A stretch of 64,000 bases of DNA from an uncultured Bacilli bacterium (GCA_944363525.1 CALVUF010000004.1:81139-145138), one strand, 5' to 3'. Shown: positions 1-64,000, counted from the first letter of the stretch. Numbers and translations: made by a program. Notes: generated by a model from the letters alone, not told the origin.

Positions 1-398
1 ATATTTCGGACATGGCCTATATCATGGACTACCCGAGCAACATGGTCTTATGGGACCATAACCTCCAGTTCATGGAACCCTATGATGACCCGAGTCTCCC
101 CGTCGAAGGGGAAGCGTTCATCACCTATGATAACTACATGATGTACGACTTCTTTGAGACCGCCCAGATCATGAACTCGCTGCAGGCCGCGACCACGGTC
201 ATGAGTTGCCTTCTGATTGACCTTATCATGGTGGTCAACCTCGATGCCGCCGGGAACCTCAATACCATCGATTTCCTCTTCGACATCCTGCTCAATGGCT
301 CGGCCATCCAACTTCAACTCACCTACACCGATTTCGGGACCACCACCATCCCCGCCCTCGATCAGTGGATGCAAACCTATATCACCGATCAGAAATAG
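1..398 (+). CDS. hypothetical protein, C-terminal part (ORF enters from upstream of window)
   Basis: Open frame from window start to TAG at 396-398. Acidic/aromatic-rich. The next gene's SD lies just downstream. Confidence 0.35.
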   Translation, partial: ISDMAYIMDYPSNMVLWDHNLQFMEPYDDPSLPVEGEAFITYDNYMMYDFFETAQIMNSLQAATTVMSCLLIDLIMVVNLDAAGNLNTIDFLFDILLNGSAIQLQLTYTDFGTTTIPALDQWMQTYITDQK

Positions 399-412
399 GA
401 AAGGAACGATTT

Positions 413-1213
413 ATGAATAAGAAACTAATCCCTCTTGTCGCCGTCGCTTGCTTCGGGCTCGTCGGCTGCCGCGAGAACGCCAGCTCGACCAGTTCCCCTT
501 CGACCGAGGATAGCCTCACGGACGTCACCGACACCGGTGCCTCCAACACCGGCTCCTCAAGCGAAGCCTACGAATCGGTTGATTGGGATCCGGAAGACGA
601 AGTCATGGAAGGCGGGATCACGGGCGCTTTCATTGATGCCGCGGTCAACATCGTCTTCACCGTCGGCTATGAATACCGGGGCTCCGTCAGCTTCGGCAGC
701 TATTCGACCGTCGGGGCCTACATCAAACTCACCGACAACGGAGTCGTTGAGGCTTCGATCGATGATTCCGGCATGGTCACTTTCAAAGGGCTCAAAGCCG
801 GGGAGGCCGTCATTGAGGTCTATGACGCCAATGATTTCCTCTATTATCGGAACCTGCTGACTTTCCGCGACGCTTTAAAGACTGAGGCCGAGATCACTGA
901 CTTCATCGTCAATTCGGTCGATCACTATACCTCCGTCGCCTATCCGGGGATGCACATCTCCTTCTTAGCCGGCAACACTGGCATGGTCTATGGCTCGGAT
1001 GAAGGCATCGGGCTGGAGCCGGCCATCACCTTTGGTTATGAATATCGTGGCGTTGAAGGGACCGAGCACCATCTGCTCATCACCGATTGGCAGAACAAGA
1101 CCTATTCCACCCTCACCATCACCGATATCTATATTGAGTTGAACGGGTACACCGCCCACCCGATGACCAGCGGCGGCGTTGTTGATTTCTTCACCCCGGT
1201 CTTCTCGGAGTGA
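413..1213 (+). CDS. lipoprotein, unknown function
   Basis: ATG at 413 preceded by AGGAAAGGAACG SD. N-terminus MNKKLIPLVAVACFGLVGC is a signal peptide with lipobox (LVGC). The track ORF starting at 365 is an upstream extension. Confidence 0.6.
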   Translation: MNKKLIPLVAVACFGLVGCRENASSTSSPSTEDSLTDVTDTGASNTGSSSEAYESVDWDPEDEVMEGGITGAFIDAAVNIVFTVGYEYRGSVSFGSYSTVGAYIKLTDNGVVEASIDDSGMVTFKGLKAGEAVIEVYDANDFLYYRNLLTFRDALKTEAEITDFIVNSVDHYTSVAYPGMHISFLAGNTGMVYGSDEGIGLEPAITFGYEYRGVEGTEHHLLITDWQNKTYSTLTITDIYIELNGYTAHPMTSGGVVDFFTPVFSE

Positions 1214-1246
1214 TTAAATAAAATCTCTTAAGGAAAGGGTAAACAA

Positions 1247-3898
1247 ATGAAACAGAAGAATCTCCTTGTCCTCCTCAGTGCCCTCGCCTTGACCGCCTGC
1301 GGGCCGAGCGGAAATAGCTCCTCGAGCCCCGCTGGGACCGGGACGGGCACGGGCGATAGCCAGGTAACCGACACCGACACCGGCAGCAACACGGATCCGA
1401 TTGGGTCCGACACGGGCTCCGGATCGGGCGGAGGGACCACCCAAGAGGAAACGACCTATGCCATTCGTGTCGAAGGCCTCCCGACCGGCGTTAAGATCAC
1501 CGTCGACAAAGAAAAAGCCAAAGAGGGTGAAACCGTCACCATCACCGTCACCGTCGAAGACGGCTTCGAACTCGGCTACCTCCTCGTCAATGGCGAGCCG
1601 GTGACCGTCGGGGCCGACGGCAAAGCCACCTTCACCATGCCGAACCGCTCGGTCAGCATCGCCGCCACCGTCAACGCGATCGGCGAAATCACTTTAAGAG
1701 GGCAGATCTCCGCCGTCTTAAAAGAAGAGACCGAAGGGTCGGGGCTCTACGTCGCCCGGAATATCCCGGTCAGCCAAACCTCGGCTTTCTCCTTCATGGT
1801 CGGCAGCACCGAACTCGACATGTCCGACCTCGATTGGACCAAGTGCTTCGCCGCCATCAGCTACAGCAATTCCGAAGCCGGCGAGCTCAAAATCGAAGGT
1901 GGGGCGACCTATGACTTCTATTACGATGACAACGCCGACGAGGAAGCCGGCCGTTGCTACATCAAGAAGGTCAAGCAGGACAAACTCCCGGATAGCCCCG
2001 AGAGCCTGAACAACCTCTTCCAGGGCATGGCCAGAAGCGAATCGACCATGAACCCGGACGATGTCTTGAAGATCGACTACACCAACAATGTCACTGGGAT
2101 CGATTACGACTATCAGAACTACACCAACGGTTCCTATGCCGAAGCCCATGATATGAAGGACGGCAACAAGGTCGTCGGCGTAGTCGATAAGAAGATCAAA
2201 GACGGGGTCCTCTCGGTCGTCAACACCTACCTCGACGACGGGGAATCCTATTATTCCGGCAATTACGAGAAGTATTCCGGGAAGTATGCCATTGTCGACA
2301 AGACCACCGATATCGCGGCCGGCTACTCCCGTTACTCCTACGTCAAGTCGATGGCGGAGCACGAAGCCCATTTCTATGCCCATAACTATGAATCGATCTA
2401 CTTCGATATCATGTATGCCTATTATCTTGGCTATGACACTTCGGCCGACATCGGCACCGAGGGCTTAGGGCAGTTCGAGCGGAAGATCGTCTCGACCGCG
2501 ACCGCCGATGGGTTCACCGTCGACCTCGATTCCTATCGGGAGATCGACACCTCCAGCTCGACCCAGGTCGACGAGGAAGACCGCGAGACCAGCTATTACA
2601 CCTACGCGATCGACTTCAAGTTCGATACCGCGGGCCGTCTGCTAAGCCTCGACTTCGATGGCAAGGTCTATGACAGCGATGCCTATGACTTCTCCTCCCA
2701 TACCTTGATCGATCCTAACGATTACACCACGACCTACGACATCACCATCGCCTACATCTATGGCGCCCCGGCCGCGGAGAATACCCACGAGGACTCCGCT
2801 TACTTCACCTCGAAGATGGGCGTCACCGTCCGCGATGAGGACCTTGGCGAGGAATACGCTGAGAAGAACGCCATCCAGCGGAAGAACAACGACAGCGACG
2901 CCGCGGTCAATGCCCATATGACCATGACCTCGGATAAGACGACGGCCGTCGACTTGGAGAACTTCACCATCATCTCCAGCTCCGATACCTCGGTCATCGG
3001 TCCGCGGAGCGCCCTCGAGCCCTTCACTTGGATCCCCAAGAAGAAAGGGACTGCCACCCTCACCATCGGCAATCCGGCCGTTCCTTCGGTCCCGCAGACC
3101 CAGATTGAGGTCGAGGTCGTCGATAACGCCGAAGTCCGTTCCTTCTACCTCACCGGCAAAGACGGCCCCTGGAGCGCTTCCCAGGAATTGCTCGACACCG
3201 CCAACTCCTTCACCTTGAACGCCGGCACCACCCGGACCTTCCGGGTCATCGGCTCGCCCAATGACGTGATGGTTCCTTGCGATCCGGTTTCTTCGGATCC
3301 CAATCTGCTCGAGGTCAGCGTCTATCAAGGCGCTGATGGGTACTATTACCTCTACGCTTCGGCCAAAAAAGCGGCTGTGACTTCGGCGACCAATGTCACC
3401 ATCACCCTCAATTCCGACTACTATATGGCGGATTGGGCTGATTCCCCGGCGACCGTCTCGGTCACCATCCTGCCGGCCTCCGATTTCAATCCGATCGGCA
3501 CTTGGTATTACATCTCTGAGTTCGACGCTAGCTACAACGCCACCGCGGTCAACAAAGACGTCGTCATCACCTTGAAAGAATACGACGGGACTGATGCCAC
3601 CGTCTCCACCGTTACCGATGCGGAAGGCAACGTCTACAAGTTCGGCTTCAACGTCGATCCGGATACTGGGGTCTACTCCTACACCCACATCGATGGCGGC
3701 AACGTCGCCTATGTCTCGGTCGTTGAGACCGAAGACGGCTACCTCGGCTTAGTCCTCGAGGCTGATGATGCCCAGTGGACTGGTCAGGATACCGGCACCG
3801 AGGGTACTATTGTCTTCGGCAATATTACCTATGACGAAGGCGTCATCATCAGCGAAGAATACGATAGCTTCGCTCCGGCCGCTGATTGGGCTGACTGA
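1247..3898 (+). CDS. large surface lipoprotein with Ig-like (Big_2-like) segment
   Basis: MKQKNLLVLLSALALTAC lipobox, then S/G/T-rich linker. 883 aa. AAGGAAAGGGTAAAC SD upstream. Confidence 0.65.
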   Translation: MKQKNLLVLLSALALTACGPSGNSSSSPAGTGTGTGDSQVTDTDTGSNTDPIGSDTGSGSGGGTTQEETTYAIRVEGLPTGVKITVDKEKAKEGETVTITVTVEDGFELGYLLVNGEPVTVGADGKATFTMPNRSVSIAATVNAIGEITLRGQISAVLKEETEGSGLYVARNIPVSQTSAFSFMVGSTELDMSDLDWTKCFAAISYSNSEAGELKIEGGATYDFYYDDNADEEAGRCYIKKVKQDKLPDSPESLNNLFQGMARSESTMNPDDVLKIDYTNNVTGIDYDYQNYTNGSYAEAHDMKDGNKVVGVVDKKIKDGVLSVVNTYLDDGESYYSGNYEKYSGKYAIVDKTTDIAAGYSRYSYVKSMAEHEAHFYAHNYESIYFDIMYAYYLGYDTSADIGTEGLGQFERKIVSTATADGFTVDLDSYREIDTSSSTQVDEEDRETSYYTYAIDFKFDTAGRLLSLDFDGKVYDSDAYDFSSHTLIDPNDYTTTYDITIAYIYGAPAAENTHEDSAYFTSKMGVTVRDEDLGEEYAEKNAIQRKNNDSDAAVNAHMTMTSDKTTAVDLENFTIISSSDTSVIGPRSALEPFTWIPKKKGTATLTIGNPAVPSVPQTQIEVEVVDNAEVRSFYLTGKDGPWSASQELLDTANSFTLNAGTTRTFRVIGSPNDVMVPCDPVSSDPNLLEVSVYQGADGYYYLYASAKKAAVTSATNVTITLNSDYYMADWADSPATVSVTILPASDFNPIGTWYYISEFDASYNATAVNKDVVITLKEYDGTDATVSTVTDAEGNVYKFGFNVDPDTGVYSYTHIDGGNVAYVSVVETEDGYLGLVLEADDAQWTGQDTGTEGTIVFGNITYDEGVIISEEYDSFAPAADWAD

Positions 3899-3917
3899 TC
3901 GTTCTCTTAACTAACTT

Positions 3918-3954
3918 AAGAGCCTCTTCCTCACCAGGGGAGGCTCTTTTGTTT
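3918..3954 (+). terminator. rho-independent terminator after lipoprotein gene
   Basis: AAGAGCCTCTTCC/GGGGAGGCTCTT hairpin followed by TTTTGTTT. Confidence 0.6.
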
Positions 3955-4524
3955 ATCCAAAGCGAATAGATCAGTGGCAGGGCGTCTCTGTCCGCCGGCA
4001 ACTAAAATTGACCCGCCCTGGATGGCGTCTTGTTCGGTTTTTTCGAGAGAATGCATCCAATGTCGGTCCTATTATCTTTAGGGACTTGGGTCAATTTTGG
4101 GTTGCCGATTCCGCTAACGCTTTTTTGTTCGTTGGCATCTGTCCTTGTATTAGCCTGAAAATACAATTAAGCGACCACAAGCGAATCCGTAGCTTTTGTT
4201 AGCGTCGCCTTCCGCAGTTAACCAAATTAGGTTAGATTGACCGAGAAGAGAATGGCGAGTAAGTGTAATTGTATGCAGCGAATCACGATCCTGTTTCTGG
4301 CGGCTATTCAGAGCAAACGTTGCAGAAAGTAGGCCTATTGATGACTTTGCAGGCTTTTCGATTTCAGATATCTGACTTTTGCATGTTTTTCAAGCCTTCT
4401 GGGCTTTGTTTGGCTTATCGATGGGGAATTTATCAAGTGGATGGGGAAATGCGCTGCAAAAGGGTTTTAGATGATAAATCGCTGTTCTATTTCCCCGCTA
4501 TCTACGTTGATAACCTAGGCGAGC

Positions 4525-4553
4525 AAAAGAAAAGCCATCCGGTTAGGGATGGC
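4525..4553 (-). terminator. rho-independent terminator for minus-strand lipoprotein gene
   Basis: GCCATCC-GGTTAGG-GATGGC hairpin. The minus-strand read gives a hairpin followed by TTTTCTTTT. Confidence 0.5.
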
Positions 4554-4575
4554 TGATGGTTATGACGATAGCTGA

Positions 4576-6774
4576 TTAGGCTTCGGTCGAGGTCGACGGG
4601 GTGTCGTCCCCGGTGGTGCCGGAATCATCGCCAGTCGTCGGCATGGTCGACTTATAGGGGTTGGCCATGTAGGCTTTGGCATCTTCCGGAACGTTATCGA
4701 CGCCGACGTCGGTGTAACTGATGTGGATGTAATAGTTGGCGGTGGAGAAATTGAAGACGAGGTCCATGGTGAACTCATCCTCGGTCACCGTGAAGTAGCA
4801 ATCGCAGTAGTCATCGAGGTAGCCGGTCATGCCAAGGTAGTAAGCGGTCCAGAAGGCATAGGACTGGTTGACGTGGAAGAGCATAGTGTAGAAGACGCCG
4901 CTTAAGCCCATATCCACTCCACCTTGCATATAGGAGAAGTTCCGGTCCGGACCATAGGAGTTGAAGTAGTACTTGCCATCGCTAAGATCAGTGATAGAGG
5001 TCATCTCGAACAAGGTCTTTCCGCCGGTGGCTTCGGTGACGGATTTTGAATGACCGAAGGAAGCGGTCGGGACGAGGATCGAATCGGCCCAGATGTCTTT
5101 GATGGCGGCGTTGTCGGCATCCTGAACCGCGACGTTGAAGCCGTTGCCGGTTTCCGCATCATAGATACCGGTCGCTTCATGGAAGGCGCCATTGTAGATG
5201 AACTTCAGATCGGTGTGGTTGTTCTGAATATTGGCATCGCCCATGCTGAGCGAGGTGTCGCAATAGACGTTGTTGTTATTGAGGTTGCCATAACGGGCGT
5301 AGATGGCATTCTCGTTGGCATAGGTCAATACCGACATCGAGGAGAAGATATCCTGATGGGTATCGGAGAACTTCATGTTGTCCGGGGTCTCCACCTGCTT
5401 GCCGGTGTTGTCCTTCCAAGCGGCGTCCATTTTCATGGTGTAGGACTTCTTCTCGGCCATGTTGTCGAAGAAGGCGTCGAGTGGGGTGACCGGGATCGGA
5501 TCCGGGGTGGTCGGGGCTTTGACCCAGGCGTCGGCGGCCGCGAAGTTGGCGGTGCCGAAGTCGCTGACTTGGATAGAAGCTGGGAATTCCTCAACCTTTC
5601 CCGAGGTCGAGGGTAGTTCGAGGGTATCGATGTAATTGATGTCGTCCCCATCGATGATGGCCGGGTAGAAGGTGAGGAAGGAACTGCCATTGGATTCGCC
5701 AAGGTAGACCATGGCCCCGTTGATGGTAGCTCCGTAAAGTTCATCGCAATAGTAGACGATGTTGCTCCAAGCCTCCGGGGAGATAGAGTCGAGCATGGTG
5801 GTCAACGAGTTGGAACCATCTTCCTCAATGTAGTACATACCGGTCGCTTCGCCACGATAGGAGATTTCGTGGTAGCTCGAGGCCGGGACAGTGAAGGAAC
5901 CAAGCCCCTCGATTTCCTTGCTGGCCGCGTAGCCATGGCCGATTTCGAAAGTATCGGAATCGATGGTGAACCAGCTCGCGCCGGTGGCATCGGGGGCCGC
6001 TTCGACGGTGAAGTTCCGCCAAACGTCATTGGTGGTGTCATGGATCGACCCGCCTAAGGTATAGGTCTGGGTGGCCTCGTTGGTGGCGACGGGGTAATAG
6101 AAATAATCCTCAGTAGAAGCATAAACACCCGAGATGGCCGAATAGGAAATCCAGTTGTCCTTAATGGAGGAGTAGAACTGATTGAAGGCAACCTTATTCT
6201 CTGAAATGACGTAGCCGGTCAAAGCCCGGACGGTCTTCCCAGCGTGGAGGGTGACGGTGTATTCGCCCGCAGTTAAACCATAGAAGGTCTGGCCTTCGAT
6301 CTTGACGACGTCTGGGGTCGAGGTGGTGAGGTACCAAGAGCCGACGCCAGTCACTTCGACATAGTCGGCGACCCTGACGGCGTTGTCTTTGCCTGGGAGG
6401 ATCTCGACCGGGAGGGCGTCATAGTCAACGGTGACTTTGCCCGAAACTCCGGAATCAGGGTCGGCGATGGTGATGGTGTATTCTTCTTTGCTGGTGCCGT
6501 TAGAGACGGTGATGGTCACTTCGCCAGGGGCGAGGGGGGTGACGGTGCCGTCATTGGCGACTGCAGCGATGCTCTCATCGGAGACGGTCCAGGTCAATTC
6601 GCCGTCAAGCTTAGTCTCGATTTTGCCGGTTGCCCCGAGGTTAAGGGTGCCGCCATTAGCGATAATGACGATCGAACTGCTGGTTTCGCCCGGATTGTTG
6701 TCGCAGCTGGTGGCGAGCATCGGGGCGCCGAGAGCGAGGACCGCCGCTAAGCTGAGCAGGAGGTTCTTTTTCAT
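4576..6774 (-). CDS. surface lipoprotein with Ig-like repeats
   Basis: ORF 4576..6783. Second ATG (6774, MKKNLLLSLAAVLALGAPMLATSC) has better SD spacing (AGGAAAGGA-8nt-ATG). Lipobox LATSC. C-terminal TGDD repeats. Confidence 0.6.
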   Translation of the reverse strand: MKKNLLLSLAAVLALGAPMLATSCDNNPGETSSSIVIIANGGTLNLGATGKIETKLDGELTWTVSDESIAAVANDGTVTPLAPGEVTITVSNGTSKEEYTITIADPDSGVSGKVTVDYDALPVEILPGKDNAVRVADYVEVTGVGSWYLTTSTPDVVKIEGQTFYGLTAGEYTVTLHAGKTVRALTGYVISENKVAFNQFYSSIKDNWISYSAISGVYASTEDYFYYPVATNEATQTYTLGGSIHDTTNDVWRNFTVEAAPDATGASWFTIDSDTFEIGHGYAASKEIEGLGSFTVPASSYHEISYRGEATGMYYIEEDGSNSLTTMLDSISPEAWSNIVYYCDELYGATINGAMVYLGESNGSSFLTFYPAIIDGDDINYIDTLELPSTSGKVEEFPASIQVSDFGTANFAAADAWVKAPTTPDPIPVTPLDAFFDNMAEKKSYTMKMDAAWKDNTGKQVETPDNMKFSDTHQDIFSSMSVLTYANENAIYARYGNLNNNNVYCDTSLSMGDANIQNNHTDLKFIYNGAFHEATGIYDAETGNGFNVAVQDADNAAIKDIWADSILVPTASFGHSKSVTEATGGKTLFEMTSITDLSDGKYYFNSYGPDRNFSYMQGGVDMGLSGVFYTMLFHVNQSYAFWTAYYLGMTGYLDDYCDCYFTVTEDEFTMDLVFNFSTANYYIHISYTDVGVDNVPEDAKAYMANPYKSTMPTTGDDSGTTGDDTPSTSTEA

Positions 6775-6910
6775 AAATTTCATCCTTTCCTTTCGGCTAT
6801 TCGCTATGAATTAGCCGTGTCTTTTCATTCTTTGTCGAATGAACGCCCATATACCATACGTGGCAAATTATAAAAAGCAAGGATAAGTTGCTTTATTTTA
6901 AAAAATAAAA

Positions 6911-6933
6911 GAGCCGAGAGGTTATCTCGGCTC
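6911..6933 (-). terminator. terminator (bidirectional hairpin) downstream of protease lipoprotein gene
   Basis: GAGCCGAGA-GGTTA-TCTCGGCTC flanked by A/T runs on both sides. Confidence 0.55.
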
Positions 6934-6946
6934 AATTGATCTTGAC

Positions 6947-9025
6947 TTAGTCCTCGAAGGCGGGGTTGTAGGACGGGGTCTTGATGAAGTGGAGGGTGAT
7001 CTCCTCGTCGGTCTGATTCTCGACGTGGAAGGTCCAGTCGAAGCGGGACCCATCGTTCCAGAGGAGGTCATTGGGGTAGAAGGAACGCGAGTAGTAGTTG
7101 GAGTAGGTGTCGTTCCCATAGTAGCTTTCCTTCTTGGTGCCGGTGTCGTTTTTGGCTTTGAAGTCTTCGGAACCGAAGAGGTTAGTCATCAAGCCGAAGG
7201 AAGAATAATAGGAAGATCCGGAAGTGGAGTTGGTGGTGGTGGCGAAGACTGCTTGAAGCTCCCGGTTCTGGGTGGCGTTGCCGGCGGCGTCGGTCGAGCG
7301 GGACGGGGTGTTGTCGTGGACTCGACGGGCTTCCGATTCATAGGTGCCGGCGGTCCGGTCGGTTTTGTCGGCCGGCAACGGGTTATCGGTATATTCCGAG
7401 ACCAGGCTGCCGTTGTTGAGAGTCCCGTCTTCGTTTAGAGTTCCCTTATCGGAGGCGACCCGGGTATCGACGTGGAAGATCTGGAGACCCGGGTACTCAT
7501 AGGTCCCGCCATGGCCATAGGCGGCCGAGCCGGAGGCGCTGGTGGCGTTGCTCCATTCCGGATAGCCGTCGCTATCTTCCTCGTTTAGGCCGGTCGGAGT
7601 GTAGTATTGGAGCATCAAATACTCGTCATATGGGGTTTCGTTCCAGGGATCGCTGGTCGGTTTGACCAGGAGGAAGTCGCCGGTCTCGGTGAAGGACTTC
7701 AAGGTGATGGTGAAGTTGTCGCTCGAGCCATCGACGACCCGCGGGGCGACCCAGTTGTAGATCATCTTGGTGTAGGCGTTGTGGTCGCCGACGTTGTTGT
7801 CCATCATGTCGACTTGGCCCGCCGGGCCCTCGGTCCGGTCATATGAGTAGTAGTCGGGGGCGCCCATCATGTGCCCGGTTTCGTGGATAATGGTGTGGGC
7901 GTCGACCGATTTTCCTTCCCAGAGCTGCCCTTGGGCGTTTTCGCCGGTGGCGGCGGAATTGTAGTAGTTATTGGTTACGTAGTCGTAACGGGTCCAGAAG
8001 ATTCGGTGGACGTTCGGGGAGGCGGTGTTCGGGGACATCCTGGTGTTAGTGGTGAAGTTCCACCAGAGTCCGCTGCTGCCGGCGTCGGCGGTGCCGCTCA
8101 TGCCCGGGGTGGCGTTTTGGGTGGTGTAGACGACTTCGACGCCATCGATGTAGCCATCGCCGTCGAGGTCATAATCCTTGGGGTCGATTTTCCCGGTGCT
8201 GGTGAGCCAATTGACCGCTTCTTGGGCTATTTGGGTCGAGAAACCGGTATTCGAGCTCGAGATATTCTTGTCGTTATAAGGGGCGGTGTAGATGTCGGTG
8301 ACCTCACCGGTGATATTCAATTTTCCGTAACTCGATTTCTTGTAATAGGAAGCGAGCGATTCCCACGGGGTGCCGTCGGAATCGGCGAAGAAAGCCTCTT
8401 CGAGCATCGGCTTAACTTCATCGCGGATGTCAGCAGTGAATTTCTGACCATCCGCGAATTCGACCGGGATGACGAGGATCTTGACGTTCCCGTTGGCCGG
8501 CATGCCGCCGCCGCCGAGGGTCTCGATTTCATCGAAGTTCTGAATCTGATATTCGGCTAAATCGTTGGCCGTATAGCTTTTATAGCCCTTGCCTTCGGCC
8601 GCGGCCGCCGGGGTCTTGGCCTCGACGTTGAACTTGACGGTCCCGTAGGTATAGCCGCTTTGGGAGTAGCGGATCTCGCAGGTGTATTGGCCAGCCGGAA
8701 GCGAATCCGAGGCGGAGAACTCCTCGCCCGAGGTATCGTTGGTGATGGTGTAGGTGGTCCGGGCCGAATAGTTATAGACCTCGGTCTTGCTGCCGTCGGT
8801 TAAGTCCTCAAAGACGACGCTCGGCAAGCAGCCATCGAAGAAGGTCGAGCCTTCGGGGATGGTGGACGCGGCCAAAGTGATGTTCAGACGACGATCGCCT
8901 TCGGTCTCGCTACTGCTGGTGGTGGCATCGCCTTTGTTGCAGGCGGCGAGGCCAACGACGCTGAGCCCGAGCAGAGCCCAGCAGGTTACTTTAGTTTTAC
9001 TCATTTTCATATCCATGCCTCTCAT
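6947..9025 (-). CDS. M6 (immune inhibitor A-like) zinc metallopeptidase lipoprotein
   Basis: HETGHMMGAPD = HEXXHXXGXXD motif. Lipobox VVGLAAC. Likely start is the MKMSKTK Met at ~9010 (GAGG SD). 692 aa. Confidence 0.6.
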   Translation of the reverse strand: MRGMDMKMSKTKVTCWALLGLSVVGLAACNKGDATTSSSETEGDRRLNITLAASTIPEGSTFFDGCLPSVVFEDLTDGSKTEVYNYSARTTYTITNDTSGEEFSASDSLPAGQYTCEIRYSQSGYTYGTVKFNVEAKTPAAAAEGKGYKSYTANDLAEYQIQNFDEIETLGGGGMPANGNVKILVIPVEFADGQKFTADIRDEVKPMLEEAFFADSDGTPWESLASYYKKSSYGKLNITGEVTDIYTAPYNDKNISSSNTGFSTQIAQEAVNWLTSTGKIDPKDYDLDGDGYIDGVEVVYTTQNATPGMSGTADAGSSGLWWNFTTNTRMSPNTASPNVHRIFWTRYDYVTNNYYNSAATGENAQGQLWEGKSVDAHTIIHETGHMMGAPDYYSYDRTEGPAGQVDMMDNNVGDHNAYTKMIYNWVAPRVVDGSSDNFTITLKSFTETGDFLLVKPTSDPWNETPYDEYLMLQYYTPTGLNEEDSDGYPEWSNATSASGSAAYGHGGTYEYPGLQIFHVDTRVASDKGTLNEDGTLNNGSLVSEYTDNPLPADKTDRTAGTYESEARRVHDNTPSRSTDAAGNATQNRELQAVFATTTNSTSGSSYYSSFGLMTNLFGSEDFKAKNDTGTKKESYYGNDTYSNYYSRSFYPNDLLWNDGSRFDWTFHVENQTDEEITLHFIKTPSYNPAFED

Positions 9026-9130
9026 TGCACGTGTGTGAATAATATAGGTTGGCTGGATTAAGTCAACTTATTTAACGTTTTCGCCCGAACAATAGGGCAA
9101 TAGGCATATTTATGATTACTGCGATTTTTA

Positions 9131-9670
9131 ATGCAAACAGCGGATTATTGCGGTCCTTTGTTTGCTGTTGCGGACTTTTTGGCTGGGATTTTTGATATAT
9201 CGTTTCTTCCTCGGTTTTTGCCTTTGCTTATTGATTTATCGCCCATTTACTCTAGTATTCGTCTTGTGAAAAAATCGTTTTGGGTCGCCTTTGGCATCAC
9301 CACCGGCCTTAGCTTACTGGCTTTCTTCTTGATGCTCTTCCTCCGATCAGGAAATATCTATTCCCGGCTTAGTGACGCCTTCTTCGTCGGTGGGGCCATC
9401 GTCTTGGCCTTCCTTGGCTTTCGGATTATCGGCCGGAGCGGAACCTTCGACCTATTAGGCTATGCCAGCTACCGCTTCTTCGAGGCCTATCGCCACCAGG
9501 GGATGGACAAGCGGTTTGAGGATGCCGGGGACTATCACGAGTACAAACTCGAGCAACGGGTGAAGAATAAATTGGTCTGGTTGCCATACCTCATTATTGG
9601 TTTAGCCGAATTTGCCCTCGGGGTCGTCTTTATGATCGTTTTCCTAACCAATAGCCCAGCCGTTAGGTAA
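9131..9670 (+). CDS. hypothetical membrane protein
   Basis: 179-aa ORF with 3-4 hydrophobic helices. No clear SD, so the start is uncertain. Confidence 0.4.
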   Translation: MQTADYCGPLFAVADFLAGIFDISFLPRFLPLLIDLSPIYSSIRLVKKSFWVAFGITTGLSLLAFFLMLFLRSGNIYSRLSDAFFVGGAIVLAFLGFRIIGRSGTFDLLGYASYRFFEAYRHQGMDKRFEDAGDYHEYKLEQRVKNKLVWLPYLIIGLAEFALGVVFMIVFLTNSPAVR

Positions 9671-9772
9671 AAAAATCAAAAAAAGGTTGCATTTTTTTCT
9701 TCCTGTGGTTTCCTTTGCTTACGCGTTTTCCGCAAGCGCGCATATAAAGAAACGAAAGGAAGGCAAAAAACA

Positions 9773-12424
9773 ATGAAAAAATCAGTGTTCTTGATCGCCC
9801 TTCTCGCTGCTAGCATGGGTTTGGCATCCTGCAATAAGGGTGAAAAATCCAGTTCGAGCGGGAATGGGGATTTCACGTTACCTGAAATCACCGGTTCTGC
9901 CCCTTATGATCCCGGCCCCGCCACCGAAGGCGCCGCCACTGGCAATTACGATTATTCCCAAGAGGATTATGAGACTCGGGCCGGTGCCCTTTATGCCCTC
10001 GAGAAGTATGCTTTGGACAACTTCACCGCCGGCATCCCCCTCTATGACGACGCTTCTTATGAGCAATTCTCCGCCCGTATCAAGCTGCCGTCTACCACCT
10101 ACTTAACCAACTACGGCTTCGGCACTGCTTATGGCACCATCGACCCCGATGGCGTCATGTACAACGCGACCATCAACGAGTCGGTCGACGCCTGGAAGAG
10201 CTATTTCCACGGCTATACCACCGTCGACTCCAACACCTTCAACGGCTGGGACTCCAACGGCTCCGACGTCTCCGACCGGATGTCGATGATCGCCTCCGGC
10301 TACTTCGGCGTCCAGGCCAACGCCTCCAACACCGATTACTCCTGGGTCGGCTCCCTCTCGACCACCGACGCCCCCATCATGATCACCGGGCTCAAAGGGT
10401 CGGAAGTCCAAAACCCGGCTGAGGACCAAACCAGCCAGTTCTGGCGGGTCAAGGTCCACTTCGGCGAAGGCTACACCTACCGGACCGCCGACACCTCAAA
10501 ATGGAAATCCAAATACAACGGCCGCCAGGTCGCCCTCGAGGACTACCTGACCCCGTTCAAGGCCATGCTCAACGGCCGGTTGCTCCGCTACGCCGACATG
10601 GTCTCCGACGCCTCGGGCTTCCAGGGCGCCATGGAATACGTCTACAACTCCGAACTCCAGAGCGGGGCTTGGGAGGACAGCGGAGTCGGCATCCAGATCA
10701 ATGAGAAGGAAGGCGCCATCGACTTCGCCTTCATCCAGCCGCAGTCCTCGGCCTATGCCCGGACCGCCCTCTCCTCGATGTTCTATTCCCCGGTCCCCGA
10801 GGAATTCATCACCGATATCGGAGGCGGCAACTTCGCCACCGGCGCCAAGAGGTACGGCATCCGGTCGAGCACCGATAAATACAACTGCTTCGACAACATC
10901 CTCGTCTTCGGCCCCTATATCCCCGAATACTGGGAAGACCAGGTCCGGATCGTCTATAAGGCCAACGACACCTACTTCGAGAAGGATCTCTATCACTACG
11001 ACGGCTACACCGAGGACATCTTCACCGGCTCCGACGCCGACACCCTCGCCTACAACGCCTTCTTGAACAACCAGCTCGACGAGGTCTCGATCCCGGTCGA
11101 CGAGCTGACCGCTCACCGGAACGACAAGAACGTCCTCCGGACCGAAGGCTCGACCATCATCAAACTCAACATCAACTCGACCACCAACGAGCAGTGGGAG
11201 GCCTTCTTCGGCGAATCCGGCTCGGTCACGACCACCGCGAAGAACAACTATTGGGACGTCAAGCCCATCATGAGCAACCAGTATTTCCTCGAAGGGTTCT
11301 ACTATGCGATGAACCGTCAGGAACTGGCTGACCTCGCCGGTAAGAACCCGGCGGTCGGCTACCTCTCCAAAGCCTATATGATCGACCCGGCCGGCAAAGA
11401 GTCCTACCGCGATTCAATCTATGGCAAATCCGCCGTTTGGTACCGGCAGCAAACCGCCGGCAATGAGCAGGCCTATTCCCGCTCGATCGCCGAAGCTTAC
11501 TTCGACGCCGCCGGCACCCAACTACTGGCCGAAGGCAGCTACCGGAACGGCGACACCATCGAGATCACCGGCTACTTCCGTTACCAGACCACCATCGACA
11601 ACCTCGGCTCCTACATCAGGTCATATCTCCAGGATGCCTGGAACGCCGTCAACGTCAATAAAAATGGCAAAAACTTGGCCCTTAAGGTCAACCTCCTCGT
11701 CGGCGGCACGACCTACAACGACACCTATACCCGGATGGACGAAGGCCAATTCGACTTCGCCGAAGGGGCGATCTCGGGCAATGTCTTGAACCCGCTCGAC
11801 TTCATGAACACCTGTTCCTCGACCGTCGCCCTCAACCAAGGCTTCAACCTGAACTGGGGCGATCCGACCAATGAAGTCAACGCGACCAAGCCGGTCGTCT
11901 TCGACGGCAAGATCTGGTCCTACGATGCCCTTTGGTCCGCCACCCAAGGTTGGACCATGGTCAACGAAGGCGTCACCTCGCCGGTCGCCGATAACCAGAC
12001 GATGTCGCTTGATTCGGCCAACAACCGGATCCACTGGCAGGCGACCTTCCCGGCCACTGCGACCGATGATCTAGGCAATTCGATCCTCGACTTCGAAATT
12101 CGTGACCTCGCCATCATGGGCGGCTCGACCGCGACTCCGACCAGTGGCTACTACCTCAATGACAAGTCGGCTTATTCGATCGAAACCGACCGCAACGGTT
12201 ACATCAACGTCTACGTCGATCTCGATGAGGTTAAGAGTTTGATCAACCAGTTACGAGCAAATGGGAACGTCAATTACTTCTCGCTCTACTTCTCCCTCGT
12301 CTACACCGTTGACCTCTCGAAGGTTACCTCCGATAACCTCGATGGGCAGACCGGGTCTAACTCCAAAATCACCAAATCGGTCCTCGTCGACTCGGTCGGC
12401 CGGTGCTCCGATTACGGCATCTAA
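9773..12424 (+). CDS. oligopeptide ABC transporter substrate-binding lipoprotein (Mollicutes-type large OppA-like)
   Basis: MKKSVFLIALLAASMGLASC lipobox. 883 aa. Immediately upstream of oppBCDF. GGAAGG SD. Confidence 0.6.
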   Translation: MKKSVFLIALLAASMGLASCNKGEKSSSSGNGDFTLPEITGSAPYDPGPATEGAATGNYDYSQEDYETRAGALYALEKYALDNFTAGIPLYDDASYEQFSARIKLPSTTYLTNYGFGTAYGTIDPDGVMYNATINESVDAWKSYFHGYTTVDSNTFNGWDSNGSDVSDRMSMIASGYFGVQANASNTDYSWVGSLSTTDAPIMITGLKGSEVQNPAEDQTSQFWRVKVHFGEGYTYRTADTSKWKSKYNGRQVALEDYLTPFKAMLNGRLLRYADMVSDASGFQGAMEYVYNSELQSGAWEDSGVGIQINEKEGAIDFAFIQPQSSAYARTALSSMFYSPVPEEFITDIGGGNFATGAKRYGIRSSTDKYNCFDNILVFGPYIPEYWEDQVRIVYKANDTYFEKDLYHYDGYTEDIFTGSDADTLAYNAFLNNQLDEVSIPVDELTAHRNDKNVLRTEGSTIIKLNINSTTNEQWEAFFGESGSVTTTAKNNYWDVKPIMSNQYFLEGFYYAMNRQELADLAGKNPAVGYLSKAYMIDPAGKESYRDSIYGKSAVWYRQQTAGNEQAYSRSIAEAYFDAAGTQLLAEGSYRNGDTIEITGYFRYQTTIDNLGSYIRSYLQDAWNAVNVNKNGKNLALKVNLLVGGTTYNDTYTRMDEGQFDFAEGAISGNVLNPLDFMNTCSSTVALNQGFNLNWGDPTNEVNATKPVVFDGKIWSYDALWSATQGWTMVNEGVTSPVADNQTMSLDSANNRIHWQATFPATATDDLGNSILDFEIRDLAIMGGSTATPTSGYYLNDKSAYSIETDRNGYINVYVDLDEVKSLINQLRANGNVNYFSLYFSLVYTVDLSKVTSDNLDGQTGSNSKITKSVLVDSVGRCSDYGI

Positions 12425-12452
12425 TATTCACTAGCGAAGAACCGTCTCTTCC

Positions 12453-12485
12453 AGAGCCGCTTCCCGCGTAGGCGGGGGCGGCTCT
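12453..12485 (+). terminator. GC-rich hairpin (partial terminator/attenuator) between oppA-like and oppB
   Basis: AGAGCCGCTTCCCGC-GTA-GGCGGGGGCGGCTCT followed by a weak CTTCTTGCTT tract. Confidence 0.4.
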
Positions 12486-12556
12486 CTTCTTGCTTAGATT
12501 CACTTTCGGGGTTATGGTTACCCCGGCAATATAAATAAGGAAAGAAAGAGAGAATA

Positions 12557-13624
12557 ATGAAAGACAGTACCAAATACGTGATAGAGAGAATCCTGTTCAT
12601 TTTATTGACAGCTTTCATTGTTCTCTCTGTCACCTACATCCTCTTGCAGTGCATGCCACTGGAGCCGAATGCTACCAACTTCACCGAGGAATTCCGCTTC
12701 TGGCAGCAGCAGGTGACCCTCGGTTTCTATTACGAAATCGACACCAGCACCCCGGAAGGGCTGGAGGCCATCGCCAACCACGAATACGAGCAGATGGTCA
12801 CCATCAACTCGCAGAATTACTATTTTGCGCCTTACCCGATCCTCGTCCGTTACTGGAAATGGCTTGTTAACGTCGTCACTAAGTGGGATTGGGGCCGCTC
12901 GACCTCGGTCGCTCTCAACCAAAGCGCCATCTCGATCATCGTCATGCGGCTTCCGGCTTCGATGAAGCTCAACATCATCTCGATCATCATCTCGGTGCCT
13001 TTGGGCTTAGGCTTAGGCATCTGGGCCGCCTTAAAGAAGAACACCTGGATCGATTCGCTTATCTCGACCATCATCATGATCTTCATCTCGGTCCCGTCCT
13101 TCGTCCTTATCTCTTTCTTATTGTTGGGATTTGGGAAAATACCGGGCTTCCCAATCCGCTGGCCGAGCCAAGCTAACGCGGCGGCCGATCCTTTGTTAGC
13201 CTTTGAGGCGTACATCATCCCTGTTTTGTCTTTATCTTTCGGTTCAATTTGCTCGTTTGCCCGTTATACCCGGGCCGAGCTTTGTGAGGTTATGTCAAGC
13301 GAGTTCTTGCTCCTTGCTCGGACTAAAGGCTTAACTAAAGGCCAGTCGGTCGTTCGGCATGCCCTCCGGAACTCGCTTGTTCCAATCGTCCCGATGATCA
13401 TCTCGCAATTCATCTCGATCCTTTCCGGCTCGATGGTCTTGGAGCAGATCTATGGCATTCCCGGCATTGGCTCCTTGTTCGTCACCGCCTTAACCGGCAA
13501 GGATTATCCGGTCATTATGGTCGATATGGCCATTTACACCTTAATAGGCTTATTCGCCACCTTAATCGTCGACTTGAGCTATAGCATCGTCGACCCGCGT
13601 ATTAGAATGGGGGCTAAGAAGTAA
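12557..13624 (+). CDS. oppB: oligopeptide ABC transporter permease OppB
   Basis: Six TM helices. EAA-loop region ARTKGLTKGQSVVRHALRNSLVPIVP is typical of OppB/DppB. Confidence 0.85.
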   Translation: MKDSTKYVIERILFILLTAFIVLSVTYILLQCMPLEPNATNFTEEFRFWQQQVTLGFYYEIDTSTPEGLEAIANHEYEQMVTINSQNYYFAPYPILVRYWKWLVNVVTKWDWGRSTSVALNQSAISIIVMRLPASMKLNIISIIISVPLGLGLGIWAALKKNTWIDSLISTIIMIFISVPSFVLISFLLLGFGKIPGFPIRWPSQANAAADPLLAFEAYIIPVLSLSFGSICSFARYTRAELCEVMSSEFLLLARTKGLTKGQSVVRHALRNSLVPIVPMIISQFISILSGSMVLEQIYGIPGIGSLFVTALTGKDYPVIMVDMAIYTLIGLFATLIVDLSYSIVDPRIRMGAKK

Positions 13625-13626
13625 CG

Positions 13627-15816
13627 ATGGAAAACGAAAAGAAAAATACCGATTTCGAATCGGCACAAGACTTCGAGTTCGTCCAGCAAGACGCCTCGAT
13701 TCACGATCAAAAGTTTGAGACCAAGCCGACCACCTATTTCAAAGACGCGATGAAGCGGTTCGTCAAGAACCGTTCCTCGGTCGTGGCCGGCTGCATTCTC
13801 TTCGTCCTTATCGCCATGGCTATCATCGTCCCGGTGGCCAATAAAAACGACATCGACAACCCGGTCGCGGCGGCCCGTTATCTGCCCCCGAAGTGGTTTG
13901 ATGGCGATACCGGTGGCTTCATGGACGGGACTGGTTACGTTGAGAAAGCCATCCTTGATCCCAGCACCAATAATTTGCCGTCTGGCTCGTTCTATAAATC
14001 CTATGCTGTCATCGGCGACATCGAATCGACCCAATCGTATTCTGATACTTGGGACGAATCGGTCCGGAATTACGGCAAGAATGGGGCAATCCGGCTTGGC
14101 AACGGCTCCAGCGAGAACGAAGTCGGTATCTTCGAGTCGGAAGAATCTGGCCTTCTTTCCCCGGTTGTCCAGTTGGCTTTAGCCGACTCTTCGGTCAGTT
14201 ATGAAGTAACCTTCTATCCCGAATCCTATGCCGACAATCATGTCGAAGGGACGGAGATCGCCTCCTATATCGGCTGGGTTTTCGAAGCTTCTGAGGAGAC
14301 TCCGGACGAAACCGAGGCTTTAGCCGAGGAATCGACCGATACTCCGAGCGAAGACACCCCAGAGGAAGGCGGGGAGGAAATCCCCGAAGATCCCGCGGAA
14401 GAGCTGACCATCGTTCCATTGATGGACCCCCTATCCTTAACCGATGAAACCACCTCGATGGAAGTCGAGAATGTCGTCGGTATCCTCCAAGAAGGCGGCT
14501 ATCTCGATGGGGCGTCCGAACAGGTTTCCGGCCGGTTCGCCATCGTCTACGATGCTCCCGTCGATGCGGCGGCTTCGGCCAATTCGCTTTATATCCAGTC
14601 AGTTCAGGCGAGGGGGACTACCTCTAGTGTTGGCGCCGCTTCCTTCTCCAACGCCACCCAAGCTTATGCTTCTCTAAATGCTGGTGGCTATTCCCGCTTA
14701 AACGAGATCTCCTCGACCGGCATATACCATTCTGAGGTTACCTATGGTGCTTTCCGTTATGACTATTACGAAGCGGCCTTCGGTGACGTAGCGGGGCAAG
14801 AGTTTACTAAAAACGACATCGATACTTATGTTAGCCATGGCTGGATTGAATCCCTTTCCTGCAGGGGTAGGGTCGGCGGGGAAATCGCCCTCTTTAGCCT
14901 CTCAAACGGCGACACCGCCATCGATTGGAGCAAAGCTCCGATGACTTCCACCTCGGTCACTTTGGTTTTGACTGCGGAAGGCGATACCTATTGCCCATTA
15001 CGGTCGATTCAGACTTTACGGGCGATCAATTTGGGCGGTGATGTCGGAACCTCGGTTTCCGTCTATGGGACCCAATCCCTTTACCGTCTGCTTTATGAGC
15101 AGGATAAGATCGGCTCCTGTAAGATGCCGAAATACTTCTTCGGGACCGATCGGAACGGGAAAGACTTCTTCAAGTTGGTCTTTTCCGGCTTACTTACTTC
15201 CCTTGGCTTAGGGTTATTGAGCTCGGCCATCAACATCGTCATCGGGCTTATCTGGGGTGCCATCTCCGGTTACTTTGGCGGCTGGGTTGATATGCTGATG
15301 GAGCGGTTCTGCGAGATCCTCGGCGGTATGCCATTCATCGTCATGATGACCCTGATCGTCTTGCTGCTAGGATCGAACTTCTGGACCTTCCTCTTGGCCC
15401 TTTGCCTTACTGGCTGGATGGGGGTCGCGGCCGAGACCAGGCGACAGTTCTATCGCTATAAACGAAGGGAATATGTCTTGGCCTCAAGGACTTTAGGCGC
15501 GAGCGACACCCGGCTTATCTTCAAGCACATCCTGCCCAACGGCATCGGTCCGATCATCACCGGCGCCATCCTCATGATCCCCTCGGTCATCTTCACCGAA
15601 GCCAATATCTCCTACTTATTGCCTTCGGCCTTGGCCTTCTCGGGATCGCAATCGTTCGGTATCACCTTGTCTAATGTCCAAGGCGACTTGCAGAACTACC
15701 CCTACCTAATCGTCAGTGCCTCCATCGTCATGGCTTTGATCATGATTTGTTTCAACCTGTTCGGCAATGGCTTGCGCGACGCCTTCAACCCGGCTTTGAA
15801 AGGAGCGGATGAGTGA
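13627..15816 (+). CDS. oppC: oligopeptide ABC transporter permease OppC with ~430-aa extracytoplasmic insertion
   Basis: C-terminal RTLGASDTRLIFKHILPNGIGPIITG permease signature. 729 aa, versus ~300 aa for a usual OppC. Confidence 0.85.
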   Translation: MENEKKNTDFESAQDFEFVQQDASIHDQKFETKPTTYFKDAMKRFVKNRSSVVAGCILFVLIAMAIIVPVANKNDIDNPVAAARYLPPKWFDGDTGGFMDGTGYVEKAILDPSTNNLPSGSFYKSYAVIGDIESTQSYSDTWDESVRNYGKNGAIRLGNGSSENEVGIFESEESGLLSPVVQLALADSSVSYEVTFYPESYADNHVEGTEIASYIGWVFEASEETPDETEALAEESTDTPSEDTPEEGGEEIPEDPAEELTIVPLMDPLSLTDETTSMEVENVVGILQEGGYLDGASEQVSGRFAIVYDAPVDAAASANSLYIQSVQARGTTSSVGAASFSNATQAYASLNAGGYSRLNEISSTGIYHSEVTYGAFRYDYYEAAFGDVAGQEFTKNDIDTYVSHGWIESLSCRGRVGGEIALFSLSNGDTAIDWSKAPMTSTSVTLVLTAEGDTYCPLRSIQTLRAINLGGDVGTSVSVYGTQSLYRLLYEQDKIGSCKMPKYFFGTDRNGKDFFKLVFSGLLTSLGLGLLSSAINIVIGLIWGAISGYFGGWVDMLMERFCEILGGMPFIVMMTLIVLLLGSNFWTFLLALCLTGWMGVAAETRRQFYRYKRREYVLASRTLGASDTRLIFKHILPNGIGPIITGAILMIPSVIFTEANISYLLPSALAFSGSQSFGITLSNVQGDLQNYPYLIVSASIVMALIMICFNLFGNGLRDAFNPALKGADE

Positions 15817-17741
15817 TTATGAACAAATACAAAACCATCGATTACCCCGCTTCGGTCGGGGAGCAGGAAAAGGGCAAGGAACCGGTCCTTTCGGTCCGGA
15901 ACCTCGCCATCTCCTTCAAAACCGACGAGGGGATGGTCAAAGCCGTCCGCGGCGTCTCCTTTGACTTATACAAAGAGGAGACCCTTTGCATCGTCGGCGA
16001 ATCCGGCTCCGGCAAATCGGTCACCAATAAGACCATCATGGGCATCCTCCCCAAAAGTGCCCGCATCGAATCGGGCTCGATCGTTTATGAAGGCGAGGAT
16101 TTGACCCAAGTCTCCGAGGATGAGTTCCATAATATTCGCGGCACCAAGATCGGCATGATCTTCCAAGACCCCTTATCGTCTTTGAACCCGATCATGCGGA
16201 TCGGTAAGCAGATCACCGAGGTCATGCTCATCAATGGGCATCACCTGAAGAATCTTTTCAAGGACATCGTCAACGACTCCTTCATCAAGTTGAAAAACGA
16301 TGAACGGCTTCTTCAATTAGCCGAAAGCGACCTGAAGCACGCCTTAGCCGATATCAAAGCCGCGATCGCCAAGGAGAAAGCAGACGCCAAAGTCGAGGAA
16401 CGGACTCCGAACCTCGAGCCGTTAATGGCCAAGCAATCCGATGCCAAGGCCGTCTTCCAAGCCAAGAAAGCCGATCTAAAGGCCATCATCGCGGAAGACA
16501 GAGCCGCCTATTCGGCGAAAAAGAAGGAGGCAAAGCAGGCGGTGCGCGAGAAGCGCTCGGCCTTGCGGAAAGAGCATTGGGAAAAGCTCCGCCCGATCTA
16601 TAAGTCCTTCTTCGATAAGACCCCGTCGAACGAAGCCAAGGCCAAGATCGCCGAGGCGAAGAAGAAATACGAGGCGGCCATGGCCTTGCCGGAGAACAAT
16701 CCGAGCGAGGACGAATTGATCGACCTCTATGCCTCGATTGTCAACCCGAAGGAGAAGGCGGTCGCCGAGTTAAAGCAGAAGTTGGAATCGCTTTCTTCGA
16801 ACAAGAACACCGATCAGGGTTTAGTTGCCTATAACGAATGCCGGTTGGCGCTTCGTGATGCCAAAAAAGCGGCCGCTTTGGCGAAGAAAGAAGCCAAGAA
16901 AGCGGTCCATGAGAAGAAATACGGGGCTCGCGATGCCTACCTGGCTGAAGTCCGTCCCCTTTATAAGGCTTTGTTGACCTTCCCGGCCTTCAAGAAAGCC
17001 TATGACGGCTTCCTTATTGAGCATCGTCGTTACCTTTCTTGCCTCCGGGTTACCCATAAGGAAGCCAAGGAACGAGCCCTCAAGATCATGGCCGAAGTCG
17101 GCATCCCTCAACCGGAACGCCGGTTCTACCAATATCCCTTTGAGTTCTCCGGCGGCATGCGGCAACGGATCGTCATCGCCATCGCCTTGACCGCCCATCC
17201 GGATATCCTGATCTGCGATGAGCCGACAACCGCCCTCGACGTCACCATCCAGGCCCAGATCCTTGAGCTTATCAATGAATTGAAGGCCAAGCACCATATG
17301 TCGGTCATCTTCATTACCCACGACCTTGGGGTCGTGGCTAATATGGCCGATCGGGTCGCGGTTATGTATGCTGGCAAGATCGTCGAATATGGGAAAGCCG
17401 ACGAAGTGTTCTATTCGCCCGCCCACCCCTATACCTGGGCTTTGCTTTCCTCCATCCCCGACGTCGATTCGAAGGAGAAGCTCGAAGCGATCCCCGGCAC
17501 CCCGCCGAATATGCTCTTCCCGCCGAAAGGCGACGCCTTTGCGGCAAGAAGCAAATACGCCCTCGGCATCGACTTCAAGGAAGAGCCGCCGATGTTCGAA
17601 CTTTCGCCCACCCATTACGCCGCCACTTGGCTATTGGATGAACGGGCCCCGGAATACAAGATGCCCTCGATCGTCGCCACCCGAATCAAGAACTCCTTGA
17701 AACGGGCCAAGAAGCAAACCGGAGGTAAGAAAGATGAATGA
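15813..17741 (+). CDS. oppD: oligopeptide ABC transporter ATP-binding protein OppD with ~290-aa K/A/E-rich insertion
   Basis: Walker A GESGSGKS, signature FSGGMRQR, Walker B ILICDEPTTALDV. Coiled-coil insert lies between Walker A and the signature. Confidence 0.85.
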   Translation: MIMNKYKTIDYPASVGEQEKGKEPVLSVRNLAISFKTDEGMVKAVRGVSFDLYKEETLCIVGESGSGKSVTNKTIMGILPKSARIESGSIVYEGEDLTQVSEDEFHNIRGTKIGMIFQDPLSSLNPIMRIGKQITEVMLINGHHLKNLFKDIVNDSFIKLKNDERLLQLAESDLKHALADIKAAIAKEKADAKVEERTPNLEPLMAKQSDAKAVFQAKKADLKAIIAEDRAAYSAKKKEAKQAVREKRSALRKEHWEKLRPIYKSFFDKTPSNEAKAKIAEAKKKYEAAMALPENNPSEDELIDLYASIVNPKEKAVAELKQKLESLSSNKNTDQGLVAYNECRLALRDAKKAAALAKKEAKKAVHEKKYGARDAYLAEVRPLYKALLTFPAFKKAYDGFLIEHRRYLSCLRVTHKEAKERALKIMAEVGIPQPERRFYQYPFEFSGGMRQRIVIAIALTAHPDILICDEPTTALDVTIQAQILELINELKAKHHMSVIFITHDLGVVANMADRVAVMYAGKIVEYGKADEVFYSPAHPYTWALLSSIPDVDSKEKLEAIPGTPPNMLFPPKGDAFAARSKYALGIDFKEEPPMFELSPTHYAATWLLDERAPEYKMPSIVATRIKNSLKRAKKQTGGKKDE

Positions 17742-19128
17742 GGAAAAACGTCTCCAACTGAACTCCGAGAAAGCGGAACGGAAAGAAAAAGTCGCCGAGG
17801 CCAAAGCGGCCTTAAAGGACTTTAAGACCAAATATAAAGGCGTCGAGTTAGATGAAGCCCTCCGGGAGGAGCGGCTCGCCCTCGAAGCTAATCTTCGCGA
17901 TGCCAAGCGGGCCCTCTCGCTTGTTGGAGTCACCTATGATCCTTCCTTGAAAGAGGAGAACGTCATCTTAGACGTCCGCCACTTAAAGGAATTCTTCAAA
18001 TCTGGCGAATACAAGACCAAAGCCGTCCATGACATCTCCTTCAAAATCCATGAAGGCGAATGCTTCGGCTTAGTCGGGGAGTCGGGCTGCGGCAAGACCA
18101 CGACCGGCCGCTGCATCATCGGCCTTTATCCCATCACCTCCGGCTCGATCTATTACAAAGGGTATCGGATCGCTGCTGGGAGCCGTTGGAACGAGAAGGA
18201 AATCAAGTGGACCCGGATCAGGGACAATTCCAAGATCAAGGTCTTAAAACGCGAGCTCCGCGATAAGCTTTCGGAAGCGGCCTCCGAGGATGAAAAGGAA
18301 TCTTTGCGGGCCGAATATGCGGCGAAAATCAACGAGATCAAAGCCCATACTCAATCGATTGTTTCGGTTCAGAAAGAGAAGATCGCCCAGATCCATTATG
18401 ACAACAAGCATTCCTCGAGCAAACTCCGGAATGAGATCCAGATGATCTTCCAAGACCCGATCGACTCCCTCGACCCCCGTATGACGGTCGAGGACATCAT
18501 CGTCGAAGGCCTTCATATCCAGGGCCAATACGATAAGGAGGAGAATCGACGGGCGGTGGAACGGGTCCTCCGCCAAGTCGGCCTCATTCCCGAATACGCT
18601 TCCCGTTATCCCCATGAGTTCTCCGGCGGCCAACGGCAACGGATCGGCATCGCCCGGGCTTTGATCATGAACCCGAAGCTATTGATTTGCGATGAGCCGA
18701 TCTCCGCTCTCGACGTCTCGATCCGGGCTCAGGTCCTTAACCTGCTTAACGAGATCAAGGATTCGATGAAGCTCACGATGCTATTCATCGCTCATGACCT
18801 TTCAGTCGTCAAATACTTCTGCGACCGGATCGGGGTCATGTATTTCGGCGATATGGTTGAGCTTGCCTCCTCGGAAGAATTATTTAGGCACCCGCTTCAC
18901 CCTTATACCAAAGCCTTGCTTTCCGCCATCCCGAAGCCTGATCCATTGTCAGAGAAGAACCGGATTCGGAAAGTGTATAACCCGGCGACGACCCACGATT
19001 ATTCAAAGCAGAAGCCAACCTTCCGGGAACTGATCCCCGGCCACTTCGTCTTATGCAACGACGAAGAGGAGAAGAAGTACTTAGAGGAGATCAAAGCCCT
19101 CGACGAAGGAGAGAAGAGCAATGATTAA
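17734..19128 (+). CDS. oppF: oligopeptide ABC transporter ATP-binding protein OppF (with ~100-aa insertion)
   Basis: GESGCGKTT, FSGGQRQRIGIARAL, LLICDEPISALDVS. Start overlaps the oppD stop. Confidence 0.85.
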   Translation: MNEEKRLQLNSEKAERKEKVAEAKAALKDFKTKYKGVELDEALREERLALEANLRDAKRALSLVGVTYDPSLKEENVILDVRHLKEFFKSGEYKTKAVHDISFKIHEGECFGLVGESGCGKTTTGRCIIGLYPITSGSIYYKGYRIAAGSRWNEKEIKWTRIRDNSKIKVLKRELRDKLSEAASEDEKESLRAEYAAKINEIKAHTQSIVSVQKEKIAQIHYDNKHSSSKLRNEIQMIFQDPIDSLDPRMTVEDIIVEGLHIQGQYDKEENRRAVERVLRQVGLIPEYASRYPHEFSGGQRQRIGIARALIMNPKLLICDEPISALDVSIRAQVLNLLNEIKDSMKLTMLFIAHDLSVVKYFCDRIGVMYFGDMVELASSEELFRHPLHPYTKALLSAIPKPDPLSEKNRIRKVYNPATTHDYSKQKPTFRELIPGHFVLCNDEEEKKYLEEIKALDEGEKSND

Positions 19129-19789
19129 ATGGTTTAAATCCTTAGGGATCTCTTTGTTCAGCTTCCTCGGATTCTTGGTCTTGTTACTGACCATCCCCTT
19201 CTTTGTTTCCCTTTTCGGGGCTTATGCCGATCCAGCTGGCCATAACTACCGGCTTGAATACCTTCCGGAAGGGGAGGCGGTCGACGCCTATCTCCATACC
19301 GGTGAAGCGACCTTATTCTTGACCTTTGGCCTCATCATCGCCGTCTTCTTGGTTTTATTCGTCCTCGATACGTTATTCCGGAAGAAAAGCAGCCACGTGG
19401 GTATCGTTGCCCTTGGCATGATTTGCCTTGCCGCCTTCTGCCTTGGCCGGGCGATCCTTAACTTCAAGCTCGACGAGGCCGTGACCGGGGTTCTGGATAT
19501 CCTCTCGGCCATCGCGATGCTCGTGACCCTCGGTTTCTTCATCAAGAAGAGCCTCGATGGCGATTGCTTGGTCGGTTACTACGTCTCGGTCATCGTCTCT
19601 GGGTTCCTCTTCTATTTCTGCATCATCTCCAATTACAACATCCTCGATTGCTTCTCCCATTCGGGGGACGTCATCTTCTGGTGCGGCTACGCGGTGACCC
19701 GTTATTACCTGTTAACGTTCTTGTTATTGGTTTGGGCCAATCACCATTCCGATTACGAACCCGCCGGCGTGGTCGTCGCCGATATCTGA
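19121..19789 (+). CDS. hypothetical polytopic membrane protein
   Basis: 222 aa with about 6 hydrophobic helices. ATGA overlap with the oppF stop. Confidence 0.5.
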   Translation: MIKWFKSLGISLFSFLGFLVLLLTIPFFVSLFGAYADPAGHNYRLEYLPEGEAVDAYLHTGEATLFLTFGLIIAVFLVLFVLDTLFRKKSSHVGIVALGMICLAAFCLGRAILNFKLDEAVTGVLDILSAIAMLVTLGFFIKKSLDGDCLVGYYVSVIVSGFLFYFCIISNYNILDCFSHSGDVIFWCGYAVTRYYLLTFLLLVWANHHSDYEPAGVVVADI

Positions 19790-19794
19790 TTCTT

Positions 19795-19820
19795 AAGGGG
19801 CTCCGGCCCCTTTTCATTTA
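19795..19820 (+). terminator. rho-independent terminator ending opp operon
   Basis: AAGGGGC-TCCG-GCCCCTT followed by TTCATTTATT. Confidence 0.55.
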
Positions 19821-19822
19821 TT

Positions 19823-20455
19823 ATGAAAGCATTGATATTCGATTTGGATGGGACCCTCTGGGACTCGAGTAAGCCAGTCGCGGAATGTTGGCAGGCGGTG
19901 GGGCAAAAGCTATTAGGCCCAACTTTCCATCTTAGCCAAGCCGAGGCTAGAGCCCAGATGGGGAAGACGATGGATGAGATTGCCGCCTCCTTTGCTCCTA
20001 AATGGTATAGCCCAGAGGAGATAGCTAAGTTAGGTAAGGCCTTCTTTCAGGCGGAGAACACTTATTTAGCCGACCATCCCGGAATATTGTTCCCCGGGGT
20101 CAAAGAGACTTTAGCTGAGTTAAAGGCGCATTATGACCTTTACATAGTCTCTAATTGCCAGGCGGGCTATATCGAGACCTTCTTGCCTTTGGTTCCGCCC
20201 TCTACCTTTAAGGGACATATGTGCTTCGATGACACCAAGAAGGCCAAGTGCTTCACCATCCTTGCCTTGATGGAACGTTATAAGATCAAGGAAGCCCTTT
20301 ATATCGGGGATACTTCTCGCGATGAAGAGGCCTCTATGGGCGCCGGGATCGGCTTCATCCATGCCGCCTATGGGTTTGGGGCGGCGAAAAACCCGCGGGG
20401 GAAGTTATCCCAATTTGCCGAGTTGCCGAATCTTCTCTTGAGTCTTGGCTTTTAG
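19823..20455 (+). CDS. HAD-superfamily hydrolase (phosphatase, subfamily IA-like)
   Basis: N-terminal FDLDGTLWDS (DxDGT) motif. C-terminal GDTSRDEEASMGAGIGF. Confidence 0.75.
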   Translation: MKALIFDLDGTLWDSSKPVAECWQAVGQKLLGPTFHLSQAEARAQMGKTMDEIAASFAPKWYSPEEIAKLGKAFFQAENTYLADHPGILFPGVKETLAELKAHYDLYIVSNCQAGYIETFLPLVPPSTFKGHMCFDDTKKAKCFTILALMERYKIKEALYIGDTSRDEEASMGAGIGFIHAAYGFGAAKNPRGKLSQFAELPNLLLSLGF

Positions 20456-20471
20456 GCTTTAAGATAAACCT

Positions 20472-20855
20472 ATGGAAAACAACGACAACCCCTTCAAAGC
20501 CGACCGTTACCTCTCTTCCTCCCAGCGGGAGATCGTCCACTCGATGATGCCAGAGCTCACCAAAGCGACCGATGCCGAGGGCTGCGCCAAGACGGTTGAG
20601 CTGATCGATAATTTCGTTAAAGCCAACAAGACAGGCGACCTGGTCTACGAGAATGCCCTCAAAGCTTTTTTAGGGGCCAATGAATCCTTGCGGTCGGCCG
20701 CCCTGTTCCCCAGCGACGCCGCGACGATGCTCATCTTAAGCCTCGTCTCCAGTTACCTATCCTTGATCTTCTTAGTCGGGGTCCTCAACGCCGAGGAATT
20801 GAAGGCGATGGGGCCGGTAATGGATGGCCTCGGCAATAAATTGCCGACCGCTTAA
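20472..20855 (+). CDS. hypothetical protein
   Basis: 127-aa ORF. Hydrophobic C-terminal segment. Confidence 0.4.
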   Translation: MENNDNPFKADRYLSSSQREIVHSMMPELTKATDAEGCAKTVELIDNFVKANKTGDLVYENALKAFLGANESLRSAALFPSDAATMLILSLVSSYLSLIFLVGVLNAEELKAMGPVMDGLGNKLPTA

Positions 20856-20937
20856 GCGATTTTTCTTCCTTTTTCCCCGATTGAATATTGCCTCTTCGGT
20901 CCTTTTAGGCGAAAATTAATAGACAGGAGGCGCGTCA

Positions 20938-21207
20938 ATGGATAATCAGGGCAAGGCGTTTGCCGAATTGGCCACTGGCTTAGCGGAGAAAACCACCCGC
21001 TTAGCCGCCAAGGCCGATGAGGCGCTGCAACAGGGGTTCAGCCAGTATATTGAGGCGCAAAAAGCCACTATCTCGGAGGCGGAACGCATTTCCCATGCGG
21101 TGGCCGATGAGATCGAAACCCTCGCAAAAACCCGTTTTGAGTCGGCATTAGAAGACGGCAAGAAAGCCATCGCCGAGGCCTTTGCGACCCAAGGAGTCAA
21201 CTTATGA
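20938..21207 (+). CDS. hypothetical alpha-helical protein
   Basis: GACAGGAGG SD. 89 aa. Stop overlaps the next start (ATGA). Confidence 0.5.
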   Translation: MDNQGKAFAELATGLAEKTTRLAAKADEALQQGFSQYIEAQKATISEAERISHAVADEIETLAKTRFESALEDGKKAIAEAFATQGVNL

Positions 21208-21533
21208 GCGAGCCAGTCGAGAATATAGAGACGAGTGCAGTCGACTGCAGCGACGAGATCGCTCGGTTAGAGGCTGATAATGCCGCCTTGCAGACGAAGA
21301 TCGCGACTTTGAAGAGGGAGCTAAACGATAAGCTCTTCAAAGAAAGCCAAGCCGATATCGCCGCCCTTAACCAAGAACTGGCGAGCTATACCGAACGGGA
21401 GATCGCCATCATGAGCGATTTCTCCTTAGCCTTGCGCCACCTCAACGATTCGGTGAGCGACCTCCAAGCCGTTTTAGCGGTCGAGAAGGGCGAGGAGAAA
21501 GAAGAGGAAAGCCAAACGGAGGTTGAGCAATGA
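21204..21533 (+). CDS. hypothetical coiled-coil protein
   Basis: Heptad-like LEADNAALQTKIATLKRELNDKL. Overlapping stop/start on both sides. Confidence 0.5.
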   Translation: MSEPVENIETSAVDCSDEIARLEADNAALQTKIATLKRELNDKLFKESQADIAALNQELASYTEREIAIMSDFSLALRHLNDSVSDLQAVLAVEKGEEKEEESQTEVEQ

Positions 21534-23419
21534 GCGACGAACAGAACACCCGTTTGCTAGAACTCAAGCAAAATAATTTGGCGCTGAACTCCGATTTGCT
21601 CGATCTAGAGAAACTCTCCGCCCACGTCGAGTTTAGCCTCCCGAAGTCGAAGGCATCCTTAGCCGAAATGTCCTTATCGAAGGAGAAACTCCTCCTTTGC
21701 GACGCCAAATTGGCCCAAGCCAAGCAGGATTTATCCGATTCGAAGGAGAATATCAAGTTCCTTTCTTCCTTCGTCAAAGTCATTTCCCGTCAGGTCATGG
21801 CGGTCGGCTCTTTGACCAAGAAAGGGCTCTTTGATTCGGCTTCTGATATTTTGAATTCCTTGGCTTCCCATGCCAACGATCTCTCGGCCCCTTGGACCGC
21901 CGATCTGAAAGAGCAGATCGAGGAATCGATCGGTTACCAACGGGTGAAGCTGGTCCTTTTGCGCGGCCGGCATAACGAGGAGCAGGGGCTCCCGCCCTGC
22001 GGGGAGTCTGAGATCGACGCCTTGATCGACGACATCGTCGACCTCGGGATGAAATACCATGCCGAATCCGAACGGGTATCGTTGCTTAACGAAGCCCTCG
22101 CCATCAAACTTAATATCCTGGCTCAGCGGGAAGAGGCGACGATCCACGACATGGATAGCCTTGAGGCCATCATCGCCGAACGTGACCATTACCTTTCGCT
22201 TACCCCCTCCCCCGATGAACGGGTCGCCGAAGCGAAGAAGAAACTGTATAAAGTCATCCTCGAGGAATTTACTGAACTTTCCTTCCTCTATTTCGACGAT
22301 GAGCCGAACTTCGATAAGGCTCTCTCGGTCTTCCATCAGAAAGGGAGCATTGAGAAAGAGGATATCGCCCATCATGCCTATAAGGATTCGGAAGATGACA
22401 AAGCCTTCCGGATCGCCTTCCTTTGCCAGATGGCCTTACGGAAAGATGTCTCAGGCTATAAGGATCAAGTAATCGTCTTATCGTCAAAAGCCGAAGAGGG
22501 CGATGAGGATTCCTTGGACCTCTTGGCTCATTTCCTCTCGATGCCGTTGATCGATTCGACCAAGTTCGATTTGACGGTCAAATCCTTGAAGACCCTAAGT
22601 TTCGAGCAGAAGATCCATTTCCTGGCCTTTGCCATCAAATTAGGGTTAGACGAAGAGAAACAGGTTTTGGTTTTCCAATTCATCGAGCAGTTACGGATCG
22701 GGGCTAGAAGAGGCGATCTCGAGAAGATGGCCCCGGACCTCGCTTACCTCGACTTCCATATCGCCCCCTCCTTAAAGGAAGATTGGGCCGGCATGAAAGG
22801 CGATTTGCTCCGTTCACCGCGGGCCCATAAAATCGTCACCAAGACCCAGGTGGCCGAACTCCGGGTCTTCGCCGGCGAGGATCCCAATGTCCTTGGGGCC
22901 CCGTTAGGGAAGAAGCTGAAATCGACTGAAGCCAAATCCTGGGACATGCTCAAATACGTGCTCTATTGGTTCTTCGCCATTCCTTTGCCGTTGGTTTTAT
23001 CCGGCATCGCCTATTACCTCATGTACTACTTCGGGGTGGCCGATTACATCGGTTCCTCGATCTTTGCCTTGCCGCTTGGCCTTTGCATTCTTTTCTTCGC
23101 CTTAGTTGGCTTGGCCTTCTATTCGCGGGATGAGAAAGGGTCGATGGGGTATCGAAGGGCCCTGGGTTTCGTCGCCATCGTTTTATTGGCTGGATCCGCT
23201 GTCATCTTCGCCTTGCCCAAGCGTTTGCTTTACGGGGCCGAGATCATCGCTTTGCCAGCCTTGATCGACGGGACCTTCGCCTATGTCTTGTCTCTAATCT
23301 GCTTTAAGGAACGGAACCGGGCTTTCGCCTATGCCCAGTTAGCCCTCTTCCTAGTCGCCTTAGGGGTGGCGGTCGGCTTCATGGTCTACGTCATGATGTC
23401 GGGCTTAACGGTCTCCTGA
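21530..23419 (+). CDS. hypothetical protein, N-terminal coiled-coil/helical region and C-terminal 4-5 TM helices
   Basis: 629 aa. Hydrophobic helices from ~residue 470. ATGA overlaps at both ends. Confidence 0.55.
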   Translation: MSDEQNTRLLELKQNNLALNSDLLDLEKLSAHVEFSLPKSKASLAEMSLSKEKLLLCDAKLAQAKQDLSDSKENIKFLSSFVKVISRQVMAVGSLTKKGLFDSASDILNSLASHANDLSAPWTADLKEQIEESIGYQRVKLVLLRGRHNEEQGLPPCGESEIDALIDDIVDLGMKYHAESERVSLLNEALAIKLNILAQREEATIHDMDSLEAIIAERDHYLSLTPSPDERVAEAKKKLYKVILEEFTELSFLYFDDEPNFDKALSVFHQKGSIEKEDIAHHAYKDSEDDKAFRIAFLCQMALRKDVSGYKDQVIVLSSKAEEGDEDSLDLLAHFLSMPLIDSTKFDLTVKSLKTLSFEQKIHFLAFAIKLGLDEEKQVLVFQFIEQLRIGARRGDLEKMAPDLAYLDFHIAPSLKEDWAGMKGDLLRSPRAHKIVTKTQVAELRVFAGEDPNVLGAPLGKKLKSTEAKSWDMLKYVLYWFFAIPLPLVLSGIAYYLMYYFGVADYIGSSIFALPLGLCILFFALVGLAFYSRDEKGSMGYRRALGFVAIVLLAGSAVIFALPKRLLYGAEIIALPALIDGTFAYVLSLICFKERNRAFAYAQLALFLVALGVAVGFMVYVMMSGLTVS

Positions 23420-24561
23420 TGTACCTCTTCTTTGACTTCCTGGGCGATCAGGACGCGGTTTCCTATTGCCTATCCGACGAACGGCTTCTTTGCCTTGACA
23501 AAGGGACGGCGAAGATCGGAAGCGACCTTTTCCTTTCTTTATTCAGCGAGCATTCCTTGGTCAGCTATGACGTTGAGCCCTTTTATCTTCGGCTCCATGC
23601 CTTAGGCTTTAATAAGCGGTTCTCGGTCTTTGATTTGAAACGGCTATTCCGGGCCTATTACGGGGTGGCTGAGGATATCCCTTACGAGGAGGCCAAGACC
23701 CAATTCGATGACCAGGCCTTATTGCAAGGGTGCCAGGCCTTTTCCTTTTTAGTCCACCTTTGCGATTACGAGGAAGAAGACGTCACTTACCTCTTAGGAT
23801 TAGATTACGGGGATTGCATCTTAAGCTATCCTGAATGCGGCTTCGCCTTCGAAGCCTTGAATCTTTTCAAACAGGCCCATGATAAACGGATCGCTGAGTT
23901 CGATCCGCGTAAGATCAAACGGCTTTTGTTCTTCGATTTGGAATGCGCCAATTCCGATCAAAATATCGGGAAGATATGCGAGTTCGGCGGGGTTTACGCC
24001 TCTTTATCCTTGCAAATCGAAGACGAAATCGAATTGCTCATCAATCCCGAGTCGCCTTTCAAAGTCAATCGAGGCGGACGGGGTTTGCAGTTATTTTACT
24101 CCAACGCCCAATATGAGAAAGCCCCGGCCTTCCCGGTCTATTACCAACGGATCAAAGAGATTCTGGAGGATGAATCGACTTTGCCGGTTGGCTTCGCCGC
24201 GACCAATGACTTCAAGTTCTTGATGGGCGATTCCCTCCGTTATGGCTTAGGCGGCTTTGACCTCTTAGGCCTTGACATCCAGCCTTTAGCCGACCGCCTT
24301 TTAGGCAGTGAACGTTCTTTATCCTTAGAGGATGCCTTATCCGGCTTAGGTGGGGGAACACCCAATAACCTGACTCCTCATCGGGCCTTAGATGACGCGA
24401 AATTGACTTTGCTGGTGGCCAAAGAGGCTTTTGCCCGGATCGATGGCGGCCTCCTTTCCTACTTACAAAACAAAAGCGAGGGACTCATCACCTCGCTTTA
24501 TGTCGATAAGATGCTGGAGCATCCGTTGCCGAAGCTTCGTTATTGGTCGTATTGGAATTAA
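23419..24561 (+). CDS. DEDDh 3'-5' exonuclease (DnaQ/RNase T-like) domain protein with ~170-aa N-terminal extension
   Basis: Exo I LLFFDLECAN, Exo II FAATNDFKFL, Exo III HRALDDAKL motifs in the C-terminal half. Confidence 0.6.
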   Translation: MYLFFDFLGDQDAVSYCLSDERLLCLDKGTAKIGSDLFLSLFSEHSLVSYDVEPFYLRLHALGFNKRFSVFDLKRLFRAYYGVAEDIPYEEAKTQFDDQALLQGCQAFSFLVHLCDYEEEDVTYLLGLDYGDCILSYPECGFAFEALNLFKQAHDKRIAEFDPRKIKRLLFFDLECANSDQNIGKICEFGGVYASLSLQIEDEIELLINPESPFKVNRGGRGLQLFYSNAQYEKAPAFPVYYQRIKEILEDESTLPVGFAATNDFKFLMGDSLRYGLGGFDLLGLDIQPLADRLLGSERSLSLEDALSGLGGGTPNNLTPHRALDDAKLTLLVAKEAFARIDGGLLSYLQNKSEGLITSLYVDKMLEHPLPKLRYWSYWN

Positions 24562-25001
24562 TAGGCTAGCGGGTCGTAACCGTATAAGAACTCTTTATTA
24601 TCGTCTTGCTCAAAGGTATCGACCGAGAGGAAGACCAGTTTGTCGTTCCCTTCGAATTGCTCGATCCTAGTGACCGTGCATTCCATTTTGACCTTGGCCC
24701 CTTTGACTAAGGCCATCTCTCCTTTGATCTCCATGTCGGCGAGGGCGAATTTGTCGATTGATTCGCTATGCCCGCGGCCAAAGGCCCGGGAAATCTCGGC
24801 TTGGTCGCTCGCTAAGGAAGAGACCCCAACTTTCATCCCGACTTCGAGGTTCTGGCTCGTTTGGGCTTGGCCGCCGAGCAGCATGGCGATGCCAGAGTAA
24901 TCAGTCATCATGGCCCAGGCGCAGGTCATGCCATAGTGATGGCCATTCTTGAGGTAGGCGACGATTGAAGCGCCGCAGTTGAAGGCTTTTAAAGCAGACA
25001 T
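24558..25001 (-). CDS. flavin reductase-like (FMN-binding split-barrel) domain protein, tentative
   Basis: GMTCAWAMMTDYSGIAMLLGG resembles the flavin-reductase-like core. 147 aa. Confidence 0.35.
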   Translation of the reverse strand: MSALKAFNCGASIVAYLKNGHHYGMTCAWAMMTDYSGIAMLLGGQAQTSQNLEVGMKVGVSSLASDQAEISRAFGRGHSESIDKFALADMEIKGEMALVKGAKVKMECTVTRIEQFEGNDKLVFLSVDTFEQDDNKEFLYGYDPLAY

Positions 25002-25002
25002 C

Positions 25003-26382
25003 TTAGGCTCCTTTCACGACTTCGTTTTTCTCTTTGCAAAGGTAACGGAGGAGGATGGGGGTGAGGAAACTCGAAACCAAGATCAGGATGAGGGTGAAGG
25101 GGATGATGGCCGGCTCAACCAAGCCGGAATCGACCCCTTCCTGGGCGGTGACGATCAAGACCTCGGCCCGGGCCATCATGCCGACCCCGATGATGGTCGA
25201 GTCTTTGAAATTGGATCCGGTGATCTTGGCTCCGAAGCCGGCGCCTAAGACTTTGCCAAGGAGGCCGCAGACGACCCAGACTAAGCCGAAGCCGATGAAT
25301 ACGCCGGAAATCGAGGAGATCGATTCGGCTGAGGAGGAGCCGACCCCTAAGGAGGAGAACATCTTAAGCGCGACCGAGGCGAAGAAGACCGGGGTGAATA
25401 AGACGTTGGCGGTCGTCTCGACCCGATGATCGATATAGGAGGAGGCGCTGGTGTTGGCGAGGATCAAGCCGGCGACGTAAGCCCCGGTGATGTCGGCGAT
25501 GTGGAAGATCTCGGCCACGAAGGCCCAGAGGAAGCAGAAGCCCAAGGAGAGCATCGGGATCCGACGGTGGTGGGGGTATTTCTTCCCCATCCAGTCGAAG
25601 AGCTTATGGACGCCGATGCCTAAGGCGATGGAGATGGCGAAGAAGGCGGCCATGATGAGGATCAAGAAGACGACCGACCAAGCCGAATCCCCGGTCGAGA
25701 TGACCCAGGGGGCGGTGGCTTCTTCCCCGCCGGATAAGGAGATGACGATCGAGAGCAAGACGATGCCGATTACGTCGTCGATGATGGCGGCGCTGACTAA
25801 GCTGGTCCCGACCGGGCCATCGAGTTTGCCTAATTCTTTCAAGGTGGCGACGGTGATGGAGACCGAGGTGGCGGTCAAGATGACCCCATAATAGATATCG
25901 GAATAGAAAGGCGAGGTCCCGGCTTGCTCTAAGCCGATATAGAAGGATTCATCCATATGGCCGAAGAAGCGGAACATGAAGGCGACTAAGAACCCGAGGA
26001 CGAGCGGGAAGATGACGCCGAAGGAAGTGATGACCATGCTCGACTTCCCTTGTTTCTTAATCTGACCGAGGTTAGTGGTGACCCCGGCTTCGAACAGGAT
26101 CAAGACGACCCCAATCTTGGCTAAGTCATTGATGCCTTCGACCGAATAGTCGGTCAGGATGAACTGACTTTCTTCCGGGATGAAGTAGAAAAGACCGACC
26201 AATAAGCCGCCGAGCAAATAGCCGATGACCTCGGGGATCTTGAACTTCGCCATCAGTAATGACAGCAATTTGCCAACGATGAGGATAAGGCCCAGCGGGA
26301 GCAGGATCATATACGGCTCGTTGGTGAAACTAGTGGATATCAGGGAACTTAAGGACATGCTTATCTCCTCCCATTCGGGCAA
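25003..26382 (-). CDS. cation:proton antiporter (CPA2/NapA-like Na+/H+ antiporter)
   Basis: 12-13 TM helices. N-terminal KIPEVIGYLLGGLLVG is typical of CPA antiporters. Confidence 0.7.
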   Translation of the reverse strand: MPEWEEISMSLSSLISTSFTNEPYMILLPLGLILIVGKLLSLLMAKFKIPEVIGYLLGGLLVGLFYFIPEESQFILTDYSVEGINDLAKIGVVLILFEAGVTTNLGQIKKQGKSSMVITSFGVIFPLVLGFLVAFMFRFFGHMDESFYIGLEQAGTSPFYSDIYYGVILTATSVSITVATLKELGKLDGPVGTSLVSAAIIDDVIGIVLLSIVISLSGGEEATAPWVISTGDSAWSVVFLILIMAAFFAISIALGIGVHKLFDWMGKKYPHHRRIPMLSLGFCFLWAFVAEIFHIADITGAYVAGLILANTSASSYIDHRVETTANVLFTPVFFASVALKMFSSLGVGSSSAESISSISGVFIGFGLVWVVCGLLGKVLGAGFGAKITGSNFKDSTIIGVGMMARAEVLIVTAQEGVDSGLVEPAIIPFTLILILVSSFLTPILLRYLCKEKNEVVKGA

Positions 26383-26469
26383 TCATACGCTTGTGCGCGC
26401 GTAATTAAAGTGGGAAATCGCTTTCAAAGAAGAAGGGAAATTTGAATATTGGGAAAAGGGCGCAAAAGT

Positions 26470-26913
26470 TTAACCAAATGGGCGGAAATGGCCTTTCCGA
26501 TGGGGTTCGGCGATATCTTTGATGACGGTGACGCATTGCCTTTTATGGGCATCGAGGACGATCTCCCCGGTCTCGTCTTCTTTGAATCCGTTGACTAAGA
26601 AGAACCGGAGCAATTCGATCGGGGCGAGGGCGATAAGCTTTCGGGCCCCGGTCTGGCGGGCCCGGGTGGCGATGAAACGCAAAGCATAGGAACCCAGCTG
26701 CTTATGGCGCAGGCTTGGGGGCACGATCAATTCGTCAAGCTGGCAATGCTCGGGGTCGAGGGGATGGCAATAGGCCAAAACTAGGATGTAGTTATCTTTG
26801 ACCAAAGCGAAATTGAATCCGCCGGTTTCTTCGTATTCCGGGGTCTGCCCGTATTCTTCCCGATACAAAGGGGAATCAACTATTTTTCCGAATTCGAACT
26901 TGCCGCTTACCAT
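26470..26913 (-). CDS. GNAT family N-acetyltransferase
   Basis: QLDELIVPPSLRHKQLGSYALRFIATRARQTGARKLIAL matches the acetyl-CoA-binding core pattern. Confidence 0.55.
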   Translation of the reverse strand: MVSGKFEFGKIVDSPLYREEYGQTPEYEETGGFNFALVKDNYILVLAYCHPLDPEHCQLDELIVPPSLRHKQLGSYALRFIATRARQTGARKLIALAPIELLRFFLVNGFKEDETGEIVLDAHKRQCVTVIKDIAEPHRKGHFRPFG

Positions 26914-26924
26914 CCGCTTGCCTT

Positions 26925-27578
26925 TTGCTTAGGAATATCTATTATAAGCCCATGCATCTCGGGCTCTATTTGAAACATCGGAAAAACAAGATCTTGGCGG
27001 TCGGCCTTTCGGGGCTCGCCACCGTCTTGCTCTGCCTTTGCTTCTTCCTCGATATGAGCGCCCTCAACTGGATGTTCGATTTCACTACCTTGTGGAACTA
27101 CATTCTCTATTTCATCGCCTATTTGATCATCCTTATCTGTAATATCCGTAACGACAACGCCGCCTATCGGGGGATTACCCTTTTCGTCTTCTTCATGGCT
27201 TTCGACCAGATTTGGTCGGGGCTCATGATGGGCGGGACTGCCTTCGCCCTTTTCTCGGTCGCCAATCCGGTCTCACTGGCCTTGGTTATAATCTACCTAA
27301 TCGCCGTCATCGTCGGTGGGATCCTCGGCTTTATCCTTTACGGAAAGATCTATAAATATCTGGTCAACCCCCTTGCCGATTACCGGCCGGTTCGGAAATA
27401 CGCGATCATCTATTCTTCGTCCTTGTTATTCATCTTGGCTTTGCTCATCGGGATGGAGATGTACATCAACCCCGGGGCTTCGGCTTTGACCATCGCCACC
27501 ATCTTCTTGCTCCCGATATCCGAACTCATAATGTCGGTCGCTATCGTCTTCACCTTGGAACGGCTCTACCGTAAGTAA
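26925..27578 (+). CDS. hypothetical polytopic membrane protein
   Basis: 217 aa. About 6 TM helices. Confidence 0.45.
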   Translation: MLRNIYYKPMHLGLYLKHRKNKILAVGLSGLATVLLCLCFFLDMSALNWMFDFTTLWNYILYFIAYLIILICNIRNDNAAYRGITLFVFFMAFDQIWSGLMMGGTAFALFSVANPVSLALVIIYLIAVIVGGILGFILYGKIYKYLVNPLADYRPVRKYAIIYSSSLLFILALLIGMEMYINPGASALTIATIFLLPISELIMSVAIVFTLERLYRK

Positions 27579-27589
27579 TTATTAATATT

Positions 27590-27727
27590 ATTAATGGGGC
27601 GTGGTATCATTACGCGCCGTAAGGGGAGTAGCGCTCGCTCGGATCTCGACATCCCGCTGAATAAGCCGGGACCGAGGGGGTAACACCTCGCGAGACCTTA
27701 ACTCATATTGAGAGAAGGACAGGAAAT
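27590..27727 (+). promoter_or_regulatory. GC-rich structured 5' leader upstream of P-type ATPase gene (riboswitch/attenuator candidate)
   Basis: ~140-nt non-coding stretch with several G-tract/C-tract complementary segments (GGGGCGTGG...CGCGCCG, CCGGGACCGAGGGGG). Ends at GAGAGAAGGACAGG SD. Confidence 0.25.
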
Positions 27728-30496
27728 ATGTACGAAGACAAGAATGTCAAAGAAACATTGACCGCTTTTTCCGTCGATCCCGAAGTTGGCTTAAGCGCTG
27801 ATCAAGCGAAGAAGAAACTCGAGAACGAGGGGCGGAACAAACTCGACGAGAAGCCTAAGGATCCCTGGTACGTCATCTTCTTCAACAACATGAAGGACCC
27901 GATGACCTTGATCCTATTTATCGCCGCGCTGATCTCGGTGGCCTTAGGCATCTACACCGTCGTCCAAGAACCCGAGCTCCCCTTCGATGAGAAGTTCGAG
28001 CAATTCGTCGACGTCATCATCATCTTCTTGGTCGTCATTTTAAACGCGACCATCGGCACCATCCAGGAGATGAAGGCCGAGAAAGCGCTAGAAGCCTTGA
28101 AGAAGATGTCGGCCCCGACCGCCACTGTCCGCCGGGACGGGAAGCTAATCGAAATCCCGGCCGAGGAAGTGGTCGTTGGCGATATCGTCATCTTAGAGGA
28201 AGGGCGGACCGTTCCGGCCGACCTCCGGCTCATCAAGACCTTCTCGATGAAAGCCGACGAATCCTCCTTAACCGGCGAATCGGTCCCGGCCGAGAAAGAC
28301 GCTTCGATCGTCTTAACCGGGGAATCGGGCGTCGGCGACCGGCTCAACGAAGTGTTCATGTCGACCCCCGTCGTCTATGGCCGGGGAGAAGGCGTGGTCA
28401 TTGCGACTGGCATGAAGACCGAGATCGGCCGCATCGCCTCAATGCTTTCGGGCGAAGAGGACGAGATGACCCCGTTGCAGAAGAAATTAGCCCAGCTGTC
28501 TAAGTTCTTAGGCATCCTGACCGTCGGCGTCGTCATTTTGATGCTATGCGTCAAGATCATCTGGGCTTTGATCCTATCCAATATCGCCACCACTTGGAGC
28601 GACGCCCTCCTCGATTCGGTCGCCTTGGCCGTCGCCGCCATCCCGGAGGGGCTGACCGCCGTCGTCACCATCGTCTTGGCCCTCGGGGTCGGGAAGATGG
28701 TCAAGGTCAATACCATCGTCCGGCGCTTAGCCTCGGTTGAGACGCTTGGCGCCGTCTCGGTCATCTGCTCCGATAAGACCGGCACCCTCACCCAAAATAA
28801 GATGACCGTCGTCGAGGCTTATGTCCCGGGGGCGATCATGAACAAAGACCAATTCGAGGCGAATAAAGACCATTTGACCTTATTGGCCAAAGGCTTATCG
28901 CTTTGCAGCGACGCCAAAGTCGAAGGCGGCATCTATGGCGACCCGACCGAGGTGGCCTTGGTCGAATTCGCCGTGGGCCTCGGGATGAAGAAGACCGAGT
29001 TAGAGAAAGCGAGCCCCCGGATCAACGAAGCCCCCTTCGACTCGGTCCGGAAGATGATGTCGACCCTCCATAACGATAATGGTAAGTCCATCCAGTTCAC
29101 CAAAGGGGCGATGGACCAAGTCTTGAAGCATACCACCCATATCCTCGTTAACGGCGAAGTCCGCAAGGTCACCGATAAGGACGTCGAGGCCATCAAAGAA
29201 GCCTCTTCCTCCATGGCTTCCGAAGCCCTCCGGGTCCTCTCGCTCACTTACCGCGAAGGCGGGGAAGTGGAAGAAGACAACCTCATCTTCGTCGGCTTAG
29301 TCGGCATGGTCGATCCTCCGCGGGAAGCGGCCAAGCCGGCGGTTAAGACTTTAAAGAAAGCCGGCATCGTCACCATCATGATCACCGGCGACCATAAGGA
29401 CACCGCCTTCGCCATCGCTAAGGAACTTGGCATCGCCGACAGCGAGTCCCAGGTTATGTCGGGCGATCAAATCGACGCCTGCACTGATGAGGAATTGCAG
29501 GAAAAGGTCAAGACCTGCCGGGTGTTCGCCCGGGTCTCGCCCTCCAATAAGGTTTCGATCGTCAAAGCCATCAAGGCCAATGGCTTAACCGTCGCCATGA
29601 CCGGGGACGGGGTTAACGACGCCCCGAGTTTAAAGGCCGCCGACATCGGCATCGCCATGGGCATCACCGGGACCGACGTCGCCAAAGGGGCGGCCGATAT
29701 GGTCTTAACCGACGATAACTTCGCCTCGATCGAGAAAGCGGTCGAGGAAGGGCGGGGCATCTATGCCAACATCAAGAAGACCGTCCTCTTCCTATTGTCT
29801 TCCAACATCGGCGAGGTGGTCGCGATGCTCATCGCGGCGATCATCGGCATCCCCTCGCCCCTTATCGCCATCCATCTTCTTTGGGTCAACCTCATCACCG
29901 ACTCATTCCCGGCCATCGCCTTAGGGGCCGACAAGAAGCCGGACGATATCATGAACGATAAGCCGCGCGACCCGAAGGAATCGCTGTTCAGCCACGGCGG
30001 TTATCTCATCACCTTCGGCTATGGTATCATCATCGGTCTCATCACCTTAGCCGCCTTCTTGATCGCGCCCATCAACGAATTGGCCGCCTATAACGCCGCC
30101 AACCCGGGGGCCAATGTCTCCCTATGGGAATACCTTTCCAACGCCAGCCTCTATGGGGCGGAGATGGTGGTCGAGGAGGCCCAGTCGATGGCCTTCTGCG
30201 TCTTGGCTTTCTCCGAGCTCTTCCACATGCTTGGCATGATCAACACCAAGAAGAGCTTCATCTACGTCTTCGCCGACAAGAACCCGATGCTCTGGATCGC
30301 CTTATTCGGCGGCATCGCCTTGCAGCTCTTCGTCATCGAGGTTCCTTACATCAACACCTTCTTCAAGGTCTATCCGCTTCATGACCATCCGATGGATTAC
30401 CTCTATGTGTTCCTACTCGCCATCGCGCCCTTGGTTATCCATGAGGTCGCGGTCCTGGTTCAGTGGATCATGAAGAAAAAGAAAGAAGCGAAATAA
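27728..30496 (+). CDS. calcium-translocating P-type ATPase (type IIA, YloB/PMCA-like)
   Basis: CSDKTGTLTQNKMTV phosphorylation motif, MITGDHKDTA, GDGVNDAPSLKAADIGIAMG. 922 aa with 10 TM helices. Confidence 0.9.
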   Translation: MYEDKNVKETLTAFSVDPEVGLSADQAKKKLENEGRNKLDEKPKDPWYVIFFNNMKDPMTLILFIAALISVALGIYTVVQEPELPFDEKFEQFVDVIIIFLVVILNATIGTIQEMKAEKALEALKKMSAPTATVRRDGKLIEIPAEEVVVGDIVILEEGRTVPADLRLIKTFSMKADESSLTGESVPAEKDASIVLTGESGVGDRLNEVFMSTPVVYGRGEGVVIATGMKTEIGRIASMLSGEEDEMTPLQKKLAQLSKFLGILTVGVVILMLCVKIIWALILSNIATTWSDALLDSVALAVAAIPEGLTAVVTIVLALGVGKMVKVNTIVRRLASVETLGAVSVICSDKTGTLTQNKMTVVEAYVPGAIMNKDQFEANKDHLTLLAKGLSLCSDAKVEGGIYGDPTEVALVEFAVGLGMKKTELEKASPRINEAPFDSVRKMMSTLHNDNGKSIQFTKGAMDQVLKHTTHILVNGEVRKVTDKDVEAIKEASSSMASEALRVLSLTYREGGEVEEDNLIFVGLVGMVDPPREAAKPAVKTLKKAGIVTIMITGDHKDTAFAIAKELGIADSESQVMSGDQIDACTDEELQEKVKTCRVFARVSPSNKVSIVKAIKANGLTVAMTGDGVNDAPSLKAADIGIAMGITGTDVAKGAADMVLTDDNFASIEKAVEEGRGIYANIKKTVLFLLSSNIGEVVAMLIAAIIGIPSPLIAIHLLWVNLITDSFPAIALGADKKPDDIMNDKPRDPKESLFSHGGYLITFGYGIIIGLITLAAFLIAPINELAAYNAANPGANVSLWEYLSNASLYGAEMVVEEAQSMAFCVLAFSELFHMLGMINTKKSFIYVFADKNPMLWIALFGGIALQLFVIEVPYINTFFKVYPLHDHPMDYLYVFLLAIAPLVIHEVAVLVQWIMKKKKEAK

Positions 30497-30503
30497 GACG
30501 TTG

Positions 30504-30531
30504 AGGCGTCCGCTGGGCGCCTCTTTTTCTT
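30504..30531 (+). terminator. rho-independent terminator after ATPase gene
   Basis: GAGGCG-loop-CGCCTC followed by TTTTTCTTG. Confidence 0.65.
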
Positions 30532-30567
30532 GTTTGGTGGGCTATAGGCGTGTAAAGTATGCGGTGC

Positions 30568-30643
30568 GCCGACTTAGCTCAACTGGCAGAGCAGCGGTAT
30601 CGTAAACCGCAGGTTGGAGGTTCGATTCCTCTAGTCGGCACCA
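30568..30643 (+). tRNA. tRNA-Thr (anticodon CGU)
   Basis: Cloverleaf folded by hand: acceptor GCCGACT/AGTCGGC, anticodon loop ATCGTAA, T-loop TTCGATT, encoded CCA. Confidence 0.85.
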
Positions 30644-30691
30644 TTCGCGCATTCGGCCGGTTCGTCCGGCCTTTCGTTTGAAAAATAGTGC

Positions 30692-30720
30692 TTGATATGG
30701 GTGGGGGAGGGCTCTATAAT
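30692..30720 (+). promoter_or_regulatory. sigma70-like promoter for tRNA-Val
   Basis: TTGATA-17nt-TATAAT. Confidence 0.5.
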
Positions 30721-30756
30721 AACCAAGCCGTCAAAAAGACGGACCCTTACGAACAT

Positions 30757-30832
30757 GGGTGTTTAGCTCAGCTGGGAGAGCACCTGTTTGACGTACAGGA
30801 GGTCACAGGTTCGATCCCTGTAGCACCCACCA
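30757..30832 (+). tRNA. tRNA-Val (anticodon GAC)
   Basis: Acceptor GGGTGTT/AGCACCC, anticodon loop TTGACGT, T-loop TTCGATC, encoded CCA. Confidence 0.85.
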
Positions 30833-30844
30833 TGTTGCAAGACT

Positions 30845-30868
30845 CCGCGGATAACCGCGGTTTTTTGT
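30845..30868 (+). terminator. rho-independent terminator after tRNA-Val
   Basis: CCGCGG-ATAA-CCGCGG followed by TTTTTTGTTG. Confidence 0.7.
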
Positions 30869-30916
30869 TGTCAATCCTTTAGCCTTAGCCTAAAATTTCA
30901 TTGAGGGTTTTATCGT

Positions 30917-31648
30917 ATGAAATATAAGCACGTCAGAAGATCCGGTATCCTGTTCATCTTCCTTTCCATCATCACTTTGTCCATTTGGACGTTGATCTGT
31001 CTATCGATGGTCAATCGGGACGTCAACAAGTTCGCCAAGCGGAAGATGTGCCCTTATTGGATCGTCTGGATTCTCTCGCTTATCTTTCTCTTCATCCCGA
31101 CCATCATCTGGATGTCGACCTTATCCCGTCGGATTGAGGAAGAGGCCTTGGAACTGGGCATTACCTCCCCGCGGACGGGATTCGGCAAGTTCTTCAACTG
31201 GTGTTTCTTCGGGGCCTTCATCGTCATCGGCCCCTGGATCGCCTTCTGCTCCACCTTCCGGACCCTCAATGCCGTCTTGAGGCGGCTTAACCTCGCTGAA
31301 CCGGTCGTCAAACCGGTCGTAGCCCCGGTGGAGAAGCCGGCGACTGCCGAAGAGAAGAAAGAGCAGCCCTCCGCCCCGACCCCCGACGTCATCATCGTCC
31401 GGCCGGCCGAACCCAAACCGGCCCCGGCCGAAACCAAGCCCGAGGATATCAAGCTTCTCGAGCAGAAGAAGGAACCGGCCGTCATCTTCGAAGGGTCGGC
31501 CACCCCGGAAGCCACCAAGAAGTGGCGGGTCCGTTATGCCAACAGCAAGAACGCGGTCATGAGCTTCGCCACCCAAGAAGAGGCCATCAACTTCGCCAAA
31601 GAGCTGGCTCTTAAAAACGGTGGGGCGGTTCGCGTCAAAGGTCGTTGA
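30917..31648 (+). CDS. hypothetical membrane protein with proline-rich linker and small C-terminal globular domain
   Basis: 3 N-terminal TM helices. PVVKPVVAPVEKPATAEEKK...PAPAETKPE linker. Confidence 0.5.
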   Translation: MKYKHVRRSGILFIFLSIITLSIWTLICLSMVNRDVNKFAKRKMCPYWIVWILSLIFLFIPTIIWMSTLSRRIEEEALELGITSPRTGFGKFFNWCFFGAFIVIGPWIAFCSTFRTLNAVLRRLNLAEPVVKPVVAPVEKPATAEEKKEQPSAPTPDVIIVRPAEPKPAPAETKPEDIKLLEQKKEPAVIFEGSATPEATKKWRVRYANSKNAVMSFATQEEAINFAKELALKNGGAVRVKGR

Positions 31649-31690
31649 CGAATCCTCCTATTTATTGTTTAATACTCCTCGCTGAACCGC

Positions 31691-31764
31691 GCAGCCTTAG
31701 TTCAGTGGTAGAACACCAGCTTCCCAAGCTGGTTATACGGGTTCGATTCCCGCAGGCTGCTCCA
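31691..31764 (+). tRNA. tRNA-Gly (anticodon CCC)
   Basis: Acceptor GCAGCCT/AGGCTGC, anticodon loop TTCCCAA, T-loop TTCGATT, CCA encoded. Confidence 0.8.
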
Positions 31765-31773
31765 GAGCGAATT

Positions 31774-31802
31774 AGCGGATCCTAAGCGGGTCCGCTTTTT
31801 TC
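31774..31802 (+). terminator. rho-independent terminator after tRNA-Gly
   Basis: AGCGGATCC-TAAGC-GGGTCCGCT followed by TTTTTTCG. Confidence 0.7.
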
Positions 31803-31939
31803 GTCATTTAAAAAATTTGCGAAATTTAGTAGACACCGCAAAACCTAGATGGATTTTCCGCTTTGCGGATTTTCTTAAATCGCTTATACGTGCGCGCGTT
31901 TGCACTTTCAAAGGCAAGGCTTTATTATTCGCGTGGTAA

Positions 31940-32440
31940 TTGGCGATGATCGATTTACGGAAACACTGCATAGAGCTGCTGGAAAGCCGGGGCGTGAGCC
32001 TTGAGGCGATCGCCGACTGCGCCGTCTACCTCCAGCATGCTTACTTCCCGGATCTCAAACGGGAGGACATGATCGAGTCGGTGATGGACGTTTTGGGCAA
32101 ACGCGAAGTCCAATACACCATCATGACCGGCATCGCCATCGATAAAGCCGCCGACAAGGGCGACATCGAGGACCCGGTGCTATTAAAGATGCTTCGGGAA
32201 GACGATGGTCTTTACGGGGTCGATGAGGTGCTGGCCTATTCGATCTGCAACGTCTACGGCTCCATCGCCTTGACCAACTTCGGCTATATCGACAAAGACA
32301 AATACGGCATCGTCGGGCAACTGAATAAGAAGAATCCCGACGGTAGCTATCCCGGCAACCACAATACCTTCCTCGACGACATCGTCGGGGCCATTGCCGC
32401 CAGCGCCGCCGCCCGTTATGCCCATGCCCAGGAAAAATAA
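31940..32440 (+). CDS. PgpA-family (YutG-like phosphatidylglycerophosphatase A) protein
   Basis: 166 aa. C-terminal FLDDIVGAIAASAAARYAH resembles the PgpA DDIVAG motif. Same size as Bacillus YutG. Confidence 0.45.
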   Translation: MAMIDLRKHCIELLESRGVSLEAIADCAVYLQHAYFPDLKREDMIESVMDVLGKREVQYTIMTGIAIDKAADKGDIEDPVLLKMLREDDGLYGVDEVLAYSICNVYGSIALTNFGYIDKDKYGIVGQLNKKNPDGSYPGNHNTFLDDIVGAIAASAAARYAHAQEK

Positions 32441-32443
32441 GCT

Positions 32444-33268
32444 ATGAACATGAATTTCCTCCTTCTTTCTTCCGATCCCGCCCCCTATCTCGACATGGGG
32501 AATTATCTGAACCTCGTTTCGCTCATCATGGCGATTATCATCTTCGCCGGCTTCGACACGGTCCTCTTCTTCTGGCTGAAACGATCCTTCGTCCGGACTT
32601 TCTTAGTCGCCTCCGAATTGGCCATCGTCTTGTTCTGGCTCTTTGGCCTCGACTTATTGCTTTTCATCGTTCTCGCCTTCTTCATCGTCGGCGTTTCCTT
32701 CTTCTTCCTCCATAACTCGGCGGAGGGGCGGAAGTACGTCTCCAACAATGTCAAGAAGCGGCCCCAGCCGAAGATCTTCCGCGGGAAGCCGACTCCCGAG
32801 GCCTTATTCGACCGGGAAGCGGTGTATAAGAAAGTCGCCGATGCCGTCTTGATCATGTCGAAGAAGAAGATCGGGGCCCTCATCACCTTCGAAAGAGACG
32901 ATAATCTCCGTGATTACATCGCCAAAGGCGTGACCATCAATTGCCCGGTTTCGAGCGAGATCCTCCAAACCATCTTCTATCCGGGGACCCGGCTCCATGA
33001 CGGGGCGGTCATCATCCGCAATGACGTCATCGCCGCCGCCTCGGTCTATTACCAGACCGTCGATATCGCCATGCCGGGGAAATTCGGCTCCCGGCACCGG
33101 GCGGCCTTATCGATCTCGAGCCAAGTCGACGCCGTCACCGTCGTCGTCAGCGAAGAGACCGGCCGCATTTCCATCGCCTATGAAGGGGAGATCCAATCGG
33201 TCGAACCCGATTCCTTCCTCCAGACCTTCGAAGAATACATGGCGAGCGACAAAACCAACCATCAATAA
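32444..33268 (+). CDS. cdaA: diadenylate cyclase CdaA (c-di-AMP synthase)
   Basis: N-terminal TM helices plus DAC domain: LHDGAVIIRND, GSRHRAALSISSQVDAVTVVVSEETGRISIA. Confidence 0.85.
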   Translation: MNMNFLLLSSDPAPYLDMGNYLNLVSLIMAIIIFAGFDTVLFFWLKRSFVRTFLVASELAIVLFWLFGLDLLLFIVLAFFIVGVSFFFLHNSAEGRKYVSNNVKKRPQPKIFRGKPTPEALFDREAVYKKVADAVLIMSKKKIGALITFERDDNLRDYIAKGVTINCPVSSEILQTIFYPGTRLHDGAVIIRNDVIAAASVYYQTVDIAMPGKFGSRHRAALSISSQVDAVTVVVSEETGRISIAYEGEIQSVEPDSFLQTFEEYMASDKTNHQ

Positions 33269-33278
33269 GGAGAGGCTT

Positions 33279-34613
33279 ATGACGCGTTACTTTGGAACCG
33301 ACGGCATCCGCGGTCGGGCTTTAATCGAACTGACTGAGGACATCGCCTATCGGATCGGCCGTTATATCGGCCAATACCCGAATGGCCATCCCAACACCAT
33401 CCTTATTTCCCGCGATACCCGGGAATCGGGGGAGGCGTTGCTTTCTGCCTTAAAAGAGGGCGTCCTCAAAAGCGGGGGCACCCTGCTGGACGAAGGGGTC
33501 TCGACCACGCCTTCCGTCTCATATTTGGTTGAGGCCAATCATTATGATTACGGGATCATGATCTCGGCTTCCCATAACCCTTATACCGACAACGGGATCA
33601 AGCTCTTCGCCCCCAGCGGGGAAAAGCTTGCCGAAGCGATTGAGGAAGAGATTGAGGATTATATCGATTCCAAAGACGACTACCTCCCTATCAAAGAGGG
33701 GAAATACGTCTATTCCCCCGAACTCAAAGAGCAATATCTGAATTTCCTTTCTTCCCAATACGAGGGGGAGAGGAAGGTCAAGGTGCTCTGCGATCTGGCC
33801 AACGGGTCGGCCTCGATGGTTGCCCCGGCCTTATTCGCCAAACTCGGGGTCGACGCGACCTTCATCAACGCCTCCCCCGACGGCAAGAACATCAATAACC
33901 ATTGTGGATCAACCCACATGGAAGGGCTGGAGGAACTGTTCGCCAAAGGCGGCTATGACTTGGCCTTCGCCTTCGATGGCGACGCCGATCGCTGCTTGGC
34001 CATCGATAAATCCGGCCGGCTGATCGATGGGGATGCCGAGATTTACCTTGGGGCCTTGGGCTTAAAGGCCAATAACCAATTGAACGGCAACAAAGTCGTC
34101 ATCACCGTCATGTCGAACTTCGGCTTAAGGAAAGCCCTCGATGAATTGGAAATCGGCTATGAGATTGTCTCGGTCGGGGACAAATACGTCCAGGCCAAAT
34201 TAAAGGAAGACCATCTCTCGGTCGGGGGCGAGCAGTCGGGACATGTCATCTTCAGCGCCTCCCTCAATACGGGGGATGGGTTGCTCACCGCGATTAAGAT
34301 GCTCAATGTCTATGAGAATCAGCCTGATGTCTACGCTGAACTTCCGAAGTTGCACGTTTATCCCCAAAACTTGGTCAATATCCGTTTCCCGAGCAAAGAG
34401 GAAAGCGATCAGGCCTTAGCTAATGAAGCGGTTAAGAAAGCCATCGAGAAGGCTGAGAAGAAACTCGGCAGCGACGGGCGATTGTTGGTCCGCACCAGCG
34501 GCACCGAGCCCTTGCTCCGGGTCATGGCTGAGCATTTGGATGAGGCGACTTGCGTTTCCGCCGTCGCCGAGGTTGTCAATACTATCAAGGAGGTTTCCCC
34601 ATGTGCGGAATAG
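33279..34613 (+). CDS. glmM: phosphoglucosamine mutase GlmM
   Basis: MTRYFGTDGIRGRA N-terminus. SASHNPYTDNGIKLF active-site Ser motif. AGGAGAGG SD. The track ORF from 32997 is an upstream extension. Confidence 0.9.
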   Translation: MTRYFGTDGIRGRALIELTEDIAYRIGRYIGQYPNGHPNTILISRDTRESGEALLSALKEGVLKSGGTLLDEGVSTTPSVSYLVEANHYDYGIMISASHNPYTDNGIKLFAPSGEKLAEAIEEEIEDYIDSKDDYLPIKEGKYVYSPELKEQYLNFLSSQYEGERKVKVLCDLANGSASMVAPALFAKLGVDATFINASPDGKNINNHCGSTHMEGLEELFAKGGYDLAFAFDGDADRCLAIDKSGRLIDGDAEIYLGALGLKANNQLNGNKVVITVMSNFGLRKALDELEIGYEIVSVGDKYVQAKLKEDHLSVGGEQSGHVIFSASLNTGDGLLTAIKMLNVYENQPDVYAELPKLHVYPQNLVNIRFPSKEESDQALANEAVKKAIEKAEKKLGSDGRLLVRTSGTEPLLRVMAEHLDEATCVSAVAEVVNTIKEVSPCAE

Positions 34614-36367
34614 TCGGGGGAGTCGGGAAGATCGACTTCCGAAATTACTTAATCAATGGTCTGAAGAAACTCGATTACCGGGGCTATGACTCGGCCGGGG
34701 TCGCGGTTTTGGATAAGAAGCATCTTTTCCTTAAGAAGATGCCGGGGAAGGTGGAGGACCTTGCCGCCTCCTTGCCGGAAACTGTGCCAGGAACGGTTGG
34801 CATCGCCCATACCCGTTGGGCGACCCATGGGGAGCCGAATGAGCGGAACGCCCATCCCCATATCTCGATGAAGCGGAAGTTCGCCCTCGTCCATAACGGG
34901 GTCATCGAGAACTTCAAAGCCTTGAAGAAAGACTTGGCCAAACATGGCTATGGCTTCCTTTCCGACACCGATTCTGAGATCGTGGTCGACTTATTGGAAT
35001 ATAACTTCCATGGCGATGTGCTTTCCGCCATCAAGAAGACGATGGGAGAACTCGAAGGGAGCTATGCCTGCGCCATCATCCACGCCGATGAGCCAAACCG
35101 GCTGTACTTCATGAAGAACGCCTCCCCCTTATTGCTTGGCAAAGGGGAGGGGGCCAATTACCTCGCTTCCGATGCCGGGGCGATGATCGGCCTCACCGAA
35201 TCCTTCATCGACTTAGAGGATGGGGATTACGGCTATTTGGAAGCCGAGGGCCATGCCATCTTTTCCGAGGGCAACCCAGTCGAAAGGGAAATCGTCGCCC
35301 GGAGCAAGGATTTCTATGACGACGATCTCCATGGCTATCCCCATTATATGATTAAGGAAATCCATGAAATTCCCTCGGTTTTGCGGCGTTTATTGGATAA
35401 TTACCTCGATGACGGCTTCGTCTTCGACAAGAACATGCTGTCGATGATCAAGATGGCCTCCTCAGTCCATTTTCTCGCCTGTGGGACCAGTTTCTATGCT
35501 TGCAAAGTCGGGGTCAAATACTTCCGGAGCATCGGCAAGCGCAGCGGCGCCTCCATCGCCTCCGAATGGGCTTATGACCCTTATGACATCGGGGAGAATC
35601 CTTTCTTCATCATCCTCTCCCAGTCGGGGGAGACGGCCGACCTCATCAAATGTCAGAAAGTCATCAACGACAATAACCTCCCGAACTTAGTCGTCACCAA
35701 TTCCAAAGGCTCGACCTTGGAACGGAAGGCCACTTTCTCCTCGCTTCTTTACGCGGGGGTTGAGGTGGCGGTCGCCTCGACCAAATCCTACTTAGCCCAG
35801 ATCGCTTACTTGGCCTTATTGGTCGCGGCCTTAAAAGGCGACGGGCATGTTGAAGGGGATATCCGGACCCTTATTTCCTCGATTGAGAAAATCCTCGCCG
35901 ACGATTCGAAGATCAAGAAATTGGCCTATGAACGGAAAGACGCGACCGATGCCTTCTACGTCGGGCGGGGCTATGACTATTTGGCGGCCTTAGAAGGGGC
36001 ATTGAAGATGAAGGAAGTGGCCTATGTCCACGCTGAAGCCTATCCGGGCGGCGAACTTAAGCACGGGCCGATTGCTCTTATCCAAAAAGGGACCTTGGTC
36101 GTCGGCTATATTAGCGACGCCGAAAAGGAAGCCAGCAGCCGGAATAACTTCGTCGAATTGGCCTCGCGGGGCGCCGATATCCTCGTCGTCTCCGATGAGA
36201 AATACACCCGGGAGGGCGATTTGCTTTCCTTCCCAGCCGTCCCCGAATACCTAGGGGTGGGGCCGGCGGTCGTCATCTCCCAGTTGCTGGCCTATTATCT
36301 GGCGGAAGCCAAAGGGCTCCCGATCGATAAGCCGCGTAATTTAGCCAAATCGGTCACGGTCGAATAG
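34601..36367 (+). CDS. glmS: glutamine--fructose-6-phosphate aminotransferase GlmS
   Basis: MCGIVGG N-terminal nucleophile, two SIS domains, C-terminal VE. AGGAGG SD. Overlaps the glmM end by 13 nt. Confidence 0.9.
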   Translation: MCGIVGGVGKIDFRNYLINGLKKLDYRGYDSAGVAVLDKKHLFLKKMPGKVEDLAASLPETVPGTVGIAHTRWATHGEPNERNAHPHISMKRKFALVHNGVIENFKALKKDLAKHGYGFLSDTDSEIVVDLLEYNFHGDVLSAIKKTMGELEGSYACAIIHADEPNRLYFMKNASPLLLGKGEGANYLASDAGAMIGLTESFIDLEDGDYGYLEAEGHAIFSEGNPVEREIVARSKDFYDDDLHGYPHYMIKEIHEIPSVLRRLLDNYLDDGFVFDKNMLSMIKMASSVHFLACGTSFYACKVGVKYFRSIGKRSGASIASEWAYDPYDIGENPFFIILSQSGETADLIKCQKVINDNNLPNLVVTNSKGSTLERKATFSSLLYAGVEVAVASTKSYLAQIAYLALLVAALKGDGHVEGDIRTLISSIEKILADDSKIKKLAYERKDATDAFYVGRGYDYLAALEGALKMKEVAYVHAEAYPGGELKHGPIALIQKGTLVVGYISDAEKEASSRNNFVELASRGADILVVSDEKYTREGDLLSFPAVPEYLGVGPAVVISQLLAYYLAEAKGLPIDKPRNLAKSVTVE

Positions 36368-36380
36368 CCAGTTAGCCTGC

Positions 36381-36887
36381 TTGATGGTATCCTTTATCCG
36401 TATGGATAAGCCGGTTGCCTCCAAAAGCCTTGCCTCCCGGCGGATCGCCGCCGCCTTGCTCGATTTCGCTTTGGTCGTCTTGCTCGACTTGGTTTTATGC
36501 CTGCCCTCGATCGCCATCTTGGTCAATACCATGGTCGATCCATCTTTTTCGGTCGTCCTCTCCAATGCCATCATCGCCTTCGTCACCGGGGCTTTCGTCC
36601 TCGGGGTCGACGTTTTGTATTTAGCGATTTATCCCGGTTTTAAGAAAGGCCAGACCTTAGGGCTTCGTTTCTTTGATTTGGCCTTATGCCAGGAAGACGG
36701 AAGCCCGTTAAGCTCGAGGCAATACGTGGTCCGGGCGACGGTCTTGGTCCTATTGGCCTTTTCGACCATTGGGATTTCCCTGCTCGTTGAGGGGATCGTG
36801 GTGGGATTATCGAAAGGTCACCGTTCCTTTACCGATGCTTGTTCCAAAGCCTATATAATCGATGTATCAACAAAGGAGAACAACTGA
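36381..36887 (+). CDS. RDD family membrane protein
   Basis: SRRIAAALLDFALVVLLDLVL RDD-like N-terminus plus TM helices. Start may be at 36402. Confidence 0.5.
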   Translation: MMVSFIRMDKPVASKSLASRRIAAALLDFALVVLLDLVLCLPSIAILVNTMVDPSFSVVLSNAIIAFVTGAFVLGVDVLYLAIYPGFKKGQTLGLRFFDLALCQEDGSPLSSRQYVVRATVLVLLAFSTIGISLLVEGIVVGLSKGHRSFTDACSKAYIIDVSTKENN

Positions 36888-36888
36888 C

Positions 36889-37608
36889 ATGGCTACCCCT
36901 CACATCGCGGCGAAAGACGGAGATTTCGCCAAAGTCGTCCTGATGCCCGGCGATCCCTTACGGGCCGAATGGATCGCCAAAACCTTCTTGAAGGACGCCA
37001 AACTCGTCACCTCGACCCGGAACGTCTATGGCTACACCGGCTATACCAAAAACGGCAAGCGGATCTCGGTCATGGCCTCAGGGATGGGGATGCCCTCGAT
37101 CGGCATTTATTCCTATGAGCTTTTTGCTTTCTACGGGGTCGAATCGATCATCCGGATCGGGACGGCCGGGGCCTATCAAAAAGACATTGGCCTTGGCGAC
37201 GTAATCTTAGCCGAAGGCAGCTGCACCGATTCCAACTGGATGGGGCGGTATGACCTAAAAGGCGGGACCTATTCCGCCGTCGCATCCTTCCCCTTATTGC
37301 TAAGCGCCTACCAAGCGGCTAAAGAACTCGGCAAGAACGTCCATGTCGGCAATGTGTTAAGCGCCGACGGGTATTACGACGCCGATCCGGATTACTGGAA
37401 GAAATGGGCTGGATTATCGGTCCTCGGGGTCGAGATGGAATCCTATGCGCTTTACGCCAATGCCGCGACTTTGAAGAAGAACGCTCTCTGCATCCTCACC
37501 GTCTCCAATTCCTTCTTCGGCGGGGAGGAGATGAGCGCCGAGCAACGGCAAAATGGCCTCGTTGACATGGTCGAGGTCGCCATCCGGACGGCGGAGGATT
37601 TCGCCTAA
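36889..37608 (+). CDS. deoD: purine nucleoside phosphorylase DeoD-type
   Basis: MATPHIAAKDGDFAKVVLMPGDPLRAEWIAKTFL is the characteristic DeoD N-terminus. 239 aa. Track ORF 36862 extends upstream. Confidence 0.85.
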   Translation: MATPHIAAKDGDFAKVVLMPGDPLRAEWIAKTFLKDAKLVTSTRNVYGYTGYTKNGKRISVMASGMGMPSIGIYSYELFAFYGVESIIRIGTAGAYQKDIGLGDVILAEGSCTDSNWMGRYDLKGGTYSAVASFPLLLSAYQAAKELGKNVHVGNVLSADGYYDADPDYWKKWAGLSVLGVEMESYALYANAATLKKNALCILTVSNSFFGGEEMSAEQRQNGLVDMVEVAIRTAEDFA

Positions 37609-37609
37609 G

Positions 37610-38269
37610 ATGAATGGCTTAGCCATCGTCGATTTCGGCTGGCCCTACGAAGTTCGGCTTTGCCTTTTCATCGTGCTGGCCTGCCTGATCGGGGTGGCGT
37701 TCTTGGTTCTGTTTTTATACCCGGCTTTAAAAAGATTCCTCTATAAGCATTTCACCATCCGGATGTACTACCGGACGGTCCGGAAGACGGTTTTATATAA
37801 CGACTACTTCCTAATCAATGACTTCGTCAATACCAGCGGCGGTTCCGAGCCGTTCCATATCGATCACGTCATGATCGGGGAGAAGTTCGTCTATTGCATC
37901 CGGGATCGTTACTATCCGGGGGCGATCGCCGCGAAAGATACCGATCCGAACTGGATTTATTTCCATGGGAAGAAAAGCACCTACATCCAAAACCCCTTAT
38001 TGGTCAATAAGGTCCGGGTCGAGCGGCTCGCCATGATGACCGGCTTCGATTCCCGTTTCCTTATTTCCATCGTCTTGATCAACGATGATTGCTTATTGAC
38101 CCCGCTCGACAATACCTATTCGGATAACTTCATCGTTTCCTTGAAACGGTTCCCGGATTTGATCAAGTACCTCGAATCCCAGCCGGTCGATCCCCTCGAC
38201 CCCCATTCGGTCGCGGTGGCGGTCCACGATTTGAGCGCTTTGAACCTCCGGGGCAAACTCAAGCCTTGA
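37610..38269 (+). CDS. NERD (nuclease-related domain) membrane-anchored protein
   Basis: TM helix, then a NERD-like core YRTVRKTVLYNDYFLINDFV...HIDHVMIGEKFVYCIRDRYYPG. ATG 2 nt after the deoD stop. Confidence 0.55.
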   Translation: MNGLAIVDFGWPYEVRLCLFIVLACLIGVAFLVLFLYPALKRFLYKHFTIRMYYRTVRKTVLYNDYFLINDFVNTSGGSEPFHIDHVMIGEKFVYCIRDRYYPGAIAAKDTDPNWIYFHGKKSTYIQNPLLVNKVRVERLAMMTGFDSRFLISIVLINDDCLLTPLDNTYSDNFIVSLKRFPDLIKYLESQPVDPLDPHSVAVAVHDLSALNLRGKLKP

Positions 38270-39677
38270 TCACTTCGGTGATGATAAGGGATGCGGCCAG
38301 TAGTCCCGCGACCACATACATCATCCAGCCGTTTTCCTTATATTTGCCTTGGGCTAGGCTCACGGCTAGATAACTGAGCAAACCAAAGGCGATGCCGGTG
38401 GTAAGGGAATAGGACAAGACGACCATTAGGATCGTCATGAACACCCCGGCGGCCGCCTCGGGCTTCGCCCAATTCACGTCTTTGAGGTTGGAGGCGAAGA
38501 TGAGGGAGCCGACCGAGACCAAGGCCGCGGCCGAGACGCAGGAAGAGGAGAAGAGCTCGAATAAGGGATAGAGGAAAGCCGATAAGAGGAAGAGAATTCC
38601 AGTGATTAAGGAAGCAAAGCCCGTCCGGGCCCCGGTTTTGATGCCGACCGCCGATTCGGCGAAGCTGGTGACGGTCGAGGTCCCGGCGGGGGCGCAGATG
38701 ACGGCCCCGATGGCATCGGCCAAGACCGGCCCATTGCCTTGGAGGTTGCCTTCCTCATCTAATAGATTCGCCTCTTTGGCGCAGGCCAATAAGGTGGCGG
38801 TGGTGTCGAATAGGTTAACGAGGATTAGGGAGATTATCGCGGCGTAGCTTAAGGGATTGGAGAAGACATCCAACAGCATCTTCCCAAAGTCCTGCTCGGG
38901 GAGAGAAGAATCGAAAACCCCGTAAAAGAAAACTTTCTCGTAATGATTTATCCCCCAATGGTTGGTGAAGTCGACGTTGGGTAAGCCCGCATCCGCCACC
39001 CCGCCAAGCCGCATGAAGTAGCCGATTAAGGCGATGACGATCATCGATAGGGGGAGGGCCAAATAGGAGAGCAATCCGGATTTCGTCTTGACGTTGGAGA
39101 GGAAGAAGACGAAGAGGATGCCGATGATCGAAAGCAAGACCGAGGGGGTCGAGATCGAACCGAGGGCAACGAGGGTGGAAGGGTCGCTTACGATGATGCC
39201 CGCCCCTTTGAGCCCAATGAAGGCCAAGAAGGCCCCGAGGGCGGCCGAGATCCCCTTTTTGACGTCGCTTGGGAAGGCTTTGACGATGTAGAGGCGGATT
39301 TTGGTGACGGAAAGAAGCAGATAAAGCAAACCGGAGACGGTGAGGATGATCATCCCCTCTTGCCAAGAGAAGCCGAGGATGCCGCAGATGGTGTAGGTCA
39401 AAAAGGCGTTGAGCCCCATGCCGGCGCTTAAGGCGATGGGGGCTTTGCCGAGGATTCCCATTAAGATGGTGGCGATGCCGCTTATTAAGGCGGTCGAGGC
39501 GAAGACGCCTAAAGGGTCCATCCCGGTGTCGCTTAAGATGGCGGCATTGACCGGGAGGATGTAGCACATGGCCAAGAAAGTCACGACCCCGCCGGCGATG
39601 TCCATCCCGAGCTTATAGCCTTCGGGGCGATTGCCGAATATCCGGTCAAATGTCTTCCGGGCGGGCGTTGATTCCAT
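38259..39677 (-). CDS. NCS2-family purine permease (guanine/hypoxanthine permease PbuG/AzgA-like)
   Basis: N-terminal GMDIAGGVVTFLAMCYILPVNAAILS is the AzgA-type signature. 472 aa, ~13 TM. Confidence 0.8.
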   Translation of the reverse strand: MESTPARKTFDRIFGNRPEGYKLGMDIAGGVVTFLAMCYILPVNAAILSDTGMDPLGVFASTALISGIATILMGILGKAPIALSAGMGLNAFLTYTICGILGFSWQEGMIILTVSGLLYLLLSVTKIRLYIVKAFPSDVKKGISAALGAFLAFIGLKGAGIIVSDPSTLVALGSISTPSVLLSIIGILFVFFLSNVKTKSGLLSYLALPLSMIVIALIGYFMRLGGVADAGLPNVDFTNHWGINHYEKVFFYGVFDSSLPEQDFGKMLLDVFSNPLSYAAIISLILVNLFDTTATLLACAKEANLLDEEGNLQGNGPVLADAIGAVICAPAGTSTVTSFAESAVGIKTGARTGFASLITGILFLLSAFLYPLFELFSSSCVSAAALVSVGSLIFASNLKDVNWAKPEAAAGVFMTILMVVLSYSLTTGIAFGLLSYLAVSLAQGKYKENGWMMYVVAGLLAASLIITEVIKA

Positions 39678-40440
39678 CGACGATCTCCTTTAGGAATTCT
39701 TTTTGGTCGGCTTCAAGCAAGGCGGCCTGGATCTGATGGTGGAGGCATTCCTTCCGCAAGTCGGAATACAACTCATGGGTTTTGAGCCCATCGGTCAAAA
39801 CCGGGTTCAGCCCTTCCTTCATTAAGGATAGGAAAGTGGGGGTATCGCTGACCTCAATCGGGGTTTGGAGGGCAGCCACCAAGCTTTTGGTTAGGCGATC
39901 ATTCAATGCTTCCTCGGCGTTTTTGATCCGGGCGGGGTTATAACGGAGGGCGATCTTGCCTTCTTTCTCGCCGGCTAAATCCAAGATGAAGGGTAGAGAT
40001 TTATTCAGACAATAATCCATCGCTTGGGTTTGATTGGCCTTTAAGACCACTCCGGCGATCCCTTTACCTTGATAACTTAAAGCCAACTCGCAAATCGATA
40101 AATCATCGGCTTCCAGCAACAGCTGGCCGGCTTTCTTGGTTTCGGCCTTCGCCATCTCTAAGCCAGCGATGGCCGAATCGATTACATCCTTAGGGGTTAA
40201 GCCGTTTTCCAAATGGTTATGGGGATTGAAAGCGATCTCCGAATAGTCCGAACCATGGTTATGGCGGTAGAAGAAAGCGGCATCGAAGGCATAGGTGAGG
40301 GTCTCGACGCTTTGGAGGAGGGTGGTTTCCTTTCCTTTATAGGAAGCCGCCGATTCACCGGATTGGTGATTGGATTTGCATAGGCGGGAGAGGGCGTCTT
40401 CGTCTAGTCCGGCGCCCAAGGGGAGGTCTAAGTCGATCAT
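39646..40440 (-). CDS. adenosine deaminase-like protein, truncated/degenerate (metal-binding HxH and HAGE motifs not evident)
   Basis: MIDLDLPLGAGLDEDAL vs the ADA N-terminus, SEIAFNPH vs ADA V-E-V-R-Y-S-P-H, QTQAMDYCLNKSLPFILDLAGEKEG vs ADA IDLAGDE. 264 aa, ~70 aa short of full length. No SD, and TATAAT sits 9 nt before the ATG (leaderless?). Confidence 0.35.
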   Translation of the reverse strand: MIDLDLPLGAGLDEDALSRLCKSNHQSGESAASYKGKETTLLQSVETLTYAFDAAFFYRHNHGSDYSEIAFNPHNHLENGLTPKDVIDSAIAGLEMAKAETKKAGQLLLEADDLSICELALSYQGKGIAGVVLKANQTQAMDYCLNKSLPFILDLAGEKEGKIALRYNPARIKNAEEALNDRLTKSLVAALQTPIEVSDTPTFLSLMKEGLNPVLTDGLKTHELYSDLRKECLHHQIQAALLEADQKEFLKEIVDGINARPEDI

Positions 40441-40514
40441 AGTGAGGCCATTATAGCCAAATTGGGGATAAGAAGTAAAAGAAAACCCCGATGCTATCGG
40501 GGGAAGTGACGAGA

Positions 40515-40588
40515 TGGAGCAAGCGGCGGGAATCGAACCCGTGTATTTACCTTGGCAAGGTAATGTTCTACCATTGAACTACGCCTGC
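40515..40588 (-). tRNA. tRNA-Gly (anticodon GCC)
   Basis: Reverse complement folds: acceptor GCAGGCG/CGCTTGC, anticodon loop TTGCCAA, T-loop TTCGATT, CCA. Confidence 0.85.
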
Positions 40589-40610
40589 GGTTGCCTGTTT
40601 AGGCTCGTGT

Positions 40611-40639
40611 ATTATATGCACGTCCTATAGCGGTTTCAA
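40611..40639 (-). promoter_or_regulatory. sigma70-like promoter for minus-strand tRNA-Gly
   Basis: On the minus strand, TTGAAA-17nt-TATAAT about 22 nt upstream of the tRNA 5' end. Confidence 0.5.
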
Positions 40640-40696
40640 GTGGAACATTTAATTGCATGATTATATAATCTTGCCCGGACATTAGGAGGTTGCGAT

Positions 40697-42346
40697 ATGA
40701 GCACCAATGCCGATTTAGCCGAACTCCTCTTCCCCGACGTCAACTTGACCATCGAGGACCTGGAAAAGAAATACCCGCCCCGGAATCTACCCGAGGGCGC
40801 CCAAGTCACCCGGTTCGCCCCGAGCCCGACCGGATTCCTCCACACCGGCTCGCTTTTCACTTCGATGGTTTCCTATTTGACCGCGAAGAAAAGCGGTGGG
40901 GTTTACTTCTTCCGGCTTGAGGACACCGACACCAAGCGGACCATCGAAGGGTCGGGCGATCTTTTGATCAGCCAGCTTTCGGAATTCGGGATCGTGGCCG
41001 ACGAAGGCTATTTCCCTGACGGGGACAAAGGGGACTATGGACCCTATAAGCAGTCGGAACGGAAAGAGATTTACCGGACCGTCATCAAGGAACTGGTGAA
41101 GATCGGCCGGGCTTATCCCGACTTCTGCACCCCGGAGGACTTAGATGCCATCCGGAAATTTCAGGAAGCCCATAAGATTCTTCCTGGCTATTACGGGGCC
41201 TATGCCCGCGACCGGAACCTTTCGGTCGATGAGCGGATTGCCAAGATCAAGGTTGGGACCCCTTGGGTCATCCGGTTCAAGAGCAATGGCGACCATGACA
41301 AGAAGACCAAGTTCACCGATGCCATCCGGGGCGAGATCGAGCTTCAGGACAATGACACCGATGTCGTCATCTTAAAGTCCGATGGCCTTCCGACGTATCA
41401 TTTCGCCCACGTCTGCGATGATCACTTCATGCGGACGACCATCATCACCCGCGGGGAGGAATGGATCCCCTCGACCCCGATCCATCTCGATATGTTCCGA
41501 GCTTTGGGATGGAAGGCGCCGAAATATGCCCATATCCCCTCGATCATGAAATTAGACCACGGGAACAAGCGGAAGCTCTCCAAGCGGAAGGATCCGGAGG
41601 CCGCCGTCTCCTACTTCCTCGACAATGGGTACTGCCCGCAGGCGTTATTGGTCTATCTGATGTCGATCGCCAACTCGAACTTCGAGGAATGGTCGATCGC
41701 CCACAAGTCCTTTGACTTGAAGGAATTCCCCTTCTCCTTGAAGAAGATGAGCCTCGATGGGGCTTTATTCGATGAGGGTAAGCTCAATTACTTCTCGAAA
41801 GAAGTCATCGCCAAGATGCCCTTAGCCGAGCTCTTCGACGCCGTCTCTTCTTACGCCCATGCCCATGATGAGAAATTCGCTGCCCGGATCGATGCCGACC
41901 CGGAATACATCAAGAAGATCCTCAACATCGAGAAAGACCGGAAGAACCCGCGTAAGGACTACGCCAAGTATTCCGATATCTATCCGCTGATCCGTTTCTT
42001 CTTCCATGATGAATGGAAGAACATGTTCCAGCATGGCTTGCCCTTCGCCCAGGATAAGGCCTTGGTTAAGGAAGTGCTTTCTGACTTAAAGGAACACATG
42101 CTCTTCCACACTGATGAGAACGCCTGGTGGAACGGGGTCAAGGAAATTGGCGAGGCCCATGGGTTCGCCATTTCCAACAAAGACTACAAAGCCAATCCGG
42201 AGAAGTATAAAGGCTCGGTCTCCGACTGTGCCGAGATCCTCCGGGTCGCCATCACCGGCTCGACCCAATCCCCGAATCTCCACGAGATCCTTGAGATCTT
42301 AGGGGAGACGGAAGTGAAGGCCCGGTTAGAAGAAATCGTCGCCTGA
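40697..42346 (+). CDS. gltX: glutamate--tRNA ligase (GluRS)
   Basis: Class I motifs PSPTGFLHTG (HIGH) and KLSKRK (KMSKS). RLEDTD. AGGAGG SD. Confidence 0.8.
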   Translation: MSTNADLAELLFPDVNLTIEDLEKKYPPRNLPEGAQVTRFAPSPTGFLHTGSLFTSMVSYLTAKKSGGVYFFRLEDTDTKRTIEGSGDLLISQLSEFGIVADEGYFPDGDKGDYGPYKQSERKEIYRTVIKELVKIGRAYPDFCTPEDLDAIRKFQEAHKILPGYYGAYARDRNLSVDERIAKIKVGTPWVIRFKSNGDHDKKTKFTDAIRGEIELQDNDTDVVILKSDGLPTYHFAHVCDDHFMRTTIITRGEEWIPSTPIHLDMFRALGWKAPKYAHIPSIMKLDHGNKRKLSKRKDPEAAVSYFLDNGYCPQALLVYLMSIANSNFEEWSIAHKSFDLKEFPFSLKKMSLDGALFDEGKLNYFSKEVIAKMPLAELFDAVSSYAHAHDEKFAARIDADPEYIKKILNIEKDRKNPRKDYAKYSDIYPLIRFFFHDEWKNMFQHGLPFAQDKALVKEVLSDLKEHMLFHTDENAWWNGVKEIGEAHGFAISNKDYKANPEKYKGSVSDCAEILRVAITGSTQSPNLHEILEILGETEVKARLEEIVA

Positions 42347-42443
42347 CTCTGAAAAGGCCCGCAAAAAGGGAAGGAAAAACATGAAATCGCCATGGGGGTG
42401 AGAGCCTCTATGGCTTTTTGGTTCGGCTAATTCCGGTTTTTTC

Positions 42444-42472
42444 TTGATATCTGCAAGATGACGTAGTTTAAT
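42444..42472 (+). promoter_or_regulatory. sigma70-like promoter for tRNA-Glu
   Basis: TTGATA-17nt-TTTAAT, 15 nt upstream of the tRNA. Confidence 0.5.
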
Positions 42473-42487
42473 ATGCACCGACCCCAC

Positions 42488-42562
42488 GGCCCCATGGTCA
42501 ATCGGTTAAGACGGGACCCTCTCAAGGTCCAATGGCTGGTTCGACTCCAGCTGGGGTCACCA
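42488..42562 (+). tRNA. tRNA-Glu (anticodon CUC)
   Basis: Acceptor GGCCCCA/TGGGGTC, D-loop with GG, anticodon stem GGACC/GGTCC with loop CTCTCAA, T-loop TTCGACT, CCA. Confidence 0.75.
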
Positions 42563-42574
42563 AATCACCAATCC

Positions 42575-42598
42575 GCCTGATTCGTTCAGGCCTTTTTT
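42575..42598 (+). terminator. rho-independent terminator after tRNA-Glu
   Basis: GCCTGA-TTCGT-TCAGGC followed by CTTTTTTAT. Confidence 0.7.
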
Positions 42599-42647
42599 AT
42601 GCCTTCTGCTTCCTTGTTGCCTTTCCTTTATTTATATTAGTACGCGT

Positions 42648-44852
42648 ATGAAGATAACTGCTTTGCCTAGTGGGGAGTTCCGGTTGGAAGGACGGAACTC
42701 GACCCGGATCCTGTCTTTCCTTTCCCCGGTCGCTTTTCGAATCCATGACCTCGATTCGTTGCCGTCAGCCGCCGTCCCGAAATTGAGTGTCTTAGCCGAT
42801 GGGGCGGAGGCGAGTGATAATGTCATTGAATATGAATCGTTGAAGATCGAGTTCGACGAGGATTTGAACTTCGTCGTCTATTTTAATGGGGCCAAAGCCT
42901 TGGTTGCCTCTGCTTATCGTCCCGCCCAATTGACCCATGATGACGTCGACATCGCCAAGAAGGAAGGCCATGATTCCGGATCTTCCGATAGTTCGATCGG
43001 CGGCCTCTCGTTTGAATTCACTGGCCCGGTCTATGGCTTAGGCGACAAGACCGGCCCCCTTGATAAGCGGGGCTATGCCTACATCAACTGGAACACCGAT
43101 GACCCCCATCCCCATGTCGAGACTTTCAAGTCGCTTTATAAGTCGATTCCTTTCTTGCTCCTATTCAAGCCTGAACTAACGGTTGGCCTCTTCTTCGACA
43201 ATACCTCCCTTTGCCGTTTCGACATCGGGAAAGAGGATCCGGATTACGTTACCTACGGCTACTCGGCGGGGGGTTTGGACCTTTATTGCTTCTTCGGGGC
43301 GATGCCCGACGTCATCGCCGACTACACTTCCATCGCCGGTCGGAACCCGTTGCCGCCGCGTTGGGCCTTAGGGGCCCAGCAAAGCCGGTGGGGCTATGTC
43401 TGTGAGCAAGATGTCTTGGATGTGGTTGAAGGATATAAGAAAGCTGATATTCCATTGTCCGCCGTCTATCTTGATATTGATTACATGGACCGTTATATGG
43501 ACTTCACCGTCGATAAGAAACGGTTCCCCGATATGAAGGGCTTGACCGATAGACTAAAGAAGGAAGGTATCCACCTCATCCCGATCGTCGATGCCGGGGT
43601 CAAGGCCTTAGAAGGCTATAAGATCTACGATGAGGGGATAAAGAACGGCTATTTCTCGACCCTTGATGGCGCGGTCTACCATAACGAAGTCTGGCCCGGC
43701 GATTCGGTCTTCCCGGCCTTCATCAATCCGAAGGTCCAGGAATGGTGGTCGGATAAGGTCGCCGATTTCCTAAATGAAACCGGGATCGGGGGCATCGAGA
43801 ACGACATGAACGAGCCGGCTTCCTTCAAAGGTCCCTTGCCCTTAGACGTCGAGATGGGCGGGCTGAAACACGAATTAGCCCATAACATCTATGGCCATTA
43901 TATGGATAAGGCGACTTATAAAGGGTTCATCAAAGCCAAAAAGCGACCATATGTCATCACTAGAGCCGCCTATGCCGGGACGCCTCGTTATGCCGGGGCC
44001 TGGACCGGGGACAACAATTCGATCTATGACCATCTCCGGCTAAGCATCCCCCAATTGGCCAACCTCTCCTTAAGCGGCTTCGCCAACATCGGGGTCGATA
44101 TCGGCGGATTCGGGGGCGATTGCCCGGACCATCTGCTGCAAAGATTCATCAACGCTTCGATCTTGTCGACGGTTTTGCGGAACCATTCCTCGATTGGGAC
44201 CCGTCATCAAGAGCCCTATGCCTTCGATAAGAAGACCGAGGATATTTACCGCCGAGCCATTTTGACTCGTTATGAGATATTGCCGACCATTTACGATACC
44301 CTTTTTCTCAATCTTTCCAGTGGGTTAGCCGTCCTCCGTCCTTTGGTCTATAACTTCCCCGAGGAAAAGGATGTCTATAACGACAATAGTGCCATCATGC
44401 TCGGCGAATCGTTGCTTTTGGCTCCGTCTTTAATGGCGGGCGAGCAAAAACGGGCGGTCTATTTCCCCGATGATTTCTATTCCTACTTCGACCATAAACT
44501 CCATAAGAAAGGCTATGAAATCATCGAGGCTGATGAAAGGGCTTTGAACCTCTTCGTCCGCGACCATTCGATCGTGGTCTTGAACCCGGTCGGGACTAAG
44601 ACGACCGAATTCAGCCCGACTTTGCGGCTTCTTTGGACCGGAAATGAAGCCGCTTGTTACCATTACGAGGATGAGGGAAATGGGCTTGGCTATACCAAAG
44701 GCGAATATAACCTCTACCTCATCCAAGCCGACGAAGAGCATGGCCTTTCGATCGTCCCGGTCCATCTGGGGATGCCGACCCATTATAAGGAAGTGGTCAT
44801 CGAGACGATGGACGGGCAAACGCTCCGTCGGGATTTTGCCTTAAAAGATTAG
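42648..44852 (+). CDS. glycoside hydrolase family 31 alpha-glucosidase
   Basis: GIGGIENDMNEPASF contains the GH31 catalytic nucleophile motif (DMNEP). 734 aa. Confidence 0.8.
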   Translation: MKITALPSGEFRLEGRNSTRILSFLSPVAFRIHDLDSLPSAAVPKLSVLADGAEASDNVIEYESLKIEFDEDLNFVVYFNGAKALVASAYRPAQLTHDDVDIAKKEGHDSGSSDSSIGGLSFEFTGPVYGLGDKTGPLDKRGYAYINWNTDDPHPHVETFKSLYKSIPFLLLFKPELTVGLFFDNTSLCRFDIGKEDPDYVTYGYSAGGLDLYCFFGAMPDVIADYTSIAGRNPLPPRWALGAQQSRWGYVCEQDVLDVVEGYKKADIPLSAVYLDIDYMDRYMDFTVDKKRFPDMKGLTDRLKKEGIHLIPIVDAGVKALEGYKIYDEGIKNGYFSTLDGAVYHNEVWPGDSVFPAFINPKVQEWWSDKVADFLNETGIGGIENDMNEPASFKGPLPLDVEMGGLKHELAHNIYGHYMDKATYKGFIKAKKRPYVITRAAYAGTPRYAGAWTGDNNSIYDHLRLSIPQLANLSLSGFANIGVDIGGFGGDCPDHLLQRFINASILSTVLRNHSSIGTRHQEPYAFDKKTEDIYRRAILTRYEILPTIYDTLFLNLSSGLAVLRPLVYNFPEEKDVYNDNSAIMLGESLLLAPSLMAGEQKRAVYFPDDFYSYFDHKLHKKGYEIIEADERALNLFVRDHSIVVLNPVGTKTTEFSPTLRLLWTGNEAACYHYEDEGNGLGYTKGEYNLYLIQADEEHGLSIVPVHLGMPTHYKEVVIETMDGQTLRRDFALKD

Positions 44853-44938
44853 ACATCGTCTAATTGGGCCGACCTATTTGCTTCGCAGGAAGGGGTTTTG
44901 AGCATACAATAGGCAAGTTGTTTAGTTGAGGGCAACTT

Positions 44939-46540
44939 ATGGCAAGCAAATTCATCTTCGTGACCGGTGGGGTCGTTTCGAGTTTAGGCAAAGGCATTTC
45001 CGCCTCCTCTATCGGGATGCTGCTTAAGCTCCGGGGATTGAAGGTGTTCATGCAGAAGTTCGACCCCTATCTCAACGTCGACCCCGGGACCATGTCCCCT
45101 TATCAGCATGGGGAAGTCTACGTCACCGAAGACGGGGCCGAGACCGACCTCGACATCGGCCATTATGAACGCTGGCTCGACGTGAATTTGACCAAAGAGA
45201 GCTCGGTCACTTCCGGCAAGATCTATTCTTCGGTCATCGCTAGGGAACGGCGGGGCGATTACCTCGGGGCCACCGTTCAGGTCATCCCCCATGTGACCAA
45301 TGAGATCAAAGCCCGATTGATGGAGGCGGCGAAAGTCAGCGATGCCGACGTCGTCATCACTGAGATCGGGGGGACGGTCGGCGATATCGAATCCTTGCCG
45401 TTCTTAGAGGCCATCCGGCAAGCTCGGCTGGAATTCGGCTATGAGAATACCTTGTTTTTGCACAATACCTTGGTCCCTTATCTGAAGACCAGCGAGGAGA
45501 GCAAGACCAAGCCGACCCAGCATTCGGTCAAGGAACTGACCGGCTTAGGAATTCAGCCCGATGCCATCATCCTCCGGAGCGAAGTCCCGTTATCGACCCA
45601 TACCAGAGAGAAGGTCTCCTTATTCTGCAACGTCCCCTTAAACGGGGTCTTTGAGGCCGATGACTGCCCTTGTTTATATGAACTGCCGATTAAGCTCCAT
45701 AACCAGGGAATCGACGATTATGTCCTGAATCACTTTCGGATCAGTGCTCCGGCCCCCGATTTAAGCGCCCTCAACGACTTGATCGAGCGGATCAAGTACT
45801 TAAAGAAGCGAACCACCATCGCCTTGGTCGGCAAATACGTTGAGCTCAAAGACGCCTACCTTTCGGTCTATCAGGCCTTGAAGGCGGCCGGCTATGCCCT
45901 AGATAGCGAAGTCCGGGTCAAGTGGGTCAAGTCGATGGACTTAACCGAAGATAACCTCGACGCCACCTTAGGCGACGTCGATGGGATATTGGTCCCCGGG
46001 GGCTTTGGCAAACGGGGCTCAGAAGGGAAGAAGCTGGCCATTAAATATGCTCGAGAGCACAAGATCCCTTTCCTCGGCATTTGCTTTGGGATGCAGCTGG
46101 CGGTCATCGAGTTCTGCCAGGACGTTTTAGGTTACAGAGGAGCCGATTCGACCGAATTCGACCCCGAATGCGAATTCCCCATCATCGATTACCTCCATGG
46201 TCAGCATGAGGGGATCGACATGGGCGGAACCCTCCGGCTCGGGGGCTATGAATGCGAACTCCAAGAGGGAAGCCTGGCCTATTCCTTATATGGGAAGAAA
46301 CTCATTAAGGAAAGACACCGGCACCGTTATGAGGTCAACCCGTCTTTGAAGAAGGAGCTGGAGGGGAGCGATCTAGTCGTCTCCGGCACCAACCCGGGGA
46401 CAGGGTTAGTCGAGATCGTCGAATTGAAGAACCATCCTTTCTTCATCGCCTGCCAATTCCATCCGGAATTCACCTCCCGGCCTTCCAAACCCAATCCCCT
46501 CTTCCAAGGATTCATCGCCGCCTCTATTGCGGGGAAATAG
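44939..46540 (+). CDS. pyrG: CTP synthase
   Basis: MASKFIFVTGGVVSSLGKGI N-terminus. GATase domain GICFGMQLAV with catalytic Cys. 533 aa. Confidence 0.95.
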   Translation: MASKFIFVTGGVVSSLGKGISASSIGMLLKLRGLKVFMQKFDPYLNVDPGTMSPYQHGEVYVTEDGAETDLDIGHYERWLDVNLTKESSVTSGKIYSSVIARERRGDYLGATVQVIPHVTNEIKARLMEAAKVSDADVVITEIGGTVGDIESLPFLEAIRQARLEFGYENTLFLHNTLVPYLKTSEESKTKPTQHSVKELTGLGIQPDAIILRSEVPLSTHTREKVSLFCNVPLNGVFEADDCPCLYELPIKLHNQGIDDYVLNHFRISAPAPDLSALNDLIERIKYLKKRTTIALVGKYVELKDAYLSVYQALKAAGYALDSEVRVKWVKSMDLTEDNLDATLGDVDGILVPGGFGKRGSEGKKLAIKYAREHKIPFLGICFGMQLAVIEFCQDVLGYRGADSTEFDPECEFPIIDYLHGQHEGIDMGGTLRLGGYECELQEGSLAYSLYGKKLIKERHRHRYEVNPSLKKELEGSDLVVSGTNPGTGLVEIVELKNHPFFIACQFHPEFTSRPSKPNPLFQGFIAASIAGK

Positions 46541-46561
46541 ACGTTCGTTTATCATTCGCTT

Positions 46562-47455
46562 ATGCGCAAAAGAGCCTTGCTGATCCTCTCTTCGGCCTCG
46601 GGCCATCGGCTCGGCGAGAAGAAAATAACTGAGGTTCTGCGCTTTTTGGCCCCCTCGTTCGATGAATTGGATTGCTATCGGCTCAGCGATTTCGACGCTG
46701 ACCGGGTGAAGCTGGCCGCCCTAGCCGAGAATTACGAGGCTTTTCTCATCTCCGGAGGGGACGGGACCTTCAACCATATCCTCGATACCTTATGCAAACT
46801 CGACAAAATCCCGGTGCTCGGCTATCTGAACTCCGGGACGATTGGGGACGTGGGGCGGAACTATGGGATTGGGAAGAACCTGCTCCGGTCCTTGCGGATA
46901 ATCAAAGACGGGTACGTGACCGCCTCCGACGTCATGCGGATCAACGATTCCCACTTCGCCTATATGGCGGCCATCGGGGCCTATGCCGACATCGCCTATA
47001 GCGCACCCCGCTTCATGAAAGCCATCGCCGGGCGCTTAGCCTATTACGATTTGGCTTTGAAGGAAGCTTTTAAGAAGCATTCGGTCCATATCCGCCTATC
47101 CTTCGAAGATGGCTCGGTCCTTGAATACGACACGCCGTTCCTCTTGCTTTTAAACGGCCGGAAGGTCGGCGGGTTCACGGTCAACCGAAAATCCCGCATC
47201 GACGATGGGGTATTCGAGATCTACGTTACCAAAAAAGGTCCTTTCAACGGGCTGCTCCATTACCTTCCTTTTAACCGGATTCGCCCGATCAAAGCTCGCA
47301 AAGTAACGATTGAAACGGATTATTCCGGCCCTTGGTGCTTAGATGGCGAACCGGGGCCGATCGGCAATGTCGAGGTCGAGGTTTTGCCCCAGAAAATCAC
47401 CATCTTTTGCAGCGAGCGCCATGGCCAATGCCATTTAGACGAACTTTTGCGCTAA
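46562..47455 (+). CDS. diacylglycerol kinase-family lipid kinase (YegS/DagK-like)
   Basis: GGDGTFNHIL catalytic motif. 297 aa. Confidence 0.7.
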   Translation: MRKRALLILSSASGHRLGEKKITEVLRFLAPSFDELDCYRLSDFDADRVKLAALAENYEAFLISGGDGTFNHILDTLCKLDKIPVLGYLNSGTIGDVGRNYGIGKNLLRSLRIIKDGYVTASDVMRINDSHFAYMAAIGAYADIAYSAPRFMKAIAGRLAYYDLALKEAFKKHSVHIRLSFEDGSVLEYDTPFLLLLNGRKVGGFTVNRKSRIDDGVFEIYVTKKGPFNGLLHYLPFNRIRPIKARKVTIETDYSGPWCLDGEPGPIGNVEVEVLPQKITIFCSERHGQCHLDELLR

Positions 47456-47462
47456 TTTTTCT

Positions 47463-47490
47463 TTGAATTTGCCTTTCCCTTGTCTACAAT
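47463..47490 (+). promoter_or_regulatory. sigma70-like promoter
   Basis: TTGAAT-16nt-TACAAT. GGAGGGAG SD before the 47527 ATG. Confidence 0.45.
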
Positions 47491-47526
47491 TTAGTAAAGC
47501 AATCGCATTTTGCGGAGGGAGCCAAT

Positions 47527-55999: not shown

Positions 56000-57022
56000 A
56001 TGGGAGTTTCGCATTCGATTGAAGACTATCTCCATAGTCCCGCGCTTGAGCCTTTGCTTGTTAACGGGGATGCCTTTGAGCTTTTGCCATTGATTCCCTC
56101 GGCTTCCATCGATTTGATTTTGACCTAGCCCCCTTATTTCCAGAAACGCGATTATCCGTCTTCTTTGCTTGGCAACGAATCTAACTACCAGGATTATCTT
56201 GATGCCTTGATGACTTTGTTTAAGGAAGTGTATCGGGTCTTAACGCCGAGCGGCTCCTTTTGGCTGAGTCTTGGCGATTCCTATATCGACAAGCATCTGG
56301 GGCTTCTTCCTTATCGATTGGCTATCCAGCTTGTAGATGAAGTGTGGTTCGTGCTGCGAAACCAAATCATCTGGAACAAGATGAAAGGAGCGCCCTCAAG
56401 CATCCATGACCGGTTCCGTAATTGCTACGAGCCGTTCTTTTTCTTCACTAAGTCGGCCTCCAGTTATTACTTCAATGAATCGGCGGTCCGGTTAGAGGCG
56501 GGCAAGTCCCATCTTGGGAAGCGGGGCGCCGTCGTTACCTCCAGCGGCGTCTCCGGCATTTCCTATCGCCGGAAGGTCAAACGCTCCAGCCATTTAAGCC
56601 CGGAGGAGAAGAAACGGGCTCTTACGGAGTTGAAGGCGGTTTTAAAGGAAGTGGAAGACGGTTTGATCCCCGATTTCCGGATGGTGATCCGCGGGGAGAA
56701 CCGGGTGACGAACGGGGATTCGACCCGGCTTTCGGGTCGGGCGGTTGAACTGCAGGAAAAAGGATTCTACTTCCTTAAGTACAGCCGAGACGGGTCTTTG
56801 CTTGGCGATGTCTGGGATATCGTTGATTCTCGAAAGATTGGTTCTTCCCATTACGCGACATTCCCTTCCGATTTGGTTCGACTTCCTATTAAGGCGTGCT
56901 GCCCCGAGAAGGGCATCGTCCTCGATCCGTTCGTCGGGACTGGGACCACTTGTTTAGTCGCCGCCTCCGAAGGAAGAAAAAGCATCGGCATTGAGATCAA
57001 TCAAGACTATCTGCCTTCTTAA
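56000..57022 (+). pseudogene. DNA N4/N6-methyltransferase (N6_N4_Mtase-type) interrupted by in-frame TAG at the (S/D)PPY motif
   Basis: ATG 56000 with AGAGGT SD. ...SIDLILT-[TAG 56126-56128]-PPYFQKRDYPSSLLGNES... continues in the same frame as track ORF 56165..57022 (whose 'M' is the first TTG after the stop). C-terminal AdoMet motif LDPFVGTGTT. Confidence 0.6.
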
Positions 57023-57040
57023 CAATGGAACCTTCGATTT

Positions 57041-57925
57041 ATGAAACGATATCCAATCGATGAATCATTAGGGAAACTCGCCAACTTCCTTCCGCCCTTC
57101 AATCGCTTCGTGGCGACGATGGGGAAAATCTTCATGCCTAACGTCCCCTTCTATTTGAAACGAGCTACTGTCCACTTTCGGAGTATCCGTTTTAAAGGTC
57201 AAAATCCCTTTAACGTCTATGTGGTCTATCCAAGCGGAGATACCGACCAGCCGCGTGCTTGTTATCTTTATCTTCATGGCGGGGGCTTCGCTTATAAAGC
57301 CAATGGGTCGCAGATTGCTCAGTTTTTAACGACCATAAAAGAACTGAATATCGTTGGGATCCTCATCGATTATTCGGTGTTAAAGCCGTATTCAATCCCC
57401 AATCAGCAGATCGTCAAGGCGTTTGACTATCTCTACGAAAACGCCGATTTGCTTCATATCGATAAAGAGCACATCGCTGTCGGGGGCGATTCGGCCGGCG
57501 GTTATTTGGCGGCTGACTTAACTAGACTTCGTTGGGATCAAATTAAGGCGATGGTCCTTTGTTTCCCGGTGCTTGATCCTTCGCTTTCGACTGAATCGAT
57601 GAAAACCTTTCTCGACACCCCGTTATGGAATGGAAAAAACAACAAGAAGATGTGGGGGATGTATGGGCAGGGCAACCCAGACCTGACTAATTTCCTTAAT
57701 CTTGTGGACTATTCTCGTTTTCCTCCTGCCTACATCGAGGCCTGCGAATTCGATTGCTTACGTGACGAAGCCATTGTTTTTAAGGATAAGTTGATTAGGG
57801 CTGGATGCTCAGTTGCCTATCGGTTCATTGAAGGGGCAATGCATGGTTATGACACGATGAAATGCTCTCCTTTGACGAAAAAGAGCATTGAAGCAAGAAT
57901 CGAGTTTCTTCGAAGCGGTCTCTAA
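57041..57925 (+). CDS. alpha/beta hydrolase, hormone-sensitive-lipase-family esterase/lipase
   Basis: HGGGF oxyanion-hole motif (YLYLHGGGFAY). GDSAGG nucleophile elbow. 294 aa. Confidence 0.7.
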   Translation: MKRYPIDESLGKLANFLPPFNRFVATMGKIFMPNVPFYLKRATVHFRSIRFKGQNPFNVYVVYPSGDTDQPRACYLYLHGGGFAYKANGSQIAQFLTTIKELNIVGILIDYSVLKPYSIPNQQIVKAFDYLYENADLLHIDKEHIAVGGDSAGGYLAADLTRLRWDQIKAMVLCFPVLDPSLSTESMKTFLDTPLWNGKNNKKMWGMYGQGNPDLTNFLNLVDYSRFPPAYIEACEFDCLRDEAIVFKDKLIRAGCSVAYRFIEGAMHGYDTMKCSPLTKKSIEARIEFLRSGL

Positions 57926-57947
57926 TAGATAAGAGCCTGTCGGAATA

Positions 57948-58559
57948 TTACTTAATCAAATCCTCGATGGCGCAGCCTAAGCATTCACTAAGCCAATAAA
58001 GGGTTTCGGCTTGGGCTTTGGCGATATCGACCGATCCTTGTTCATAGGCTCTGATACTTCGCAAGGGAATCCCAGAAATGTTGGCTAATTGGCTTTGGCT
58101 ATACCCTTGTTTTTCCCGAATTTTCTTTAAAGGGCAGATCGGTTGGAGATATTCCGCGATAAGGTCCATTGTTTGGCGGATATCCATCTCGTGGTAGGGG
58201 AAGTAGTAATTCAGCAGATGGCTGGGTTTGATGGCTTTGATGAGGTCCGCATATGTCCTATTAAAATGCCATTGGGCATAGGCCAAAACCCATCCGACCC
58301 AGAATTCCGGGGTGGGGATATCGGTCGCTTCAATATTATGTGGCTCTTTGCCTAAGACAAGGTATAAAAGCTCGATGGAGGATTTCCCTAAGGCCAGGAT
58401 ACAATCGGCGGTCTCTAAACTCCGAGCGACTTCCGATTTGGCGAATTTATCGGCAAAGTCATCAATGTCGAGCGCTTCCTTCAAAACGGCGAACTCGAAC
58501 ATGTAGGCGACTTTGGGCTGGATGACTCCAAGCCATTGCTCATTGTAGGCGTGGATCAT
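57948..58559 (-). CDS. XRE-family HTH protein (C-terminal HTH) fused to conserved N-terminal domain of unknown function
   Basis: C-terminal KIREKQGYSQSQLANISGIPLRSIRAYEQG is an HTH_XRE. Overlaps the upstream gene's stop by 20 nt. Confidence 0.5.
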   Translation of the reverse strand: MIHAYNEQWLGVIQPKVAYMFEFAVLKEALDIDDFADKFAKSEVARSLETADCILALGKSSIELLYLVLGKEPHNIEATDIPTPEFWVGWVLAYAQWHFNRTYADLIKAIKPSHLLNYYFPYHEMDIRQTMDLIAEYLQPICPLKKIREKQGYSQSQLANISGIPLRSIRAYEQGSVDIAKAQAETLYWLSECLGCAIEDLIK

Positions 58560-59220
58560 CGGGCTTGATTCCTCCGCGAATGATATCGGTCAGATATAGG
58601 GCATCAGGTTCGATTGGCCCGTTTCGGCTGCTTAAGAATTCGGCGCGGGCATCTTGATTTCTTTTCTGTCGTAACGGGAAGTAGATTGCCGAATCGGCGA
58701 TTTCATAACCTAAGAAGCGAAGTTGGTTAAAAGCTTTTGGGGATTTCAAAACAATCTGCTCCCCGAGATTGCCGAGTCTCAAGGCGGCCGAAAGTCGTTG
58801 CACTGTTAAGGCGTTGTTAAGGAAGTTCGCGGCATAAAGGAAGTAGCAATCATCAGCACGATAGCCTTTGATGACGTCATAATCTTCGATGGGCAATGCA
58901 AAATGATCGATTAGATATTGTTTTCCCTCCTTGGCTACCTCGTTAGCTGTATTGAAGATCCGATTTTGGACTAAGACCGCAATCCAATGCAAAGTAGCGA
59001 AGCCTTTGCCCGAGAGGTCGAGGATCCGTAGGCCCGATAAATCCAGGGCATATTTATTGGCATACCCATCTTGGTTTTCCTTGACTGCCCATTCTTTGGC
59101 CAAATTCAAACTTTCCGTGCAGTAAAAACCCAGGCCATAATCGTTATAATGCTTGCCTTTTCCGTAGATTGGTTTTTCGACTATGGAAACTGAACCATGG
59201 TATAGGGCTAATTGACTCAT
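58540..59220 (-). CDS. conserved hypothetical protein (DUF3990-like by recollection; unverified)
   Basis: 226 aa. N-terminal LYHGSVSIVEKPIYGKGKHYNDYGLGFYCTESLNLAKEWA. First gene of a two-gene minus-strand pair. Confidence 0.4.
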   Translation of the reverse strand: MSQLALYHGSVSIVEKPIYGKGKHYNDYGLGFYCTESLNLAKEWAVKENQDGYANKYALDLSGLRILDLSGKGFATLHWIAVLVQNRIFNTANEVAKEGKQYLIDHFALPIEDYDVIKGYRADDCYFLYAANFLNNALTVQRLSAALRLGNLGEQIVLKSPKAFNQLRFLGYEIADSAIYFPLRQKRNQDARAEFLSSRNGPIEPDALYLTDIIRGGIKPDDPRLQ

Positions 59221-59400
59221 TGGTTTTTCCTCGATTTGTACTATAACATTGGAATGGGATTACCACAAAGAAAAAATATCAATTCAATGACATAAATTTA
59301 CTTGTTTGGTTTGGATTATTTTTATAGGTTTAGAAAGAATAAAATCGCTTTTCCTTGCAAAAGCATATTAATCCATTTTTCTTTTGCCACGATTGCAGGC

Positions 59401-60408
59401 TTATTGGCCTTGGAGATTATTGGTGATTAAAGATTGGTAGGCCTTCTTGTAGTAGGTGATCAAGCGCTGTCGGAGTCTTTCGGGTTTGATTACCTGGCAC
59501 TCCGCCCCGAAGCGGCGGAAGTATTGCTCTAACTGGTCAAGGGAACAACGGAAGAAATAATGGTTGTCTTCGATCCGTTCGACCTTTGGCCGATAGACAT
59601 AAAGCTTCTTAAAGAGACTCTGGCCTTTCTCAGTCAAGACGATTTCGGTCTCAAAGGGATGACGGGAATAGGAATACTGGGGACCATACTCAGCTAACCG
59701 GCGGAAGACGTCTTGGTCTACCTCATCGAAAACGGCTGGGCTATCCAATTCAATGATGTCCTTGATCTTCGATAACCGGAAGCTTCGGCAGTCACAGCCT
59801 TCTTTATAAAGGAGGTAGTTGTAGGTCTCTTCGGCGACGACCGCGAAGCCATAGGGCGATATAGGTTTTCTTTGCCCGGCGTTATTCGCCGTATAGACGT
59901 AAACCTGCTTCTTGTCCTCAATGGCCTTGCTGGCTTTCTTATAGACGTCTTTGAAGACGATGGCCTCCCGGCGGAATTGGGGCAAGGAGCCATAGGCGAA
60001 GAGCATCCGGCGGAAGTAATCGGATAAGGTCGAGCCCTTTAACAGGTTCGATTCGATGTGACTGATGATGTAGATGCTTTCTTTGGTCGGACGGAAAGAT
60101 AAGGAAGCGGAGTAGTTGGCTTTCTTGACGTAGCCTTTGTAGCCTTCGGCGATGATGGAATCGATGAAGAGGGAACTATCCTTTTCGCTCAAGGATGATT
60201 TTTTGGCTAGGGCTAATAGATGGGCTCGCTCTTCGGCCTCTTTTTGCCGGAAGGCGTCGAAATAGGCGACGAGCAGAGCATTGACGAATCCACTGCGGTT
60301 GACCGACTTGTCCTTCTTGAAGAAATCGAAGCTTTCGGCGTCCCGGTCGATTAATTCCAGAAGGTTTTGCGGCAAAGCGATTTTTATTTTTTCGTAATTA
60401 TCCTGCAT
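59401..60408 (-). CDS. WYL-domain transcriptional regulator (WYL + C-terminal WCX-like)
   Basis: Start at MQDNYEKIKI (GGGGGT SD). WYL-like VYVYTANNAGQRKPISPYGFAVVAEETYNYLLY...FRLSKIKDI. C-terminal FRCSLDQLEQYFRRFGAECQVIKPERLRQ. Confidence 0.45.
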   Translation of the reverse strand: MQDNYEKIKIALPQNLLELIDRDAESFDFFKKDKSVNRSGFVNALLVAYFDAFRQKEAEERAHLLALAKKSSLSEKDSSLFIDSIIAEGYKGYVKKANYSASLSFRPTKESIYIISHIESNLLKGSTLSDYFRRMLFAYGSLPQFRREAIVFKDVYKKASKAIEDKKQVYVYTANNAGQRKPISPYGFAVVAEETYNYLLYKEGCDCRSFRLSKIKDIIELDSPAVFDEVDQDVFRRLAEYGPQYSYSRHPFETEIVLTEKGQSLFKKLYVYRPKVERIEDNHYFFRCSLDQLEQYFRRFGAECQVIKPERLRQRLITYYKKAYQSLITNNLQGQ

Positions 60409-60688
60409 GTTTACCCCCTTTCCGTGGTCAAGAAACATATCAGAAACGTTTAAAGATACGATAAAACCTTTATTGAATGGGTTCAAGAAATACTTATACT
60501 CTGTCAATTTTCATAACTTTCTAGAACCTTACAATATGACCATGCACCGACAGCAACCAATGATTTTCCAAAGGATGCATTAATCTTAGGTGCCGCGAAA
60601 GCGTTAAAGGCGTGGACCGCAACAAAATTATCTTTTTTGGGAAAAGTAACGCGCCTTGTCTCAAGTAATCCTAAAGGAGGGACTGAAC

Positions 60689-62119
60689 ATGAACGACAAC
60701 TACATCCGCTTCTTAGCCCAGACTGAGAACGGCGATGCCGCCTATTACTCTTCGGGCGACTATTTGGTTGACCTCCTTTCGCTTATCGGAGCGAGCCGGT
60801 CGAACCCGAGCCAATGTCTGCCTTTGTTCAAGAAGGCTTGGACGCTCGATAAAGAACGGGCCCTTTCCTTGCTCCTATACGCCCGGGATATCCGGGGCGG
60901 ATTAGGGGAACGGGAGGTGTTCCGGACCCTTTACCGGGATTTAGCTACCGATAATCCCGAGGTCGCCATCAAATTGATCCCCTTAGTCATTGAGTTTGGC
61001 CGGTATGACGATCTCTTTGCCCTTATCGGCACCAAAGCCGAGCCCAAACTCATGGAATTGATCAAAAAGACCCTCGACGAGGACTTGGCTTCGAGTGATG
61101 GCTCGGTCAGCCTGCTTTCGAAATGGATGCCTTCCATCAACGCCTCCAATCCCAAGACCATCAATCTGGCCCGTCATTTGGCCAAGGCCTTGGGCTTAAG
61201 TAACGCTGAGTATCGGAAGACCCTTTCTAAACTCCGGAAAGGCCGGATCGTCGAGAACAACCTCCGGACTATGGACTATTCCTTCGCTTACCAAAGCGTC
61301 CCGGCCCAGGCTTTCCATAAATACCGGTCGGCTTTCGAACGGAATGATGGTGAACGCTACCGCGACTTCATCGATAAGGCCATGAAAGGGGAGGCCAAGA
61401 TCCGGACCGAAGGGCTTTACCCTTACCAAATCGTCCCCAATTACTTTGAATTCAATCGGCTTAACGACTTGGAGAAGGCGGCCATGGAAAGCAAATGGCA
61501 GGCGATGAAAGCGGGCCTCCCCGATTTAAGCGGGACCATCGTCGTCCGCGACGGCTCGGGTTCGATGATGGCGGACAACGGGTTCCCCGACCGGGTCGCC
61601 ACCAGTTTGGCCATCCTCTTCTCCGAATACTTGAAAGGCCCCTTTAAGGACAGCTTCATCACCTTCTCGAGCCATCCCGAGATCGTCCGCTTCCAAGAGG
61701 GGATGAGCCTCTATGACAAGTTGAAGGAAATCCATCGCTACAACGATGTCTCCAACACCGATATCCTCAAGGTCTATCGGCTGATTCTGGAATTGGAGAC
61801 GTTTGCCGCGCCGATCAAACGGGTCCTCCTCATCTCCGACATGGAGTTCGACCAAGGGACGGAGAACGTCCCGACCTACGAGACCTTCAAGTCGATGTTC
61901 GAGGAAAAAGGTTTGCCCTTTCCGCAGGTGATCTACCTCAACGTCAATTCTCATGGCATCCGCTTCAGCACCCGCAAACAAGACAACGTCTTGCTGCTTT
62001 CGGGAGCCAGCCGGAACCTGGTGAGTTTATTGGCCGAAGCCGGTGAACTTGATTGCCGATCCTTGCTCGATATGGCCATCGCCCCTTATCGCGACTTGGT
62101 CCGGGATATTCTCGCCTAA
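60689..62119 (+). CDS. vWA-domain protein with N-terminal helical domain (DUF2828-like; RGGxGER motif)
   Basis: AAAGGAGGG SD. ARDIRGGLGEREVF motif. C-terminal vWA with MIDAS DGSGS (VVRDGSGSMM). Confidence 0.5.
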   Translation: MNDNYIRFLAQTENGDAAYYSSGDYLVDLLSLIGASRSNPSQCLPLFKKAWTLDKERALSLLLYARDIRGGLGEREVFRTLYRDLATDNPEVAIKLIPLVIEFGRYDDLFALIGTKAEPKLMELIKKTLDEDLASSDGSVSLLSKWMPSINASNPKTINLARHLAKALGLSNAEYRKTLSKLRKGRIVENNLRTMDYSFAYQSVPAQAFHKYRSAFERNDGERYRDFIDKAMKGEAKIRTEGLYPYQIVPNYFEFNRLNDLEKAAMESKWQAMKAGLPDLSGTIVVRDGSGSMMADNGFPDRVATSLAILFSEYLKGPFKDSFITFSSHPEIVRFQEGMSLYDKLKEIHRYNDVSNTDILKVYRLILELETFAAPIKRVLLISDMEFDQGTENVPTYETFKSMFEEKGLPFPQVIYLNVNSHGIRFSTRKQDNVLLLSGASRNLVSLLAEAGELDCRSLLDMAIAPYRDLVRDILA

Positions 62120-62181
62120 CCGGAGGTCACCCCTCCGGTTTTCTTGTTTTCAAAGACTCGTATCCATGTTATAAAACGATT

Positions 62182-64000
62182 ATGAAATCCCATCGCCTTG
62201 CCTTCCTTCTCTGTGTGCCTTTGCTTCTTGGCCTTGGCGTCTATCCGCGCCTGGTCAATGCGTCGGTTGGAAATTATTCGACTGAGTCCGAGACTTATTA
62301 CGATTCGATCGAGGCCAGCGGGGGAGTTGAACTCCTGGGCGAACTCCACGATCTATTGGTTACCACTCATAAGACTTACACGACTTATGATGATTGCAAA
62401 ACTCCGAGTTACGTCGCCCTAACCGACACCGATTTTCAGGGGGAGGTGTTGGAATTTTACTCCCAAACCACCATCTCCAAGGCTTGGGGTTCGGGCAAAC
62501 AGGGGAGTTGGAATCGGGAACACGTCTGGTGTCAGTCTTTATCGAATGGGCTTTGGGGCGAATCAGGCGGCGGGGCGGATCTCCGCCATATTCGCCCGGT
62601 CGAGTCCGGCCTCAATAGCGCACGTAACAATGCCAAGTTTGGTGAAGTTCCCCATACTCCGGCCAACGAGAAATACTATGAAGACGCGACTAACGATCCG
62701 GTGGCTTTAGGTGGCTATGCCTTAGGGCAGGAGGTGTTTGAGCCGATCGACGATTCGAAAGGCGACGTCGCCCGGATTATCTTCTACGTCTATACCCATT
62801 ACAATACCTATAAAAACGTTGGGGGCTCAACCAACGGCACTCATTCAACGCCAAAATTCGGGACTCTCGATTTCTCGGATGTCGTTGATGGGTCGGATGA
62901 AGAAGCCATCGATTTATTGCTCACCTGGAATGAGCTCGATCCGGTTTCTGAATATGAAATGGCCCGGAACGAAGAGGTCGCTAAATACCAAGGCAACCGG
63001 AATCCCTTCATCGACCACCCTGAATACGCCGAGTATATTTGGGGCGAGGATGTTGAACCGTCCTTATCGGCCCCTAGCAGCTTGACAATGACGGTTGGGG
63101 AAACCAAACAGCTGGGAGCCGTAATCCACGGAGGCACCGGGACCATTTCCTATTCCTCTTCCGATGAGGCGGTAGTGGCTGTTGCTGCCGATGGCTCATT
63201 GACCGCTTTAACGGCCGGGGAGGCGACGATCGAATGCCGGGCTCTAGTCGAAGGGAAGGAATTAACCGCCTCCACCCAAATCTCCGTCAAATCTCCATCT
63301 TTAGAGGGACGATATAAGAAATTGACCGCAATTCCCGAGGATATTGACGGAAAATACGTTATAGCCTACGAGAATTTGGCGTTGAATTCGAGTTTGGAAT
63401 GCTCTTTAGATCAGCGCAATAATTTCGTCGAAATCCAAACTGATGGAGATTCGATAACCACTGATGTCTCCTCAGTCTACTTTACCTTCGAGTCGGTTCC
63501 AAACGATCCCGATCGATTTTATGTCCGGACCCCGGAAGGGCGATATGTCTACTCCTCTTCCACGGATAAAAATCAAATCACTCTTTCGTCTTCGGCTACT
63601 GCCGCCTGCTACCTAAAGATGGTTGGAAGCGATATCGTGCTCTTTTCGGACAATGGGTCCGCGCTCCGCTACAACAGCGGCGATACCTGGTTCCGTTTCT
63701 ACAAGCCGTCTACTTACACAAACCAGAAAGCTATTGCTCTCTACAAACTAACCGAAGACGAGAACGTGGCCTTGGCCAAAGCCTTCGCTTCAGATTTTCT
63801 CTCGGCCATCCAATGCGACAATGGGGTGACCCCGCCTTCGACTTCCGCTTGGAACGATATGGCTCAAAAAGCTTCGGGCCTGACCCCGGCGGTTTTTTCT
63901 ATGCTGCAAACCGCTGCTTACCAGGACGGGGAGATCGGTTTGTCGGTTGAGCGTTACGACTACATCATCGGTAAGTACGGAACTACTGATTATCCTGATT
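62182..64000 (+). CDS. secreted Endonuclease I-family (EndA/Vvn-like) nuclease with Big_2-like domain, 3'-partial (runs off window; absent from ORF track because no stop)
   Basis: Signal peptide MKSHRLAFLLCVPLLLGLGVYPRLVNA. NREHVWCQS and DLRHIRPVESGLNSARNNAKFG match the EndA EWEHVVPAW / DMHNLQPSVGEVNGDRGNF blocks. Open frame through 64000. Confidence 0.5.
   Translation, partial: MKSHRLAFLLCVPLLLGLGVYPRLVNASVGNYSTESETYYDSIEASGGVELLGELHDLLVTTHKTYTTYDDCKTPSYVALTDTDFQGEVLEFYSQTTISKAWGSGKQGSWNREHVWCQSLSNGLWGESGGGADLRHIRPVESGLNSARNNAKFGEVPHTPANEKYYEDATNDPVALGGYALGQEVFEPIDDSKGDVARIIFYVYTHYNTYKNVGGSTNGTHSTPKFGTLDFSDVVDGSDEEAIDLLLTWNELDPVSEYEMARNEEVAKYQGNRNPFIDHPEYAEYIWGEDVEPSLSAPSSLTMTVGETKQLGAVIHGGTGTISYSSSDEAVVAVAADGSLTALTAGEATIECRALVEGKELTASTQISVKSPSLEGRYKKLTAIPEDIDGKYVIAYENLALNSSLECSLDQRNNFVEIQTDGDSITTDVSSVYFTFESVPNDPDRFYVRTPEGRYVYSSSTDKNQITLSSSATAACYLKMVGSDIVLFSDNGSALRYNSGDTWFRFYKPSTYTNQKAIALYKLTEDENVALAKAFASDFLSAIQCDNGVTPPSTSAWNDMAQKASGLTPAVFSMLQTAAYQDGEIGLSVERYDYIIGKYGTTDYPD

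Follow-up and report, generated by a model that had tools for sequence, protein, structure and literature searches.

The window, a stretch of 64,000 nt from an uncultured Bacilli bacterium, carries on its + strand a pseudogene of a beta-class (SPPY) N4/N6 DNA methyltransferase with one in-frame stop codon (56000–57022), recognised by translation, by its PF01555 match and by comparison with orthologues. The reading frame opens at ATG 56000, and a putative Shine-Dalgarno-like sequence, AGAGG (55991–55995, +), can be read 4 nt ahead of it. The frame encodes MGVSHSIEDYLHSPALEPLLVNGDAFELLPLIPSASIDLILT (42 sense codons), is interrupted by TAG at 56126–56128 and continues with PPYFQKRDYP..., with no second stop before the TAA at 57020–57022, giving 340 codons in total. 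The PPY that follows the stop (56129–56137, +) is the remainder of catalytic motif IV, and the C-terminal end carries LDPFVGTGTT (56921–56950), in which DPFVGTGTT (56924–56950, +) is the AdoMet-binding motif I (FxGxG). The ORF list splits the gene into 56000–56128 (42 aa) and 56165–57022 (285 aa, TTG start); the longest residual ORF with an ATG start (56210–57022, +) has 270 aa, begins MTLFKEV, does not include motif IV and is identical to the database protein P0121. Translation thus agrees with the initial annotation, which had described a methyltransferase frame broken by an in-frame TAG and continuing into the ORF at 56165–57022 with its LDPFVGTGTT motif.

For the comparisons with Pfam and with solved structures, a 340-residue conceptual protein was used, with Ser placed at the stop. 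It matches PF01555 (N6_N4_Mtase) over residues 37–338 (E = 1.4e-46; 159.7 bits against a cutoff of 26.7), as do the orthologues, and its motif order is that of the beta class: (S)PPY at codons 43–46, then the recognition domain, then FVGTG at codons 311–315. A functional member of PF01555 requires an intact motif IV and an open frame, and here TAG replaces Ser43. The best matches among solved structures are TTHA0409 of Thermus thermophilus, a putative modification methylase (2ZIE, E = 2.6e-22; also 2ZIF and 2ZIG), and M.PvuII, an N4-cytosine enzyme of the beta class (1BOO, E = 4.5e-17); other N4C enzymes are also among the matches. In both proteins motif IV (TSPPY/TSPPF) and motif I (FxGxG) align with the window protein, but the likeness to 1BOO and 2ZIE is confined to two conserved lobes, and the middle ~130 residues of the window protein (~139–269) have no counterpart. 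SPPY or SPPF instead of DPPY is the usual sequence correlate of N4-cytosine methylation, and from the SPPY motif and the best structural matches N4-cytosine specificity appears likely.

Two tRNA genes predicted by ARAGORN lie upstream. The first, tRNA-Asn(GTT) (55652–55726, +), is conserved in a sister species (contig L040), and the 3′ CCA end of the second, tRNA-Glu(TTC) (55734–55810, +), is the left edge of a variable locus, similarity to contigs L101 and L099/L100 stopping at 55810–55812. A terminator-like hairpin and T-run, an 11-pair stem then TTTTTGTTAT, follows tRNA-Glu (55822–55856, +; consensus scan). It was the only element to stand out in a promoter and terminator scan of 55600–58100, where promoter-like sites were no commoner than in shuffled sequences. 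In L040 a 25 nt deletion lies inside tRNA-Glu(TTC) (~9780–9830, alignment columns 102–126, opposite window 55741–55765); ARAGORN finds only tRNA-Asn at this tRNA pair in L040. The L040 tRNA-Glu is either a dead copy or an assembly fault.

The gene immediately downstream of the methylase, 18 bp after its stop codon, encodes an alpha/beta-hydrolase (esterase; 57041–57925, +; Abhydrolase_3, PF07859, E = 4.7e-31), and it occupies the slot taken by a restriction endonuclease (REase) in homologous loci. It is followed on the − strand (57948–59220) by a gene for an HTH_3 protein (57948–58559, 203 aa) and an overlapping gene for a DUF3990 protein (58540–59220, 226 aa), both assigned by Pfam. The two match the PADLOC models PDC-M42B (2.2e-7) and PDC-M42A (1.5e-39), respectively, and represent a candidate defence pair; in L040 the DUF3990 gene is interrupted by a stop codon at position 142. 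Adjoining this pair, a gene for a WYL/WCX-like protein (59401–60507, −) makes up the remainder of the island together with a DUF2828 protein gene (60656–62119, +). The region from 55811 to ~62070 is missing in L099/L100, and the comparison with L101 and L099/L100 identifies it as a variable island at tRNA-Glu. Between 55640 and 62400, no second, directly oriented copy of the tRNA-Glu 3′ end, as would mark an integrated element, came to light; the only repeats are short ones at chance level. Elsewhere in the window (13627–17741), genes for an OppC-like permease (729 aa) and an OppD-like ATPase (642 aa), both much longer than usual, best match the Mycoplasma-type models MMSYN1_0166 and MMSYN1_0167, which fits a Mollicutes-related Bacilli host. 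For pyrG, the best named matches are Bacillota/Bacilli MAGs and Candidatus Enteromonas (72%); together with the transporter genes they suggest a gut lineage of uncultured Bacilli with Mollicutes affinity.

Database searches recovered full-length orthologues of 340 aa (P0001, P0124 and P0126), each with 97% identity to the window methylase, and further strain variants were collected through a 90% protein cluster and exact-protein look-ups. The contig that encodes P0001 (L001) aligns with window 55712–57161 at ~98% nucleotide identity, shares the upstream tRNA-Glu and the start of the downstream esterase gene, and has TCG in place of TAG. The same Ser codon is found at codon 43 in L089–L093, L096 and L084–L088, which like L001 are of the same species (~98% identity, same neighbourhood), and the sister species L040 has TCT (Ser). 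Since strains of the same species read TCG, the lesion at 56126–56128 (+) is a single C-to-A transversion at 56127. TCG is exactly the Ser codon that the initial annotation had placed one substitution away, and the comparison of orthologous loci that it had proposed gave TCG within the species and TCT in L040. In an alignment of methylase homologues (48–56% identity), S43, P44, P45 and Y46 are invariant in 119 of 119 sequences; the slot it had described as Ser or Asp of SPPY/DPPY is therefore Ser throughout.

A single-base difference adjoining a C5 run might be suspected of being a sequencing or assembly error, the more so as on the opposite strand the altered base follows GGC, a context that is error-prone for short reads. 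The same TAG, however, is present on 11 contigs, eight of them for P0121 (the 270 aa product from ATG 56210, which is what gene callers report in public assemblies) and three for a close variant, P0125. The listed contigs come from at least four samples (ERZ24773501, ERZ28613882, ERZ28614482 and ERR4096580) and differ in assembly style (SPAdes-style NODE contigs, ONAT22 scaffolds, Logan). The codon always occurs on one haplotype, where it is fully linked with six other haplotype-specific substitutions, and is absent from all other haplotypes. When metagenome contigs were scanned for the exact sequence surrounding the stop, the variable base being set to N, there were 0 matches. Given the haplotype linkage across multiple samples, assembly error was rejected as an explanation, and the chance that the codon is artefactual is negligible.

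Readthrough or recoding of the TAG, by a suppressor tRNA, pyrrolysine or near-cognate decoding, would allow a full-length active enzyme to be made, and had been offered as an alternative in the initial annotation. Such a reading would suit a frame that is otherwise intact and holds a single stop at a defined position, and a suppressor tRNA or pyl cluster could lie outside the 64 kb window. It is opposed by the orthologues, which carry Ser codons (TCG/TCT) and do not conserve TAG, and by near-cognate decoding, whose product would have Gln, Tyr, Lys or Trp where 119 of 119 homologues have Ser. The relaxed constraint seen on the TAG haplotype (below) also argues against it. In the window both TGA and TAG serve as stops; of 42 long ORFs, 4 terminate in TAG, one of them pyrG (533 aa; homologues 531–548 aa), and none of the 7 tRNAs found by ARAGORN has a CUA anticodon. 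Stop codon usage and the length of pyrG led to the rejection of TAG reassignment, and production of a full-length enzyme by any of these routes is extremely improbable.

A Type II restriction-modification (R-M) system has an REase gene next to the methylase gene, and no such gene is found in the window. When 63 REases of the family were used as tblastn queries, the window, L040 and L089 gave no similarity better than E = 0.18, in keeping with the initial annotation, which had noted an esterase and no cognate endonuclease beside the methylase. At 58 of the 79 loci of methylase homologues (45–53% identity), an ORF of ~282 aa follows immediately in the same orientation. It matches the Pfam family NotI (PF12183, 30.2 bits against a cutoff of 22) and, in PADLOC, a model for Type II REases (E = 8.8e-16); a representative of these NotI-like REases had no sequence match among solved structures, and a literature search on the base modified by NotI-type systems gave nothing usable. 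Methylases with an adjoining NotI-family REase are also present in L099, L100, L101, L103 and L104. P0002 and P0003 (55–57% aa identity), the two nearest homologues from beyond the species, are encoded at the same chromosomal site, with a NotI-family REase gene after each. The earlier suggestion of an R-M remnant is supported by the downstream REase genes of the homologous loci and by those at the same site in relatives.

One of these contigs, L101 (ena:ERZ24773551 BRZ_SM NODE_112), belongs to the same species, its left flank being 97.7% identical to window 49952–55810. Exactly at the tRNA-Glu CCA end it switches to a 2.1 kb methylase-REase cassette (5860–7984, opposite window 55811–57040) with a GC content of 0.375, in which the methylase shows 57% aa identity and is overlapped by 14 nt by the gene for a NotI-family REase of 289 aa. 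Similarity resumes at the esterase ATG (57040). The right flank is more divergent (esterase 86%, remainder 92.8%), which suggests that the segment was imported. L099/L100 represent a more distant relative (flank 86.5%), in which the methylase and REase genes are followed directly by the gene found after window 62070. The methylase cassette of the window has a GC content of 0.50, near the window average of 0.53. The methylase-esterase junction of the window is present in the sister species L040, where the orthologue is likewise kept at a locus without an REase, and the REase was thus lost, or was never brought in, before the two species split.

Complete operons of this family are exemplified by those of plasmid pBspH9 of Acinetobacter sp. 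NEB 394 and of an IncFII plasmid of Klebsiella pneumoniae, where NCBI annotates a 'NotI family restriction endonuclease' beside an SPPY methylase. Their methylases (46% aa identity), like P0002 and P0003, are homologous to the window protein over its full length and share its motif order and size, but in the window there is no REase gene and the methylase has a stop in its catalytic motif. CcrM (6PBD), which belongs to the beta class and to this Pfam family (E = 3.4e-13), also works without an REase; it differs in having DPPY, in methylating adenine and in being essential or strongly conserved. Conserved regulatory orphans such as CcrM and Dam contrast in this respect with the window gene, which is broken in most of the lineages sampled.

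If the methylase had been retained for its function after the loss of a partner, then its coding sequence might be expected to show purifying selection. Pairwise dN/dS values (Nei-Gojobori) between the window species and its sister are 0.12 for the methylase, at a dS of 0.94–0.98, and lie within the range of the flanking genes (0.04–0.20). Within the species (window versus L089) the methylase value is 0.53, compared with ~0.17 for fifteen neighbouring genes pooled, a difference resting on few substitutions (Fisher P = 0.03, or 0.055 when one outlier gene is left out). The shift from 0.12 to 0.53 indicates that the methylase was preserved through most of the period since the two species separated, and that constraint was lost recently. 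A separate irregularity was seen at 50922–51947, where an ORF of 341 aa upstream of a T2SSE-type ATPase gene has a dS of 0.32 against L089 (neighbours ~0.01–0.07) and compensating 1 nt indels near nt 886–896; it looks locally recombined or hypervariable.

The TAG haplotype itself shows the same relaxation. Private to it are five missense changes (S56L, K82T, R110Q, G116W and G155S) and one synonymous change. K82T (ACG, Thr82; 56243–56245, +) affects a Lys that is invariant in 119 of 119 homologues. The probability of at least five non-synonymous changes among six is 0.008 at an omega of 0.12 and 0.57 at an omega of 1. The initial annotation had called the gene freshly inactivated; this is roughly right, in that constraint was lost recently and the order of magnitude is correct, but the distance from the event is not zero, the haplotype having acquired the five private missense changes afterwards unless it had them before.

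The window and nineteen related contigs resolve into nine distinct methylase alleles. TAG at codon 43 is shared by the window, L082 and L083, which are identical, and by L094 and L095, identical to each other, which add S323F and Q335P. Full-length alleles are found in L089–L093, L001 and L096; all have L215S and A286G and the majority G58D as well, three changes at positions invariant in 119 of 119 homologues. Nonsense or frameshift lesions affect the methylase in most of the sampled lineages. Five contigs (L084–L088) share a frameshift at codon 86, where T4 has become T5. L098 has a 2 nt deletion within codon 43 (ACCT--CCCCC), and L097 has TCG CCC changed to CCG ACC (S43P/P44T, giving PTPY for SPPY) together with a 1 nt deletion at codon 153; both are single short contigs (1.1 and 2.7 kb, respectively). 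The sister species contig L040 (CASFTG010000001.1), with the same gene order and ~80% nucleotide identity in the methylase, has a 1 nt deletion near codon 190.

A strain-specific ON/OFF switch had been considered as a further alternative in the initial annotation. The difference between strains exists, but the lesions are irreversible and polymorphic, which does not describe a switch. The TAG site has no repeat tract: the neighbouring run is no longer than C5, and the site lies outside all repeat families. The change there is a base substitution; the gene therefore does not qualify as a phase-variable methyltransferase (phasevarion).

Three lesions in three haplotypes (TAG, L098 and L097) fall within the 6 nt TCGCCC at 56126–56131, the codons of Ser43 and Pro44. 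With the events evenly spread, the probability that at least two of the five others would fall in these 6 nt is 3.4e-4, or 0.015 when L098 alone, in codon 43, is counted, and all six methylase lesions are within the first 56% of the gene. Clustering of this kind counts against simple neutral decay, which does not predict it. Several independent hits on the catalytic codon would be accounted for if loss of the methylase was selected, its catalysis having become harmful (through acquisition of a methylation-dependent restriction system, or through costly off-target methylation) so that repeated knock-outs were favoured. Against this, the L097 and L098 lesions adjoin GGC/C5 on single short contigs, where sequencing or assembly errors are plausible, and selection of this kind would not specifically predict the catalytic codon since any loss-of-function mutation would serve. 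Moreover, no methyl-dependent nuclease was identified in the 64 kb window, and the damaging-looking changes in the full-length alleles fit plain relaxed constraint. Selected loss is accordingly considered unlikely.

Local causes of the clustering were also sought. The predicted DNA fold of 56090–56165 is no better than that of shuffled sequences (z = 0.46), giving no hairpin cause for the codon 43 lesions, and no nearby donor copy was found for the L097 variant, for which 12 matches at up to 2 mismatches are within the range of shuffles. That the Ser43 and Pro44 codons are a recurrent target, either of selection against the catalysis of the orphan or of a local mutational hotspot, and not of random decay, is doubtful; if true, the clustering on the catalytic codon would point to selection against the activity of the orphan.

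The part of the gene downstream of the stop might itself be expressed, from TTG 56165 (285 aa) or ATG 56210 (270 aa), and serve a non-catalytic role such as sequence-specific DNA binding or AdoMet binding. The frame stays open for 285 codons past the stop, P0121 is called in public assemblies, and in the beta class motif IV precedes both the target-recognition domain and motif I, which would be retained. Yet a single recent nonsense mutation would leave the rest of the frame open in any case, and the part supposed to be functional has been altered at conserved positions (K82T, G116W and G155S), has S323F and Q335P in addition in L094/L095, and is broken in other strains at codons 86, 153 and 190. 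No good ribosome-binding site or promoter was seen for the internal starts, the scan giving no more sites than shuffled sequences do. A role for the residual ORF is very unlikely, though less so than readthrough of the stop.

The esterase gene also varies among strains. It is intact (294 aa) in all strains with the TAG allele, and has a 1 nt deletion at nt 241 in every strain with a full-length methylase (L089 11042–11925, L090–L093 and L096), where its products are of 221 aa, or of 95 and 182 aa. In the strains with the +T frameshift only an esterase product of 223 aa was called. The states of methylase and esterase are thus anti-correlated, in a small sample. An esterase that is intact in the TAG strains and frameshifted alongside a full-length methylase counts against the decay reading.

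Taken together, the window methylase is most probably a solitary enzyme left over from a Type II R-M system and undergoing ordinary gene decay. Members of its family are normally paired, in Type II operons of two genes, with a NotI-family endonuclease encoded directly downstream, and in this lineage the endonuclease gene would already have been absent before the window species and its sister separated. The methylase would then have been kept alone for a long period under purifying selection; that constraint has probably since been lost, with decay in parallel in separate lineages. In the window strain the C-to-A change at 56127 (TCG to TAG) would end translation after 42 residues, just ahead of PPY, and a product restarted at TTG 56165 or ATG 56210, being without motif IV, would be unable to methylate. 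We infer that methylase activity was lost through the TAG at catalytic Ser43, and the loss appears to have been neutral, not selected.

It is well known that R-M systems can first lose the REase and that the unpartnered methylase then decays. Solitary methyltransferases of this origin are on record for Helicobacter pylori and Mollicutes, as are R-M genes inactivated in particular strains; a study of Metamycoplasma hominis (PMC10305163) belongs to the same topic. The window methylase is an undescribed instance of this course. Like known orphans derived from R-M systems, the window gene is a methylase without a partner, has intact and broken alleles among strains and is situated in a variable region beside a tRNA gene. 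It differs from them in the purifying selection across a species split (0.12 at a dS of ~0.95) that preceded decay, and in the presence, at the same site in a strain of the same species, of a different and complete R-M cassette.

For annotation, 56000–56128 and 56165/56210–57022 are best merged into one feature marked as a disrupted methyltransferase gene, to which no methylation motif should be assigned. The case is mildly interesting for the long retention of the orphan and for its parallel decay alongside a fresh replacement within the species: at this tRNA-Glu site one strain appears to have acquired a low-GC methylase-REase cassette belonging to the same family. It provides an example of the probable afterlife of an R-M system in uncultured gut Bacilli, in which the REase would have gone first, the orphan methylase would have been retained, and parallel decay would have followed.
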